This document shows, piece by piece, positions 1-64,000 of a stretch of 64,000 nucleotides of DNA. How positions within the stretch are numbered: the first letter of the stretch is position 1; each line of letters begins with the position of its first letter. The notes below the pieces were generated by a model that had not been told where the DNA came from, did no database searches, and worked only from the letters and a program-made list of their open reading frames with translations. Source of the stretch: Marinicella sp. (GTDB lineage Bacteria > Pseudomonadota > Gammaproteobacteria > Xanthomonadales > Marinicellaceae); assembly GCA_965230295.1 (NCBI GenBank), contig OZ246001.1, positions 2,368,001-2,432,000 on the forward strand, in the 5' to 3' direction. A program made the translations under genes and the position numbers.

Positions 1-2
1 GA

Positions 3-524
3 AGTGGCAATGGTCGAGATTCTTTGTACTTTGCCAGTAAAGGCTGTTCAGTTACATCCATGGACCTGTCTCATGAAGCCATCAGCCAATCAAACAAAAG
101 AGCGGAAGCAGAAGGGTTGAATGGCACCCGTTTTTTCCAAGGAGACTTAACGTCCAAAAAAGACATCAGCAGGACGGTGGATCACGCACGAAAATCGAAT
201 GAAAATCAACCCATTACTTTTTACTCCAGGTTCGTGATGCATTCGCTTGACGACGAACAAGAACAGGCCTTTTTGAAAGTGATGGGCCATTGTGTAAAAG
301 CAGGTGAACACATTTATTTCGAGTTCAGGTCTGCGGAAGATGCCGCATTAGACAAGCATTTTGGTGGTCATTTCAGGCGATATGTAAATACTGAAACCTT
401 CAAAAAAAGATTGAGCGATGAAGGGTTCAAAATTGAATATGAGATCATTGGGCAAGGCATGGCTAAATATAAAGAGGAAGATCCTTTCGTGGCCAGATTC
501 ATCGCCAAAAAACTGGATCCTTAA
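3..524 (+). CDS. Class I SAM-dependent methyltransferase (5'-truncated by window edge)
   Basis: Frame is open to the window start and reads SGNGRDSLYFA (SAM-binding GxGxG motif), followed by acidic MDLS and YSRFVMHS segments. Confidence 0.85.
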   Translation, partial: SGNGRDSLYFASKGCSVTSMDLSHEAISQSNKRAEAEGLNGTRFFQGDLTSKKDISRTVDHARKSNENQPITFYSRFVMHSLDDEQEQAFLKVMGHCVKAGEHIYFEFRSAEDAALDKHFGGHFRRYVNTETFKKRLSDEGFKIEYEIIGQGMAKYKEEDPFVARFIAKKLDP

Positions 525-548
525 ACACACAATACATCAAAGGCAGCC

Positions 549-1691
549 ATGTTTCGGTTTTTCAAATATTTAAAAAATGTCATTGCATTTAATCAGCTGC
601 CCAGAAAAACAAGAACTGTCGTTTTTTATTCAGAAGGAAAAAACTATTGGGTGCATTTACAGGGGCTGGTTAATGAATTGCTGAACACCCATAAAGTCCC
701 TGTTTGCTATGTCAGTTCAAACGACAACGATCCTGGTTTGGCCATGCAACACCCCAATTTTCACAGTTTCCTGATTGATGAGGGATGGATCCGGAATTGG
801 TGGTTTGAAAATTTAGAAGCTGATATGTTGGTGCTGTCTATGCCGGACATTCACCAGTATCAGGTCAAAAGGTCAAAACACCCTGTGCATTATGTTTATG
901 TACAACATTCATTGGTCAGTAAGCACATGGTTTATCGTGAAGGCGCATTTGACCACTATGATTCAATCTTCTGTGCGGCACCACATCATTTCAAGGAAAT
1001 CAGGGCCATAGAGTCCTTGTACAACTTGAAACCCAAAAATTTGTATGAACACGGCTATGCCAGGTTGGATTCAATCCTAAAAAATGCCCAACAGAATAGA
1101 AATAATGAATCCGCACACAGCGCTAAGCCGCATGTACTCATTGCACCTTCTTGGGGCGAAGTTAATGTGGTGGAAGATTATGGCCAACAGATTATTGAGA
1201 CTTTGTTGAATCACAATTACAAAGTCACGTTAAGACCTCACCCTCAAACCATCAAGTTTTCTAAGAATACAATTGATGCGTTGGTCAGTCAATTTTCAAC
1301 AAACCCGGACTTCTCCTTTGAGGGGAATGTTGATGGCGAGGCCTCATTACACATGTCTGATGTCATGATCAGTGATTGGTCTGGGGCAGCACTGGATTAT
1401 GCTTTTGGACTCGGCAAGCCTGTGTTGTTCCTGGATGTGCCCAGAAAAGTCAATAACCCGGAATACGAAAAATTGGGAATCGAGCCGTATGAAGTGATGA
1501 TCCGTGAGAAAATTGGACGTGTGATCAGCGTGGATCAAGTTGATGAGATCCATCACTCAATTGAAGCTTGTTTGGAAAAACATAAAACAGCACCTTATGA
1601 ACATGATATTTTCAACCTCGGAAAATCTGATGAAGTGGGTGCCCGGTTACTGATAGATATATCTGCCAAATTGGAACATGAAGAAGGTTAA
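549..1691 (+). CDS. CDP-glycerol glycerophosphotransferase (TagF/TagB-like, GT-B fold) family protein
   Basis: Motifs GYARLD, VLIAPSW, LRPHP and SDVMISDWSGAALDYAF..KPVLF are typical of this family. Confidence 0.8.
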   Translation: MFRFFKYLKNVIAFNQLPRKTRTVVFYSEGKNYWVHLQGLVNELLNTHKVPVCYVSSNDNDPGLAMQHPNFHSFLIDEGWIRNWWFENLEADMLVLSMPDIHQYQVKRSKHPVHYVYVQHSLVSKHMVYREGAFDHYDSIFCAAPHHFKEIRAIESLYNLKPKNLYEHGYARLDSILKNAQQNRNNESAHSAKPHVLIAPSWGEVNVVEDYGQQIIETLLNHNYKVTLRPHPQTIKFSKNTIDALVSQFSTNPDFSFEGNVDGEASLHMSDVMISDWSGAALDYAFGLGKPVLFLDVPRKVNNPEYEKLGIEPYEVMIREKIGRVISVDQVDEIHHSIEACLEKHKTAPYEHDIFNLGKSDEVGARLLIDISAKLEHEEG

Positions 1692-1694
1692 TCT

Positions 1695-2822
1695 TTGATG
1701 CAAGTTAAACACCTGAACAGCTTTTTTCTATTCTTGTTATTGCTGTTTCCATTGCAGTCAAATGCCAGTATTTCAAATAAAAAAACCGTCAATAGCCAGC
1801 ATGAATTAAAGGCCCAAATAGACAGACAAATCCGCGAGTCCTATGATTTTTTTGGCTTGGCAATTTATTTAAACCAAATTCATTTCTTTTCATACACTGA
1901 TCAACAGCTGATGCCATTGGCCTCAGACGATTCTGTGGTTGAATTGGGTCGTGATTCGAGCCTGTTGGTTGTCGGTAGGTTTAATGTCTTGATCCTGCAA
2001 GCAGATGGTCAAATCATAAACCTTAAAGAAGGTGAGATTAAGTTTGATACATCGGCCAGTCATCCTTTGCAGTACCGTGTCGTTTCAAAACCTGAAGTGG
2101 GCCTAGTCAATGAAGCGTATGAGTCATTGAGGTATCACCAGCTGTATACACCACTGGCGGCGTTATCCAGAGGCTTGGAATGGGTATTGAGGTCACTGGG
2201 TAATCATATGAATTGGGGGTTTGCCATCATTGTCATGGCCGTTTTGATCAAGATTTTACTGATCCCGATCAATGTGCTGACCGTCAGATCACAAAGAAAA
2301 GTCAGTCAGGTTCAAGCAAAATTAATGCCTGAATTGGCCGAAATCAAAGCAAACTTTGATGGAGAAGAAGCCCATAACAAGATAATGGCGGCCCACAAGC
2401 ATCATGGAGTTTCTCCATTTTTCACTTTGAAACCCTTGATGAGCACATTGATACAACTGCCGGTGTTGATTGCCGTCTTCAATGTTTTGGCTGAAATGCC
2501 TGAGTTACGTGGTGCAACATTTTTGTGGATTGGGGATCTGGCATACCCGGATGTGATTGTGCAATTTTCAAGTGGCATCAGTATGTTTGGTGACAAGATC
2601 AGTCTCTTGCCTGTACTCATGACGATCATCGCATTATTGGCCTCATATGCTTACAAGGATCAGCATTTACCTGAGCAAGCGGCCAAGGCCCAAAGGAAAA
2701 AACTGTTGCTGATGGCGATGGCGTTTTTTGTTTTGTTTTACCCCTTTCCGGCATCCATGGTCATGTATTGGGCCATGGCCAATCTACTCCAGTTTATTCA
2801 GCAGAATTTGATGCGCAGTTAA
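1695..2822 (+). CDS. YidC/Oxa1 family membrane protein insertase, non-canonical paralog
   Basis: NWGFAIIVMAVLIKILLIP, helical hairpin KLMPELAEIK, LIQLPVLIAVF, FLWIGDLAYPD and MVMYW..NL.Q..Q match the YidC core. N-terminal signal/TM and a short periplasmic domain. Confidence 0.85.
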   Translation: MMQVKHLNSFFLFLLLLFPLQSNASISNKKTVNSQHELKAQIDRQIRESYDFFGLAIYLNQIHFFSYTDQQLMPLASDDSVVELGRDSSLLVVGRFNVLILQADGQIINLKEGEIKFDTSASHPLQYRVVSKPEVGLVNEAYESLRYHQLYTPLAALSRGLEWVLRSLGNHMNWGFAIIVMAVLIKILLIPINVLTVRSQRKVSQVQAKLMPELAEIKANFDGEEAHNKIMAAHKHHGVSPFFTLKPLMSTLIQLPVLIAVFNVLAEMPELRGATFLWIGDLAYPDVIVQFSSGISMFGDKISLLPVLMTIIALLASYAYKDQHLPEQAAKAQRKKLLLMAMAFFVLFYPFPASMVMYWAMANLLQFIQQNLMRS

Positions 2823-3116
2823 ACACTGAACACACGCCAGTGATATGGTTTCAGGCCATAGATTTAAGGACTGGTGAATCATTTTTGCGCAATGTATTCT
2901 TGCCGATATACATATGACAAGTGATGAATTAGGAGCTATAATGCAGCGTCATTCATCATAGATTAGAAACCATAAAATCCAAAGCTTTCAGGAAAAACAT
3001 GTGGTCATTGAGCCGTCAAATTCTGGAGGACTGGTTTGATCACATATAAACAAATGCAGGATTTTAATAGACCATGATGACAGCCTGTCTGTTAATCACC
3101 AATTATCTCGAGCTTT

Positions 3117-3899
3117 ATGGAATTTTTCAAAGACATCTTAACTGGCTATAAGCGCAAAAGATTGTGGAAGAAGCTGGCCGTATTGGAATTGAAGAGTAGA
3201 TTCCAAGGTGCTTTTATCGGTACATTCTGGATTGTCTTGACCTTGATGATTAAAGTGGGCATGTTGTCACTTATCTACTCGATGGTACTGGAAAAAGACA
3301 TCAAAGATTATGTGTTGTTTTTGGCTTTGGGGCTGTTGACCTGGAATTTCATTTCTGCGGTGATCGTAACCAGCGGAAATATTTTCAGAAAAGCCGCCAA
3401 TTTTCTACAACAAATGGACTTGCCACATTCCATTTTTGTTTATCAAAACATTTATCGAGAAATTGTGTCGCTACTGATGTATCAGCTTTTTGCCATTCCC
3501 CTGGTCATCATCATCAAAGGTTGGGATTTTGTTGGTTTGATTTGGTTGTGGTCATTCCTGGGTTACTTGATCATCATTTTAAATGCATTTTTTGTCAGTA
3601 TGTGGCTGGGTTGGTTATCTGTTCGATTCAGAGATGTTCAGTCTTTATTAACCAGTTTGGTCATGATCATTTTCTTAGTAACCCCGATCCTGTGGCCGCC
3701 ACCTGAGCAATTTGCCGGTAGTTTGTATTTCCAACTCAATCCATTTTATCATTTGCTTGAATTAATCAGGTCGCCAATACTGCAAGGTGTTGTACCCGTT
3801 ACATCCTGGTATGTCAGTTTAGGGTTGTTGTCTTTCAATGTGTTAATTTGCGTGATGTTTTATCGCAGAGTCAAACACCGTTTGGTCTTGTGGTTGTAA
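3117..3899 (+). CDS. wzm: Polysaccharide ABC exporter permease (Wzm-like)
   Basis: ELKSRFQGAFIGTFW, RFRDV, TPILW and NPFYHLLELIRSP; six hydrophobic segments. Confidence 0.88.
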   Translation: MEFFKDILTGYKRKRLWKKLAVLELKSRFQGAFIGTFWIVLTLMIKVGMLSLIYSMVLEKDIKDYVLFLALGLLTWNFISAVIVTSGNIFRKAANFLQQMDLPHSIFVYQNIYREIVSLLMYQLFAIPLVIIIKGWDFVGLIWLWSFLGYLIIILNAFFVSMWLGWLSVRFRDVQSLLTSLVMIIFLVTPILWPPPEQFAGSLYFQLNPFYHLLELIRSPILQGVVPVTSWYVSLGLLSFNVLICVMFYRRVKHRLVLWL

Positions 3900-3901
3900 T
3901 C

Positions 3902-4612
3902 ATGACGAGCATATCTTTAGAAAACATCACTTTTTCTTATAAATACTTTCCATCCATCAGCGGTGGACTACTGAAAAGCAATTCAGGCCTCAAAAGCCAG
4001 ACTGCTTTGTCAGATGTTAACCTACAAATTAACCATGGTGATCGGGTTGCCCTGTTGGGAACCAATGGTGCTGGTAAATCCACCTTGTTGAAAATAATCG
4101 CTGGCATTTACAAACCCGAAAAGGGTGAAGTAAAAACTGAAGGTCGGGTCTATACATTTCTGGGTAGGAATGTGGGTGTGATGCCCCAGCTTTCAGGGTA
4201 TGACAACCTCACTGTTAGGGGGTTGTTGCTTGATTTGCCTGATGATGTGATCGAAGAGAAAATTAAAAGCATTGTCGAGTTTACAGAGTTGGGTGATGGC
4301 ATTCATCGACCGGTTTCTACCTATTCAATGGGCATGCGGGCACGTTTGACTTTTGGTATGTTGATGTTTATTGATGCAGACATTCTGTTGATTGATGAAG
4401 GATTGGGTGCTGGAGATCAGTTTTTCCTGGAAAAGGCCCGTAGATTTATCAATGAATTGTTGGACAATTCAAAAATATTAATTTTTGCCAACCACTCTAA
4501 CCAATTGTTAAAGCAATTTTGTAACAAAGCATTGCTGGTTAATGAAGGACATATTTTGTCTTATGGTGCATTTGATGAAGTCTTGCATCAGTATAACCAT
4601 TTGAAAAAATAG
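3902..4612 (+). CDS. wzt: Polysaccharide ABC exporter ATPase (Wzt-like, no C-terminal CBM)
   Basis: Walker A GTNGAGKST, signature YSMGMRARL, Walker B ILLIDE. ATG at 3902 follows the wzm stop; 236 aa. Confidence 0.88.
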   Translation: MTSISLENITFSYKYFPSISGGLLKSNSGLKSQTALSDVNLQINHGDRVALLGTNGAGKSTLLKIIAGIYKPEKGEVKTEGRVYTFLGRNVGVMPQLSGYDNLTVRGLLLDLPDDVIEEKIKSIVEFTELGDGIHRPVSTYSMGMRARLTFGMLMFIDADILLIDEGLGAGDQFFLEKARRFINELLDNSKILIFANHSNQLLKQFCNKALLVNEGHILSYGAFDEVLHQYNHLKK

Positions 4613-4748
4613 AGTTTCTAGAGGTGCAACCATCATGTCTTGAACCAATCACGACGTTTTTGATAGAAGGTTTGGTAGCAAGATATTTTTGCCATTTAAA
4701 TTTTGGAGGTTACAATGTGTTTTCCTCGGTCAGATATAGGATTGAAAC

Positions 4749-5597
4749 GTGATTAATATAGTATCAGCTGTTAAAGATATGGTTCTTTCGGTCAAGAACT
4801 TCTTGGAAATGAACCCTGGAGTCAGAAGCATTTATGTTGGTGGGTATACCGCGTTGGTTAAACTGAAGTTTGGCCGAAGGTTATATGTTGACTCAAGAGA
4901 CATAGGGGTTGGTTCACATATCATGATCACAGGAGTGTGGGAAAAAAACTACACCGAATTGGTGAAAAAGCTGGTTAAAGAAGGCGACACCTTTGTCGAT
5001 GTGGGTGCAAACTTTGGTTACTACAGTGTGCTGGGCGGCCACCTGGTTGGGAATACAGGTCAAGTATTTGCATTTGAACCTAATCCGAGGCCATTCGAAT
5101 TACTCAGGATGTCAATGAAAGCCAATGGCTTCCTTAAGCCAAACGACTCAAATGTGTTTAAATTTGGTGTCTCTGATGCAGCTGGTGAAGCCTCATTCAA
5201 TTTCAAAGAAGGCGATTTTGGTGGTGGTTCAATGTTCATCCCAGAACAAAGACTGGAGACAGAAGAGTTTGCTACCATTGACATCAAAATTGACTCTTTG
5301 GATCAAATGCTGGATCATGTTGACTCAATCGATTTCATAAAGATCGATGCTGAAGGCAGTGAAGTGAATGTCATCAGAGGGATGAAGGAATTGATTCGAA
5401 GGTCTCCTAAGATAAAAATATTGATGGAGTTTTATCCTAATTTCATCAAGAAACACGTTTCTTTGTCTGAGTTCACTGATGAGCTTGAATCGATGGGTTT
5501 CCATTTCAACAAGGTGATCAATTCAAAATTGATCCCTGTGGCTGCCAGTGAACTACCCAATTTAGAAAACTGCTATTTGCTGTTAAGCAAATCCTGA
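4749..5597 (+). CDS. FkbM family methyltransferase
   Basis: FVDVGANFGYYS, VFAFEPNP, IDFIKIDAEGSE. Confidence 0.9.
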   Translation: MINIVSAVKDMVLSVKNFLEMNPGVRSIYVGGYTALVKLKFGRRLYVDSRDIGVGSHIMITGVWEKNYTELVKKLVKEGDTFVDVGANFGYYSVLGGHLVGNTGQVFAFEPNPRPFELLRMSMKANGFLKPNDSNVFKFGVSDAAGEASFNFKEGDFGGGSMFIPEQRLETEEFATIDIKIDSLDQMLDHVDSIDFIKIDAEGSEVNVIRGMKELIRRSPKIKILMEFYPNFIKKHVSLSEFTDELESMGFHFNKVINSKLIPVAASELPNLENCYLLLSKS

Positions 5598-5700
5598 AGA
5601 TCTGTGGCCATTAAACAGCGCTTGACAGCACTGATTCAAGGACTGGTTGAAAAACCATTAACTTCATCATGATTTTACCACCAAGTATCAGCGAGTAATT

Positions 5701-7677
5701 ATGTCCATTCAATACCGCAAAGACATAGATGGACTGAGGGCTTTGGCCGTTATTCCTGTGGTCTTGTTTCATTCTGGATTTCCTTTCTTTGAAGGTGGTT
5801 ATGTTGGCGTAGATATCTTTTTTGTGATCTCTGGATTCTTGATCACCAGTATTTTGATGAGACAATTGAATCAAGGTGCTTTCTCTATTGCAAACTTCTA
5901 TGAAAGGCGCATCAAAAGAATCTTTCCAGCTTTGTTCACAGTTTTGTTGGTGTCATCCATTGTTGCCATTTGGCTGATGTTGCCTGGTGAGTTTAAGCAG
6001 TTCAAACAAAGTATGGTTTCGGCTTTGTTCTTTTTCTCTAATTATTTCTTCATGTTTGATGTGGGGTATTTTGCCGACCCTGCAGAAACCAAGCCTTTGT
6101 TACACATGTGGTCTTTGGCTGTTGAAGAACAGTTTTATGTGTTGTTTCCTGTCTACTTGTTTTTGGCCTTTAAATATTTCAGGAAATACCTGGGTATAGT
6201 TACCTTACTGTTGTTTTTATTGTCATTTATTTACAGTGTCGTCTTGGTTGAATACCGTCCAGGCGATGCTTTTTATTCAACACCGGTCAGGGCATGGGAG
6301 TTGATGATAGGTTCTCTATTGGCCATCTATCCGAACAGGTCATTATTGGCCCATAAAAATGTAGCCAATGCACTGTCTTTGAGCGGTTTGTTATTGATCA
6401 TATATGCTGTGGTTTTTTTCGATAAGACCACCCCATTTCCAGGCTATATGGCCATGATTCCAGTGATGGGCTCTGCGTTGATTTTGTTTGCAGCTCATCA
6501 TCAGGGTAATTATGTGGGTCGTTTATTATCCACGCCGGTCTTCAGGTTTTTTGGGTTGATTTCCTACTCGTTGTATCTTTGGCACTGGCCTGTGTTGGCT
6601 TTTGCGCGATTGTATTCATTGGGGTCTCATCCTGACGATTTGATGCCCATGTTATTGGTATTGATGATTGTCCTTTCATTCTTGAGTTGGCAATTTGTAG
6701 AAAAACCATTCAGAAGTGGTCAGTTGTTAAATCCCAACAGTAAGGTGTTGCTCAATCGTTACAGCGGGTCTTTGTTGGTCTTGTTTGTGACTTTGACTGC
6801 TTTGGCTTTTTCTGATTACCGACGTGCTGTCAAGCGAGAACACCGTTCGCATAGGGAGGCCAGAGTACTCAGTAAGCCCATGGAATTGAATCAATGTGAT
6901 CATTACAAAGGTTCATCACGTAATCTGAACCTGTGTTTTATTGGAGACGTTAATAACCCTGAAATCAGTTTTGCGATGCTGGGAGATTCTCATGCATTTG
7001 CATTGATGCCTGGGGTGTATGATTCTGCCCAGTCTCATGGGAAGAAAGGCATTTTTATTGGAAGCGGCGGGTGTATCGGCTTATTTGGAGTGACCCGCGA
7101 AAAACAAGGCTTTGAGCATTGTAAATCGAGGATGGATGCATTTGCAGAGTACATCGCTACACAACCTGGTATTAAACAAATCCTCATAGCTTCCAGGTGG
7201 GGGACGTATACCACAGGTAAAAGATATAAAAACACCATCGGTGATTCGTTTTACATCAGCGATGAACAAACCAAGCAAATTTCATTCGAAGAAAATAAAT
7301 TGGTCTTTGAACGGGGCTTTGAGCATACCATTGAATTTTTAAAAGGACTTAATAAAGAAATCACTGTGATCACACAGGTGCCTGAGAGTGAATACAGCAG
7401 CCTCGATATCATCAGGGCCAAGCGATTAAATAGATCGGTTGACTTCCGGCCCAAAGTCACAGAATATATGGCACGTCAAAAAATAGCCACGGATGTGTTT
7501 ATGAAGTATGAAGCCAGTGGCGACATTGACTTGATACCTGTGCATGAAAGCATGTGTGGATTAACACACTGTGTGGTGTTCGATGGTGGCAAATCCATTT
7601 ATATAGACAACAACCACATTTCCAGAACTTATGCCAAGAAATTATCACCCATCTATGATTACTTGTTTGAAGAATGA
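5701..7677 (+). CDS. Acyltransferase-3 + SGNH domain O-acyltransferase (OafA-like)
   Basis: YRKDIDGLRALAV, GVDIFFVISGFLIT, HMWSLAVEEQFY; periplasmic GDSHA and DNNH catalytic motifs. Confidence 0.92.
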   Translation: MSIQYRKDIDGLRALAVIPVVLFHSGFPFFEGGYVGVDIFFVISGFLITSILMRQLNQGAFSIANFYERRIKRIFPALFTVLLVSSIVAIWLMLPGEFKQFKQSMVSALFFFSNYFFMFDVGYFADPAETKPLLHMWSLAVEEQFYVLFPVYLFLAFKYFRKYLGIVTLLLFLLSFIYSVVLVEYRPGDAFYSTPVRAWELMIGSLLAIYPNRSLLAHKNVANALSLSGLLLIIYAVVFFDKTTPFPGYMAMIPVMGSALILFAAHHQGNYVGRLLSTPVFRFFGLISYSLYLWHWPVLAFARLYSLGSHPDDLMPMLLVLMIVLSFLSWQFVEKPFRSGQLLNPNSKVLLNRYSGSLLVLFVTLTALAFSDYRRAVKREHRSHREARVLSKPMELNQCDHYKGSSRNLNLCFIGDVNNPEISFAMLGDSHAFALMPGVYDSAQSHGKKGIFIGSGGCIGLFGVTREKQGFEHCKSRMDAFAEYIATQPGIKQILIASRWGTYTTGKRYKNTIGDSFYISDEQTKQISFEENKLVFERGFEHTIEFLKGLNKEITVITQVPESEYSSLDIIRAKRLNRSVDFRPKVTEYMARQKIATDVFMKYEASGDIDLIPVHESMCGLTHCVVFDGGKSIYIDNNHISRTYAKKLSPIYDYLFEE

Positions 7678-7767
7678 TGATCATTTGATTGATTGATGTG
7701 GTTTTGAAACAACCCAAATTAGCAGCATTCTGATAGAATAACGAGCTTGCTTTGCAAATTAAAAAAT

Positions 7768-8742
7768 ATGTTAAATCTAAAAAAACAATTTTCAATTCCC
7801 AAAAAACAATTGAGTGAATGGTATTCACGCAGTGTTGCAGAAAGGAATGAATTGAATAACCAGTTCATTGATAGCAAGTTAATTGACTGGGAAGAGATGA
7901 AGGACAATACCCCGGTCAGAAAAATCAAACCATTTCATGTCAAAACCAACGTGGTGTTTTTTCATATTCCCAAGACTGCAGGGACCACATTAGATTTTGT
8001 GATCAGCAAAAACTTACCCATTTGGGGTATTTTTAAACAACATGGAGCTGATTTCGATCGAAATGTTGCGGCTTTTTATAAGTCTGGCGATGGGCCCAAA
8101 ACAGTCATGGGCCACAATGAACTGAACGATTATTTTTATCAACTTTTAACCAGAGAGCGATTGATACACATCACCACCATCAGAGAGCCAGTGGCTCGAG
8201 TGGTTTCATATTATGATTTTCTACGGGCACAGCCTGCCCACCCAAGCCATCATTTGGCGGTCAATATGTCATTGGCGGAGTTTGTCCAGTCACCTAAGTC
8301 AGACGAAGTCAATAATGCACAGTCATACAGGTTACTTGGTCTGTTAAAACACAATCAATATAAATCAGAAAAAAGGTCCGAACAAGAATTGATAGAAGCC
8401 AGTATCAAACAACTTTCTGATCGGTTTACCTTGTTTGGCACCACTCGCCAATTCGATGCCTTTCTATTGATGATGTCAAAATTGATGAACTGGCAAGATG
8501 TCTATTATAAAAAACAAAATGTAACCAATAAAAAGTTCAAAACTGATTTGAATGATGTGCCAGAAGAAGTCATACAAATCATTAAAGAATACAACAAAGT
8601 AGATATAGGGCTTTATGATCAGGCAGAGCAATTGTTCGATAAGCGGGCGGCTGAGTTGAACATCACAGATGAAGTGGTTGAAGCTTATCGTGCCAGGAAT
8701 AAAAAATACCAAGCCCTTATCGTCCAAAATCAAAAGTTTTGA
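7768..8742 (+). CDS. Sulfotransferase family 2 protein
   Basis: 5'-PSB FFHIPKTAGTT and 3'-PB IREPVARVVSYY. Confidence 0.85.
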   Translation: MLNLKKQFSIPKKQLSEWYSRSVAERNELNNQFIDSKLIDWEEMKDNTPVRKIKPFHVKTNVVFFHIPKTAGTTLDFVISKNLPIWGIFKQHGADFDRNVAAFYKSGDGPKTVMGHNELNDYFYQLLTRERLIHITTIREPVARVVSYYDFLRAQPAHPSHHLAVNMSLAEFVQSPKSDEVNNAQSYRLLGLLKHNQYKSEKRSEQELIEASIKQLSDRFTLFGTTRQFDAFLLMMSKLMNWQDVYYKKQNVTNKKFKTDLNDVPEEVIQIIKEYNKVDIGLYDQAEQLFDKRAAELNITDEVVEAYRARNKKYQALIVQNQKF

Positions 8743-8826
8743 TGGCGATATGAAAGCCTATATAATTTAATCAATTGAAGCTGGAGTTTAATCAATTCTG
8801 GGTTTATAAAATGGTAAGCATATAAA

Positions 8827-10122
8827 GTGATGAATAAGAAGATGAATATTCTGGTTGATGGATTCAATTTAGGTTTGAAAAAGGGTTCAGGCATCAAAAC
8901 TTATGGCATGACTTTGTTGGATGCTTATGAGCTGCTGGATCATGAAGTTGGAATTTTGTTGGATAACCAATTCCTGACCGGTAAAGATCAATTGTTAGAC
9001 GAGGTCAGTTTGTTCGATCAGGATGAAATCAGACCCAAGGCCATGTTTGATTTTCGCCTGCTCAGCCACATCAAAACCCTCAGTTACTATTTCAGAAAAA
9101 GAAAAGGCAATTATGTAGTGCCTAAAATCACTGAGCCAGATCCGGAAAATTATTTGTCTCATGTGGGCGGTAAGAAATACCACTATATTGAAAATATTGG
9201 AGATGTTTATAACACGGCCAACCGGTTGTTTGCAGTCACCAAAAAAATCACTCAATTAAAGCTCAAGAAACAACCCGATATCTTTCATTTAACCACACCA
9301 TGGCCCTTAACAGTCAAAGGAGCGAAAACTGTGGTCACCATTCATGATTTAATCCCTTTGAAAATACCGTTCACCACTTTAGATTTGAAAGTCCATTTTT
9401 ATGAACTATTTAAATGGGCAGCTACCACAGCTGATCTGATATTGGCTGTATCCGAACATACCAAACAGGACATCATGGAAATTTATGATGTACCTGAAGA
9501 AAAGATCAAAGTGACTTATCAATCTTACAAAGGTGGCAACATTGAGATTAAGAAAGAAGACGCCGCCGTCTATCTGAAATCTAAGCAGTTAGAGGCTGAG
9601 AAGTACATTTTATTCGTTGGTAACATCGAGCCTAAGAAAAACATCAAGCAATTGATCAGGGCGTTTGCATACATCAAAAAAGGTTATAAATTGGCCATAG
9701 TTGGTCATAAAGCTTGGATGTCTGACTCACAATTGGTTGGGCTGAAAAGCTATCTAAAGAAAAAAGAATATGTGATGTTGGACTATGTCACTGAAGAAGA
9801 ATTGGCCATGTTGTATGGTAATGCTTTTTGTATGGTGTTCCCATCATTGTACGAAGGTTTTGGCTTGCCAGTCCTGGAAGCCATGCAAAACAATTGCCCA
9901 GTCATTTGTTCTGATCGATCTTCGTTGCCTGAAGTGGCTGGAGATGCGGCTTTGTATGTTGACCCTTATAAGTTCACAGACATCAGAGATCAGTTAGATA
10001 AACTGATCGCCGATCCTCAATTACGTCAGGAAATGATCGAAAAGGGCAAAGCACGGGTTGAATTTTTCAGTCCAGAAAATTATGCCAGACGATTGCACGA
10101 GGCCTATGAAGGCCTCATCTAA
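8827..10122 (+). CDS. GT4 family glycosyltransferase
   Basis: TIHDLIP, VGNIEPKKN, FPSLYEGFGLPVLEAM (EX7E motif). Confidence 0.92.
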   Translation: MMNKKMNILVDGFNLGLKKGSGIKTYGMTLLDAYELLDHEVGILLDNQFLTGKDQLLDEVSLFDQDEIRPKAMFDFRLLSHIKTLSYYFRKRKGNYVVPKITEPDPENYLSHVGGKKYHYIENIGDVYNTANRLFAVTKKITQLKLKKQPDIFHLTTPWPLTVKGAKTVVTIHDLIPLKIPFTTLDLKVHFYELFKWAATTADLILAVSEHTKQDIMEIYDVPEEKIKVTYQSYKGGNIEIKKEDAAVYLKSKQLEAEKYILFVGNIEPKKNIKQLIRAFAYIKKGYKLAIVGHKAWMSDSQLVGLKSYLKKKEYVMLDYVTEEELAMLYGNAFCMVFPSLYEGFGLPVLEAMQNNCPVICSDRSSLPEVAGDAALYVDPYKFTDIRDQLDKLIADPQLRQEMIEKGKARVEFFSPENYARRLHEAYEGLI

Positions 10123-11476
10123 TCAAAGGTTTAAATGGTTACCAGATTGGTTACACACAAAATCCAAGAAAAAAGCCAATCCTGCCAGTTATTTCGTACA
10201 CATTCCGAAGACAGCAGGTACCAGTTTCATTGTTTTACTAGATCGTTTTTATGCCGCTGAGAAAATCTATCCACACCAGTTGTGGCGTGAAACTCAAGAA
10301 ATCGATGTGGATGCCAATGATGCCTATGACTTATATAGGGGGCATTTTGGTGGTGGTGGCGTTTCAGTACTGACCCGCAGGGACCTTGAGTATTTCACCC
10401 TGTTGCGTGATCCGAATTCAATGGCCCAGTCAACCTATCAATTTGTGAAACGAGAAAAAAATACCAAAGTACATGAGCTGGTCGTACAACAGCAAATGAG
10501 TTTTTCCGATTTTTTACAACACCACATCACTTCACCATTGGTCAAAAATCGTTTGATCAGGAACATTTCATTTGATTTTGTTGATGACCCTGCAGCACAA
10601 GAAGTGTTTTTGTCAGCAGAAACCATTCAGTATTTACAGTCCATTATCGAACAACAGAAACCAGCCATTGATGATGATCAGCGCTTGCTGCGTGCCAAAG
10701 AATTTTTGGTGTCTTGTCGCTGGTTTGGGTTGTTGGAACGATTTGATGAGTCCATGCAATTGTTGTGCTACACCATGCATTGGCCTCCTGTTGGCAGCAG
10801 TCAAAAATTGAACACCCACAAACATGCGCTTACAGTCTCTGAAGCTGAGACTGATATACTGGAAAGACTCAATCAACAAGACACCGCATTTTATTCTTTT
10901 GCCAGTACTTTGTTTGAACAAAGGTTGGCCGATATGAAATCATCGTTGGATCAATTAAGAACCTCTGAGTGTCAAAGTACTGATGACTTATTGGACCAGC
11001 GATACCAACAGCATCAAGCTCAAGTGATGGCTGATCAATTGCCTGCTGAATTGTCTTATGGTTTTGATCAGGCCTTATTAGGCAGCCAATGGCATCGACG
11101 TGAACTGATGCACCCTGAAAATGAATATTTTCGATGGACGGGTCCAGGCAGTGTGTCAAGTATAGACTTTTGGGTACAGCCCAAAGAATATACCATTACC
11201 ATGCGCCTGATCAACGCCACAGATGTGGCTGTTTTGGATGGTTTGATATTGACCCTGAACGGGCAACCTGCCCAATGGAAAACCAATGATACCGGTTTGG
11301 TGAGAATCTTGTCTTTAAGTTGTGAAAAAGAAATGATCCATAGCAATGGTTTGCTGCGCCTGGGAATTCAGTGCAATGCAATGACCAGTCACCAGCAAGC
11401 ATTTGGTTCCGATGATGAAAGGCTTGTCGGTGTGGCGATACATTGGATAAAATTTAAACATGTCAGCAGCCAATAA
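10106..11476 (+). CDS. Sulfotransferase family 2 protein with C-terminal beta-sandwich domain
   Basis: FVHIPKTAGTS and LLRDP; C-terminal region WH..E..FRWTG...DERLVGVAI. Confidence 0.82.
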   Translation: MKASSNQRFKWLPDWLHTKSKKKANPASYFVHIPKTAGTSFIVLLDRFYAAEKIYPHQLWRETQEIDVDANDAYDLYRGHFGGGGVSVLTRRDLEYFTLLRDPNSMAQSTYQFVKREKNTKVHELVVQQQMSFSDFLQHHITSPLVKNRLIRNISFDFVDDPAAQEVFLSAETIQYLQSIIEQQKPAIDDDQRLLRAKEFLVSCRWFGLLERFDESMQLLCYTMHWPPVGSSQKLNTHKHALTVSEAETDILERLNQQDTAFYSFASTLFEQRLADMKSSLDQLRTSECQSTDDLLDQRYQQHQAQVMADQLPAELSYGFDQALLGSQWHRRELMHPENEYFRWTGPGSVSSIDFWVQPKEYTITMRLINATDVAVLDGLILTLNGQPAQWKTNDTGLVRILSLSCEKEMIHSNGLLRLGIQCNAMTSHQQAFGSDDERLVGVAIHWIKFKHVSSQ

Positions 11477-12719
11477 ACCCATATTTATCACCGGCCGGTT
11501 TCGTTCAGGGACTTCGTTTTTGTGGCAGTTGTTTGATCAACTGGAGGATTACTGTGCTTGGTATGAACCCTTGCACCCACAATTACTGACCGCCATTCAT
11601 TATGTGAAACCCAAAGAAGATCATGTCGGAGTTAAGGATTATTGGTCTGCGTATCGTCAACACCCGGAATTTGCCAAAAACTATTCGTCAGATTTTGCCA
11701 CCCAAAAGTTGTACCTGGAAAGCAAACATGACTACCACGAGTTGGAATCCTATATCAAACATTTGATTTTGCTGTCTGGATCAAAAACGCCTGTGTTGCA
11801 ATTCAATCGAGTTGATTTGCGTTTGGGTTGGTTGCGAGCTAAATTTCCTCAGGCCAGGATTATTCACATTGAACGCAACCCCTTGCAGCTGTATTATTCA
11901 CAGCGAAAACACATTGATGAAGACAGTCGACACCAAGAAGATTATTGGGATGCCTATGAATTGATGCCATGGTGTCATGGACTTTACCAAGAGTTTCCAT
12001 TTCTGTTGGACGGCGCACCGGATCAACATGCATTTTATCGATTCTATGCCTTGTATCAATTGTCAAAATGGAATGCGGCCAAATACGCCAATCAATCCAT
12101 CAATTTAGATGTGGATGTCTTTCAAAGTGATGCTTTTATAGCCAAGTTGAACCAGGTTGTGCCTTTATCTTTACAACAACAATCTCAGATCAAAGCCATG
12201 ACCCATGTACCAGAACAAAGGATGTTTGCGGCTGAATATGTTGAAGCAATGGCAAACATCATGACTACAGTTGATCTTAAGCTGGCCGAAGCCGGGTTGA
12301 CTGAAAATTTCCCGCACAGGTCGTTGTTGGCGATACAGTTCCAACACCCTGATTTTTGGTCTCAATTCAAATCATCTCAACAAGATTTATTGGCATTAGA
12401 AAAAGCCACAGACAAGCTGGCCAATGAAGTTAACAGGATTCATCAAGAGAACCAATATTACCTCAGGGAGATTGATACTTTGTCTGGCAACAGCCATGAG
12501 CTAGATGGACTGCCTGAGGGCATTCTTGATGTAGATAAAATCACACTGCCCACAAAAAAAACGGCCGAAAGTTTGTTGATATACTTCGACCAGTTGACCA
12601 ATGCCATGACACAAATTCTGGCCATCAATGCTTATTTGGATCCAGAGTTTTATGCTTTGAAAGATGCGGCCGATGGCAAGCAAACGCCAGTTGAACCCGA
12701 TGGCGAGAAAGACTCATGA
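11460..12719 (+). CDS. Sulfotransferase domain protein with helical C-terminal tail
   Basis: PIFITGRFRSGTS P-loop, YEPLHP, ARIIHIERNP. Confidence 0.8.
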   Translation: MSAANKPIFITGRFRSGTSFLWQLFDQLEDYCAWYEPLHPQLLTAIHYVKPKEDHVGVKDYWSAYRQHPEFAKNYSSDFATQKLYLESKHDYHELESYIKHLILLSGSKTPVLQFNRVDLRLGWLRAKFPQARIIHIERNPLQLYYSQRKHIDEDSRHQEDYWDAYELMPWCHGLYQEFPFLLDGAPDQHAFYRFYALYQLSKWNAAKYANQSINLDVDVFQSDAFIAKLNQVVPLSLQQQSQIKAMTHVPEQRMFAAEYVEAMANIMTTVDLKLAEAGLTENFPHRSLLAIQFQHPDFWSQFKSSQQDLLALEKATDKLANEVNRIHQENQYYLREIDTLSGNSHELDGLPEGILDVDKITLPTKKTAESLLIYFDQLTNAMTQILAINAYLDPEFYALKDAADGKQTPVEPDGEKDS

Positions 12720-13351
12720 ACAAAACCAAAAGAACAGAAATATTTACCCGCTGGCGCAACATCAACCCCAAACCCACCACGGAGTTGGAATTTTCATCTC
12801 CATTCGAGTTGTTGGTGGCGGTGGCACTTTCAGCCCAATCGACTGATGTGGGTGTCAACAAAGCGACCAGCAGACTGTTCCCTGTGGCGAATACCCCTGC
12901 AGCCATTTTGGCCTTGGGTGAAGAAGGCTTGAAGAACTACATCAAAACCATTGGTTTGTATAACTCAAAAGCCAAGCACATCATCCAAACCTGCCAAATA
13001 TTAATTGAGCGTTTTGATTCGGTGGTACCTGAAAACCGTGAGGATCTAGAGTCCTTGCCTGGCGTGGGACGAAAAACCGCCAATGTGATTTTGAACACAG
13101 CCTTTGGTCAGCCTACCATGGCGGTGGACACCCACATTTATCGGGTTTCTAACCGCACCAAAATAGCACCGGGTAAGAACGTTCTAGAAGTTGAAAAAAG
13201 GCTGGTGCGTTTGATACCCAAAGAATTTATGGTCGATGCCCACCATTGGTTGATCCTACACGGCCGTTATGTCTGTAAAGCACGTAAGCCGATGTGTGGT
13301 GAATGCGTGATCGTGGATTTGTGTGAATTCAATAAGAAGGTGTTGGATTGA
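12716..13351 (+). CDS. nth: Endonuclease III
   Basis: LLVAVALSAQSTD, HhH LPGVGRKTAN, VDTH and the C-X6-C-X2-C-X5-C Fe-S motif. Confidence 0.97.
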   Translation: MNKTKRTEIFTRWRNINPKPTTELEFSSPFELLVAVALSAQSTDVGVNKATSRLFPVANTPAAILALGEEGLKNYIKTIGLYNSKAKHIIQTCQILIERFDSVVPENREDLESLPGVGRKTANVILNTAFGQPTMAVDTHIYRVSNRTKIAPGKNVLEVEKRLVRLIPKEFMVDAHHWLILHGRYVCKARKPMCGECVIVDLCEFNKKVLD

Positions 13352-13366
13352 ATATCACTTCTGATT

Positions 13367-13483
13367 CGTCATCCTGCGACTTGATCGCAGGATCCAGGTT
13401 GGTTGATCCATAATCAATTCATAATACTTAAATAGAATTCATCACTTACTGCCTGGATGCTCTGGTCAAGCCACAGCATGACG
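13367..13483. repeat. REP/RPE-like inverted pair of palindromic units between convergent nth and aroE
   Basis: Arm 13367-13398 (cgtcatcctgcgacttgatcgcaggatccagg) matches the reverse complement of 13452-13483 at 25/32 positions. Each arm folds into its own 9-bp hairpin with a CTTGA loop. Confidence 0.75.
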
Positions 13484-13494
13484 TTGTTTTTCAT

Positions 13495-15317
<1,823 letters not shown>

Positions 15318-15361
15318 CTAAAATTTCACCCCATTACTCATATTCATCAGAAAAACAAACC

Positions 15362-16132
15362 ATGGCCATTGTCATCAAAACACCTGAACAAATTGAAAAA
15401 ATGCGTGAAGCCGGTAAAAATGCAGCTGAAGTGCTGGATTTAATCGGAGAACACGTCAAGCCCGGTGTTTCAACCTTGGAATTAGACGACATCTGCCACC
15501 GCCACATCGTGGAGGTGCAAAAATGCATTCCAGCACCTTTGAATTACCGGGGTTTCCCCAAATCCATTTGTACCTCCGTCAATCAAGTGATTTGTCATGG
15601 CATACCCGATGAGAAAAAGATCCTCAAAGACGGTGACATCATCAACATCGATGTGACGGTTATTAAAGACGGTTGGCATGGAGACACGTCCCGCATGTTT
15701 TTTGTGGGAGAACCCAAGACCCGGGCCAAAAGGTTGGTGGATGTGACCTATCAAGCCATGAAAACCGGCATTCAAATGGTAAAACCAGGTGTGAGGCTGG
15801 GTGACATTGGTGCGGCCATTCAGGCTTTGGCCTACAAAAACCGCTATTCAGTGGTTTATGAATACTGCGGTCATGGCATCGGTCAAACCTTTCATGAAGA
15901 CCCACAAGTTTTGCACTATGGTCGTGCAGGCACAGGTGTGGTGTTAGAGGAGGGCATGACTTTCACCATTGAACCTATGATCAATTTGGGTAAGCGCCAC
16001 AGCAAATTGTTGGGTGATGGTTGGACAGTGGTGACCAAAGATCGCAGCCTATCGGCACAATTTGAGCACACCATTGCGGTCACCAAAGATGGCTATGACG
16101 TGTTGACCGAATCGCCAAACTATCCCCTGTAA
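15362..16132 (+). CDS. map: Type I methionine aminopeptidase
   Basis: CTSVNQVICHGIP, DVTVIKDGWHGDTS, GHGIG, TIEPMIN, AQFEHT. Confidence 0.97.
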   Translation: MAIVIKTPEQIEKMREAGKNAAEVLDLIGEHVKPGVSTLELDDICHRHIVEVQKCIPAPLNYRGFPKSICTSVNQVICHGIPDEKKILKDGDIINIDVTVIKDGWHGDTSRMFFVGEPKTRAKRLVDVTYQAMKTGIQMVKPGVRLGDIGAAIQALAYKNRYSVVYEYCGHGIGQTFHEDPQVLHYGRAGTGVVLEEGMTFTIEPMINLGKRHSKLLGDGWTVVTKDRSLSAQFEHTIAVTKDGYDVLTESPNYPL

Positions 16133-16135
16133 TCC

Positions 16136-18724
16136 ATGGCTTTATTGGCACCACCAGACCATGCCGATGACTACTTTGACTTGAATGAACTGGCTGCCAT
16201 CAAAGGTCAGCCCATCACTGCCTATAAAAAACTGCTGCAATCAGCTGATGAGAAGTTGAATCAGGCATTTTATCAATGGCAAAACATCTCAAGACTGGTC
16301 AGAACCCGGGCTTGGGTGGTTGAACAGCTGGTTATTGAACTGTGGCGCCGCAATGAACTGGATCAACATCAACTGGCTTTGGTGGCTGTGGGTGGATTCG
16401 GGCGAGGTGATTTACAACCCCATTCTGATGTTGATCTATTGATTTTGTATCACCAAAATTTACCTGAAGATGCTGTCAGTGCTTTCATTCAAAACCTGTG
16501 GGATTTGGGTTTGGATGTGGGTCAATCAGTACGTACGGTTAAAGACTCTGTGGCCTTGGCCAGTGATGACATTTCTGTGGCCACCAATTTAATGGAAAGC
16601 CGTTTCATGCAAGGTGAACATCCCTTGTTCAACGACATGTATGAAAAAACCAATGACCGTCACATGTGGTCAGGACGGGATTTCTTTCAGGCCAAATATC
16701 AGGAACAATTGAATCGCCATGAGAAGTGTGGTGGAACAGCCTATAATTTAGAACCCAACATCAAAGAAGGCCAAGGTGGCTTGCGTGACATTCAAATGGT
16801 GACCTGGGTGGCACAGCGACATTTCCATGTGAAATCCATGCATGGGTTAGTAGACGTTGGATTTCTGTTACCCGACGAATACATACAATTACAAAAAGGC
16901 ATGCGCAAGCTTTGGAAAATCCGCTATGCATTGCATTTGTTGGCTGGACGCAAAGAGGATCGGTTGTTGTTTGAACACCAAAAAGAACTGGCCAAGATAT
17001 TTTCATATCAGGATGACGATGAGTCATTGGCGGTAGAAAAATTCATGCAAAGCCATTACCGCAATGCCATGCAGCTTGAACAACTGAATATGCGTTTGTT
17101 GCAGTTGTTTCAGGAAAATATCCTGCAGAACCATGAAGACAAACAAGCGACGGTATTAGATGATGATTTTAAGATCATCAATCAATATTTAGAAGTCAGC
17201 AACCGACAAGTCTTTATCGATCGGCCTGCTGCTTTGTTTGAGGTGTTTCATCATTATCAACAAAACCCTCAGATCCATGGCATCAGAGCCAACACCTTGC
17301 GATACATCAGCCAAAGTTTGTATTTGGTTGACGATGCCTTTCGCCAGGATGACCACATAAAATCCATGTTTGTTGATATTTTCAAGCACAAGAACTTGGT
17401 GTTCAGTCAACTCAAACTGATGAATGCTTTGGGCATACTTGGCGCGTATTTGCCGGTTTTCGGCCGGATTGTCGGTCGCATGCAATATGACCTGTTTCAT
17501 ATGTATACAGTGGATCAGCATACGTTGTTTGTGTTGCGCAACATCCGTAAGATATTTCTTACAGCACGAGAGCACCCGTTGGCCAACGAAGTGTCAAAGC
17601 GGATTGAGTCACCATATGTATTGAATTTGGCAGGTTTCTTTCATGACATAGCCAAAGGCAGAGGGGGTGACCATGCTGAATTAGGGGCTGAAGAAGCCAT
17701 CCTGTTCGGACGTTCTTTTGCTTTGCCAGAGAGCGATGTGGATTTGTTGGTGTGGTTGGTTAAGTACCACTTAATCATGTCTGTGGTGGCACAAAAGCAG
17801 GACATCAGTGACCCACAAGTGATTGCTCAGTTTGCCCACTTGGTGCGTCGGCAAACATACCTGGATCACTTGTATATCTTAACGGTCGCCGACATATCAG
17901 GTACCGATCCAAAATTATGGAACTCTTATAAAGACAGTTTATTGCAAGAACTGTATGCCAGAACCACCCAGTATTTGTCAGCAGAAGAAGATGTTCAGGT
18001 CGAGTCTACAAAAGCTGAAGCCATGGGGTTGATGGATGAAAAACACCATGAGGATGTGGTTGATCTGTGGCAGCATTTTCCAGACCGCTTTTTTGATTAT
18101 TCATCGCCTGAACAAATTGCTCAGATCAGTCTGGCCATTGCAGAAAATAAGCACCAAGCAACGGTTTGTGTCACCGAACAACACAGGGACGGTTTTGAAC
18201 TGATGTTGTATGGCAAAGATCAGACCGGATTGTTTCATCACGTGGTAGGAGTGCTGGCTAATCACCAGATCAGTGTCGGTAATGCCAGAATTTACAGCGG
18301 GTCCAATGGTTTTGTTTTGGATTACTTTCATTGTTTGGGTGATTACGATGTCAATACCATAAAACAATTAGAAATGGAGTTGTTGACCGTGATTCAATCA
18401 GGTTTGAAACAAACCACAAAACGTGAAATGGTTGTCAGTCGTCGTGAAAAAATGTTTCTGGAGCAACCTAAAATGAATTTTTCTGCAGGACGGCATGAGC
18501 ATGAAACACGATTTGAGGTCACATGTACAGATTATGCCGGCTTATTGGTTAACATCACCCAAATTTTTGTTGATCAAAACATCGACATACATGCTGCTAA
18601 AATTGGTACATTTGGTCACCGGGCAGAAGACGTGTTTTGGCTGTCTCATGAAGACAGGGCTTTGTCAGTTGACATCCAAATTGCGATCAAAAAAGAAATG
18701 TTCGAGATGCTAAGAAAAATATAA
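16136..18724 (+). CDS. glnD: [Protein-PII] uridylyltransferase
   Basis: AVGGFGRG..PHSDVDL, EPNIKEGQGGLRD, HD domain HDIAKGRGGDH, two ACT domains; follows map as usual. Confidence 0.96.
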   Translation: MALLAPPDHADDYFDLNELAAIKGQPITAYKKLLQSADEKLNQAFYQWQNISRLVRTRAWVVEQLVIELWRRNELDQHQLALVAVGGFGRGDLQPHSDVDLLILYHQNLPEDAVSAFIQNLWDLGLDVGQSVRTVKDSVALASDDISVATNLMESRFMQGEHPLFNDMYEKTNDRHMWSGRDFFQAKYQEQLNRHEKCGGTAYNLEPNIKEGQGGLRDIQMVTWVAQRHFHVKSMHGLVDVGFLLPDEYIQLQKGMRKLWKIRYALHLLAGRKEDRLLFEHQKELAKIFSYQDDDESLAVEKFMQSHYRNAMQLEQLNMRLLQLFQENILQNHEDKQATVLDDDFKIINQYLEVSNRQVFIDRPAALFEVFHHYQQNPQIHGIRANTLRYISQSLYLVDDAFRQDDHIKSMFVDIFKHKNLVFSQLKLMNALGILGAYLPVFGRIVGRMQYDLFHMYTVDQHTLFVLRNIRKIFLTAREHPLANEVSKRIESPYVLNLAGFFHDIAKGRGGDHAELGAEEAILFGRSFALPESDVDLLVWLVKYHLIMSVVAQKQDISDPQVIAQFAHLVRRQTYLDHLYILTVADISGTDPKLWNSYKDSLLQELYARTTQYLSAEEDVQVESTKAEAMGLMDEKHHEDVVDLWQHFPDRFFDYSSPEQIAQISLAIAENKHQATVCVTEQHRDGFELMLYGKDQTGLFHHVVGVLANHQISVGNARIYSGSNGFVLDYFHCLGDYDVNTIKQLEMELLTVIQSGLKQTTKREMVVSRREKMFLEQPKMNFSAGRHEHETRFEVTCTDYAGLLVNITQIFVDQNIDIHAAKIGTFGHRAEDVFWLSHEDRALSVDIQIAIKKEMFEMLRKI

Positions 18725-18928
18725 CCTCTGAATTTTCAAATTTTTATACTAATTTCTTTTGAATAGTACTGAAAACTTGAATTGTTTTTATAGATATTTG
18801 CATCAAAAATCTCAATATTCAATTCTATATTTAGGGTTCAAAAAACTAATTCTAAATTCGACTTTTATTAGATAATGTAAAATGAACAAGAATTATGTAA
18901 TTAATAATAAAAAATACTGGAGAATGCT

Positions 18929-20146
18929 GTGCTCATTCATAAGAAAACAATAAAGAAAATTGTAGTCTTTTACATGTTAGTGGTTGTTGTTTTTGGGTCA
19001 TTAGCTGAAAATTTGATAATAGATGTTGATGGAAATACATATTTACTTCCTATCAGTGGTGAAGTTCAAATTGATTTTGATGATGGAGATGTTACCGTTT
19101 CATTTAATGAAAAAGATGAAAATGTAAGGAAAGTATATGCAGCTCTTCAAAATAACACTTTTACTGTAAATAAAAGTAAAAATTATTTACATGATCAAAA
19201 TGATATCCTAGAAAATAATAAAAAACTAGAAAGAAACTCATATCTTTACATTCTTGTAAATTCAACAGCTAAGTCGATAAAGTCGAATGTTAATATTGAA
19301 ATACAAAGGCTGATTGAAAATCTTAATTATATAAAGTCAGGATTTTGTCAACTTCCTAAAGATCTATTTTTTAATCCAGGAAATTTAAAATGTAACAATA
19401 TATTAATCAAAAAAGAAATAGAATTTGGATCTAAGGGCGAGGTTGTCGAATATATATTGATTCTTCAAAAAAGGATAAATATTCTTGAGTCAAACGTTTT
19501 TAATCTAAGAAATTTAATTTCTCATGTTGAGGAAAATTTTATAAAAAATGAAAATAATGAACAACTACTAAAAAATGAATCACTTGTGATTGATGGTTTT
19601 GATTCAAATGTCAATTATTATAAAGAGATGATTAGAGATTTAAAAGTAGACCTAAATATCGAAATGACAATGAAGAATACTATTAAAACTGATCTTGAAT
19701 TGATGAAAAACAAATACAATGATGAAAAGGATCAAAATATAGAACTTCAAAGCAACTTGAAAAGTGAAATATATCTTAGAAATTTGCTTATATATTCTAT
19801 TTTTACAATTGTAGTTTCGATTATATTTGTTTTGATTGTTTCCAAAACATTAAAAAATAGAAATACGCAATTTAATAATAAATTGGAATTTCTAAAAAAA
19901 GAAAAAGTTGATTTGTCAAATAGGTTAAACCAATTAAATTATTTAAGAGTTTTTTTACTTACTTTTACGTCTTTAACAGTATTAGGTTTCGCTTATAGGC
20001 AGCTTTTTGTTAGCAATATTCAAATGCAAGATTTAGCAATTTTAATACCTGTTATTTTAGCTTTAGGATCTATTCCGTATTTTGTCCATAAAATTATTCT
20101 CAGTACTAAACAAGAACTAATCAATATTCTCAGTCAATTAGATTAG
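18929..20146 (+). CDS. Hypothetical AT-rich membrane protein (signal/TM, coiled coil, three C-terminal TMs)
   Basis: A 405-codon ORF in very AT-rich DNA is unlikely by chance; GGAG precedes the GTG start; no family recognised. Confidence 0.65.
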   Translation: MLIHKKTIKKIVVFYMLVVVVFGSLAENLIIDVDGNTYLLPISGEVQIDFDDGDVTVSFNEKDENVRKVYAALQNNTFTVNKSKNYLHDQNDILENNKKLERNSYLYILVNSTAKSIKSNVNIEIQRLIENLNYIKSGFCQLPKDLFFNPGNLKCNNILIKKEIEFGSKGEVVEYILILQKRINILESNVFNLRNLISHVEENFIKNENNEQLLKNESLVIDGFDSNVNYYKEMIRDLKVDLNIEMTMKNTIKTDLELMKNKYNDEKDQNIELQSNLKSEIYLRNLLIYSIFTIVVSIIFVLIVSKTLKNRNTQFNNKLEFLKKEKVDLSNRLNQLNYLRVFLLTFTSLTVLGFAYRQLFVSNIQMQDLAILIPVILALGSIPYFVHKIILSTKQELINILSQLD

Positions 20147-20165
20147 GTTTCTGAGTAAATATTTT

Positions 20166-20924
20166 TCAAAATATCTTGTACAAAAAGCCAGCGAATACAG
20201 ACAGCCTTTGGTCGTCATCTACTATTGGGCTGTTGCTGATTTCATCGCTGTAAAACTCATTTTGTATGTTGCCAACAAATGACCACTTGTCATTGATTCC
20301 AAACAACCCAAATACACCCAGTTGATAAGAGTGTGCCGAACCTGTTTGATAGGCAGGGGTGGTTACAGTGGCATCGATGGGCCTGACGCCAAAGAAGTAA
20401 TTCACCACTTCTTCGGTGTGGTGTTCATAAGACAGTTGGGGCATGATCAACCAACGCTTGTAGAAAATGGGCGCTGAATAGCTGAAGCTGCTGGAAGAAC
20501 CATTGTGTTTGTTGTTGATTTCATGGTTGTGTTTGATCTTGAATAAACCCACTTTACTTTTGTATTGTGCCGATACAAAAGTATTCACCGGAAAGCTTAA
20601 ATCAGGTAAATCGCGCAGTAAACGGCTGTCACCTCGATCGGTGTCACCCACTAAGTTTACGCCCAAGCCAAAATCAACTTCCCAGTTCTTTTCATCAATC
20701 AGGTTGAAGCCGATGTCACCGGCTTGTACATAGAATCGTTTGTACTGGTAATCTATGGCCGGGAAAATTCTGGATTGACTGCTGCCTCCCAGATAGATAG
20801 ATTGGCTGTTGACGGCAGCTAAGCCAATTTGTAATTCGTGTTCTTTGGGTGGTGAGTCTGGAACAGGTTGAGCCAGACTGGCAGTCGAGGTAAATAATAA
20901 AAGGCATGGTAGGATGGTTTTCAT
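20166..20924 (-). CDS. MipA/OmpV family outer membrane protein
   Basis: Signal peptide, SIYLGG, VNYFFGV, DEISNSPIVD, C-terminal barrel strand FAGFLYKIF. Confidence 0.85.
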   Translation of the reverse strand: MKTILPCLLLFTSTASLAQPVPDSPPKEHELQIGLAAVNSQSIYLGGSSQSRIFPAIDYQYKRFYVQAGDIGFNLIDEKNWEVDFGLGVNLVGDTDRGDSRLLRDLPDLSFPVNTFVSAQYKSKVGLFKIKHNHEINNKHNGSSSSFSYSAPIFYKRWLIMPQLSYEHHTEEVVNYFFGVRPIDATVTTPAYQTGSAHSYQLGVFGLFGINDKWSFVGNIQNEFYSDEISNSPIVDDDQRLSVFAGFLYKIF

Positions 20925-20941
20925 GATTGGTTCCTGTTGCG

Positions 20942-21598
20942 TTATTTGATCAGTTTCTGGCCCGCTTTTTTGATGTTTTCTTTACTGACTTTGGCTGGAA
21001 TGTTGATGCCTTTGATCACAGCAGGGCGTTGACCAATTTCATCAGTCCATTGTTTCAAATGTTTAAAAGGGCTTAATTCAACACCTGACCAATTGTGGGT
21101 ATGTACCCAACACCAATTGGCGATGTCAGCAATTGAATAACCTCCTGCTAAATACTCAGCATCTTTGAGGCGGTTGTCTAAAATGCCAAACAAGCGTTTG
21201 ACTTCGTTCTGATAACGTTCAATGGCTGCTGGTATTTTTTCCGGAAAATAACGATAAAACACATTGGCTTGTCCCATCATGGGGCCGATGCCTGACATTT
21301 GGAACATCAGCCACTGCATCACCACAGATTTGCCCTTGGCATCTGTAGGCATCAATTGGCCATACTTTTCGGCCAGGTAGACCATGATGGCACCACTTTC
21401 GAAGACCACGAAATCGTTCGCTTCAGTGTCTACGATGGTTGGGATTCTGCCATTTGGATTCAGTGCAGTGTATGCCTCAGTTTTCTGCTCGTTTTCAGCT
21501 AAATTGAGTGCGATTAACCGGTAATCGATCCCCAGTTCTTCCAGCATGACAGATATTTTCCAGCCATTGGGTGTGGCTGCTGTGTATAGTTTGATCAT
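20942..21598 (-). CDS. Glutathione S-transferase, YfcG-like (TPN) class
   Basis: TPNGWK, NPNGRIP, FESGAI, SIADIA. Confidence 0.9.
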
Positions 21599-21752
21599 TG
21601 AGGTAATCGCCAACGAAATGATTAATTATAAATCTTATTATAAAAAGTTGGCGTTGGTTTTGAGTGAATTGTGCGGATTAATTTTTTCAGCAGTGGTAAA
21701 AGGTTTGAATGAAAAACTCGTCCTTGAGTCTTCCTTGGTAGTCAGTATATCT

Positions 21753-22067
21753 TCAGCCATCTCCATTGAAGCTTTCAGTCAGTACTTTTGAATTGTGGAT
21801 AGAATTGGCTCTTCTCATGTCTTCAGCTTGATTCCGTTCTCGCCTTTTCTCTTCTCTGGTGGTGCAGCTTTTGGTTTTCAGGTGTGACCCTGTCTTGCGA
21901 TGAGATTCACAAACGACTTCATGCTTGTCACCGGTTTTGGTTAATTTAAAGGATGATGCTTGGTCTGTTTGGTAGTATTCATCACCAATTTTTACCCCAA
22001 CAACCTTATTGGGTGAAGAATTACAAGCTGTTAATACAAAAAAGAAAATAAGTAAAAGTAGTTTCAT
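21753..22067 (-). CDS. Small hypothetical lipoprotein
   Basis: Lipobox LTAC; C-x5-TGSH-x5-C motif. Confidence 0.7.
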   Translation of the reverse strand: MKLLLLIFFFVLTACNSSPNKVVGVKIGDEYYQTDQASSFKLTKTGDKHEVVCESHRKTGSHLKTKSCTTREEKRRERNQAEDMRRANSIHNSKVLTESFNGDG

Positions 22068-22349
22068 AATGTTCTCCGTACGATAATATTAGTAGATAGT
22101 CAGATTAATATAAATGATTCTTTTCAGATGTGCAAATGATAATTACCTGGAAACCAGTAAAACTTTAAATTTAAGGTGTTAGAAATGGATGTGTGATACC
22201 CCAAAAGAATGGTTTGGCACATTCCTGCTACTAAAAGTCATGAATGTCGTCAAGTCAACACCACAGCTTAATCAAAACTTTGTGAAAGTTCTTGGGATGT
22301 TCTTCGATTGACCGGCTAAAACCTTAACTTGGTAATAGATGGTATGTGC

Positions 22350-24890
22350 TTAACCAGGAAAAATGAGTTCTTTAGCAGGTTGCCTTAAGTTGTATTGTGA
22401 TGACATGACGGCTCCATAGGCGCCAGTGTTGGCAATCAGAATGGTGTCACCTACTTCGGTTTTCGGCATTTTTCGATCAACACCCAGTACGTCACCGGAT
22501 TCACACATGGGACCGACAATACTCGCTGTATATTGGGTCGGTGCCTCCAGACGGCTTAAATTGACAATGTTGTGCCAGGCACCGTACAGTGCTGGTCTGA
22601 TCAAAGAGTTCATGCCGGTTTCGATGCCGATATAACCTTGGTTTTCTTTCCATTTAGTTTGAGTCACTTGAGCCATTAATATGCCACAATGAGCAACCAA
22701 AAATCTTCCTGGTTCCATCCATAAATCCACTTGGTTGTGGGTTTTTTTGAAGTTTAACAAGGCTGTGTTTAAGGCGGTCATGTCCAGTCCCATGTCGCCT
22801 GGATTTTCCCTGATGCCCAAGCCACCACCGAGGTTGATGATTTTCACATTTGGGAAATAAGACATGCATTGCCCTAAGTACTCGGCGATGCGAGGCCAGT
22901 TGTTGTGATCAAGTATGCCACTACCTGCATGTGAATGAAGCCCCACCACATGTATGTTTTGTTGTTGACACCATTTTGAAACTGCTTGTACTTCAGCCGG
23001 CGGGATTCCAAATTTTGAATGTGTCCCTGCGGTTCTTACATAACGGTGGTGACCACTGCCGTGACCTGGGTCCAGGCGCAAAATCACTGATTTTTGGGTA
23101 AACATTTCTGGATAATCGTACAGCAAAGTTGGGTTGTCAATGGTGACATGCAAACCTTTGTTGATGGCCATTTGGTATTCTTCAACCGGTGCAAAATTAG
23201 GAGTGAACAAGATGTGGTCAGGCACTATGTCATGACAACATGATGAAACCCGTTCTATTTCTTCAGGTGAAACAGTTTCCAGGCAAATGCCATGGCTGTA
23301 AATGTACGACAATATTTCCGGGTGAGAATTCGCTTTGCTGGCATAATAAAAACGATCAATCGCTGTGATTTGATTGAGTTGGTCGATTTGATGTTTAATG
23401 GTGGGTAGATGGTAAACATAACAAGGTGAATGATCGGCAGACAATGACAACAATGCCTGTTGGTGTTGTTGCCACCAGGCTTGGGTCTTTTCAGGTAATT
23501 TTGATTTGTCTTGGATCAATTCAGCCCAGGTGGGGCCGAAATCATCGAGTTCTTTGTCTTCAATAATCAGCACTTCATGCAAGGCGCGGGCCAATTTGTC
23601 AGCTTGATCTTCATCGACGACAAAGGTTTGGTTGAGGTCATTTGATGATTGTGTGGTGATGTATATGCGTTGGTCTGCAAAGGTAGATAACACCGGTGCA
23701 ATTTTGTCTGCCAAAGCACGTATTCGATAACCAACCAAAGTCACGGCAGAGCAGTTTTGAAAAATCTCTACCTCACACATGGGTGCCAGTTCTGTTTTTA
23801 ATTCAGCCAACACACTGTCAGTCAGTATGTTGTCTATGTTGTCCAGAGAGATGGTGATGTTGGTTTGTGCTGTTGAAACCAAATCAATGGACAAACCCAG
23901 TTTCTTGTAGATGCCAAATACATCACCCATGAAGCCAGCCTGGTGCCACATGTTGATCGATTCCATGGAAACCAGTGTCACTTGATGGCGGTTGTTGATG
24001 GCCGAGACACGCGGTTTTTTGGCGCTGTATTCTGTGGCCAATACGGTGCCCTTGGCATCAGGGTGATTGGTGTTCTTGATGACCAATGGGATGTTGTTTT
24101 GTTCGACTGGCAAGATGCAGCGAGGGTGTAGTACTTTACCCCCACTGGCTGCAATTTCTCTGGCTTCCTGATAACCCAGATTCAACAACAAGCGGGCATT
24201 GGGAATGCTGTGCGGATTGGCACTGAAAATGCCGTGGACATCAGTCCATATTTCCAGTCTGGAGGCATTCAAAATAACCGCCATATAGGCTGCAGTGGTG
24301 TCAGAACCGCCTCGGCCCAACAACACCGTTTGCTTGCTTGAATTACTGGCAATGAACCCTGGTATGACATAGAAGTTATCAGTCAGTTTTTGATTGATGC
24401 CGGTATCAGGTATGATGTCACATTTGGCCGATAAAATTTGGCTGTCTGTGCTCCGTTTGTCATCATCTGAACTGACTAACCAGTCTTTGGGGTCAAGGCT
24501 TTGGGCAGGTAATTTTTGGCCAAGGTACTGGATGATGATTTTATGGGTGCACAATTCTCCCATGGCCAACAATTCAGCTTGCTGTAAAGTTGTCAGGGAA
24601 GGTGTGTTGTCCAGTTTCTGCAACAGAAGAAAATCATTTTCCAAGCACTGGGTATCTACATTCAATTGGTCAGCTAATGATGAAATACCTGATATGAAAT
24701 CGGCGTAGATAGACACATTATCATTGATTTTCCGTGTCAGTAAATTGGTTAATCCTGAAGCAGCAGAATGTACCAACAAGACTTTGTGTCCTTGTTTAAT
24801 CCGGGCTGACACAACGTCGACAATGACTTGCCATTTTTCGAGGCTGGAAACTGACGTTCCACCGAATTTCAATACCACCCAAGAATTCAA
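22350..24890 (-). CDS. lysAC: Bifunctional aspartate kinase / diaminopimelate decarboxylase
   Basis: KFGGTS, LGRGGSD, WTDV, ACT domains, then YASKANS, HAGSG, EPGR and GPMCESGD. TTG start at 24890 after AGGTGA is preferred over 24923. Confidence 0.93.
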   Translation of the reverse strand: MNSWVVLKFGGTSVSSLEKWQVIVDVVSARIKQGHKVLLVHSAASGLTNLLTRKINDNVSIYADFISGISSLADQLNVDTQCLENDFLLLQKLDNTPSLTTLQQAELLAMGELCTHKIIIQYLGQKLPAQSLDPKDWLVSSDDDKRSTDSQILSAKCDIIPDTGINQKLTDNFYVIPGFIASNSSKQTVLLGRGGSDTTAAYMAVILNASRLEIWTDVHGIFSANPHSIPNARLLLNLGYQEAREIAASGGKVLHPRCILPVEQNNIPLVIKNTNHPDAKGTVLATEYSAKKPRVSAINNRHQVTLVSMESINMWHQAGFMGDVFGIYKKLGLSIDLVSTAQTNITISLDNIDNILTDSVLAELKTELAPMCEVEIFQNCSAVTLVGYRIRALADKIAPVLSTFADQRIYITTQSSNDLNQTFVVDEDQADKLARALHEVLIIEDKELDDFGPTWAELIQDKSKLPEKTQAWWQQHQQALLSLSADHSPCYVYHLPTIKHQIDQLNQITAIDRFYYASKANSHPEILSYIYSHGICLETVSPEEIERVSSCCHDIVPDHILFTPNFAPVEEYQMAINKGLHVTIDNPTLLYDYPEMFTQKSVILRLDPGHGSGHHRYVRTAGTHSKFGIPPAEVQAVSKWCQQQNIHVVGLHSHAGSGILDHNNWPRIAEYLGQCMSYFPNVKIINLGGGLGIRENPGDMGLDMTALNTALLNFKKTHNQVDLWMEPGRFLVAHCGILMAQVTQTKWKENQGYIGIETGMNSLIRPALYGAWHNIVNLSRLEAPTQYTASIVGPMCESGDVLGVDRKMPKTEVGDTILIANTGAYGAVMSSQYNLRQPAKELIFPG

Positions 24891-25066
24891 AACTTCACCT
24901 GATTTTGCGGTTAAAAAATGCAAACTTTAGGGAAAAAAAATAAATCATGCAAGTATTATCGTTTAATATGTTCTTAAGTTATACCCGCACTTGATTTGAT
25001 CCGTCTCGGGACAGATAGAAATCAAACAATCCACAGACAACTGAATGAAGCAGGAAGACAGTATTT

Positions 25067-27436
25067 ATGAATGAGCACACCAAATTAAAATGGCAAGAAG
25101 TCAGGTGGCAATGTGATGCCTCTGAATTGGGTTTTAAATCCACCAAAGAGGTCAAGGCAACCGATGTGATTGTTGGGCAGGACGATGCCTTGGAGGCGCT
25201 GCAATTTGCCATTGAATGTCAAGCCTATGGACAGAATGTATACGTCAGAGGTTTGAGTGGAACTGGCAGGATGAGCATGGTTTCAAAAATCTTGCGGGAT
25301 GTGAAGCCACAGATCAAACAAAAAACCGAACATTGTTATGTGGCCAATTTTACTCAGCCTGATCGACCCAAATTGATCAGCTTGCCGGCCGGTGATGGCG
25401 TGAAATTCAGAGACATGATGGAGGCCATGAGCCTTTATTTTGCAGAAGAGCTTCAAAAGTCTATGGAATCTGAAGCCTTGTTGGCAGAAAAGAACACTGC
25501 AGAAGAAAAGTTGCAAGCAAAAATCAATGGCCTCACAGGGCCGTTTGAGAAAGAGCTGGCAAAAAATAATTTAGCCATGATCAATGTCAATACCCAACAA
25601 GGGCAGCAAACGATCGTTGCACCCACCATCAATGGAGAAGTTTTAGATCCCAATGTATGGCAACAGAAAGTGGCAGCCGGTGAAATCAGCGAAGAACAAC
25701 AAGCTGTACTGATGGAAGCCCAGCAAGCCTATAGCAAAAAACTAGAAGATTTGGGTCGCAAAATCAATGAAGTTCGTGAACAAGGCATGGCCCAGATTAA
25801 AAACATGTTTGAATCACACATCAGTGGTTTGATTGATGCTGAAATCGAGAAATTCAAAGCGGCTTTTGATAGCCAGCAAATGCTGGCCTTTTTGCAATCT
25901 GTGAAGGAAGACCTGATTGACCAGTTTTTCTATCACAAGAAAAGTACCATCAACCCAGTTGAACGGTATGCAGTCAATTTGTTGTTGGCTCAAGATGGCA
26001 ACAGTGACTGCCCTGTTTTGGTTGAAAGGGTACCTTCTTTGCAAAACTTATTGGGGTCAATCGAAAGTAAGTGGAGTGAGAATGGTCCAGTTTTGGCCGA
26101 TCATATGAGTATAGTTGGTGGTTCTTTATTGCGTGCAGATGGCGGGTTTTTGGTGTTGGATGCACGAGACCTGCTGGCTGAGCCAGGTGCATGGAAAACC
26201 CTCATACGCACCATCAAAAATGAGTTACTAGAAATAGTTCCCGCAGAAATGAATTGGCCTTTTGGGCAACCTTCTTTGAAACCTGAGCCCATTCCCGTAA
26301 GCATGCGTGTCATCTTGATAGGTGACTCGAACATCTATTACTACCTTGACAACCAAGATCCTGACTTTCCTGAATTATTCAAAGTGCTGTCTGATTTTGA
26401 TTCGGTGATCCAACGCAATAAGCAAGGTTATGAGAACTATGCTGCAATCATAGCGAAAATCATCCAGGAAGATGGGTTGTTGCCATTCAATGCCACGGCC
26501 GTGGCTCGGTTGATTGAACATGGTGCTCGGGTTTGTTCACAACAAGATAAGCTGACCGCAAAATTTTCCCGTGTGGCTGATTTGGCTCGCGAGGGTAACT
26601 TCTTGGCTGTTAAAGACAACAAAAAAGTGGTCACCGGTGAGCACATCAAACAAGCGGTTGCCAGGACCAAGAAAAGAGCGGGCCTGTCATCAAGAAAATT
26701 TCAAGAACGCCTACAGGATGGCACCATCAACTTGGATACTGAAGGGTATACGGTTGGTCAGATCAATGGTCTGGCGGTGATCCATGCCGGCCCCATTGTT
26801 TATGGTTTCCCTTCTCGCATCACCACAACAATCGGACCAGGCAGGGCTGGGGTGATCGATATTGAAGGCATGGCAGGTAAATCGGGTTCTATCCACACCA
26901 AAGGTTTTCACATTTTAGGTGGTTTGTTGCGCTACATGTTACCCGTTGAACATCCGTTGACATTTTCAGCTTCAATTGCTTTTGAACAAAGTTATGGTGG
27001 TATTGATGGAGATTCGGCGTCTGGAGCAGAGTTTTGTTGTCTGATATCTGCATTGACACAAGTGCCGATCAATCAAGGGTTTTCCATGACGGGTGCGATT
27101 GATCAACATGGGCGTGTACAAGCCATTGGTGGGGTGAATGAAAAAATTGAAGGGTTCTTTGATACCTGCCAATACCGGGGGCTGACAGGTCAACAAGGTG
27201 TGATCATTCCACATGCCAATGCTGGCGAATTGATGTTGCGGGCAGATGTGCAACAAGCTTGTAAATCGGGTCAATTCGCGATCCATGCAGTTTCTCACAT
27301 CACAGAGGCTATGGAAGTGTTGATGGGGCAGACTGCTGGGGTACTGATTGATGGTGAATATGCTGAAAATACGCTGATGGATTTGGCCATGAAAATGGCC
27401 AGAAAGTACTGGCAAAATACGCAGGCAAAGGGTTAG
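25067..27436 (+). CDS. Lon-like (LonC/AAA_32-type) S16 protease
   Basis: VGQDDA, degenerate Walker A GLSGTGR, LKPEPIP, catalytic DGDSAS and GGVNEK. Confidence 0.9.
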   Translation: MNEHTKLKWQEVRWQCDASELGFKSTKEVKATDVIVGQDDALEALQFAIECQAYGQNVYVRGLSGTGRMSMVSKILRDVKPQIKQKTEHCYVANFTQPDRPKLISLPAGDGVKFRDMMEAMSLYFAEELQKSMESEALLAEKNTAEEKLQAKINGLTGPFEKELAKNNLAMINVNTQQGQQTIVAPTINGEVLDPNVWQQKVAAGEISEEQQAVLMEAQQAYSKKLEDLGRKINEVREQGMAQIKNMFESHISGLIDAEIEKFKAAFDSQQMLAFLQSVKEDLIDQFFYHKKSTINPVERYAVNLLLAQDGNSDCPVLVERVPSLQNLLGSIESKWSENGPVLADHMSIVGGSLLRADGGFLVLDARDLLAEPGAWKTLIRTIKNELLEIVPAEMNWPFGQPSLKPEPIPVSMRVILIGDSNIYYYLDNQDPDFPELFKVLSDFDSVIQRNKQGYENYAAIIAKIIQEDGLLPFNATAVARLIEHGARVCSQQDKLTAKFSRVADLAREGNFLAVKDNKKVVTGEHIKQAVARTKKRAGLSSRKFQERLQDGTINLDTEGYTVGQINGLAVIHAGPIVYGFPSRITTTIGPGRAGVIDIEGMAGKSGSIHTKGFHILGGLLRYMLPVEHPLTFSASIAFEQSYGGIDGDSASGAEFCCLISALTQVPINQGFSMTGAIDQHGRVQAIGGVNEKIEGFFDTCQYRGLTGQQGVIIPHANAGELMLRADVQQACKSGQFAIHAVSHITEAMEVLMGQTAGVLIDGEYAENTLMDLAMKMARKYWQNTQAKG

Positions 27437-27439
27437 AAT

Positions 27440-27531
27440 TGTGACCCGGTTCACAAAGGTTAAATACTTTTTTAAGAAATCGCCTTATCTTTATGATTTT
27501 ACTTGAAGTTTTATTTTTCTTTTGTTATGAT
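27440..27531 (+). promoter_or_regulatory. CRP/Clp-type site plus sigma70 promoter
   Basis: TGTGA-cccggt-TCACA at 27440-27455; TTGAAG (27503-08), 17-nt spacer, TG-extended TATGAT (27526-31). Confidence 0.6.
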
Positions 27532-27606
27532 TAATATTGTACGAAACTATTTCTTTTTCAGCTGGTCTGATAAGCGTTGAAGTTTAATTTTCGGGGATGA
27601 AGCAAA

Positions 27607-28386
27607 GTGTCAACTAAATTGAAGGGTAAAATAACTGGTTTAGCACTGATGGTGCTGGCTGGAACTACCTGGGCTGAAGAGTTGAAACCATTCAAACCCT
27701 TTGACATTGCCGGGGTGACGACTCCCACATCCATCAACTTCCCAACTTCGATCAACACCTCCAATAACAATGCCTCGCCACTGTTTCGTGGCACCTTGAT
27801 GGATAACTATGCCAGCTTCGATTTTTTAAGTCCACAAGACAAGGGTTATCACCTTTCAACCAACAGGGAAGGGCTGTTTGGTGATGAATTGGTGGTCGGC
27901 ATGAAATTTGCTGATTGGTTAACTTTGCGCTTGAATGTGATTGATGAGAGTGACTCAACCCATTTGTTTTCAACGGTAAACTACCGAGGGAATTATCAAT
28001 CTGATAGTGATTTAGTGGGTTATCAGTTTGGTGTCAGCTCGGTCATGAATATCAGCGACAATTGGCGCCTGGGGTTTGATTTGGGTCGTGGTAAAGTGGG
28101 TGGCGACCTGGTTGGTTTGTACCAAGATAATTTAGACACCACTCGGTTGGGATTCGGTATCAGAAATCAAAAGTTCGGAGCAACGTTCCAGTCTGATTTC
28201 ATGAACAGATCTTCCAACAATGAATTTGAACAAGCCACCATGGATTTGCAAGTGGACTGGCATTTCACCAAAGATGGAACCATTTCATTTGGAGCCCGCC
28301 GCAGCGTCAATGAAAACACTTCAACCACCTCACTGGATCAACTCAGAGGCACTGTTCCTTACATTAAATTCAAACACAATCTATAA
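27607..28386 (+). CDS. Hypothetical exported, probably outer-membrane beta-barrel protein
   Basis: Signal peptide ending TWA; alternating amphipathic strands; C-terminal strand VPYIKFKHNL. Confidence 0.65.
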   Translation: MSTKLKGKITGLALMVLAGTTWAEELKPFKPFDIAGVTTPTSINFPTSINTSNNNASPLFRGTLMDNYASFDFLSPQDKGYHLSTNREGLFGDELVVGMKFADWLTLRLNVIDESDSTHLFSTVNYRGNYQSDSDLVGYQFGVSSVMNISDNWRLGFDLGRGKVGGDLVGLYQDNLDTTRLGFGIRNQKFGATFQSDFMNRSSNNEFEQATMDLQVDWHFTKDGTISFGARRSVNENTSTTSLDQLRGTVPYIKFKHNL

Positions 28387-28432
28387 TTCTGTTATATTGA
28401 TTGTCTTTATTCAGCAATAGATTTTCGTTATT

Positions 28433-29011
28433 ATGTATCCACTGCATAAGTTCTTATTATTGATCGGCAGTGTACTGTTGATGACAGCCTGTCAAAATAA
28501 ATCAAACATCAAACCAAGCCATGCCCAAAATCGTGTGAATTTAGCCGATAAGCATGCTTACGAATTCAGTGGGAAAATGTCATTTTCAGATGGTCGAGAT
28601 GGCGGTTCCGGCAGAATTGTTTGGCATTATGAAAAGGAAAAAATCGATGCCACTCTGAAAGCTCCATTAGGTAGTAAGAGCTGGCAGGTGGTTGAATCAG
28701 AAAGTGGAACTACCTTAATCACCAGCAAAGGTGAGGTGTACAGGGCCGAAACCACTGAAGCACTCATCAGCGAACAATTGGGTTGGCCTGTACCTTGGAC
28801 TCAATTGAGTGCCTGGGTGTTGGGGCAACAATTTAACAGCAGACAATCCCAATTGAAATGGGCAGATGACAGTTTCACCATCAGTGAAAATGGTTGGCAG
28901 ATAGTCTACAGCAAACTGAAAGCTTATCCGGAAGGTGTGATGCCTCACAAAATGGTGGCCCGAAAAGGCGATTATGCCATTAAGTTATCTGTCAAGAAAT
29001 GGCAATGGTGA
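28433..29011 (+). CDS. lolB: Outer membrane lipoprotein receptor LolB
   Basis: Lipobox MTAC, FSGKMS, APLGS, LGWPVP..L..WVLG, GWQIVY; lies upstream of ispE. Confidence 0.88.
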   Translation: MYPLHKFLLLIGSVLLMTACQNKSNIKPSHAQNRVNLADKHAYEFSGKMSFSDGRDGGSGRIVWHYEKEKIDATLKAPLGSKSWQVVESESGTTLITSKGEVYRAETTEALISEQLGWPVPWTQLSAWVLGQQFNSRQSQLKWADDSFTISENGWQIVYSKLKAYPEGVMPHKMVARKGDYAIKLSVKKWQW

Positions 29012-29823
29012 AACAACAAATCCTCAGCCCTGCAAAAATCAATTTAATGTTGAGGGTGTTGGGACAGCGATCTGATGGTTACCATGAATTACAGACTTGT
29101 TTTCAATTGTTGAATTGGGGTGATTTACTGACTTTTGAACAAAACCAAGCCAATGGCAGCAATCAAGTTGACATCATTGGTTTTGGTGATTTAGCTGTTA
29201 AGGATAATCTGATCTACCAGGCTGCACAAATGCTTAAGCCCTGGGCACAAGCCAATACAGATTGGACCATTACGGTAAACAAACAAATTCCTATGGGGGC
29301 CGGTTTGGGAGGTGGTAGTTCTAATGCGGCCACCACTTTAAAATTTTTGAATGAACACTGGCAATGCGACTTAAGTACATTCGATTTATTGGCTTTGGCT
29401 GTCAAATTGGGTGCAGATGTACCCGTCTTTATATTAGGGCAGGGTGCTTTGGCAACAGGTATTGGTGATGTGTTGAGCCCCAGAAGATTTGAAACACCTT
29501 ATATACTGTTGTTGTTGCCAGATTGTCATATCAAAACACCAGACTTATTTAAAGCCAAAGAACTGGTCAGAAACCAAAGTGTATTGAATGAGTCTTCATT
29601 GCATGACCAATCATTTTGGATCAATGATTTTTACCCAGTGGTCTTGCATCAATTTCCTGAGATTAAACAGATTTATGATCAATTGCGAAATCAAATAAAT
29701 TTGAAATTGTCGGGTACTGGATCAGCCATGTTTGCCTTGTATGACGATGAAGCCAGGGCCATGAAAGCTCAGCAACTGGCCAGTCAAGTTTGTCGCAGCC
29801 TGGTGGTTGAATCCATACAATGA
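29005..29823 (+). CDS. ispE: 4-diphosphocytidyl-2-C-methyl-D-erythritol kinase
   Basis: SPAKINL, DGYHELQT, PMGAGLGGGSSNAA, LGADVP, SGTGS. Confidence 0.96.
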   Translation: MVKQQILSPAKINLMLRVLGQRSDGYHELQTCFQLLNWGDLLTFEQNQANGSNQVDIIGFGDLAVKDNLIYQAAQMLKPWAQANTDWTITVNKQIPMGAGLGGGSSNAATTLKFLNEHWQCDLSTFDLLALAVKLGADVPVFILGQGALATGIGDVLSPRRFETPYILLLLPDCHIKTPDLFKAKELVRNQSVLNESSLHDQSFWINDFYPVVLHQFPEIKQIYDQLRNQINLKLSGTGSAMFALYDDEARAMKAQQLASQVCRSLVVESIQ

Positions 29824-29912
29824 TATGCGGTTAAAATGCTTCCCTAGGTGGATGCCTAAAATGAGTTCAAATTCAATGCCAAAAAAAACCCAAAAAATTT
29901 AGATTTTTGGCT

Positions 29913-29999
29913 TTGCATTAAAATTTTATCTGGTTATAATATGCCGCCTTTGAAGCAGATTATGCTGTTTTCAAAGAACAGAGCCAAACCCAATATAAT
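29913..29999 (+). promoter_or_regulatory. Tandem sigma70 promoters for tRNA-Gln/prs
   Basis: TTGCAT-N16-TATAAT (29913-29940) and a second TATAAT (29994-99); each is followed by GC-rich discriminator-like bases. Confidence 0.5.
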
Positions 30000-30010
30000 G
30001 GCTCGCGAAT

Positions 30011-30086
30011 TGGGATGTCGCCAAGTGGCTAAGGCACCAGGTTTTGATCCTGGCATTCGCAGGTTCGAGTCCTGCCATCCCAGCCA
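30011..30086 (+). tRNA. tRNA-Gln(TTG)
   Basis: TGGGATG/CATCCCA acceptor stem, anticodon arm CCAGG-TTTTGAT-CCTGG, GGTTCGAGTCC T arm, encoded CCA; usual ispE-tRNA-Gln-prs position. Confidence 0.97.
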
Positions 30087-30140
30087 TATTACTGTGATGC
30101 CTGCGCTGAGCGCGGGCATACTTATATCTGAGGCTGATAA

Positions 30141-31094
30141 ATGTTCGATCGTGGTATCAGGTTGTTTTCAGGCAACGCCAACCCCGCATTGGGCCAAAAA
30201 ATTGCAGACAACTTAGGCGTTCCTTTAGGGCGTGCTAAGGTTGGCCGTTTCAGTGACGGTGAGGTTTCTGTAGAAATCAGAGACAATGTGCGTGGCCAAG
30301 ATATTTTTTTGATCCAGCCCACTTGTCGCCCTACCGCAGATAATTTCATGGAATTGGTGGTTATGGTAGATGCGCTGAAAAGAGCTTCTGCCAGGACAGT
30401 CACCGCTGTGGTTCCTTATTTTGGCTATGCCAGGCAAGACCGCAGACCCAGATCTTCTCGGGTGCCAATCACAGCCAAAGTGGCTGCTAAAATGATTGCA
30501 GCTGTAGGGGTTGATCGGGTGTTGACTGTAGATTTACATGCCGATCAAATTCAAGGCTTTTTTGATATACCAGTGGATAATGTGTATGCCTCGCCTTTGA
30601 CTTTAGCTGATATGTGGCAGCGTTTTGACAGCAAGGACGTGACCATTGTTTCGCCAGATATAGGTGGTGTAGTCAGAGCCAGGGCGATTGCCAAAAGGTT
30701 GGGTTGTGAATTGGCAATCATTGATAAAAGGCGCCCTAAGCCGAATATGGCTAAGGTCATGAACATCATCGGTGATGTCAGCGATCAAATTTGTATTTTG
30801 GTGGATGACATGATTGATACAGCGGGTACTTTGTGTGCTGCATCTACTGCCTTGAAAGAGTGGAATGCCAAAGAAGTACATGCTTATTGTGTGCACCCTG
30901 TTTTATCAGGAGATGCCATTAAGAACATAGAAAATTCAGGGTTAACAGAGTTGGTTGTCACTGACACCATTCCATTACGCCAAGAAGCCCTGGATTGTAA
31001 AAAGATCCGTCAGTTGTCTGTCGCAGAAATGCTGGGAGAGACCATCCGACGAATTGCTAACAGAGAGTCTGTTAGCTCAATGTACATCGACTGA
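30141..31094 (+). CDS. prs: Ribose-phosphate pyrophosphokinase
   Basis: [36 protein letters not shown]. Confidence 0.97.
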
Positions 31095-31140
31095 TTGTTA
31101 ACAATCAGATCGGTGATTTATGTCCTGGTCGCAAGGACAT
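31091..31140 (+). promoter_or_regulatory. Putative rplY (bL25) leader structure
   Basis: Perfect palindrome ctgattgttaacaatcag (31091-31108) and hairpin ATGTCCT-GGTCGCA-AGGACAT (31120-31140) directly before the rplY RBS. Confidence 0.5.
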
Positions 31141-31163
31141 GTTTACTTAAATAGGAAAATATT

Positions 31164-31838
31164 ATGGCAATTTTTAAAGTAGAAGCCGAATTGCGTGAAG
31201 ATGTAGGGAAAGGTGCGAGCCGCCGCTTACGACACGCAGGCCAAGTACCAGTGGTGCTATATGGCGGTGCCAGACCACCAGCCAACCTCGCCCTGGATCA
31301 CAACAAAGTATTGCGCTTGATCGAAGACGAAGCGTTTTTTTCAAGCATCATCGAATTCAGTGCTGATGGTGGTAAGAAACAAAAAGTAGTGATCAAAGAT
31401 GTGCAAAGACATCCTGCAAAACCAGTGGTCATGCACATGGATTTCATGCGTGTCAATGAAAAACGTGAAATCACCATGTTGATGCCATTGCACTTTTTGG
31501 GCGGTGACACTTCTCCTGCTGGTAAATCATCTCGTGTGATGATCGATTACCAAATGAATGAAGTTGAAATCACTTGTTTACCAAAAGACTTACCAGAGTT
31601 CATTGAAGTGGATGTGTCTACATTTGATGCAGGCGACAATTTACACCTCAGTGATATCAAGATGCCTGAAGGCGTTACCTTGACTGCCTTTACCCATGGT
31701 GATGATGAAGCACACGACTCTGTCGTGGTCTCTACTGCCATCATAGGTCAAGCTGAAACTGAAACAGACGACGAAGCTGCACCTGCTGCAGATGAAGTTG
31801 AAGCCACTGAGCAGTCTGGCGACGACTCGGCTGAGTAA
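31164..31838 (+). CDS. rplY: 50S ribosomal protein L25/general stress protein Ctc
   Basis: GKGASRRLR, VPVVLYG, QRHP, HMDF, LPEFIEVD, acidic tail. Confidence 0.96.
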   Translation: MAIFKVEAELREDVGKGASRRLRHAGQVPVVLYGGARPPANLALDHNKVLRLIEDEAFFSSIIEFSADGGKKQKVVIKDVQRHPAKPVVMHMDFMRVNEKREITMLMPLHFLGGDTSPAGKSSRVMIDYQMNEVEITCLPKDLPEFIEVDVSTFDAGDNLHLSDIKMPEGVTLTAFTHGDDEAHDSVVVSTAIIGQAETETDDEAAPAADEVEATEQSGDDSAE

Positions 31839-31848
31839 GATCGACTCG

Positions 31849-31880
31849 ATCAAGGGAAGTACACCGCTACTTCCCTTGAT
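31849..31880 (+). terminator. Stem-loop between rplY and pth
   Basis: 13-bp stem atcaagggaagta/tacttcccttgat with only a weak U-tract. Confidence 0.45.
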
Positions 31881-31901
31881 TACTCTTAAACCATTCATCA
31901 C

Positions 31902-32465
31902 ATGCAAGTCATCATTGGCTTAGGTAATCCTGGCGATAAATACCAAGCCACCCGTCACAACGCCGGCTTTTGGTATATAGATGCCTTGGCCAAAGCGTTC
32001 AACTGCACTTTTAAGACTGAAAAAAAATTCAAAGCTGAAGTGGCTGTGGTCAATCACATGGGACAAAAGCTGTGGTTGGTTAAACCGCAAACATTCATGA
32101 ATTGTTCTGGTCAAAGTGTTATCCCTTTTGTCAATTTTTACCGCATACCGGTCTCTGACATGTTGGTGGCCTATGATGAATTGGACATCCCGGCAGGCAC
32201 GGCTAAATTAAAAAAAGGTGGTGGACATGGTGGCCATAATGGATTGAGAGACATCATCCCGGCATTGGGACCAGATTTTAAACGTTTGCGAATCGGCATC
32301 GGTCATCCTGGTGACAAATCTAAAGTCACACCCTGGGTATTGGGTAAGCCTTCATTGGATGATTTGGTTGCTATCGAGCGATGTATAGATAAATGTGTGG
32401 CAGAAACCGATCATTTAATCAAAGGTGATTGGGACCGTGCCATGAAAAACATACACACGGCGTAA
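31902..32465 (+). CDS. pth: Peptidyl-tRNA hydrolase
   Basis: GLGNPG, TRHNAG, FMNCSG, GGHNG, RLRIGIG. Confidence 0.96.
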   Translation: MQVIIGLGNPGDKYQATRHNAGFWYIDALAKAFNCTFKTEKKFKAEVAVVNHMGQKLWLVKPQTFMNCSGQSVIPFVNFYRIPVSDMLVAYDELDIPAGTAKLKKGGGHGGHNGLRDIIPALGPDFKRLRIGIGHPGDKSKVTPWVLGKPSLDDLVAIERCIDKCVAETDHLIKGDWDRAMKNIHTA

Positions 32466-32475
32466 TCAGTCGAAT

Positions 32476-33576
32476 CTATGACAGCTGTCTGTGAGACAAA
32501 AAGTCACCCACCAGTTTTGTAAAAACCGGTTGATCCACCAAAAAGGCATCGTGTCCTTGTATGGAGTCAGTGATCAACAACTCGCTGTCGCAATCAATTG
32601 CTAACAATAAGGCATGCAATTCTTGTTGCAACTCTATGGGAAACAGAAGATCTGTGTGCGCCCCTACCACCAGTGCCGACTCTAATGTAACACCTTCTAA
32701 TGGGTTTTGGTTTTTAGAATGGGCATATTTGTATCCATCAAACCAATCCATCGCCCGAGATAAATACAGGTAACTGATGGGATCGAATTTATGAATGAAT
32801 TGATTGGCGTGGTGCTCCAAATAACTTTCAACAGGAAATTCAATGCCAAAAGGATGTTCTGGAACTTGTTTCAAGGAACGAGGAAATCGATCTCGCCATT
32901 CCAGGGCCGAACGGTAACTGAGCATACCAATCTTACGCGCGAATTTCATCCCTTCTTCAGGCCAATTGGCAGCCGAATAATGCCCTTGGTTGAAGTTTTC
33001 GTCTTTCAGTATGGCTTCCCTTTGTAAGGATCTGATGGCGGTACTGAATGGGGGGGAGGCCATGCCTGATGCCATGTGAATCAGGTGTTTACAGTAAGTT
33101 GGATGATTGAGAATCAATGCCAAAGCTGACATGCCGCCCATGGAAGGACCAATGACGGTATGAATTTGATTGATGCCCAGTGATTGACACAACAACACCG
33201 ATGAATTGGCGATGTCTTCTAAGGTCAAATCCGGAAAATCAAAACGATAGGGGGCGCCTGTTTTTGGGTTGGGAGAGCAGGGTCCAGTAGAACCTTTACA
33301 GCTGCCTAATGAACTGGCACAAACCACATACCAATGGTTGGTGTCAATGGCTTTACCGGGTCCAATCATGAACTCCCACCATCCGGCCGTATCATGCTCG
33401 CTGTGTCTGGCGGCATGTGAATCAGCAGACAACCCGGTCAGGATTAAGATGGCATTGGACTGGGTTGGGTTCAGTTTGCCCCAGGTTTCATAAGCCAATA
33501 TACCACCTTCTATACCGCCACCACGGTGAAATCGAAAGGTATTTGGAATATCAAATAGTTTAAGGTAGTTGGCCAT
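32476..33576 (-). CDS. metX: MetX-family acyltransferase, probably serine O-succinyl/acetyltransferase subtype
   Basis: ILTGLSADSHAA, GWWE..IGPG, GSCKGSTGP, nucleophile GPSMGG, GHDAFL. Confidence 0.85.
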   Translation of the reverse strand: MANYLKLFDIPNTFRFHRGGGIEGGILAYETWGKLNPTQSNAILILTGLSADSHAARHSEHDTAGWWEFMIGPGKAIDTNHWYVVCASSLGSCKGSTGPCSPNPKTGAPYRFDFPDLTLEDIANSSVLLCQSLGINQIHTVIGPSMGGMSALALILNHPTYCKHLIHMASGMASPPFSTAIRSLQREAILKDENFNQGHYSAANWPEEGMKFARKIGMLSYRSALEWRDRFPRSLKQVPEHPFGIEFPVESYLEHHANQFIHKFDPISYLYLSRAMDWFDGYKYAHSKNQNPLEGVTLESALVVGAHTDLLFPIELQQELHALLLAIDCDSELLITDSIQGHDAFLVDQPVFTKLVGDFLSHRQLS

Positions 33577-33689
33577 ACTGTTCCCAAAAATAAACGGCCT
33601 ATGGTTAACATCAGGCCGTCATCTAAGGGACTTATTGTATCAAAGAGGGTGCTTGATAAGAACCCTCTTAGCGATTCAATTTAGTTCGA

Positions 33690-34640
33690 TTACGTGGCGT
33701 TTCTGAAACGCCTGACATAGATGGCCAATGCCACAGCCACTATAGCGAATGCCAGTCCATAATAAATCGATGGGTTGGTTAAACCATTGAGCATGGAGTG
33801 TATCAATTCGACACTGGTTTGTTCGGTCGGGTCAAAGTCAATTTCTTCGACCGTAAACCCCAGCCCCGAAGTGAATGGTTGAGTGCCCTTGGCCATCAAT
33901 ATCCCAATGGTTTTGAAGACCCCAATTCTGACCACATCCAAATTGACCAACGCGTTGTACCAGTACCAAATAAAGCCAGCTAACATAGGTGCAAATACAG
34001 CCAATAAAAAGGGTCTTCTTTTCGAATAAGATGATGAGAACAGCAGCCAGCCGTAAACGGGTAAGGCCCACAAGGCTTGTGCCAAACACCCAACCATGAA
34101 TGCCCCCCAATTATTGATGAAGTTGATGTTCGACCACAAGATGGTGAAAGGGTTGGCTCCATTAAGTAATAAGAATAAACTGGTTAAAATAAAAAACACC
34201 AAATGACTCACTATTAAACCGGCGGTAAAGATCAGCGGTGCAACCACTGTGGCAGTGACTAATTTGGATAACACAGTTTGGGTGTCAGACACTGGCAATG
34301 ATTTCCAAAATAAGATACTGCCATCTTTGCGGTCATCATACAGGCTACCAAGCAAGAAAAAGAAAATGATGACAAACAACACAAAGTGGTACAAGGATCC
34401 AGTCGATAACATGAAGACATCAATACCAGCCTGAATTTTGCTGGGATCCAGATTCTCTAGTGACTTGGCACCAAACTCAACAGCTTGGCCGCTGTTGATT
34501 TTTACATCCAGGCGATCAGTGGTGAAATACACCAGCATCAGAATGATCGACATCACGATACCCATGATGATAGGGGTCTTTAAGAAGGCGCCTCGGTGTT
34601 CCCAGTACTCTCGGGTTAATAATGCTTGAAAAGTTTTCAT
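33690..34640 (-). CDS. ABC-2 type permease (Ytr-like)
   Basis: REYWEHR, LYDDRKDGSILFWKSLPVSD..TVLSK, multiple TMs. Confidence 0.85.
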   Translation of the reverse strand: MKTFQALLTREYWEHRGAFLKTPIIMGIVMSIILMLVYFTTDRLDVKINSGQAVEFGAKSLENLDPSKIQAGIDVFMLSTGSLYHFVLFVIIFFFLLGSLYDDRKDGSILFWKSLPVSDTQTVLSKLVTATVVAPLIFTAGLIVSHLVFFILTSLFLLLNGANPFTILWSNINFINNWGAFMVGCLAQALWALPVYGWLLFSSSYSKRRPFLLAVFAPMLAGFIWYWYNALVNLDVVRIGVFKTIGILMAKGTQPFTSGLGFTVEEIDFDPTEQTSVELIHSMLNGLTNPSIYYGLAFAIVAVALAIYVRRFRNAT

Positions 34641-35497
34641 ACTTGCTCCTCCTCTTGCATCAATGCCACAAATAAATCAGAGACCGAAGGTCTTTGTACT
34701 TCGCCCAGGGTTTCTATGACATCCCTTGAGTGTGAGTGAAACAGCATGATGTATTTTCCGAATACTTTACGAATGGTTAATGGGTTGTGAGACATGGCTT
34801 GCTCATAATGATCTTGGTTGACCATGACTTCGAAATAGGAGTTGGTCAGTTCGTCCATGTTGGCGTTTAAAACAATTTCACCTTCACGAATGAACACCAC
34901 GTCAGTCAGGATGTGCTCAATTTCTTCAACTTGATGGGTGGTGATGATGATGGTTCTTTCGTTGTCAAAATAATCATTGAGCAAGTTGTCGTAAAACTGT
35001 TTTCTGAACAAAATATCCAAACCCAAAGTGGGCTCATCCAGAACCAGCAACTTGGCATCTATAGACATGACCAAAGCCAGGTGCAACTGTGCGGTCATCC
35101 CTTTGGATAGCTCTTTGACTTTATGGTTCATTTTGATTTTGGTCTTGGTCAAAAAGTGTTTGGCTTGCTCGACAGAAAAGTTAGGGTGGGTGTGTTCGGT
35201 GAATTGCAACAATTGAGACACTTTAATCCATTTAGGTAAAACCGCAACATCAGCAATGAAACAAATTTCTTTCATCAGATCTGCCCGTTTTTTATAAGGA
35301 TCAATTCCCAATACTTTTAAATCACCTTCGCATGAATCTAAACCCAACACCGATTTAAGCAAGGTGGTTTTACCTGCCCCGTTTGGCCCAATTAAGCCCA
35401 CAATTTTACCTTTGCTGATGTCTATGTTGACGTTCTTTAAAGCCTGAAAACTGCCAAACTTCTTGTTGACATTTTGTGCCGTTAATATATGACTCAT
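34637..35497 (-). CDS. ABC transporter ATP-binding protein (YtrB-like)
   Basis: GPNGAGKTT, LSKGM, LDEPT, TTHQ. Confidence 0.92.
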   Translation of the reverse strand: MSHILTAQNVNKKFGSFQALKNVNIDISKGKIVGLIGPNGAGKTTLLKSVLGLDSCEGDLKVLGIDPYKKRADLMKEICFIADVAVLPKWIKVSQLLQFTEHTHPNFSVEQAKHFLTKTKIKMNHKVKELSKGMTAQLHLALVMSIDAKLLVLDEPTLGLDILFRKQFYDNLLNDYFDNERTIIITTHQVEEIEHILTDVVFIREGEIVLNANMDELTNSYFEVMVNQDHYEQAMSHNPLTIRKVFGKYIMLFHSHSRDVIETLGEVQRPSVSDLFVALMQEEEQV

Positions 35498-35865
35498 TGA
35501 TTACTCCCAATTGCTTTTAACGAGTTTATTAATTGTTGTGTATCTAAATTTAATGTTTGAATTTTGTTGAGTATTTTAGGCCAATCTTCTTTGATAAACT
35601 GCTCATTTTCATTCACTTGAAGTTTTCGTGCAGCACCTGATTGGACAAACATACCCAGTCCGCGTCTTTTTTCAACCAATTCTTCATCGACCAGAATCTG
35701 ATATGATTTGGAAACGGTAATGGGGTTAACTTTATAATCAATCGCCACTTGCCTAACTGAAGGTAAGGCATCACCTTCACTGATGTCTCCAGACAAAATC
35801 ATGTCTTTGATTTGATCTTTCAGTTGTAAATAAATGGGTTCCTTGTCATTCCACTGGAAGCTCAT
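35494..35865 (-). CDS. GntR family regulator, YtrA subfamily
   Basis: 123 aa; PIYLQL, LPSVRQ, VNPITV, RRGLGMFV. Confidence 0.92.
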   Translation of the reverse strand: MSFQWNDKEPIYLQLKDQIKDMILSGDISEGDALPSVRQVAIDYKVNPITVSKSYQILVDEELVEKRRGLGMFVQSGAARKLQVNENEQFIKEDWPKILNKIQTLNLDTQQLINSLKAIGSNQ

Positions 35866-35866
35866 G

Positions 35867-36070
35867 TCATTTCACCAACCTAGGTAACAATATCGTTATA
35901 GATTTATTTATTTTTAAGGCGTTACCTTCTGCTTTGATTGTTTTGCTGATGGGTTGTTGTGGCACTTTACTGGTGGCTGTTGGCGTGATCGCATAGCTTA
36001 AGGCCACAGAAGTTAATAAAGATAAAAATAATATGGATACAACCATTATGTTTTGTTTTAATTGGTTCAT
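35867..36070 (-). CDS. Small exported/membrane protein, first gene of the YtrA operon
   Basis: 67 aa with an N-terminal hydrophobic stretch; AGGTG-type RBS; stop abuts the gntR start. Confidence 0.6.
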   Translation of the reverse strand: MNQLKQNIMVVSILFLSLLTSVALSYAITPTATSKVPQQPISKTIKAEGNALKINKSITILLPRLVK

Positions 36071-36091
36071 GATACACCTGCCTTTTATTTA

Positions 36092-36129
36092 AGTGTTATA
36101 CTATACTACAACACTACTGAAATAGTCAA
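36092..36129 (-). promoter_or_regulatory. YtrA-type operator overlapping the operon promoter
   Basis: Inverted repeat AGTGTTATA-N6-TACAACACT (36092-36115); minus-strand TTGACT-N18-TATAGT. Confidence 0.65.
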
Positions 36130-36185
36130 GTATGCCAAAAGTCACAGGTCTTTTCTGAATTGAAAAAAAGTCAATGAAATCAATA

Positions 36186-36632
36186 TCATCGATACTCGTG
36201 TTTGGTGCCGGGAACTGGATATAGAATCGATTTCTTGATCACATGTTCTTTCCGAAAGTTCTCAGAAAACAAAAAACAATCTAATACATAAGGCAACTGC
36301 TTGTACTTTTCGCCGGCCTTTGGCAAGTTCTTGTTGATCAGAGAAATATCAATGGTTTCTACAGCATAGGTGGTTAAATCCGGGATGGGTATGCCATTGA
36401 ATTCGATGGCTTGGCGTTCTTTGATGGCTAACTGGCAACTCAGTTGGTTGTTTTCTCGGGTCAGCCGATTGCGATGAGACAGCCTGACTTTTAATTGTTC
36501 AGACGATAAATCAAGCATCACGATTTCAATCAATGAGGGCAGATTGTGAAGCTCCGTTTTGGGTACAGGTGTGCAGTTGGATAAAGCCAAACTGAGGAGT
36601 ATTAACAGTGCAGTGTTTGTATTAGTTTTCAT
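36186..36632 (-). CDS. Hypothetical lipoprotein
   Basis: Lipobox-like LSNC; overlaps the end of the permease gene. Confidence 0.65.
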   Translation of the reverse strand: MKTNTNTALLILLSLALSNCTPVPKTELHNLPSLIEIVMLDLSSEQLKVRLSHRNRLTRENNQLSCQLAIKERQAIEFNGIPIPDLTTYAVETIDISLINKNLPKAGEKYKQLPYVLDCFLFSENFRKEHVIKKSILYPVPGTKHEYR

Positions 36633-37536
36633 GATTTAAGTTAGTTTTTGGATCAAGGGCATCTTGTAAAGCATCAGAAAAAAAATTAAAACCAATGACC
36701 AGTATAAACAACAGTGATGATGCAACAATGAAATTATTGAAATAACCAGCTTGTATGTCATTGATTGATTCAGCAATCATCAATCCCCAGCTGATGCCAT
36801 TTTTTACACCCAACCCTAAAAAGCTGAGTATCACCTCGGTCTTGATGGCAGCCACGAAGACCAAGGTTGCTTGGATGATGATCAGATGGCTGGTGTTTGG
36901 GATGATGTGCTGAAAGAGGATTTTGGCTTGTCTTAAACCGAGGGCTTTTGCAGCTTCGACAAATTCAAGTTGCTTCAGCAGGATGACTTCACTTCTGATG
37001 ATGCGTGCAATGGTCGTCCAAAACACGGCTATCATGGCAATGTGCATGGAAAACATGGCCATTTGTTCAACATGAGCAAGGTTTTGCATGGCAAAAGCAA
37101 TGGCAGCCACAAACAGGTAAAACGGGATTGAGTCCAACACGCCCATGATCCACAATAAAATGGCATCTAACCAGGATCCTTGATAAAAACCAGCAATGGC
37201 ACCCAATACAACACCTAAAATGGTGGTGAAAATTGTGACCACTAACCCGACTTCGAAGGCCACTTTGGTGGCATAAATGCCGCGACTGGCGATGTCCTGA
37301 CCGATGGCATTGGTACCAAACCAGTGTTGCCATGTTGGGCCTTGATTCATTTCTGCTGATATTTCGCTCCAGCCTAACCCCCAAATACCAAGCCACACAC
37401 CAGTTGCCATAATCAAGTAAATCATGACAATAAACAATCCCAAAAGTCCAAAATTATCGGCTTTGAATTGTGTCCAGGATTTACTCCATAAGCTGCTGTA
37501 TTCTTGACCTGCAGCTGCAGTGTTTGTCGAACTCAT
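36622..37536 (-). CDS. Peptide ABC transporter permease (OppC/DppC-like)
   Basis: HWFGTNAIGQDI, EFVEAAKALG (EAA motif), LSFLGLG, LQDALDP. Confidence 0.9.
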   Translation of the reverse strand: MSSTNTAAAGQEYSSLWSKSWTQFKADNFGLLGLFIVMIYLIMATGVWLGIWGLGWSEISAEMNQGPTWQHWFGTNAIGQDIASRGIYATKVAFEVGLVVTIFTTILGVVLGAIAGFYQGSWLDAILLWIMGVLDSIPFYLFVAAIAFAMQNLAHVEQMAMFSMHIAMIAVFWTTIARIIRSEVILLKQLEFVEAAKALGLRQAKILFQHIIPNTSHLIIIQATLVFVAAIKTEVILSFLGLGVKNGISWGLMIAESINDIQAGYFNNFIVASSLLFILVIGFNFFSDALQDALDPKTNLNHEN

Positions 37537-37567
37537 GAAATCACCCCAGACAGCATAAAATCAACAT

Positions 37568-38539
37568 TCATCGCAACACCACCCTGGGATCAAACCAACG
37601 ATACAAAATCTCAGAAAGCAGCATAACCAATACGAATAATACGGCAGTGATACCCACTATGGCTTTAAGTACAGGTTGGTCGCCTGCCAGTATGGCATCA
37701 TAGGTAATCAAACCTACACCGGGAATGCCGAAATGACTTTCAATCAATAAAGAACCACTGATGACCACCAATGGTATTGAGAACATCACCCGTGTGATGA
37801 TGGGTATCATGGCATTTTTAAGCATGTACTTGTAATGAATTTGTTGGTTGTTGTGGCCAAAAGCTTTGGTGGTGGTGATGTAGTCTTTGTGCATTTCTTC
37901 AACCAAAACAGCCCGGTAGAAGCGTGTGTTGTAGCCCAATGAAACAAAAACCACTGCTAAAGTTGGGACAGTCACATACTTAAGATAAGCCAGCCAGCTG
38001 AACGACTGGTTTTCATCAAAAATATGCCAACCCCTCACAGGAAACCAATTTAAACCATAACTGGAGGAAAAGATCAGTTGAAATCCAATGATCACAATCA
38101 GAAAAGAAATACTCATTCCAATGACAGCAAAAGTCATGATGGTTTTGTCCTGCCACTGTCTGCGGTACTTGGCTGCTTTTAATGCCAGGTAAATGGCCAA
38201 TACATTGCCGATGATGAATCCAGGTAACATCAGCAGCAGTGAAATGGGGATGGCGCTGATTAACATCTCGGCAACAGGCTGGTCTTTGACCAGGGATAAG
38301 CCAAAATCAAAAGTTATTAATTCTTTGACATACAGCAGGTAACGCTGCCAAAAAGGCCGGTCATAACCCAGTAGTTGTCGCAGCTCATTGACGGCTTCTT
38401 CGCTGGCGTTTTTGCTGAGTAATGTATAGGTTAAATCTGGGCCAAAATAAACCATCAATATGAATGAGACCAATGTCACGCCAATGATCAAAGGAATACC
38501 TTCAAGCAACTTTTTGATGACAAAAACCCAAGTATTCAT
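37568..38539 (-). CDS. Peptide ABC transporter permease (OppB/DppB-like)
   Basis: LGYDRP..RY, DFGLS, DYITTTKAFG, IESHFGIPGVG, DPRV. Confidence 0.9.
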   Translation of the reverse strand: MNTWVFVIKKLLEGIPLIIGVTLVSFILMVYFGPDLTYTLLSKNASEEAVNELRQLLGYDRPFWQRYLLYVKELITFDFGLSLVKDQPVAEMLISAIPISLLLMLPGFIIGNVLAIYLALKAAKYRRQWQDKTIMTFAVIGMSISFLIVIIGFQLIFSSSYGLNWFPVRGWHIFDENQSFSWLAYLKYVTVPTLAVVFVSLGYNTRFYRAVLVEEMHKDYITTTKAFGHNNQQIHYKYMLKNAMIPIITRVMFSIPLVVISGSLLIESHFGIPGVGLITYDAILAGDQPVLKAIVGITAVLFVLVMLLSEILYRWFDPRVVLR

Positions 38540-40344
38540 TACTTGACGTCTACATAACGGAGGTGATAACCACCCACAATCTCACGGTCTGGGAAAGTGA
38601 TGACATTCTTATGCCACAGGTGAATTTTATTCCTGGATAAACCTGAGATCACCACACAATCATCAATCACCAATTGGTTCATTTTTTGATAAAGTGCAGT
38701 TCGCTCTGGTGAAGGCAACATCGTACTGGATTGTTCAAACAGGGCATCAAATTCAGGATTTCTGTAGTTAAAATTATTGGACCCTGGTGTTTCATTGGGG
38801 CCATAGAACAATTGCAGTGTATTTTCTGCATCAGGGTAATCTAAATTCCAGCCCAGAAAGAAGAAAGGAGTTTGGCGGTTCTTTATGGCTTTATTGAAGT
38901 TTCCAAAGCTGGGGTAGGGATGATACTGGATTCGGTTATTGGGGTAGCCAATCGAATTCATGAACCCCCGCATTTGCTCAAAAAACTGTTTTTGTAGCAC
39001 ACTGCCTGTAACGTGGTACTCAAAATTTGGCAGTTGTTCATCGTTCCATTGGTGGTCTTGAAGTAATTGTTTGGCACCTGCCACATCGGTAATGATGGAG
39101 TCTTGACTTATGTTTGGGTCATATTCAGGTACACTGGGTGGAATGATGCCTGGAAATACAGTGCCTAAACCAAAGTAAAAGGCTTGGTTTTTTTGCTGCC
39201 AATCATGAGATTTCCTGATGGCGCAGCGCAAGGCTTTACTTCGTGCATCATGTTCAGGGTCGCCATTGTTGCCAAACACCGGATCGGTCATGTTGAAACC
39301 ATGGTAGACAAAGCCGGCTTCCGTTCCATAGCTGTGGTGATAGTTTTGACTGATTTGTGGATGAATTTTTATGGGTTTTTTGCTCAGTAATACCGTATTC
39401 TGTTTGTCTTTAGGTACAGTGGTGTATTGAATTTCATTGCCTTTAGTGAAAGACTGCCAACGGGATGCTGACTCATTGATGAAGTGGATTTCCAGTTGAT
39501 CAATGAATGGGGGTGATTGGTTGTGTAATGATTTTACGCCGAAAGCCGCATGCAATTGTTCATTGTAACCTTCAGCATAGATGTCCAAGGGCTCTTGTCG
39601 AAATTTTGGATTGCGCAGTAAATAAGCCGTTTCGGTATTGAAATCGTCCAAGATAAAAGGGCCCGAGCCGATCGGTTTAGAGCCGAATTCAGCGCCTAAG
39701 GCTTCTACCACTTCTCTGGGTGTTACAGCAGAAAAACCCATGGCCAAAGAATAAAGCAGTTGCGGGTATGGTTTAATTAAATCAATCCTAAGTGTGTAGT
39801 CATTGAGGGCCTTTAAACCAGATACTTCGGCGTCATAATTGGCCCCATCCATTTTCCACTGATCCAAACCGTTGATTTTCCCTTGCCAAAGCCAAGTTCC
39901 CGCTGCAGCATTCTTTGGATCGAATGAACGCAGAATGGAGTAAACCACATCTTTGGCCTTAACCTCACGTCCTGATCCATTCTCAAAAGCCGGGTGGTCA
40001 TGGAAATGGACACCAGACTTGATGGTGATCTCATAACTCAGACCATCTTCACTTATTTTCGGCATTGAAGCTGCGAGATTGGGCTTGAGTTGATAAGGCC
40101 TGGCTAAATACTTATAACTGTATAGCGTATCGAAAATGTTGACAGCAAGCATATTGCTATAAATCGAGGACGCTTTGATGGGGTCCAGGCTGGTGGGCTT
40201 GCCGTCCAAAGAATGGCGGTATATTTTATTGCCATTGATGATTGAAGTTTCAGGTTGTCCATAAGCCGAATGGTCATCTTGCTGACAAGCAGAAAGTAGC
40301 AAGAGGGAACTGATGCAAAGAGCGGACTTTAATTTAATCAACAT
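38539..40344 (-). CDS. Peptide ABC transporter substrate-binding lipoprotein (SBP family 5)
   Basis: Lipobox LSAC, SLDP, LKPNLA, PIGSGPF, GWNLDYPDAEN. Confidence 0.9.
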   Translation of the reverse strand: MLIKLKSALCISSLLLLSACQQDDHSAYGQPETSIINGNKIYRHSLDGKPTSLDPIKASSIYSNMLAVNIFDTLYSYKYLARPYQLKPNLAASMPKISEDGLSYEITIKSGVHFHDHPAFENGSGREVKAKDVVYSILRSFDPKNAAAGTWLWQGKINGLDQWKMDGANYDAEVSGLKALNDYTLRIDLIKPYPQLLYSLAMGFSAVTPREVVEALGAEFGSKPIGSGPFILDDFNTETAYLLRNPKFRQEPLDIYAEGYNEQLHAAFGVKSLHNQSPPFIDQLEIHFINESASRWQSFTKGNEIQYTTVPKDKQNTVLLSKKPIKIHPQISQNYHHSYGTEAGFVYHGFNMTDPVFGNNGDPEHDARSKALRCAIRKSHDWQQKNQAFYFGLGTVFPGIIPPSVPEYDPNISQDSIITDVAGAKQLLQDHQWNDEQLPNFEYHVTGSVLQKQFFEQMRGFMNSIGYPNNRIQYHPYPSFGNFNKAIKNRQTPFFFLGWNLDYPDAENTLQLFYGPNETPGSNNFNYRNPEFDALFEQSSTMLPSPERTALYQKMNQLVIDDCVVISGLSRNKIHLWHKNVITFPDREIVGGYHLRYVDVK

Positions 40345-40509
40345 GGGAATAAATATTTTATTGGGCAATCATTATAACGGCATATGAGTTCACTGGCAAA
40401 GAACGAATGGCTATGATCAATTTGGCTAAGGAATCATGGTATATATTAAAACAGAATGTACTTTTACCTAACGGGTGGTTACCTGTCATGGCTGTGTTAA
40501 AATCAAAGA

Positions 40510-40824
40510 ATGAGTAAAGAAATACAAAAGTACAGCAGTTTCAGTGAATTTTACCCTTATTATTTAGCAGAGCACAGTGATGTGACTTGTCGCCGTTTAC
40601 ATGTGATCGGTTCAGCCATTGTTTTAGTGGTTGCAGTGATGACCATTGTGACTCAAAACTGGATGTTGTTGTGGTTATTACCCGTCATTGGTTATGGATT
40701 TGCCTGGGTTGGGCATTTTTTCTTTGAACACAACAAACCGGCCACATTTAAGTACCCTTTGTACAGCTTGGCTGGAGATTGGGTGATGTTTTGGCAAGTG
40801 CTCACTGGCAAGATAAAATTTTAA
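40510..40824 (+). CDS. DUF962/Mpo1-like small membrane protein
   Basis: FYPYYLAEH..CRRLH, GYGFAWVGHFFFEHNKPATFKYP. Confidence 0.88.
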   Translation: MSKEIQKYSSFSEFYPYYLAEHSDVTCRRLHVIGSAIVLVVAVMTIVTQNWMLLWLLPVIGYGFAWVGHFFFEHNKPATFKYPLYSLAGDWVMFWQVLTGKIKF

Positions 40825-40840
40825 CTCGGTCAGTTCCAGC

Positions 40841-41677
40841 TCATTTCTTATAGCCATAAGTAACCCGATCAATGCCCGCAAGATCTTTGACAGAGTTAAC
40901 ATGCCTGAAACCGGCATCTGACATTATGGTTTGTACGGAATCTTTTTGTTGCCAACCATGTTCAAACATCAACAGCCCAAATTCTGTTAAATAATTGGGT
41001 GCTTGCTCAGTGATTCGAATGAAATCGCCCAAGCCTTCTTGGTCTGACACCAATGCCGCCGTTGGTTCATGTATTAAGTGATTCAAGTGTTCATCATCAT
41101 CCGCTATATAGGGCGGGTTGCTGACTATTAAATCAAAAGTTTTGTTATTCAAGTTAGTGAACCAGTCAGAAACCATGAATTGGACATTTTTGACTTGGTT
41201 TCGCAATGCATTTCGTTTGGCGATATTCAAAGCGCCTGAAGATTGATCTATACCAATTACTTGTGCATCCGGGAATACCCGGCCCAGTGCCAGCGCCAGC
41301 GCGCCTGAACCGGTGCCCAGATCTAATATGTGCTTGGGATGATTAGTAGCCAGTATATTCAAGGCAACTTCAACGATGGTTTCCGTATCTGGTCTGGGGA
41401 TCAAAGTGTTGCTGTCTACCAACAAATCCAAATCCCAGAACAGTTGTTGGCCGGTGATATAAGCCAAAGGAAATCCATCACCCAATTGCTTTAACCAATG
41501 ATCGAGTTGTTGAATGTGTTGTGGATTCAGCTCAAAATCCTGGTGGGCAAACAACCATGCGTTGTCTTGTTGCAATAAATGAGCGAGCAAACGCCTCAGG
41601 TCAGACTGGTTTATGCGAGGTTGGTTTTGATCAGATGGGTGTTTTTGAGCCCTGAGCCACGCTTGGATGGTGTGCAA
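40841..41677 (-). CDS. prmC: Peptide chain release factor N5-glutamine methyltransferase
   Basis: PLAYITG, LIPRPDTE, DLGTGSG, SNPPY, EHG. Confidence 0.95.
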   Translation of the reverse strand: MHTIQAWLRAQKHPSDQNQPRINQSDLRRLLAHLLQQDNAWLFAHQDFELNPQHIQQLDHWLKQLGDGFPLAYITGQQLFWDLDLLVDSNTLIPRPDTETIVEVALNILATNHPKHILDLGTGSGALALALGRVFPDAQVIGIDQSSGALNIAKRNALRNQVKNVQFMVSDWFTNLNNKTFDLIVSNPPYIADDDEHLNHLIHEPTAALVSDQEGLGDFIRITEQAPNYLTEFGLLMFEHGWQQKDSVQTIMSDAGFRHVNSVKDLAGIDRVTYGYKK

Positions 41678-41699
41678 TGCAATGACCTTAAGGGGTTAT

Positions 41700-42248
41700 T
41701 CAGCCAAATGAACCACTGAATAAGCCATCACTTTTGATGCGATCATCCAATACATCAAAACCACCCTTACTTAAGCGGTCGGTATTGGTTTCAAACTCAA
41801 TGGCATTGATGACATCTCCATGCGCCATATTTTGTGGCATGGGAATGTTGGTTTGATTTTGTTGGTTAAGCTGACTGATTTCAGGGATGGCAACAACCAT
41901 GGCAAAGGCAAAGGCCAAGGTGGCTACCGAAGTTTTTAAAGGCGTTTCCATGCCCAAAAAACTGAACCACGAACGTCTTGAGTTTTCAATGGCATCAGCC
42001 ATAACATGACTCCAATCTTTCAGCGCCATTGCACCTTTCATGGCCTGGGCACTGTCGTGGTCACTGATCAAGTCCTCTACATGACTCAAACGAGTTGATG
42101 AAGCGGCAGTGGCAGCATAACAATCATGTGCATCACTACTGGCAGTGTGCTTTTTACTGTTGTTTTGAAACAGTTCAGCCAATTGTTTTTCGGTTAATTT
42201 TATGCCTTTGTCTTTCATCTTTATCACACTCGGTTCAATCAATTTCAT
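41700..42248 (-). CDS. Putative single-pass anti-sigma factor
   Basis: Overlaps the ECF gene end; one TM (SVATLAFAFAMVVAIP); short low-complexity exported tail. Confidence 0.6.
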   Translation of the reverse strand: MKLIEPSVIKMKDKGIKLTEKQLAELFQNNSKKHTASSDAHDCYAATAASSTRLSHVEDLISDHDSAQAMKGAMALKDWSHVMADAIENSRRSWFSFLGMETPLKTSVATLAFAFAMVVAIPEISQLNQQNQTNIPMPQNMAHGDVINAIEFETNTDRLSKGGFDVLDDRIKSDGLFSGSFG

Positions 42249-42783
42249 AAGAAATATTCATTTTTTGCAGTTTATCTTTCAATGCCGCCATGGCTCTTTT
42301 AGATAAATTTTCTGCTTTGTAAAACGGCCATCCTGTTATTTCGGCCATTTCTTTAACTGAGTAGCCTTGTAGTCTCAGCTTGACCGCTACTCGACGACTT
42401 TCGGGTAATGTTTCTATGGCTTCAAGCACCTGTTGTTGGACTTCATGGTCTATAACGGTTTGATCTGGTTCAGCTTCTTGGCTGACCAAATCGGCTTGAT
42501 AACCTTGTTCATCACTGTCTTGTCCGGGTAAAGCGACATCTTGCGTATGTCTTTTGTGCTTTCTGGCCAGATCAATGATGACATTAGCCGCAGTTCTGTA
42601 TATATAAGACGAGAGGTTGTCTATTTCTCGGTCACTTTCTAGAATTTTTATTAATCGAATGGAAACTTCTTGATAAACATCATCGGCTGTAACCCCGATG
42701 ATTTGGATGTTTTTGCTGTAAACGGCCTGCTCAATCAAGTGTTGATGCTGGTGAAAAATTTTTTCAAGTTTGCGTTTGTTCAC
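42235..42783 (-). CDS. ECF RNA polymerase sigma factor
   Basis: DDVYQEV, YIYRTAANVIID..RK, LPESRRVAV..GYSVKEMAE. Confidence 0.9.
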   Translation of the reverse strand: MNKRKLEKIFHQHQHLIEQAVYSKNIQIIGVTADDVYQEVSIRLIKILESDREIDNLSSYIYRTAANVIIDLARKHKRHTQDVALPGQDSDEQGYQADLVSQEAEPDQTVIDHEVQQQVLEAIETLPESRRVAVKLRLQGYSVKEMAEITGWPFYKAENLSKRAMAALKDKLQKMNISYEID

Positions 42784-42788
42784 CGTAT

Positions 42789-44348
42789 TTACCAGGCATC
42801 AATAAAAGATAAAATAACACCCTTGGTATTCAATAAGGCATGTTTCTTGGCATATTGTATCGCAGTGAATCCTTGTTTGTTCACAGATTTTGGATTGGCA
42901 CCTAATTTCAACATTTCATGGACAATGTTGGCGATGTGGCTGTCATCGGCTTGATACTTCTTGCTTTTTGCCGCACCACACAAAATGTGTAAGGCCGTGT
43001 TGCCTTGCGGATTAACGGTATTGATGTCTAGCCCATTTTGGTGAATCAGGCGCAAGGTGGCTTTGGCTTTGGCGGTGTTGCCATAATATTCTGCAGCGAT
43101 GGCCACATTGTGATAAAGAGACATGCCAGCTTCATCTTGGGTATTGATGTCAGCACCGGCTTCTAGCAACATGTTGACACAAGCCTCACTCCATTGTGTT
43201 GCGGCCAGTGATAACAGTGGATAACCGCCTGGACCGGTCGCATTGCTTTGTGCGCCATGACTGAGTAACAAGCCAACCAAGGACCGGGAATTGCTGATGA
43301 TGGCACTGGAAAGTGGTGAGCTGCCATTATCCGAACGGTGATCAACATTGGCGTTGTTTTGAATCAAATAGGATGCCACGGCTCGGTGCCCCTTACCGGC
43401 GGCGTGAATCAGTCCGGTACAGCCTTTTGCATCAGTGATGTCTATGGATACGCCCTTGACTTTGAGTTTGTTGATGCGTCCCAGGTTCCCTTCTGTGATG
43501 GCAGCAAACCACTGTGTGCTGTGATCTTTGCTGACTGTTGGAGGAGGAGAACTGACTGTTTGGATTTCATTGTTGTCAGGCTTTGGTGTTTCCTGAATGT
43601 CATTGGTGATTTGATCGTCAGCGGTTAAAAATAAAGGCAATTCCATCTGTTTATCGGCTTCTATTTTGGTCACCAACAACTTGAATATGGCTGGGAATTT
43701 TTTCTCAGCAACGCTGTAAGCAGATTTTCCCCGGTGGTTTTTTGTCGTGCAGTCTACATTGTGCTCCAGCAGGGTTTTGATCAGTTTGGTGTTGGGGTTG
43801 GGCTGTTGCATGGCAATCAGCAAAGCATTGTCACCTTGCTGATTGCAGTGATGGACGTCTGTTTGTTGGGCTATCAGTAATTCAACAATTGGGTTTGATT
43901 GACTGATGACAGCATCTAAATAAGCATTCATGCCATGGTTGTCAGTGGCGGCCAAATCGTCATTGTTTTTAATCAAGTACCTGACTTTTTTCTCATGGCC
44001 CAATAAACAGGCTGTCATCAGTGCTGTGCGACCATTTTTATCAGTCGCTTCCAAGTCACCCGTGTGGGCAAACACCAACTCCAGGCCTTGGGTCATGTCT
44101 TTCTTGTATTGGGTGGCTGCTATCAGAGGCGGGCAGTGGCTTTCTTGCGGAACCATCTGATTGCTTAACAGGTGTTTGGCAATTTTCCATCGCCCATGTT
44201 TGAGTGCTACATTCAAGGGTGCAAAGTCCGGATGGTTCACTTCCTCAATGCCTAACCCTTGATCCATCAAATCAAGCAATTGACTCAATTGTCCTTGGCG
44301 ACAACAAGACAATATTTTCTTGGCGGCATCTGAGAGGGGTTGATTCAC
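42789..44348 (-). CDS. Ankyrin repeat protein (two ANK blocks joined by a linker)
   Basis: GRTALMTAC, GDNALLIA, GCTGLIHAA, GSSPLSSA, GNTALH. Confidence 0.88.
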   Translation of the reverse strand: MNQPLSDAAKKILSCCRQGQLSQLLDLMDQGLGIEEVNHPDFAPLNVALKHGRWKIAKHLLSNQMVPQESHCPPLIAATQYKKDMTQGLELVFAHTGDLEATDKNGRTALMTACLLGHEKKVRYLIKNNDDLAATDNHGMNAYLDAVISQSNPIVELLIAQQTDVHHCNQQGDNALLIAMQQPNPNTKLIKTLLEHNVDCTTKNHRGKSAYSVAEKKFPAIFKLLVTKIEADKQMELPLFLTADDQITNDIQETPKPDNNEIQTVSSPPPTVSKDHSTQWFAAITEGNLGRINKLKVKGVSIDITDAKGCTGLIHAAGKGHRAVASYLIQNNANVDHRSDNGSSPLSSAIISNSRSLVGLLLSHGAQSNATGPGGYPLLSLAATQWSEACVNMLLEAGADINTQDEAGMSLYHNVAIAAEYYGNTAKAKATLRLIHQNGLDINTVNPQGNTALHILCGAAKSKKYQADDSHIANIVHEMLKLGANPKSVNKQGFTAIQYAKKHALLNTKGVILSFIDAW

Positions 44349-44404
44349 TTATTTATTCCGTTTCAAACTGTAGAACACAATTCATATTTATGTCAGGGTT
44401 CTGT

Positions 44405-45697
44405 TCAATTGAATGTCAGTGTCGCAGATAATCCCGTGGTGTTGTTGCGTTTTATTTCGATGTCCCAATTATACAGGTCACAAAGTCGTTTGACGATAGC
44501 TAATCCCAATCCCGATCCTTTGCTGTTGGGTTTTCCTGCCCGATAATGGCGGTCAAATAACTTGGGCAGCTCAGATTCAGTGACACCAATGCCTTCATCT
44601 TGTACTGTGACACTGTTTTTATTAAGGATGATATGAACGGTGCCTTCTGTGGTGTATTTGATGGCGTTGCCTATCAAGTTACTGAGCACCACTGACACAA
44701 CTGATTCAGGTGCTTTAACTTGTAACCAATCATTTTCAGTGATCCTGGTTTTTACAGGTTTGAGTTTCAAAGTGGGTTCAAATCCATCAATGATGTTTTT
44801 GATGATTTGGCCTGGCTGGGTCCTTTCATGCCCTGGATGTTCTTTGCGTTCTTCTCTGGCCAACAACAACAGTGTTTCAGTCAATTCTGTGGACTGTTTG
44901 GTGGCACGTTCAATCCGATCAATGCGGTCCAGCTCTTTGCTGGATATGTTGGGGTTTGATTTGATGAGTTCTACAGTGCTGCGTATCACAGTCAGCGGGG
45001 TTCTCAGTTCGTGACTGACATCGGCATTGAATTCTTTGTCTCTGATCACATAGTCAGTTAGTTTTTGTGCGTAGGCATCCAAGGCCTTGGCCACTTGACC
45101 GACTTCGTCATCGTGAAAGTTAGGAGCCAAAGGCTCTAAATGGGTGTCTGCATCCAAGTTCTCTAACATCGCAGCCAGTCTACTCAGTGGTTTGAGGGCT
45201 TTTTTCGATACATAGATGGCCAGTATATATGCCAGTAATAAAAACACCAAAAACATCGCAGTGAAAACCAGAAACAAGGGTTGGGAACTGCTGTCGATAT
45301 GACTGATGTCATTTTTTATGAAGCCCCAAACCGGTTGGTTATTGACCTGATGCCTTTTGTTGACCGCTACGATGAATGTCTTGTTGCCTTCTGTTAATAC
45401 ATGTGTGCCTTCTGTTAAATCGCCATAATGTAAGGGTAAATCCAAATGAAACTTGGACGGTGAAGTGATGAATGCTTCAATGTTGGTTGATACCTGTTCC
45501 TCAGTCAAGATGTTTGGGTTCATGCTGAACTTGAGCATGTAAGCATCCAAGTCTTCCTGAATGGTTTGAGCAATCAAATCATTTTGCAGGCGTTGACGAA
45601 TGCTCAATGAACTGATCGCAAAGAGGGAAGTTAGCAGGGTACTGAAAGCCAGAAATCCGATGATTATCCGGCTTTTTATACTACTCCGAAAGTTCAT
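44405..45697 (-). CDS. Sensor histidine kinase (ColS-like)
   Basis: Two TMs, HAMP, DVSHELRTPL, NLIGNAIKY, DEGIG, GLGLAIV. Start taken at MNFRSS. Confidence 0.93.
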   Translation of the reverse strand: MNFRSSIKSRIIIGFLAFSTLLTSLFAISSLSIRQRLQNDLIAQTIQEDLDAYMLKFSMNPNILTEEQVSTNIEAFITSPSKFHLDLPLHYGDLTEGTHVLTEGNKTFIVAVNKRHQVNNQPVWGFIKNDISHIDSSSQPLFLVFTAMFLVFLLLAYILAIYVSKKALKPLSRLAAMLENLDADTHLEPLAPNFHDDEVGQVAKALDAYAQKLTDYVIRDKEFNADVSHELRTPLTVIRSTVELIKSNPNISSKELDRIDRIERATKQSTELTETLLLLAREERKEHPGHERTQPGQIIKNIIDGFEPTLKLKPVKTRITENDWLQVKAPESVVSVVLSNLIGNAIKYTTEGTVHIILNKNSVTVQDEGIGVTESELPKLFDRHYRAGKPNSKGSGLGLAIVKRLCDLYNWDIEIKRNNTTGLSATLTFN

Positions 45698-46367
45698 CCG
45701 GGTCCGAAACATGGTAACCAATGCCATGCCTAGTGTGAATCAGGTTCTTCTCAAAAGGTTTATCAATACTGGTTCGAAGTCCATGAATATGGACACGCAA
45801 TGAATCTGAGTCTGGCATTTCTTCACCCCAAACTTTCACTTCAAGTTCTTCTCTTGGAACCACATATGGGCTTGATTCCATCAAGATTTGCAATAATTTC
45901 AAGCCAGTCGGGTTCATTTTAATGGCTTGACCGGCACGTTTTACCGTCAAACTGTCTAAGTTATACTCCAGATCAGCCACTGTGAGTTTACGGTTCAAAT
46001 TCTGTTTCTTGCGGTTGCCCAGCACCATAACCCTGGCTTCTAATTCTTGCAAGGCAAATGGTTTCACCATGTAGTCGTCGGCACCGTATTCGAAACCTTC
46101 CAGTTTCTGTTCTAACGTATCTCTGGCCGTTAACATAATCACAGGGGTGCTTTTTTTGGCATCTTTGCGTAACTTCTTACACAAATCCAGGCCATCCATC
46201 CCTGGCAGCATCAAGTCTAAAATGATGACATCAAAATCATTGGTCACAGCCAAATGTAATCCGGTCACACCATCACCAGCGTAATCGACAATATGATCTC
46301 GGTCTTCAAAATAATCGACAATGTTCGCAGCAATGTCGGTGTTGTCTTCAACTACTAATATTTTCAT
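45681..46367 (-). CDS. OmpR-family response regulator (ColR-like)
   Basis: VVEDN, LDLMLP, GADDYMVKPF, DSLRVHIHGLR, HGIGY. Confidence 0.94.
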   Translation of the reverse strand: MKILVVEDNTDIAANIVDYFEDRDHIVDYAGDGVTGLHLAVTNDFDVIILDLMLPGMDGLDLCKKLRKDAKKSTPVIMLTARDTLEQKLEGFEYGADDYMVKPFALQELEARVMVLGNRKKQNLNRKLTVADLEYNLDSLTVKRAGQAIKMNPTGLKLLQILMESSPYVVPREELEVKVWGEEMPDSDSLRVHIHGLRTSIDKPFEKNLIHTRHGIGYHVSDPDELSE

Positions 46368-46468
46368 TTTAATCCTGTCTCAATGGGTTGTGTTTTCTTT
46401 TGTGTCCTTCCTGAATGCAACTCATATCTTCAAGCAAATGACAGCGTTTTGTCATAAGCTTTGCAGCT

Positions 46469-46555
46469 AAAAAAAATCCCAAGGAGCTGCAAAACGCCTT
46501 GGGAAATATATGATGCCCGGATAATAGTCAAATTCATTTGGAGAACTCTGACGTT
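46469..46555 (-). ncRNA. Candidate small RNA or attenuator leader upstream of the response regulator
   Basis: Minus-strand -10 TATGAT (46567-62); intrinsic terminator TCCCAAGG-N12-CCTTGGGA + T8 (46504-46469); no ORF recognised. Confidence 0.45.
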
Positions 46556-46561
46556 GAATCC

Positions 46562-46605
46562 ATCATACTAACATTTCTGTTAAAACTTCGTTAAGCGTTA
46601 ATTAA
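46562..46605 (-). promoter_or_regulatory. OmpR-family-type boxes (three TTAA at 11-bp spacing) and -10 element
   Basis: TTAA at 46580, 46591 and 46602; -10 TATGAT on the minus strand. Confidence 0.45.
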
Positions 46606-46698
46606 TTCATTGTAAATTAATCGGCTGTTTATTTGAAGTTTAAATTTCAGTCAATGGTCTTTGCTAAAATCATCACCTTGATGTTTTAAAATAGTCCC

Positions 46699-47238
46699 AT
46701 GCTGAGATTTTCTGTCATTTTCATTACCCTTATATTGTCCTTGTTGTTGTTGGAAATTTATGAACCTGTGCGGCAGGCCGTGATTTTGCCTTTTACCTCA
46801 GCATTGGCCAGTTTTTGTACCTGGTTGATTCATTTTTTTGACGGCAGCGTGGTGACTTACAAAGACATCATTGAAGACCCGGCGACAGGTCTTGCCATAC
46901 AAATAGCACCTGGCTGCAATGGTGTGGAAGCCATGATCATCTTACTGTCTGCGGTGTTGGCATTTCCATCACCTTGGTTTTATAAACTCAAAGGACTGTT
47001 CTGGGGATTTCTGGCCATTCAAGCCTTGAACACAGTCAGGATCATTTCGCTTTTTTACTTGCTGCAATGGGATAAAGATTGGTTCATGTTCTTTCACACG
47101 TATTTGTGGCAAGCGTTGATTGTGCTTGATGCTTTGGTGGTGTGGTTGATCTGGCTACGATACCTGCCAAAGAACCCTAAAAATACCGATGACATTGAGC
47201 CGGAAGATACGCCTGAACCCGTCACTCAAATCTCGTAA
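46699..47238 (+). CDS. xrtH: Exosortase H-type transpeptidase
   Basis: 179-aa membrane protein with catalytic Cys (APGCNGVEA), Arg (NTVRIISL) and His (FFHTYLWQ). Confidence 0.85.
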   Translation: MLRFSVIFITLILSLLLLEIYEPVRQAVILPFTSALASFCTWLIHFFDGSVVTYKDIIEDPATGLAIQIAPGCNGVEAMIILLSAVLAFPSPWFYKLKGLFWGFLAIQALNTVRIISLFYLLQWDKDWFMFFHTYLWQALIVLDALVVWLIWLRYLPKNPKNTDDIEPEDTPEPVTQIS

Positions 47239-47249
47239 CTACAATTTGA

Positions 47250-47519
47250 CTAGCCGGTCTTGCATTGTTCAAGCAGCTTGATTAACTCATGGGATTTATT
47301 AACGAGTAGGGCACTCATATCTTCCTGTTCCTGTGCCAACATTTCAATTTCCGAGCACATGGCTGATATTTCAGCAAAACCATAGCTACCGCTGGACCCT
47401 GCCAACTGATGCACTTGAACGGTCAGCGCTTGAACATCTTGTCGTTCAAGCGCTGTTTCTAAGGTAGATATCTTTTCTTCAAAAGATGATAAAAATTTTT
47501 GTTTTAATTGCTCTAACAA
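47250..47519 (-). CDS. Stand-alone Hpt (histidine phosphotransfer) protein
   Basis: VHQLAGSSGSYGF (HxxxGS motif); all-helical 89 aa; TTG start. Confidence 0.85.
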   Translation of the reverse strand: MLEQLKQKFLSSFEEKISTLETALERQDVQALTVQVHQLAGSSGSYGFAEISAMCSEIEMLAQEQEDMSALLVNKSHELIKLLEQCKTG

Positions 47520-47532
47520 GCTCGATAACCCA

Positions 47533-49836
47533 TCAATCTAACACCGTTATGGTGACTGTTGCAGTTGACTGTTGTGTGCCATCAGTGATCGTATAAGTGA
47601 ATGTGGTTTCACCACACCAACCCACAGGTGGCACGTAAGTCACTGTGCCATCGGCATTGATGTCTTCAATTGAGCCAATTAACCCATCAGTATCAACCGA
47701 AACCAGAGTAATGGTGTCACCATCTGGATCGCTGTCATTGGCCAGCAAGTTGATTGTCTTTGAACGGTTCATGGTGGTGAAGAACGAATCATCAACAGCC
47801 ACAGGTGCTGAATTGGGATCGAGTACAGTCACATTGACTGTGGCAGAAGCTGTACCACCATCGGCATCTGAGATGGTGTAATCAATGGTTGCTGTACCTA
47901 ACGAACCAGGTGTTGCCGTGATGCTCAAGGTGCCATCGCCATTGTCTACAACCATCAAATCACTGTTGCTGACAGTGAAATTCACAACACTCAAATTGGT
48001 TGCATCACCATCTGGATCAGAATCGTTGGACAAGACATCAACGACCAAAGTTTCTCCAATGGCCAATGAAGCGGTGTCATCATTGGCCACCGGTCCAATG
48101 TTCAGAACAGTAATCGTTACTGTTGCGGTATCGGTTCCACCTTCGCCATCTGATAAAACGTAGGTAAATGTATCGGTACCTATAAAACCACTGTTTGGCG
48201 TGTAAGTGATGACATCCCCATTATTAACCACAGTACCGTTACTGGCTGCAGAAGTTGATTCGATCACCAAAACATTACCTGTGTCTTCATCGGTGTCATT
48301 ACTTAACACATCAATCAAGATACCCGATGAATTGCGGTTGATGGTGATGCCGTCATCGTTCGCCACAGGTAAGGCATTCAAGAAAACGATTTCCCCCAAA
48401 GTGGTGTTGGTTTCAGTTTCTTGGTATTTATACACATCAACGGTGCGTTTGTGCTGTGCAGGGTTCCTCAATGCACGGCTGATCCAGGCTGCAGGCGCAT
48501 CGACCTTTCGTTTCACCCACTTCATAGGCAGATCTTCATCAGCGATGTCTACTTCTATAAAGTCTTCTTCAATGGTCAGGAATGATATTTCAACCCTGCG
48601 GTTTTTAGGTTTGTCTGGGCCGTCATTATCAAAAGCAGGTTGTGACTCACCCATGCCTTTGGTACGGATGATGTCGGTATCGATGCCATGTTCAACAAAA
48701 AATGCTTTGGCACTGCTGGCCCGTCTGGCAGATAAATCCAGGTTGTAATCATCTGATGCAATGTCACAAGTGTGGCCAACGATGTTGATGCTACTGGCCA
48801 GCTCGGAAGCTTTGATTTTTTCCACCAGAGTTTTTAACTCGGCAGCGGCATCATCACGGATGAAGTCTTTGTCTAAATCAAAGAACGCCATGGAAGACAG
48901 GTCGACTTGGTTTTGAACCACCTGACGATTTTCTAATTGCAGTTGTTTTAAACGATCTTCATCCAACACCTGAACCTCTTCATCGACCGTTGTGGGCAAG
49001 AATGATTGACCAAAGTCATAGCGATACATCAAATTTGCACGGGTATCATCTTTGTCGGTTTCAAAATCGCCGGTTTTTTTAATCTGCTCAACCGAGAGTG
49101 CCAGACTGTGTCCTGTGTTGTGAAAGTATTTTTCAAGATTGACACTTGCAGTGAATTGATCAGAATCAAAATCACCTTGCTCATAATCCAGGCCACCAGT
49201 TAAACGCACCAAGTTGTCCTCGAAGTATTTACCCATTCGGCCACCCACGCCCCAATCGTAGGGATGTTCGTAATTCCTGATGATGGTTTCTACAGTTTGT
49301 GTTTGCATGAAATCTCGACCATCCAATTGACCAAAAATATCGGTGGTCACTGAACTGGATGATTGGTTAACCAGCCGTGAACCTGAGACAGCAGAACTGA
49401 CGTTCACATTCCAAAACTTATCTCGGGCTTCTGATCCAAAACCAACGGTGACTTTGCGGTCATCAAACGTGTTTTGATCAATGGCAGCAAAGTATTTCCA
49501 AACACGTAAATCATCTTCATTGTTAATCAGATCTGCTTTTTCATTGGCTCCTGATAACCGGTGATAATCCAGTTTCAAGCCACCTGCACCATCGGACAAC
49601 CAAACCTCACCCATCCAGTTACTGTCCCAACTGGTGTTGAATGATTTAAGGAAGTCACCAATGATTTCTCCATCATTGTCTACACCGATACCTAAACGTG
49701 TGTCATCACCTGCATAAGCAAAGTTAATTTGATCTTCAGTGCCTGAAACTGCGGTTTGACCGGTTTGATTTTGAGCACCAGCACTCATGGCCGCCAGCAT
49801 GGCAGCAGCGAACAATTTGTTTTTGTGGTTTTCCAT
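47533..49836 (-). CDS. Outer-membrane protein: beta-rich N-domain + OmpA-like domain + three Ig-like (Big_9/cadherin-like) repeats
   Basis: Signal peptide; FFDLDK..GHTC..YNLDLSARRA..NRRVEI; three P.A.DD..DVL.ND.D.D..YT..D repeats. Confidence 0.85.
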   Translation of the reverse strand: MENHKNKLFAAAMLAAMSAGAQNQTGQTAVSGTEDQINFAYAGDDTRLGIGVDNDGEIIGDFLKSFNTSWDSNWMGEVWLSDGAGGLKLDYHRLSGANEKADLINNEDDLRVWKYFAAIDQNTFDDRKVTVGFGSEARDKFWNVNVSSAVSGSRLVNQSSSSVTTDIFGQLDGRDFMQTQTVETIIRNYEHPYDWGVGGRMGKYFEDNLVRLTGGLDYEQGDFDSDQFTASVNLEKYFHNTGHSLALSVEQIKKTGDFETDKDDTRANLMYRYDFGQSFLPTTVDEEVQVLDEDRLKQLQLENRQVVQNQVDLSSMAFFDLDKDFIRDDAAAELKTLVEKIKASELASSINIVGHTCDIASDDYNLDLSARRASSAKAFFVEHGIDTDIIRTKGMGESQPAFDNDGPDKPKNRRVEISFLTIEEDFIEVDIADEDLPMKWVKRKVDAPAAWISRALRNPAQHKRTVDVYKYQETETNTTLGEIVFLNALPVANDDGITINRNSSGILIDVLSNDTDEDTGNVLVIESTSAASNGTVVNNGDVITYTPNSGFIGTDTFTYVLSDGEGGTDTATVTITVLNIGPVANDDTASLAIGETLVVDVLSNDSDPDGDATNLSVVNFTVSNSDLMVVDNGDGTLSITATPGSLGTATIDYTISDADGGTASATVNVTVLDPNSAPVAVDDSFFTTMNRSKTINLLANDSDPDGDTITLVSVDTDGLIGSIEDINADGTVTYVPPVGWCGETTFTYTITDGTQQSTATVTITVLD

Positions 49837-49942
49837 GGAATCGCCTTTTGTAAAAATGTACATTCACGGCATTTTAACAACAGGAAATTTTAAAGTCATG
49901 CTTATTTAGCGCATTTAACCATTTATCACATTGGAAAAGAGA

Positions 49943-49978
49943 ACCTTGACCTGGATGTACTGTCATCCAGACCAAGGT
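49943..49978 (-). terminator. Intrinsic terminator after the ECF/anti-sigma pair
   Basis: 15-bp stem, fully paired with G-U pairs only on the minus strand, followed by TCTCTTTT. Confidence 0.55.
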
Positions 49979-49990
49979 ATTTGGAGAGAA

Positions 49991-50686
49991 TTAATTGATT
50001 GGTTTCAATGCATTGACCAATGCGGTTTCTATTTGGGCGGTGCTTTCATGAGGACGGGCTATGATGGCGGCAGAGCCTTGTTCAAGCGCCACAATCTTGC
50101 CTTTGAAACCTTCCATTTGCATGTTGATGGCTTCATCCACCGGTGAGTTGGGCATATACAGGACGGTGATGGGTTGGTTTAAATCATTCATCACCACCAT
50201 GCGAGCCCCTTTGCCATTGAGGGTGGGACACAGTTTCATAAAGTGTACATCGCCCAACTCGCCATCAATGGCGGTGTTGATGCTGGCAAACAATGGTGCC
50301 AAGTCATCTTGAGGTATTTCTTCTTCTGACATATACACTGCTGGTTCCATCATCAAAGCTTCATTGATGAATTTTTCCAAGTCAGAGCTTTGGTTGTTTG
50401 ACAACATGAAGAAGCCCGCGCCAACAACCAGCACCATAGAAGCAGCCATGGCAAAGAACTGGTTTCTGAAGCGGTTTTGTTTGTTTTGTGCTTGATGGAA
50501 CTTGATGTGCTCAATGTGCATTTCAGGGACCGGAATGTTCAAGGCATCGATGATGACTTGTTCTTTTTCCATGGCATCCTGATAGGCTTTGCGACAGCGT
50601 TTATCATTGGCTTTGGCCTGTAAAAAATCAGGGTTTTTTGAGTATGGATCGGCATCCAGTATTTGTTTAAATTCAAAGTAATTCAT
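49991..50686 (-). CDS. DUF3379-family putative anti-sigma factor
   Basis: EFKQILDADP, ALNIPVP, TM AMAASMVLVV; overlaps the ECF stop. Confidence 0.75.
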   Translation of the reverse strand: MNYFEFKQILDADPYSKNPDFLQAKANDKRCRKAYQDAMEKEQVIIDALNIPVPEMHIEHIKFHQAQNKQNRFRNQFFAMAASMVLVVGAGFFMLSNNQSSDLEKFINEALMMEPAVYMSEEEIPQDDLAPLFASINTAIDGELGDVHFMKLCPTLNGKGARMVVMNDLNQPITVLYMPNSPVDEAINMQMEGFKGKIVALEQGSAAIIARPHESTAQIETALVNALKPIN

Positions 50687-51198
50687 ATTTTGTTACCTAT
50701 TTTACTTTCCCTGTTTAAATGAGTTGTGAGTTGTTTTCTGGCACGAAACAATTGGGTCATGACTGCACTGGGACTGACATCAAGTTGTTCAGCTATTTCA
50801 TCACAGCTGAATCCACCTATCACTTGTAACATCAATGGCTCGGCATATTTGGCTTCGAGGTTCATCATGGCATTTCGGGTGATGTTGATATCCATCAGTT
50901 CATCAGGCGTTTTATGGCCTTTGTCTTCGACTTCAACCACCATGTCATCCAAACTGCTGATGATGGGTTTTTTCTTCTCGAATTGTCGGGCAAACTCTCT
51001 GCGTAAGATGGTAAATATCCAACTTTTGGCGGCTTTTTGATCTTTCAGAGAATCAATGGCACGCCAAGCACGCAGGTAAGTTTCTTGAACCAGATCCTTG
51101 GCCATGTGCTCGTCTTTTCCAAGCCAATAAGCAAAGCGATACAGGTCCTCGTAATAGATGCCCAACAAGGCGTCAAATTTTCTTTCTTTCATGCTCAT
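50683..51198 (-). CDS. ECF RNA polymerase sigma factor
   Basis: DLYRFAYWL, DLVQETYLRAW, WIFTILRRE, GFSCDEIA, LFRAR. Start at ATG 51198 with a GAGG RBS. Confidence 0.92.
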   Translation of the reverse strand: MSMKERKFDALLGIYYEDLYRFAYWLGKDEHMAKDLVQETYLRAWRAIDSLKDQKAAKSWIFTILRREFARQFEKKKPIISSLDDMVVEVEDKGHKTPDELMDINITRNAMMNLEAKYAEPLMLQVIGGFSCDEIAEQLDVSPSAVMTQLFRARKQLTTHLNRESKIGNKI

Positions 51199-51323
51199 GT
51201 GACATAAGACCTCTGGCTTAAAATAATATGACAAAAAAATCATGACTTTAGGCATGTATTTTACGTGATTAAACAAAAATCTATATATTCATAGTAAGCT
51301 ACCCGTTTTTCAAAGACAGGTAT

Positions 51324-53510
51324 ATGATGAAAATTTTGACTAATCTCTTGCTGATTTTGGCTTTGACCGCATGTCAAGATCAAACCACAGAACCCGTTTC
51401 AGCCGCAGACAGTAACCCACAATCTAAGGCACCAATAGAGGAGGCAGCTATGCAAAATAAACAACCACCCATGGCAGAAAAAAGACCCCATGTATTTAAG
51501 GAACATGGTACTGAGCGCATTGACAATTACCATTGGCTCAGGGACGACACCAGGGAAGATGCCGATGTGTTGGCCTACTTGAACGCTGAAAATAAATACA
51601 CCAAACAAACCATGTCTGACAGTGAAGCATTCACTGATCGTATTTACAATGAAATCATTGAGCGAATAGTGCAGGATGACGAGTCAGTGCCTTATAAATT
51701 GGGCAATTATTGGTATTACAGCAAATATGCCAAAGGCAAAGAGTACCCAATCTATGTCCGCAAACTGGGTGATCTGGCAGCAACTGAAGAGGTGATCTTG
51801 GACGTCAACCAATTGGCTGAGGGACATGCCTATTATGCGTCAAACACACAGAGTGTCAGTCATGATCACAAGCTGTTGGGCTATTCTGAAGACACCGTCA
51901 GTCGCCGGCAGTATGACCTTAAATTCAAAGATTTAACCACCGGTGAGTTGTTACCTGATGTGATCACCAACACCACGGGTTCCATTGCTTGGGCCAAAGA
52001 CAACAAGACTGTATTCTATACCAGAAAACACCCGACAACCTTACTGCCTTATCAGGTATACCGTCATGTTTTGGGTACCCCAGTCAGTGAAGATGTGTTG
52101 GTGTATGAGGAGCAAGACAATACCTTTTATACGGCTTGTTATACTTCACGATCTCAGGACTACATCATGATTTACTCAGGTGCGACCACACTGACAGAAG
52201 TGTTTTACTTGGATGCCAATGACCCAACTGGTGAATTCCAGTCGGTGTTACCGCGTGAGGCCAAACATGAATACAGTGTGGAAGACTTCAATGGCGATTG
52301 GATCATCAAAACAAACTGGGATGCTTTGAATTCAAGGGTGATGAAAGCACCCATCGGTGACTCGCATGATAAATCCAAGTGGCAAGAAGTGGTGCCACAT
52401 GACTCGGAAACGCTGATTTACGATGTTGAAACATTCAAAGATTGGCTTGTAATTGAACAACGCAGCGAGGGGATTCGTCACCTCAAGGCTTTGAATTGGC
52501 AAACTGGTGAAAGCAAATTGATGCAGGCCGAAGAAGCCACCTACACCATGCGCATTGGTTACAATCCAGAACAAGACCAAAGCACCATGAGATATTCTTA
52601 TGATTCATTGACTCAACTAACCAGTGAGTTTGAGGTTGATTTAAACTCAGATGAAAAAACCTTGCTCAAGCAGAAAAAAATCAACGGTGATTATGATCCC
52701 AGTCATTATCAGTCAAAACGTTTGGAAATCGAAGCCCGGGATGGTGCCATGGTACCGATTTCAATGGTCTACAAAAAGGGCTTGGGAGACTTAAACACCA
52801 GACCCTTGTTGGTCTATGCTTATGGTTCGTATGGTTATTCGATTGACCCCAGTTTTTCACTCAGTCGATTGTCGCTGTTGGATCGAGGCTTTGTCTTTGC
52901 CATCCCGCACATCCGTGGTTCACAAGCCAGAGGACGTCAGTGGTATGAAGATGGCAAAATGTTCAATAAAATGAACACCTTCACAGATTTCATTGACGCC
53001 ACCCAAGCCATGCTGGCAGAAAACATTGGCGATGCCAAGCGAGTCTATGCCTGGGGAGGCAGTGCCGGCGGATTATTGATGGGTGTGGTGGCCAACCTCA
53101 ATGGCATGTTGTATGACGGTATGATTGCTGCGGTGCCTTTTGTGGATGTGGTGACCACCATGTTGGATGAAGGGATTCCATTGACGACAGGCGAATTTGA
53201 CGAATGGGGCAACCCCAAAAACAAAGACTCTTATGATTACATGTTGTCGTACTCACCTTATGATCAGGTCAAAGCACAAGATTACCCCAACATACTGATC
53301 ACCACCGGTTTGCATGATTCACAAGTCCAGTATTGGGAGCCTGCAAAATGGACTGCCAAGTTGCGTGAATTAAAAACCAATGATAATTTGGTGTTGTTGC
53401 GGACCAATATGGACACTGGGCATGGCGGCGCATCGGGTCGATTCTCTTATTACAAAGAGACGGCTGAAGATTACATGTTCCTGTTAAAGCTGGCAGGCAT
53501 CAAAGAGTAA
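51324..53510 (+). CDS. ptrB: Oligopeptidase B (S9A) with lipoprotein signal
   Basis: DNYHWLRDD, YGSYG, GGSAGG, DSQVQYWEPAKW, GHGG; lipobox LTAC. Confidence 0.93.
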   Translation: MMKILTNLLLILALTACQDQTTEPVSAADSNPQSKAPIEEAAMQNKQPPMAEKRPHVFKEHGTERIDNYHWLRDDTREDADVLAYLNAENKYTKQTMSDSEAFTDRIYNEIIERIVQDDESVPYKLGNYWYYSKYAKGKEYPIYVRKLGDLAATEEVILDVNQLAEGHAYYASNTQSVSHDHKLLGYSEDTVSRRQYDLKFKDLTTGELLPDVITNTTGSIAWAKDNKTVFYTRKHPTTLLPYQVYRHVLGTPVSEDVLVYEEQDNTFYTACYTSRSQDYIMIYSGATTLTEVFYLDANDPTGEFQSVLPREAKHEYSVEDFNGDWIIKTNWDALNSRVMKAPIGDSHDKSKWQEVVPHDSETLIYDVETFKDWLVIEQRSEGIRHLKALNWQTGESKLMQAEEATYTMRIGYNPEQDQSTMRYSYDSLTQLTSEFEVDLNSDEKTLLKQKKINGDYDPSHYQSKRLEIEARDGAMVPISMVYKKGLGDLNTRPLLVYAYGSYGYSIDPSFSLSRLSLLDRGFVFAIPHIRGSQARGRQWYEDGKMFNKMNTFTDFIDATQAMLAENIGDAKRVYAWGGSAGGLLMGVVANLNGMLYDGMIAAVPFVDVVTTMLDEGIPLTTGEFDEWGNPKNKDSYDYMLSYSPYDQVKAQDYPNILITTGLHDSQVQYWEPAKWTAKLRELKTNDNLVLLRTNMDTGHGGASGRFSYYKETAEDYMFLLKLAGIKE

Positions 53511-53527
53511 GAAACGGATCCTTTTGG

Positions 53528-53565
53528 CATCAAAAAACCCATTCAGTAGAATGGGTTTTTTGATG
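53528..53565. terminator. Bidirectional intrinsic terminator
   Basis: catcaaaaaacccattc-agta-gaatgggttttttgatg between convergent genes. Confidence 0.85.
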
Positions 53566-53582
53566 GAACTATTGAGGTCAAT

Positions 53583-56500
53583 TTAACGGGGTCTGGTCGG
53601 CTCACTGGAGATTCGGATCAACTCGGTTTGCTCTAAATTCCAATCACCCGGAATCGGATCTGCCCACAGCATGGCACTGCTCCAATCCGGATCACCTCCC
53701 AAATTCAAGGACATGGTGCCAGACAGTTCTGCACGGGTGCTGGCCGGTCCAGAACAGGTTGGGCACAAGGTGTCGCTGAAGACAGTGAATACATTAAAAT
53801 CAAATGGCTGCAAGCCATCCTGAACATCACTGATGACCCAACGAGGTTCACCGGCACCATCATAAATAAATGGGATGGTGATTGTTTTTTGACCATTGGT
53901 GATCACAGCCATGCCCCAACCAGGCGTGTCAGGGCGGCTCCACATGCCGGTGTAATCTTCAGCTTCAGGATCGACACTGAATGCCAGCCATTGAATGTCT
54001 TCGCCACCAGAATCAGAACCCAACTGCCAGGTCATACTGGCTTCCCGTTCATTATCAAAATCGATGGTGATACGCCCCAAGTTATCTGCACTGACAGTGC
54101 CGTCAGCCAATTGGGTGATTTTGAGTAAGTCGGTGTCGTAAGATGTGCCATTGAGAAAGTCAGCGGAATAATACCAAATGGGTAAACCTTGCTCATCATA
54201 GGTGTACCACAAAACCACAATGCGGTTGCCAAATATACCGATGTTAAAGCCGCGACCATCGTTGTTTGGGTTATACCAGTTACCTGCATTGGGCCTGAGA
54301 ACTTTATTTTCATCTTCGTTAAAACGATCGACCAATTGTGGCACCAAGACCATTTTATGCGGTTGGTCCAGACCAGAGCCACTGACCAATTCACCGAGAT
54401 ACTCTTGGGATTCCAAATTAAATTGCAAGATGGCGTTTTGGTCAGCCACTGCCACCAGTAATCGACCGTCCTGGGAGACATCAATACCAGTTGGGTTGGA
54501 ATAACCCAATTCAGTCAGGTCAGCAAAAATACCCTCAAAAGAACCGTCATTGCCATTGGTCATGACCAACATGTTACGACTTTGGTCGGAGTGAATCAAT
54601 GTGTTGTCGTCAGTAACCACAAATGCATAGGGATCTACCAACCAACTCGTGATGCCATTGCCAATGATTTGAAAATCTTCTGAAAATTGAAAGCTTGAGG
54701 TACTGGTACGGTATATCCTATTTTCTTGCCCCAAAGCATAAATGCTGTCAGAAGTACTGTAAAAGTCGATGATGTTCTCTGTTTCAGCACCCGCCAAGAA
54801 ACCTAAAAAGCTTTGGGTGGGGCTGGTGACGTTATTGTAAACATAAGCATCGACATGGGTTCTGTTCAGCTTGGCAACTGCCAGGGTTTGCGTCGAATCA
54901 TCTGTGGTTATTGCCGTTGGAAAACCGGTGCCTAGTTGGGCTTGCCCAGAAGCATAAGCAGGTATGAGTAAAGATGGATTGTCACCGCGGTTCATCAAAT
55001 CCAAAGTCTTTATGCTGCTGTTGGTGCTGTAGAATAAAACTTGAGTTCTTTGGTCTATTGCCAAGTCAGATTGAAAGGTTAATAGACCATCATCAGGCAA
55101 TACTTCGATGCCCTTTGATAATCCTGTTTGTGCATCGAATCGCAAGATCCGATTGTTGCCCAAACTGATCACCAACAAGTCTTGTTTTTCAGTTGACAAA
55201 TCTATGACGCCATCATTGTCATCATCGGTGTCAGCGTGGTTACCGATACCGTCATTGTCATAGTCCTTAGATTCACTGTTTTCGAACACCAGCTGATCAG
55301 CGTTGTCGCCGATGCCGTCTTTGTCACTGTCTGACACTTCAGTATTATCCAAGGGGAAAGCATCGTCAAAGTCTAAAATATTGTCATTGTCATCGTCAAA
55401 ATCTTCATTATCACCAATTCCATCGTTGTCAAAATCTGATTGTTCACTGGCATCATTGGGAAACGCATCTGCATTGTCTCCGACAGCGTCACCATCTGAA
55501 TCAGTGGTTTCGGTGCTGTCAAATGGAAACTCATCTACCCAATCAGACACACCGTCACCATCTTGATCGAGATCAATGCGGATAAAATCTGGCGGTAAGG
55601 GGGTACTTGAAATGCTGGCTTGATAGTTACTGATAGGACCCTTAAACTGATTAATCAGGTTGGCATTATTGGCTTGACCAGCAACCCCGCATGGCCCGCC
55701 ACCACATTGAACAGCCGGATTAGAAAACACATCCAGTTCAAAGAAACGGTCAGGTTGACCTGTACCAAATGACCCCATCACTGTTCCAAATTGGCCAATT
55801 TTGGCAAAACCTCGTGCATCAGCAGGATAGCCAAAGCCTGTAGGATCCCAGTTGTGATGACCTGCGCTTAAATTATGGCCTATCTCATGCACCATCAATT
55901 GATCGGTACAAATAGACCAACTGCTCATGCCATCAGCCATGATGTTGACACCATAGCTGGCATCAAAGCTGCCATCATTGTTTTGTACGGGGAAATAGGC
56001 GATACCGCAGTTGCCCCTGGTTTCGATGTTGTGGGTGCGCAGAAATATGACCAGGTCCGCTCCGGTATCGGCATAAAGCTGAGGCAAGCCCTCTAAGCCC
56101 AGCACACCTGTACCGACATTTAATATTTGTTGTATTAAATTTCTGAGGTTGATATTGGCATCATTGTTGTCATAGCCTACTTGCGCTAAACCCACCTGGC
56201 GGATGGCCAGGTCTATGGACGAATTGGCATAGGCTTGATTAGAAACATTGAAGTATTGATCAACTCGGGTTTGTAACAAACTGCCCGGGTAGCGATCAGC
56301 AATGGCCTGGTCATAAATCACCAATACATCGATGATGGTACCAGCGGCCTTGGTCGTTTTGTTTGATGATTCACCCAAATGGAGTGGTTGTTGTTTGGCA
56401 TGATCATGATCCATGCCACAATCGTTGTATGACAATCCAGATTGGGGTAATTCAACGGCCCAGATCCCAGCTTGGTTGGTGGTCAGGATGTAATGTTTGT

Positions 56501-56816
56501 TGTTCAAGTGCATCTGGCCAAACAGGCTGTTTTCACCTTTGGTGGCTGAAATGGAACCATTAGGTATGGTTTGGGTGAAACTCAGATTGGCTGAACCAGT
56601 AGATTTGGCCTGATTCAATTTTAGGGGTATGGTGATGCCACCTAACTCAAAACTCAATTGTGCCGATTTGCTGTTGTTCAAAACTATTTTGTGGTAACTA
56701 TTTGGGTTTAAGCCAGCATAGGCTTCAGGGTATTGTTTTGAAATTTTGTTGGCGTGGGTTTGGGGAAAAACGCAGGTTAGAAAACATGCAATGGCCAATG
56801 ATTTGATCAGTTTCAT
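53583..56816 (-). CDS. Secreted metzincin (reprolysin-like M12B) protease with TSP3-like Ca-binding repeats, beta-propeller and duplicated C-terminal domain
   Basis: Signal peptide; HEIGHNLSAGH and Met-turn TVMG; DxDxDGxGDxxDxFP repeats; GNWYNP and GMWSRP repeats. Confidence 0.82.
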   Translation of the reverse strand: MKLIKSLAIACFLTCVFPQTHANKISKQYPEAYAGLNPNSYHKIVLNNSKSAQLSFELGGITIPLKLNQAKSTGSANLSFTQTIPNGSISATKGENSLFGQMHLNNKHYILTTNQAGIWAVELPQSGLSYNDCGMDHDHAKQQPLHLGESSNKTTKAAGTIIDVLVIYDQAIADRYPGSLLQTRVDQYFNVSNQAYANSSIDLAIRQVGLAQVGYDNNDANINLRNLIQQILNVGTGVLGLEGLPQLYADTGADLVIFLRTHNIETRGNCGIAYFPVQNNDGSFDASYGVNIMADGMSSWSICTDQLMVHEIGHNLSAGHHNWDPTGFGYPADARGFAKIGQFGTVMGSFGTGQPDRFFELDVFSNPAVQCGGGPCGVAGQANNANLINQFKGPISNYQASISSTPLPPDFIRIDLDQDGDGVSDWVDEFPFDSTETTDSDGDAVGDNADAFPNDASEQSDFDNDGIGDNEDFDDDNDNILDFDDAFPLDNTEVSDSDKDGIGDNADQLVFENSESKDYDNDGIGNHADTDDDNDGVIDLSTEKQDLLVISLGNNRILRFDAQTGLSKGIEVLPDDGLLTFQSDLAIDQRTQVLFYSTNSSIKTLDLMNRGDNPSLLIPAYASGQAQLGTGFPTAITTDDSTQTLAVAKLNRTHVDAYVYNNVTSPTQSFLGFLAGAETENIIDFYSTSDSIYALGQENRIYRTSTSSFQFSEDFQIIGNGITSWLVDPYAFVVTDDNTLIHSDQSRNMLVMTNGNDGSFEGIFADLTELGYSNPTGIDVSQDGRLLVAVADQNAILQFNLESQEYLGELVSGSGLDQPHKMVLVPQLVDRFNEDENKVLRPNAGNWYNPNNDGRGFNIGIFGNRIVVLWYTYDEQGLPIWYYSADFLNGTSYDTDLLKITQLADGTVSADNLGRITIDFDNEREASMTWQLGSDSGGEDIQWLAFSVDPEAEDYTGMWSRPDTPGWGMAVITNGQKTITIPFIYDGAGEPRWVISDVQDGLQPFDFNVFTVFSDTLCPTCSGPASTRAELSGTMSLNLGGDPDWSSAMLWADPIPGDWNLEQTELIRISSEPTRPR

Positions 56817-56950
56817 GGGTGACATTTGTGCTTTGTAAAGCAATTATCTTACCCAATTTAAGCACCGGTGTTAAGTAAATCCTTCGTAGAAGTTTCTGAA
56901 AAAACATGAAGATCAGAGCCAGCATGTGCCAACTCTGATCCTAGTAAACT

Positions 56951-58621
56951 TTATTTTTTCAATGGTCGGTACTTGATCCGCTCCGGTTGTAAGGCTTTGC
57001 CATGGCGGTTTTTATAATCCTGTTCATATTCGGTGTAATTGCCCTCGAAGAACTCCACATGTGAGTTGTTTTCATAAGCCAAGATGTGGGTGGCGATGCG
57101 ATCCAGGAACCAGCGATCATGTGAAATCACCAACACACTGCCAGCGAAATTCAACAAGGCTTCTTCCAAGGCTCGCAAGGTTTCTACATCCAGGTCATTG
57201 GTCGGTTCGTCAAGCATCAATACATTGCCGCCGAGCTTCAGTACCTTGGCCAGTTGAAGTCGATTGCGCTCGCCGCCAGAGAGGTGCTTCACCAGTTTTT
57301 GTTGGTCTGCACCTTTGAAGTTAAAGCGGCTGAGCCAGGCTCTGGCAGGCAGGGTGTAATTGCCGACTTTGATGACTTCTTCGCCATCAGCGACTTCTTC
57401 GAACAAGGGGCGGTCATGGCCCAGGTCTTCACGACTTTGTGAAACGTATGCCAATTCAACGGTGGGGCCGATGCTGATGTGACCTTCATCTGGTTGCTCA
57501 GTCCCGGCGATCATGTTGAACAGGGTAGATTTACCCGCACCGTTGGGTCCAATGATGCCGACAATGGCGCCTTGAGGTACCTTGAATGACAAGTCATCAA
57601 TCAGGTATTTGTCACCGAATGCTTTTGAAACGTTGTTAAATTCAATCACCGCGTCACCCAACCTCGGTCCGGGTGGAATGTAAATTTGTGAAGTTTCGTT
57701 GCGTTTTTGAAACTCTTTGGATTGTAACTCCTCAAATTGTCTCAACCGCGCTTTGGATTTGGTGCGCTTGCCTTTGGCGTTTGATCGTACCCATTCTAAT
57801 TCTTGTTTGATGGTTTTCATGTGTGCCTGTTCCTGCTTTGATTCCTGTTCCAGGCGTTTTTCTTTTTGTTCCAACCAAGATGAGTAATTACCTTTCCAGG
57901 GTATGCCATGGCCGCGATCCAATTCAAGGATCCATTCAGCGGCATTGTCCAGGAAATAACGGTCATGAGTAACGGCCACTATGGTGCCAGTGAAGTCATG
58001 TAAATAGCGTTCCAACCAAGCCACCGTTTCGGCATCCAGGTGGTTGGTGGGTTCGTCCAGTAACAACATATCTGGAGCTGAGAGCAACAATTGACACAAG
58101 GCCACCCGACGCTTCTCTCCACCAGAGAGGTTTTTCACCTCGGCATCCCATGGAGGTAAACGCAAAGCTTCTGCTGCCATGTTCATGGTGCGGTCCAGGT
58201 CCCAACCATTGGCGGCATCTATTTGTTCCTGTAATTCAGCCTGTTTGGCCAGCAGATCATTCATTTCATCATCACTCATGGGCTCAGCGAATTTCATATT
58301 GATCTCATCAAAGGCCGTGAGCAGTTCTTTGACATCACCCATACCTGCTTCTACATTCTCTCGAACGGTTTTATCATCATCTAACTGTGGTTCTTGAGGT
58401 AGATAGCCTATCTTGATACCTGGCTGAGGCCGGGCTTCACCAGAATACTCAGTATCAATACCTGCCATGATCCGCAGTACCGTTGACTTTCCTGCGCCAT
58501 TCAGACCCAACACGCCAATTTTGGCACCAGGAAAGAAGGACAAAGAAATGTCTTTGATGATTTCTCGATTGGGCGGTACGGTTTTACCCACGCCCATCAT
58601 GGTGTAGATGTATTCAGCCAT
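56951..58621 (-). CDS. ettA: Energy-dependent translational throttle ABC-F protein
   Basis: LSFFPGAKIGVLGLNGAGKS; two ABC cassettes; GNYSSWLEQK..ELEWVR. Confidence 0.96.
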   Translation of the reverse strand: MAEYIYTMMGVGKTVPPNREIIKDISLSFFPGAKIGVLGLNGAGKSTVLRIMAGIDTEYSGEARPQPGIKIGYLPQEPQLDDDKTVRENVEAGMGDVKELLTAFDEINMKFAEPMSDDEMNDLLAKQAELQEQIDAANGWDLDRTMNMAAEALRLPPWDAEVKNLSGGEKRRVALCQLLLSAPDMLLLDEPTNHLDAETVAWLERYLHDFTGTIVAVTHDRYFLDNAAEWILELDRGHGIPWKGNYSSWLEQKEKRLEQESKQEQAHMKTIKQELEWVRSNAKGKRTKSKARLRQFEELQSKEFQKRNETSQIYIPPGPRLGDAVIEFNNVSKAFGDKYLIDDLSFKVPQGAIVGIIGPNGAGKSTLFNMIAGTEQPDEGHISIGPTVELAYVSQSREDLGHDRPLFEEVADGEEVIKVGNYTLPARAWLSRFNFKGADQQKLVKHLSGGERNRLQLAKVLKLGGNVLMLDEPTNDLDVETLRALEEALLNFAGSVLVISHDRWFLDRIATHILAYENNSHVEFFEGNYTEYEQDYKNRHGKALQPERIKYRPLKK

Positions 58622-58712
58622 GGTATGTTGTCAGATTTTCAAAGCCGCTATGATACAGGATTGGGCGGTAAACTGTCCATTTGATGGTCACAAAAAACCT
58701 GTTCCCGAGGGG

Positions 58713-59327
58713 TTAATTTTTGATGCCTGTCTGTTGTGACACGCCAGCTGTCAGCGCAAATCGCATGGCTTCTTCAAAGGACCAATCCAAACGTTTAACT
58801 TTGTGTTCAGGTATGAACACAGTGTAACCACCGACCATGTAACTCATGGGCAAATAGACAGTCAACAAGGTTTCATGTTCGGCTTCATCCATCCCATCCA
58901 CCACTTTTTTAGGTAGATTGTCAGCTGTAATGATGCCTATCATCATGCCCATGCCTTGGGCTTGCATGTCGACCAAAGCCACTTGTTGGTTTTTGTTCTG
59001 GTTGTTGTCGAACATACCTGCCAAATCTTTGACTGCACCATACAGTGTTTTGATCAAGGGAAAACGCAACAAGATTTTTTCGATGCGGTGGTAAAACCAA
59101 TCAATGAAGCTGAATTTCAGTAACAACCCAACCAGTAGTAACAAGCCAGCCATGACAATCAGTCCGCTGCCGGGGAAGGTCAGAAAATCCAAATGCAACC
59201 ATTGTAGTGCAGTCAGACCCATGCCATTCAGCCACTTCAAGGCTGACCATGTGATCCAGGCAGTGATGACAATCGGTAAGACCACCAAAGATCCTTTGAG
59301 TATGGATTTTACAATTAAGTTTTTCAT
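58713..59327 (-). CDS. DUF502 family membrane protein
   Basis: GSLVVLPIVIT, PLIKTLYGAVKD, VYLPMSY..GGYT. Confidence 0.85.
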   Translation of the reverse strand: MKNLIVKSILKGSLVVLPIVITAWITWSALKWLNGMGLTALQWLHLDFLTFPGSGLIVMAGLLLLVGLLLKFSFIDWFYHRIEKILLRFPLIKTLYGAVKDLAGMFDNNQNKNQQVALVDMQAQGMGMMIGIITADNLPKKVVDGMDEAEHETLLTVYLPMSYMVGGYTVFIPEHKVKRLDWSFEEAMRFALTAGVSQQTGIKN

Positions 59328-59477
59328 GTTTTTGTGGGGTTAAATAATAATTATGTTGACACAACTATTGATCAATTTCGAACCCCATTGGTCATGATTG
59401 AATCGAGGGCCCCCTGATTTGATTGACTTCTTTATGAACATGGTAGGATGTACTTCTTTATTTGAGGTATCTGGATC

Positions 59478-60404
59478 ATGAAGACAGTAGTGACGGGGTT
59501 GATGTTGTTATTGGGATTGCCTGCTTGTGCAGTGGACTCTTCTGGTGTTTCTTTGCATGTCTTGGGTGTGGCCCAGGATGCCGGTTATCCTCAACTGAAC
59601 TGTTATAAACCGCATTGCCAGGCTGGTTGGGACGATCCCAGCGCAAAGAAATATGCCACTGCATTGGGTGTGCTTGATCATGGAACCAAACACAAATTCT
59701 TGTTTGAGGCCACACCTGATATTCGTGAACAGATGCATCATCTACACCAACTGGCACCCGATGATACATTCAAATTACAGGGTATTTTCCTCACCCATGG
59801 ACACATGGGGCATTACACTGGCTTGATGCATCTGGGTCGCGAGGCTGCCGGAACCCAAGAAGTACCCGTATTTGTGATGCCAAGGTTCAAAACTTATCTG
59901 CAAAACAATGGGCCATGGAGCCAATTGGTGGCTTTGAAAAATATTGCATTGCAAGATTTGCAGGCCAATCAGCAGGTAACCTTGACCCCAAACCTTCAAG
60001 TGAAACCGGTGTTGGTGCCGCACCGGGATGAATTCACTGAAACAGTGGGTTTCCACATCAAAGGGCCCAACAAGACTGCTTTGTTTATTCCGGATATAGA
60101 TAAATGGCAAAAATGGGAGATGGACATCACTGAAGAGATTAGGCAGGTTGACTATGCTTTATTGGATGCCACATTTTATGCCAATGGAGAAATCCCCAAT
60201 CGAGACATGGCTGAAATTCCGCATCCATTTGTCACCGAGAGCATGTCTTTGTTCAAAGAATTACCCCAAGCCGATAAAAACAAAGTCATCTTCATCCATT
60301 TCAATCACAGCAACCCACTGATTGACCCGAACAGCAAGGCCAAACAGGAAGTTTTGGACAATGGTTTTCAAGTGGCCTATCGCGGGATGACTATCAACTT
60401 GTAA
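59478..60404 (+). CDS. Exported MBL-fold metallo-hydrolase (PqqB-like family)
   Basis: LGVAQDAGYPQ..C, THGHMGH, VPHRDE, IHFNHSNP; N-terminal signal/lipobox. Confidence 0.82.
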   Translation: MKTVVTGLMLLLGLPACAVDSSGVSLHVLGVAQDAGYPQLNCYKPHCQAGWDDPSAKKYATALGVLDHGTKHKFLFEATPDIREQMHHLHQLAPDDTFKLQGIFLTHGHMGHYTGLMHLGREAAGTQEVPVFVMPRFKTYLQNNGPWSQLVALKNIALQDLQANQQVTLTPNLQVKPVLVPHRDEFTETVGFHIKGPNKTALFIPDIDKWQKWEMDITEEIRQVDYALLDATFYANGEIPNRDMAEIPHPFVTESMSLFKELPQADKNKVIFIHFNHSNPLIDPNSKAKQEVLDNGFQVAYRGMTINL

Positions 60405-60461
60405 ACTACTTGAATTGGGTGCCGATTCACATGCTAAAATGCGCCACTTTTTAATCAATCA

Positions 60462-62789
60462 ATGAGTCAATCAGTGGTCAAAGTTAAACACGTCAACATC
60501 ATTGCGGCTGAAATCAAAGCCGACAACAAGCAAATTGAAAATGCCATCGAATTATTGGATGCCGGTGATACAGTTCCATTCATCGCACGCTACCGAAAAG
60601 AGGTTACCGGTGGACTGGATGACACCCAATTGCGACAATTGGAAGAACGGTTGGGCTATTTGCGCGAGTTGGATGAACGTCGTGAAACGATCATCAAGAC
60701 CATTGAAGAACAAGGCAAGCTCACAGATGCACTCAAGCGCTCTATTCTTGAAGCAGAAACCAAGACTCGGTTAGAAGATTTATATTTACCCTACAAGAAA
60801 AAACGCCAAACCAAAGCCCAAAAGGCGCGTTTGGCGGGTTTAGAACCCCTGTTGCAACAAATCATTGAACAACCCAATAAAGATGTTCATGTCCTGGCCG
60901 CTGAATTCATCAATAAAGAGCATGCCATCGATGATGCAGAAGCTGCTTTAGAAGGTGCCAGACAAATTGCCCTGGAAGACATGGGTGAAGATGCTGACTT
61001 GATCCAGTCTTTGCGGGATTGGTTGTGGATTGAAGGGGTGGTGATCGCCAAAGTCTTGAAAGGACAGGAAACCGAAGCCAAAGCCGCGCGCTTTAAAGAC
61101 TATTTTGATTTTTCTGAAGGCATCAATAAAATACCTTCACACCGCATGTTGGCATTGTTACGAGGTCGCAATGAAGGTGTACTGAGTTTAACCATTGACC
61201 ACCGTGACGTACTGGATGAAAACTTATTAACCCATCCTGCCATAGGTCTGTTGGTGCAACATACTGGCTGGGACATCGGTGCTTCAGACTGGTTGGCCCG
61301 AACCATCGAGTTGGGCTGGAAAGCCAAATTGCAATTAAAACTCAATCTACAACTCACCGCTCAATTGCGAGAACAATCAGATGATGCCGCGATTCAAATC
61401 TTCAACCGCAATTTAAAAGACCTGTTACTGGCAGCACCAGCCGGTGGACAAGTGACTTTGGGTTTGGACCCCGGGTTTCGGACTGGAGTTAAAACCGTGG
61501 TGGTCGATGGCAATGGTAAGTTACTGGATACAGCTGTGATTTATCCACACGCACCGCAAAAGCAGTGGGAAGGCGCCAAACAAACTTTGGTGAAACTGTG
61601 CCTACAACATGGCGTTAAATTGATCGCCATAGGTAATGGGACCGCATCGCGTGAAACGGATCAATTGGCAGCTGAGTTGATCAAACAAAACAAAGACATC
61701 ACCGCGCAGAAGATCATGGTTTCGGAAGCCGGTGCTTCGGTGTATTCGGCATCAGCTTTGGCAGCGGCAGAATTTCCTGATTTGGATGTTTCCTACCGGG
61801 GGGCGGTATCGATTGCCCGAAGATTGCAGGACCCTTTGGCCGAATTGGTAAAAATTGATCCCAAAGCAATCGGTGTTGGACAATATCAACATGATGTCAA
61901 CCAGGCCCAGTTATCCAAAGCTTTGGGTGATTGTGTGGAGGATTGTGTGAATAAAGTAGGTGTAGATGTGAACACGGCATCAGCGCCTTTGTTGAAATAT
62001 GTGGCGGGTGTGTCCGATTCTGTGGCCCAGGAGATTGTTAAATTCCGTGATGCCAATGGCAGCTTCAAGAACCGCAAGCAATTACTGAAAGTGAACCGTC
62101 TGGGAGAAAAAATGTTCGAACAATGTGCTGGATTTTTGCGGATTCGACAGGGCGATCAACCGTTGGACCAATCAGCGGTCCACCCTGAAGCCTATCCATT
62201 GGTGGAAAATCTATTGGCTCACATGAACACCCAGATTGAACAAGTGATTGGTCAGATGGGACCCTTGAGTCAATTGAACCCATCTGATTTTGCCAATGAT
62301 CAATATGGTGTGGCCACCATCAAAGACGTGATTGAAGAATTGAAAAAACCTGGGCGGGATCCTCGAGGTGAATTCAAAACAGCCACTTTTGACGAACAAG
62401 TGCATGAGATCAAAGACCTCAAGACAGGTATGCGTCTGGAAGGCGTGGTGACCAATGTGACTGCTTTTGGTGCTTTTGTTGATGTCGGTGTGCACCAAGA
62501 TGGTTTGGTTCACATCTCAGAATTGGCCGATCAATATGTCAAAGACCCGGCAGATGTGGTTAAGGCAGGACAGGTGATTAAAGTCCGGGTGCTGGATGTT
62601 GATGTCCAACGCAAAAGGATTTCACTGAGTGCCAAATCAGGAGAAGCCAGACCTGCTGGAAATAAAGAGGGTAAAGCCAAACAAGCGACCCATAAAGCCA
62701 AAAGACATCATAAAAAGGTTCAAAACAGGGCACCTCAAGGGGCCTTTGCTGGCGCTTTGGCTGATGCCTTTAAAAAAGCCAAAAAGTAA
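60462..62789 (+). CDS. tex: Tex family transcription accessory protein (S1 domain)
   Basis: TVPFIARYRKE, GLDPGFRTG, SEAGASVYS, IGVGQYQHD, FGAFVDVGVHQDGLVHIS. Confidence 0.96.
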   Translation: MSQSVVKVKHVNIIAAEIKADNKQIENAIELLDAGDTVPFIARYRKEVTGGLDDTQLRQLEERLGYLRELDERRETIIKTIEEQGKLTDALKRSILEAETKTRLEDLYLPYKKKRQTKAQKARLAGLEPLLQQIIEQPNKDVHVLAAEFINKEHAIDDAEAALEGARQIALEDMGEDADLIQSLRDWLWIEGVVIAKVLKGQETEAKAARFKDYFDFSEGINKIPSHRMLALLRGRNEGVLSLTIDHRDVLDENLLTHPAIGLLVQHTGWDIGASDWLARTIELGWKAKLQLKLNLQLTAQLREQSDDAAIQIFNRNLKDLLLAAPAGGQVTLGLDPGFRTGVKTVVVDGNGKLLDTAVIYPHAPQKQWEGAKQTLVKLCLQHGVKLIAIGNGTASRETDQLAAELIKQNKDITAQKIMVSEAGASVYSASALAAAEFPDLDVSYRGAVSIARRLQDPLAELVKIDPKAIGVGQYQHDVNQAQLSKALGDCVEDCVNKVGVDVNTASAPLLKYVAGVSDSVAQEIVKFRDANGSFKNRKQLLKVNRLGEKMFEQCAGFLRIRQGDQPLDQSAVHPEAYPLVENLLAHMNTQIEQVIGQMGPLSQLNPSDFANDQYGVATIKDVIEELKKPGRDPRGEFKTATFDEQVHEIKDLKTGMRLEGVVTNVTAFGAFVDVGVHQDGLVHISELADQYVKDPADVVKAGQVIKVRVLDVDVQRKRISLSAKSGEARPAGNKEGKAKQATHKAKRHHKKVQNRAPQGAFAGALADAFKKAKK

Positions 62790-62803
62790 ATGAATCTCCA
62801 AGG

Positions 62804-62851
62804 ACCTCCTTCCTTAGGAGGTTAAATGGGAAGGGGCTTTTATCAAGCCCC
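62804..62851. terminator. Two hairpins between convergent tex and the last ORF
   Basis: ACCTCCT-tcctt-AGGAGGT and GGGGCTT-ttatc-AAGCCCC. Confidence 0.5.
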
Positions 62852-62869
62852 AAACTTTTGTGAAAGTGC

Positions 62870-64000
62870 TTATTCTGACCAAATCAATTGTGCATCGAGC
62901 ATTGGCCATTGGTTGGTGATTTGCCCGGTTTTCATGTCATAAGTTTGAATCTGTTCTTCGGTTTTTATGATGAAATAATCCTGATCTTCATCAAAGCCCA
63001 CAATGTCCTCATATTCAATGGCTTGAGTCATGGCAAATGTCTGGTCATTGATTTGTGTGATTTGTTTGTTACTGAAAACCCAAACAGGAGCCGTCTTTTC
63101 ATCACCTTGATAAATCAGGAAGGTACCACGACCTGTGGCGATGGCTTTTCTGCCTGACAAATCACCGGCATTGAATTGCGTGACGTCATTGGTTTTCCAG
63201 TTGATTACATACAACTTGTTTTCAGTTCGGTTCAGAATCATACCGGTACTGGAGTATTTAAATCCAATATACATATATCCGGTTGCTCCGCCAGTGACGC
63301 CAGCTAAGGCCACAGTGGCCATGAATTGACCAAATTTCACCCCAGGCCGGCCCGTACCTGATCGTTCAATTAATTCTCCTGTTGGTACATCCACAACTGC
63401 CACTTCAGAACCCGTACCTTCTCTAAGGTATAACAGATTTCCTGAAGTGTTATAAAAGTAACTGGCCGTATCAAAGGGTAATTTTGTGACGGCATGTCGT
63501 TCTGATTGGCCCAAATCGAAGGTGGCAATACGATTTCTTTGTTTGACCAGGATTTGATCAAAATCATCGATCACATACATGTCGTCCGGGCTCAGGTTTT
63601 TGATGTCGTAGGCATGAAGTGTTGAGCTTTCTGTGCCTTTTAACTCGCTGAGGAAGACCCGTTTGCCTTTTTCATCGGTATTGATGCTGTATAACTTATT
63701 GGAAGTTTCGCTGCTGGCAAATACCGGTTGCGCTTTACTTTTACCTTCAATATTCACCTTGTTTTTAGACTTCAAATCAATCGCCTGGATCCAATATTGC
63801 TTTTTCTGTTTGGTCCCAGAGTATTTGGTCAGGTACAGGTGGTCATGGTGGATGGTTCCATATTGTCGGTACTCTCCAAGCTTACTGGTTAGGGCAACGT
63901 TGAAATCTGCTAAACGCAGTACAGTCAGTTCATCCTTACTGGTGTTGTTGATCAGGATGTAGTTTTTGTCAGAGGACAATGACACTTCATTTTTGAATTT
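62870..64000 (-). CDS. Hypothetical beta-propeller-like protein (5'-truncated by window edge)
   Basis: Frame is open to 64000; repeated short strands such as LYVIN..TNDV and VAVVD..TG. Confidence 0.6.
   Translation of the reverse strand, partial: KFKNEVSLSSDKNYILINNTSKDELTVLRLADFNVALTSKLGEYRQYGTIHHDHLYLTKYSGTKQKKQYWIQAIDLKSKNKVNIEGKSKAQPVFASSETSNKLYSINTDEKGKRVFLSELKGTESSTLHAYDIKNLSPDDMYVIDDFDQILVKQRNRIATFDLGQSERHAVTKLPFDTASYFYNTSGNLLYLREGTGSEVAVVDVPTGELIERSGTGRPGVKFGQFMATVALAGVTGGATGYMYIGFKYSSTGMILNRTENKLYVINWKTNDVTQFNAGDLSGRKAIATGRGTFLIYQGDEKTAPVWVFSNKQITQINDQTFAMTQAIEYEDIVGFDEDQDYFIIKTEEQIQTYDMKTGQITNQWPMLDAQLIWSE

Follow-up and report, generated by a model that had tools for sequence, protein, structure and literature searches.

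The locus lies in a 64,000-nucleotide stretch of a Marinicella genome, hereafter the window, and its features are collected in Table 1. The gene for a TagF-like GT-B phosphotransferase is followed, 3 bp on, by a gene with a complete YidC core, and the pair sits between a methyltransferase gene and wzm/wzt. This is the arrangement given in a preliminary description of the same DNA, and it is borne out by profile matches that exceed their cut-offs for both members of the pair. The YidC gene, which we call YidCp, starts either with TTG at 1695 (375 aa) or with ATG at 1698 (374 aa, as in the database copy P0001), and 3 to 6 bp separate it from the end of the TagF-like ORF. A Shine-Dalgarno-like stretch, GAAGAAGG, lies within the end of the TagF-like gene, just ahead of the YidCp start. 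The methyltransferase gene begins 136 bp before the window; the full gene (219 aa) occupies L005:9865-10524, and its NCBIfam matches are weak and of the TehB/MduS type only. The gene upstream of it, for a small protein that we call c10, was located by tblastn and translation. YidCp closes an operon of four genes, in the order c10, methyltransferase, TagF-like enzyme, YidCp. The culturable Marinicella litoralis (locus L025) has this operon as well.

Table 1. Features of the operon and of the DNA downstream of it; coordinates without a prefix are positions in the window.
Feature	Coordinates	Strand	Matches and remarks
c10, 71 aa	L005:9621-9833 = G000:C1:2367621-2367833, outside the window		Directly upstream of the methyltransferase
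SAM-dependent methyltransferase (TehB-like), 3' part	1..524 (ORF 3-524)	+	Pfam Methyltransf_25, TehB
TagF-like GT-B phosphotransferase, 380 aa	549..1691	+	PF04464 Glyphos_transf
YidC paralog (YidCp)	1695..2822	+	PF02096, TIGR03592
Spacer between module and wzm, 294 bp	2823..3116	+	One promoter-like site, 2914-2942
wzm	3117-3899	+	NCBIfam galactan_ABC_perm, 148 bits, under the equivalog cut-off
wzt	3848-4612	+	NCBIfam galactan_ABC_ATP, 227 bits, under the equivalog cut-off

The promoter-like site in the spacer agrees with the consensus at 11 of 12 positions, which is a consensus match only, and a scan for promoters and terminators gave no more sites in the region than in shuffled sequence. The wzm and wzt genes belong to the glycan locus around the module and encode its ABC exporter. 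They are local context and no conserved part of the module: among 49 genome loci centred on the YidC paralog, close homologues of wzm/wzt occur near the module in few (e.g., L025, L032, L035), and the earlier tie of YidCp to these genes is a local one.

The YidC paralog and its TagF-like neighbor

The genome contains two PF02096 genes. The canonical yidC encodes 576 aa with YidC_periplas and 60KD_IMP (209.7 bits) matches and lies in rpmH-rnpA-yidC-mnmE beside dnaA. Since the housekeeping gene is located elsewhere in the genome, YidCp is a true paralog, and its earlier designation as a second YidC holds. Four other complete genomes likewise carry a canonical copy (>200 bits) together with a paralog (98-138 bits). 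The core of YidCp is matched by PF02096 (104 bits, cut-off 35) and TIGR03592 (125.9 bits, cut-off 84.3), and none of the full-length YidC equivalog models reaches its cut-off on this protein. YidCp and the canonical YidC of the same genome are 26% identical (BLASTP, E 1e-24), and a quick IQ-TREE phylogeny, in which the deep branches are unresolved, places YidCp within a group of 40 rows apart from the six canonical rows.

YidCp consists of an N-terminal signal-like helix, a remnant of the periplasmic P1 domain, a YidC core of five transmembrane segments and a very short C-terminal tail. The periplasmic part comprises about 145 aa (residues ~27-170), compared to the 275 residues of the YidC_periplas match in the canonical copy, in agreement with the estimate that this domain is reduced to about half. 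A full P1 domain is a mark of the Gram-negative housekeeping type and not of the YidC/Oxa1 superfamily. PF14849, which represents the full Gram-negative-type P1, has no match in YidCp, and in the BLASTP alignment residues ~50-165 alone pair with P1 of the canonical copy, in its final portion. The N-terminal domain is specific to the family: 41 representative clusters contain it, almost always at the N-terminus of proteins of 150-440 aa.

The reported replacement of the GCxP motif by TLKP is also seen in the BLASTP alignment, where FTLKP of YidCp pairs with GGCLP of the canonical YidC. The lysine that had been pointed out at the conserved transmembrane arginine position is present as well (K186, invariant in 21/21 sequences of the family, in a column that we take to be that of E. 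coli R366); however, the aligned residue of the canonical YidC is also lysine, and for this reason it is no mark of the paralog. In the family alignment the C1 hairpin (YDGEEAHNxIMAAHK) is the densest invariant stretch, and the whole groove-forming transmembrane core is kept beyond C1. Past the aligned QQ, the C-terminal tail has five residues in YidCp versus 16 in the canonical copy. The AlphaFold2 model of YidCp (pLDDT 85.1) has helices at residues 174-188, 190-220/223-236 (a hairpin), 245-267, 304-319, 327-347 and 353-372, and contains both the five-segment core and the C1 cytoplasmic helical hairpin. A Foldseek search with this model returned E. coli YidC (6al2; E 1e-11, 355-372 columns) as its top match; B. 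halodurans YidC matched at 9e-9.

PF04464 matches a single gene in the genome, that of the TagF-like enzyme (47.4 bits, cut-off 22.1). Its AlphaFold2 model (pLDDT 90.5) is matched first by S. epidermidis TagF (3l7m, E 1e-13), then by 8qoy and by TarL (8va1), and TagF chains make up the best eleven of the Foldseek matches listed (ranks 1-10 and 12), with E values from 1e-13 to 6e-12. The family has five invariant histidines (H120, H126, H147, H168 and H231) and the motifs APSWG, RPHPQT and SDWSGAALDYA, which presumably resemble those of TagF; the family profile had no match among PDB sequences. A hydropathy scan predicted no transmembrane segment in the enzyme, nor in the orthologues shown. Orthologues that are 42-67% identical adjoin the YidC paralog in other genomes. 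When YidCp and the TagF-like enzyme were both entered as alignments, complex prediction gave a score of 0.02 and a mark of 0.32, which counts for neither side. In the 97.9%-complete Marinicella genome, TIGR01518, the model for TagD-type glycerol-3-phosphate cytidylyltransferases, has no match at E<=0.001. The absence of a TagD-type enzyme, together with the CDP-amidate-type and phosphonate cassettes that are linked to the module elsewhere, makes the polyol-phosphate role named in the preliminary description doubtful.

Linkage across genomes and the wider module

A TagF-like gene is located within 7 kb of YidCp in 40/49 genome loci, and in 26 of the 30 loci that extend at least 3 kb to either side of YidCp. 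In 24 loci it adjoins YidCp on the upstream side and in the same orientation; in 12 others it is upstream across a gap of 0.7-3.7 kb, mostly filled by one sulfatase-family gene. These loci span Gamma- and Alphaproteobacteria, Burkholderiaceae, SAR324, an Acidobacteriaceae MAG and Flavobacteriales MAGs. The reverse test, in metagenome loci centred on the TagF-like gene, found a YidC-like gene in 20/28 loci that extend 3.6 kb or more downstream and in 14/19 that extend 5 kb or more. In an unbiased sample of genomes at class level (401 for the TagF-like enzyme, 400 for YidCp), a TagF-like gene was found at E<=1e-20 in 12 genomes, in seven of which, including the Marinicella genome, it is at least 40% identical, and YidCp was found at E<=1e-40 in seven. 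Six genomes, again including our own, have both, and the genes are adjacent in four of the other five; these co-occurrences are not independent, because three of the five genomes belong to one genus. The pairing of YidCp with the TagF-like enzyme is far above chance, and the two form a conserved module, as had been proposed from the single locus.

The coupling is not obligatory, however. No TagF-like gene is present in four long-flank YidC-centred loci (L026 and L049-L051), and no YidC-like gene in five of the 19 TagF-centred loci whose downstream flank reaches 5 kb or more. Eight long-flank loci of the latter kind share no common substitute for YidCp among the Pfam matches, which cover 21/46 flanking ORFs in 6/8 loci. 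Genome G535, which is 100% complete, contains c10, cassette A (see below), the TagF-like gene and c6, and its PF02096 gene is the canonical one alone. YidCp is therefore dispensable to the module in some lineages.

In its full form the unit has five parts: c10, a cassette of one of three kinds, the TagF-like enzyme, in many cases an LtaS/EptA-like enzyme, and YidCp. The module as first described had the central pair right, but it lacked c10 and the LtaS-like partner. c10 is a procoat-like membrane protein with, by prediction, a signal peptide, a periplasmic loop of ~10 residues, one transmembrane segment and a basic tail. Its cleavage-type site, AxA|Y, is conserved; its motif reads YIDPGSGS, and distant members retain the loop as Y-[IL]-D-P-G-[ST]-G-[SG]. 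We presume that it belongs to the class of small proteins that YidC inserts without Sec. c10 is present in 34/49 YidC-centred and 47/80 TagF-centred loci; it adjoins the paralog in the TagF-less loci L050 and L051 and lies 5.6 kb upstream in L049. It matches no Pfam or NCBIfam family, and the Atlas returned only clusters labelled hypothetical protein.

The three cassettes are the methyltransferase found here, a CDP-amidate-type cassette (type A) and a PEP-mutase phosphonate cassette, and they occur in 16, 16 and four, respectively, of the 49 YidC-centred loci. The methyltransferase is directly upstream of the TagF-like gene in its 16 YidC-centred loci and in 18/80 TagF-centred ones. Cassette A combines a PRK05849-type kinase (NF004508, 948 bits) and a nucleotidyltransferase with an amidotransferase whose best match is gamma-glutamyl-CDP-amidate hydrolase (NF045546, 132 bits, under the cut-off). 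The phosphonate cassette encodes a PEP mutase (419 bits) and a phosphonopyruvate decarboxylase (470 bits). A sulfatase-family membrane enzyme, with five to six predicted N-terminal transmembrane segments and an LtaS-like domain, is present in 28/49 YidC-centred and 36/80 TagF-centred loci.

The Marinicella operon has neither a nucleotidyltransferase nor an LtaS-like gene in cis; the nearest LtaS-like homologue is 526 kb away, and the genome's homologue of the sulfatase-family partner has S. aureus LtaS as its top PDB sequence match (E 4e-4). With up to six cluster members per gene as queries, tblastn found no true homologue of the CDP-amidate cassette in this genome, and c6, the phosphonate ADH and the phosphonate decarboxylase were not found by tblastn either. 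A phosphonate route in trans was considered and rejected: the genome has a single PEP-mutase-like gene, whose low score (120 bits, cut-off 319.6) and position beside citrate synthase indicate a methylisocitrate-lyase-type enzyme. A 707-aa sulfatase is encoded near that gene, in no related context. Taken together, the loci suggest that a widespread module for envelope decoration, as yet undescribed, exists in several variants, of which the Marinicella operon is one.

The partnership also occurs in fused form, though not in the form expected. The TagF-YidC fusion named in the preliminary description was not encountered, as PF04464 matches none of six long YidC relatives. Five of the six, one of them from a Treponema MAG, consist of a YidC core with a long tail. 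Three of these five tails have weak matches to the alkaline-phosphatase family (two Sulfatase, one Phosphodiest), all under the Pfam cut-offs, and the tail of P0122 aligns with the LtaS-like partner enzyme over ~360 residues (22% identity, E 3e-8). The fused forms are just 25-31% identical to YidCp.

A possible transport step and its rivals

The genes present, their folds and their conserved linkage lead us to infer a pathway that would put small phosphoryl groups on the envelope, with YidCp carrying a membrane-bound intermediate across the membrane; we assign this reading a probability of about 0.4. First, an activation cassette would produce a small nucleotide-linked phosphoryl donor, by the CDP-amidate-type or the PEP-mutase/cytidylyltransferase phosphonate cassette in other genomes. 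Since the Marinicella operon has the methyltransferase only, the group transferred here may be a methylated phosphate. The cytoplasmic TagF-like enzyme would then move the phospho-group onto a membrane-held carrier, and the hydrophilic groove that comes with the YidC fold would bring the charged head group across to the periplasmic side of the membrane. There an LtaS/EptA-like enzyme, whose gene many genomes carry in cis and the Marinicella genome in trans, would hand the group to a glycan or lipid of the cell surface. The group has to cross the membrane in such a pathway because the TagF-like enzyme has no transmembrane segment and the sulfatase-family partner joins its LtaS-like domain to several N-terminal ones, and the module neighbourhoods examined contain no alternative conserved flippase candidate. 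As a precedent, a preprint reports scrambling of glycerophospholipids by E. coli YidC that had been purified and placed in liposomes (10.1101/2023.09.01.555937). The handling of lipid-linked intermediates by the paralog, which the preliminary description had raised, continues to be a live reading, with a transport role that we infer.

The main rival is that YidCp is a dedicated insertase or chaperone for membrane proteins of the module, namely c10, the polytopic LtaS-like enzyme, or both. Every ordinary YidC feature that we tested in YidCp is retained, so the protein could be a plain insertase: it has the full core, the C1 hairpin and the positive groove residue, and its closest structural match is E. 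coli YidC. c10, with its cleavage-type site and single transmembrane segment, would be a suitable client, and it stays beside the paralog in two loci that have no TagF-like gene. Modules without YidCp would be expected if the housekeeping YidC does the same work. However, the steadiest neighbor of YidCp is the TagF-like enzyme, which cannot be its client because it has no transmembrane segment, and a lasting fusion between a YidC core and an LtaS-like domain would be odd for an insertase and its client. Furthermore, c10 occurs without YidCp in G535, and the LtaS-like gene is absent in cis at the Marinicella locus. The C-terminal tail of YidC serves in ribosome docking, and the short tail of YidCp speaks against such docking. 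We regard a dedicated insertase as a real, if tentative, possibility.

Another explanation is that YidCp serves as a mere membrane anchor or scaffold for the soluble TagF-like enzyme, perhaps through the C1 hairpin, and transports nothing. The tight coupling of the two genes, with a putative ribosome-binding stretch inside the end of the first, would fit this explanation, as would the absence of transmembrane segments from the TagF-like enzyme and the position of the densest invariant block in the C1 hairpin. However, an anchor would not account for the retention of the entire groove-forming core, some genomes have TagF-like genes without YidCp, and another gene often separates the two. We therefore consider a pure anchor unlikely.

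The transport reading, in which the YidC fold was recruited as a dedicated translocation step, can also be put in a bolder form, improbable in our view, where the cargo is no lipid but the phosphoryl-loaded invariant loop of c10, a peptide carrier flipped by an insertase. Spelled out as a complete carrier cycle, the TagF-like enzyme would load a Ser/Thr of the D-P-G-S/T-G-S/G loop in the cytoplasm, YidCp would translocate it and the LtaS-like enzyme would unload it in the periplasm. This would account for the joint travel of an insertase, a tiny protein with an invariant loop, a phosphotransferase and an alkaline-phosphatase-type enzyme, and for the retention of the loop motif in distant members. 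We hold the cycle to be very doubtful: it is an extrapolation throughout, c10 belongs to no Pfam or NCBIfam family, and we know of no TagF-family enzyme that acts on protein serine. Finally, that YidCp is an ordinary yidC duplicate in a glycan locus by chance, a view to which the lack of a conserved wzm/wzt context might lend itself, is extremely improbable, given the linkage across phyla in 40/49 loci, the six genomes shared by two genes as rare as 7/401 and 7/400, and the family's own conserved N-terminal domain.

Relation to known systems

YidCp shares with the YidC/Oxa1 insertases the fold, the core, the positive residue in the first core transmembrane segment and the C1 hairpin. It differs from them in the shortened P1 domain (~145 aa), in FTLKP in place of GGCLP, in the short C-terminal tail and in the strong conservation of C1, and it is encoded in a phosphotransferase operon, neither alone nor in rpmH-rnpA. 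Firmicutes have YidC pairs, SpoIIIJ/YqjG and YidC1/YidC2, in which a paralog likewise accompanies the housekeeping copy, but YidCp occurs in Gram-negative bacteria. The TagF-like enzyme has PF04464 and the GT-B fold in common with TagF, TarL and the TagF-like capsule polymerases, and TagF, the Cps3-type multienzyme 8qoy and TarL match it structurally; in contrast to these, it has 380 aa without the polymerase-type extension, no PDB sequence match and no TagD-type enzyme in its genome, and its module is tied elsewhere to CDP-amidate-type or phosphonate cassettes rather than polyol cassettes.

The O-methyl phosphoramidate (MeOPN) pathway of the Campylobacter jejuni capsule has a trio of enzyme types that also occurs in the type A variant of the module. 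We assume that Cj1416-1418 belong to the enzyme families of that variant. The glutamine-kinase-type, CDP-amidate-hydrolase-type and cytidylyltransferase genes were not found in the Marinicella genome, so the likeness is to its variant A relatives only. In the accessible text of two accounts of MeOPN (PMC3907429, PMC6429109), Cj1415-Cj1418 carry out biosynthesis and Cj1421/Cj1422 are the transferases, and the pathway as described there has no YidC, c10 or LtaS-like part. In a further paper, CGPTase and MeOPN transferase are assigned to different genes (PMC8949473).

The frequent sulfatase-family partner resembles the LtaS/EptA/GacH-type enzymes, albeit weakly, in its five to six N-terminal transmembrane segments and Sulfatase-family domain. 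The known enzymes of these types draw on ordinary phospholipids for the head group, and to our knowledge none has a TagF-like or YidC partner; a further difference is that the LtaS-like partner lies outside the operon in the Marinicella genome. The proposed pathway follows a logic like that of GtrB/GtrA/GtrV and ArnC/ArnEF/ArnT, in which cytoplasmic transfer to a membrane carrier is followed by a flip and by a periplasmic transferase, but a YidC fold would replace the GtrA/SMR-type protein as the flipper, and the cargo would be a small phosphoryl group instead of a sugar.

In the main texts covered by our literature searches we found no description of a module of YidC with a TagF-like enzyme, of YidC with phosphonate genes or of a YidC-LtaS fusion. 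The accessible text of two phosphonate surveys (PMC6697681, PMC8942020) mentions neither YidC, TagF nor glycerophosphotransferase, and one of the two notes clusters with several sulfatases. The module joins three rare kinds of phosphorus chemistry, phosphoramidate-type, phosphonate and probably methyl-phosphate, to one delivery machinery, and it bears on how phosphonate- and phosphoramidate-bearing surfaces are made in marine bacteria. The established function of YidC is that of a housekeeping protein insertase, and we know of no physiological pathway that relies on its lipid scrambling, shown in vitro only recently; the YidCp operon would be a natural system in which to ask whether this fold can transport cargo other than protein in living cells. 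Even if YidCp were merely a dedicated insertase, a cluster-encoded, client-specific YidC would still be new for Gram-negative bacteria. With c10, an unnamed and widespread family of membrane proteins of ~70 aa is newly added.

The operon and its surroundings

The operon we investigated has the order c10 (a small procoat-like membrane protein), methyltransferase, TagF-like enzyme and YidC paralog (YidCp). The methyltransferase and the TagF-like ORF are separated by 24 bp, and the YidCp ORF begins three bases past the TagF-like stop, with the stretch GAAGAAGG just 5' of its start; an alternative start is the ATG at 1698, and the database copy of the protein (P0001) has 374 aa. Family matches and coordinates agree with the preliminary description, which had placed a PF04464 gene followed after 3 bp by a YidC core between a methyltransferase and wzm/wzt. 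The spacer between YidCp and wzm contains a single promoter-like site (11/12 match). Beyond wzm/wzt, a glycan locus extends to nth; its FkbM methyltransferase, AT3-SGNH acyltransferase, sulfotransferases and GT4 together suggest that Wzm/Wzt export a polysaccharide bearing sulfate, methyl and acyl groups. Further along the window, the aspartate kinase fusion looks like a LysC-LysA-type bifunctional enzyme.

Positions of the operon, its neighbors and related features (window coordinates unless a locus or genome is named; L005, own locus; G000, own genome; G535, another genome)
Feature	Position	Remarks
c10, 71 aa	L005:9621-9833 = G000:C1:2367621-2367833	168-380 bp upstream of window start
SAM methyltransferase, 219 aa, TehB-like	3-524; full gene L005:9865-10524	window begins inside gene
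TagF-like ORF, 380 aa	549-1691	PF04464 Glyphos_transf, 47.4 bits (cut-off 22.1)
YidCp ORF, 375 aa	1695-2822 (+)	PF02096, 104 bits; TIGR03592, 125.9 bits
wzm + wzt		3' of YidCp across a 294-bp spacer
FkbM methyltransferase, AT3-SGNH acyltransferase, three sulfotransferase-type genes, GT4	4749-12719	
Sulfotransferase-type gene 1	7747-8742	
Sulfotransferase-type gene 2	10058-11476	no Pfam match; clusters with gene 1
Sulfotransferase-type gene 3	11460-12719	Sulfotransfer_3
Aspartate kinase, ACT and Orn/DAP/Arg decarboxylase domains fused, 857 aa	22350-24923 (-)	
GT2, 365-aa methyltransferase, 871-aa partner homologue, 1015-aa Sulfatase-family protein	L055 5521-13466, in G000:C1:1833000-1850000	minus strand
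HGSNAT_cat protein, 396 aa	L064 (G535:C1:172000-189000)	3' of TagF-like gene and short c6
Glyphos_transf/ATPase protein, 661 aa	L119:4105-6090	also in L120, L122
TagF-like gene in two frames, 184 + 214 aa	L042:5647-6754	Luminiphilus MAG

The YidC paralog and the TagF-like enzyme

The own genome (one 4.0-Mb contig, 97.9% complete) carries two PF02096 genes. The canonical YidC (576 aa; YidC_periplas 203.9 bits, 60KD_IMP 209.7 bits) is encoded elsewhere, between rnpA/rpmH and mnmE and adjoining dnaA, and YidCp is indeed a second YidC, as had been claimed. The two proteins align at 26% identity (E 1e-24), with YidCp residues 50-165 pairing with the final portion of the canonical periplasmic domain. 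This alignment also bears out the replacement of GCxP by TLKP (FTLKP opposite GGCLP); after the aligned C-terminal QQ, YidCp has five residues versus 16 in the canonical protein. The Lys described in place of the conserved Arg is present (K186), but it does not mark the paralog, since the canonical YidC has Lys at this position as well. The AF2 model of YidCp (pLDDT 85.1) finds its best match in E. coli YidC (6al2; E 1e-11, 355-372 columns).

At E<=1e-3, a search for YidCp relatives of near length returned 294 proteins. Of these, the 120 that were listed are 322-457 aa long and 39-68% identical (own copy aside) at 85-100% query coverage, contain PF02096 as their only domain, and bear a few source names that include Oceanospirillales, Halioglobus, Oceanicoccus, Burkholderiaceae and SAR324. 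When the window protein is aligned with 20 of these, chosen for long contigs or names, K186 is invariant, and the cytoplasmic hairpin forms a block of invariant residues (G223, E224, A226, H227, M231, A233, H234 and others). The N-domain (residues 27-170) matched 41 clusters at E<=1e-3 among 1.84 billion representatives, nearly all at the same N-terminal position in proteins of 150-440 aa; two multi-stretch matches look spurious. In a quick IQ-TREE phylogeny of 57 YidC cores, from which members below 300 aa and L051 (a duplicate of L058) were left out and for which fused proteins were trimmed to 260 residues, proteins of the window's type group together in 40 rows (SH-aLRT 91), apart from six canonical (84) and five fused rows (100), with the deeper branches unresolved. 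In loci L056-L059, L050 and L051, which represent other lineages, the YidC paralog paired with a TagF-like gene or c10 is longer (500-570 aa) and falls outside the window's short family in this tree.

The TagF-like enzyme has no predicted TM, and its AF2 model (pLDDT 90.5) adopts a GT-B fold whose nearest structural relatives are S. epidermidis TagF (E 1e-13), the capsule multienzyme 8qoy and TarL. At the sequence level no PDB entry was matched, either by the enzyme alone or by a profile of its family. A 661-aa protein encoded convergently with the TagF-like gene of L119, adjoining ATP sulfurylase, contains both a Glyphos_transf stretch (31 bits) and the ATPase domain of an ABC transporter. 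The TagF-like gene of L042 runs over two frames, owing to a frameshift or else to an error in the assembly.

Linkage and composition of the module

The claimed pairing of YidC with the glycerophosphotransferase was found from both sides. Scanning a single genome of each species for YidCp yielded 49 loci, in which TagF-like genes were scored by tblastn with the window's proteins as queries. Forty contain one (42-67% identical): directly upstream on the same strand in 24, upstream on the same strand across a gap of 0.7-3.7 kb in 12, about 6.1 kb downstream in three, and adjacent on the opposite strand in one. It was not found in eight loci, three of them cut by a contig end, and in one locus YidCp itself was unmatched by its own query. 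Where at least 3 kb are available on both sides, 26 of 30 loci have the TagF-like gene, and L026 and L049-L051 do not. Around the best 80 of 443 TagF-like metagenome relatives a YidC-like gene occurs in 39 loci; the fraction is 20/28 among loci with at least 3.6 kb downstream and 14/19 among those with at least 5 kb.

Among genomes drawn evenly at class level, the TagF-like gene was detected at E<=1e-20 in 12 of 401 (seven at at least 40% identity, own included, and five at 28-32%) and YidCp in 7 of 400 at E<=1e-40. Both genes occur in five genomes other than our own, and they adjoin in four of these. Three of these five belong to one genus, and the independent cases of co-occurrence therefore number about three. 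One genome has YidCp without the TagF-like gene, and one has the reverse; the latter is 71% complete, and its canonical YidC was not found either. All six co-occurring or paralog-only genomes that are at least 98% complete encode one canonical and one paralogous PF02096 protein. At phylum level the TagF-like gene is rare (2/401 genomes, own included).

Clustering the ORFs of all 49 loci, with Pfam and NCBIfam searches on one representative per cluster, reveals that the unit is a modular operon of more than two genes. The first gene, immediately 5' of the methyltransferase, is c10, which by tblastn is present in 34/49 YidCp-centred and 47/80 TagF-centred loci. Its product has a signal-peptide-like start ending in AxA, an invariant Y-[IL]-D-P-G-[ST]-G-[SG] (AxA, then YIDPGSGS in the own copy), one TM and a basic tail; it belongs to no Pfam or NCBIfam family, and its look-alikes in the Atlas are named only 'hypothetical protein'.

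Three alternative cassettes occupy one slot of the module. The 219-aa methyltransferase is found in 16/49 loci, own included. Cassette A, also in 16/49, encodes a PPDK_N/PEP-utilizer protein of ~1000 aa, which at 948 bits exceeds the cut-off of NF004508; a Peptidase_C26 amidotransferase, matched best in NCBIfam by gamma-glutamyl-CDP-amidate hydrolase (132 bits, under the cut-off of 250); and an NTP transferase. It is usually accompanied by c6, a soluble protein of 450 aa encoded 3' of YidCp. This cassette, which is not that of our genome, has the same enzyme types as the Campylobacter O-methyl-phosphoramidate route, which, according to passages of PMC6429109 and PMC3907429, starts with a glutamine kinase and proceeds via cytidine diphosphoramidate. 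The third cassette (4/49) encodes a PEP mutase (419 bits) fused to a cytidylyltransferase-like N-terminus, phosphonopyruvate decarboxylase (470 bits) and an Fe-ADH, a hydroxyethylphosphonate-type route; passages of PMC8942020 describe the reduction of phosphonoacetaldehyde by Fe-ADHs and frequent fusion of Ppm to a cytidylyltransferase.

A partner enzyme of 570-860 aa, which combines 5-6 TMs at its N-terminus with a Sulfatase-family domain, is encoded in 28/49 YidCp-centred and 36/80 TagF-centred loci, often between the TagF-like gene and YidCp. The TagF-YidC fusions mentioned in the preliminary description were not recovered: PF04464 is absent from all six longer YidC relatives found. One of these is a canonical long YidC. 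The other five, 691-908 aa long and including one with a Treponema MAG as its named source, lack P1; their YidC core spans residues ~33-220, and a long tail extends beyond it. Sulfatase or Phosphodiest match three of the tails weakly (22.7, 18.7 and 17.3 bits, all under cut-off). One tail (P0122) aligns with the partner enzyme over ~360 residues at 22% identity (E 3e-8), and another protein (P0125) matches a partner gene over 41 residues only (E 2e-4).

Homologues of the CDP-amidate cassette, of c6 and of the phosphonate decarboxylase and ADH are all absent from the own genome, and no TagD-type glycerol-3-phosphate cytidylyltransferase was found in it. Its PEP-mutase relative adjoins citrate synthase and, at 120 bits against a cut-off of 319.6, is not a true PEP mutase. 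The closest homologue of the partner enzyme, 47% identical to the gene in L009, lies 526 kb from the module; it has no Pfam match, and its best PDB sequence match is S. aureus LtaS (E 4e-4). The L055 operon that encodes it may be an in-trans partner of the window's module.

YidCp is not obligatory to the module. In G535, a 100% complete genome, the order is a divergent sulfatase gene, c10, cassette A, a TagF-like gene (43% identical), a short c6 and an HGSNAT_cat membrane protein, and the only PF02096 gene is the canonical yidC. The HGSNAT_cat protein, transmembrane acetyltransferase-like, may be a YidCp substitute or may be unrelated. Among eight YidC-less TagF-centred metagenome loci with long flanks, no common substitute was seen in the 21 of 46 flanking ORFs, from six loci, that were scanned with Pfam; in two loci the sulfatase-family gene and an ORF of 125 aa come last, and three have c10 and a sulfatase gene divergently upstream. 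Conversely, L050 and L051 have YidCp beside c10 and a 470-aa methyltransferase-containing protein without a TagF-like gene, and L049, also without one, has these two genes 4-6 kb upstream of YidCp.

A possible role for YidCp

The TagF-like enzyme would be cytoplasmic and nucleotide-dependent and the LtaS-like partner membrane-anchored on the opposite side of the membrane, so that a membrane-bound intermediate would have to cross between them. For this step the module offers no second conserved candidate, and E. coli YidC, once purified and placed in liposomes, scrambles glycerophospholipids (10.1101/2023.09.01.555937; also stated in PMC11997395). We therefore tentatively propose, with a probability of roughly 0.4, that YidCp carries the loaded carrier across the membrane. 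An alternative explanation, which we regard as only slightly less likely, is that YidCp serves as an insertase of its own for c10, which is procoat-like, or for the polytopic partner enzyme. This would fully agree with the ordinary YidC features of YidCp and with the existence of modules that lack it; however, for the fusions of a YidC core to an LtaS-like domain, substrate delivery fits better than insertion of the LtaS-like enzyme, and these fusions likewise support carrier transport by YidCp.

Full-text literature searches, supplements aside, brought up no account that links a YidC paralog to TagF-like or LtaS-like enzymes, and a term search in two phosphonate surveys (PMC6697681, PMC8942020) gave no mention of YidC, TagF or glycerophosphotransferase. 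The parts of the module belong to known families, and its proposed logic is similar to that of three-component modification systems already known; the novelty lies in the use of a YidC fold, together with c10. The phosphoryl groups produced by the other two cassettes are very small, and the own cassette consists of the TehB-like methyltransferase only, from which we would guess that the donor group in our genome is a methylated phosphate. Glycan genes (GT4, GT2, epimerases, wzm/wzt) lie near about half of the 49 loci, which suggests that the final acceptor is a surface glycan.
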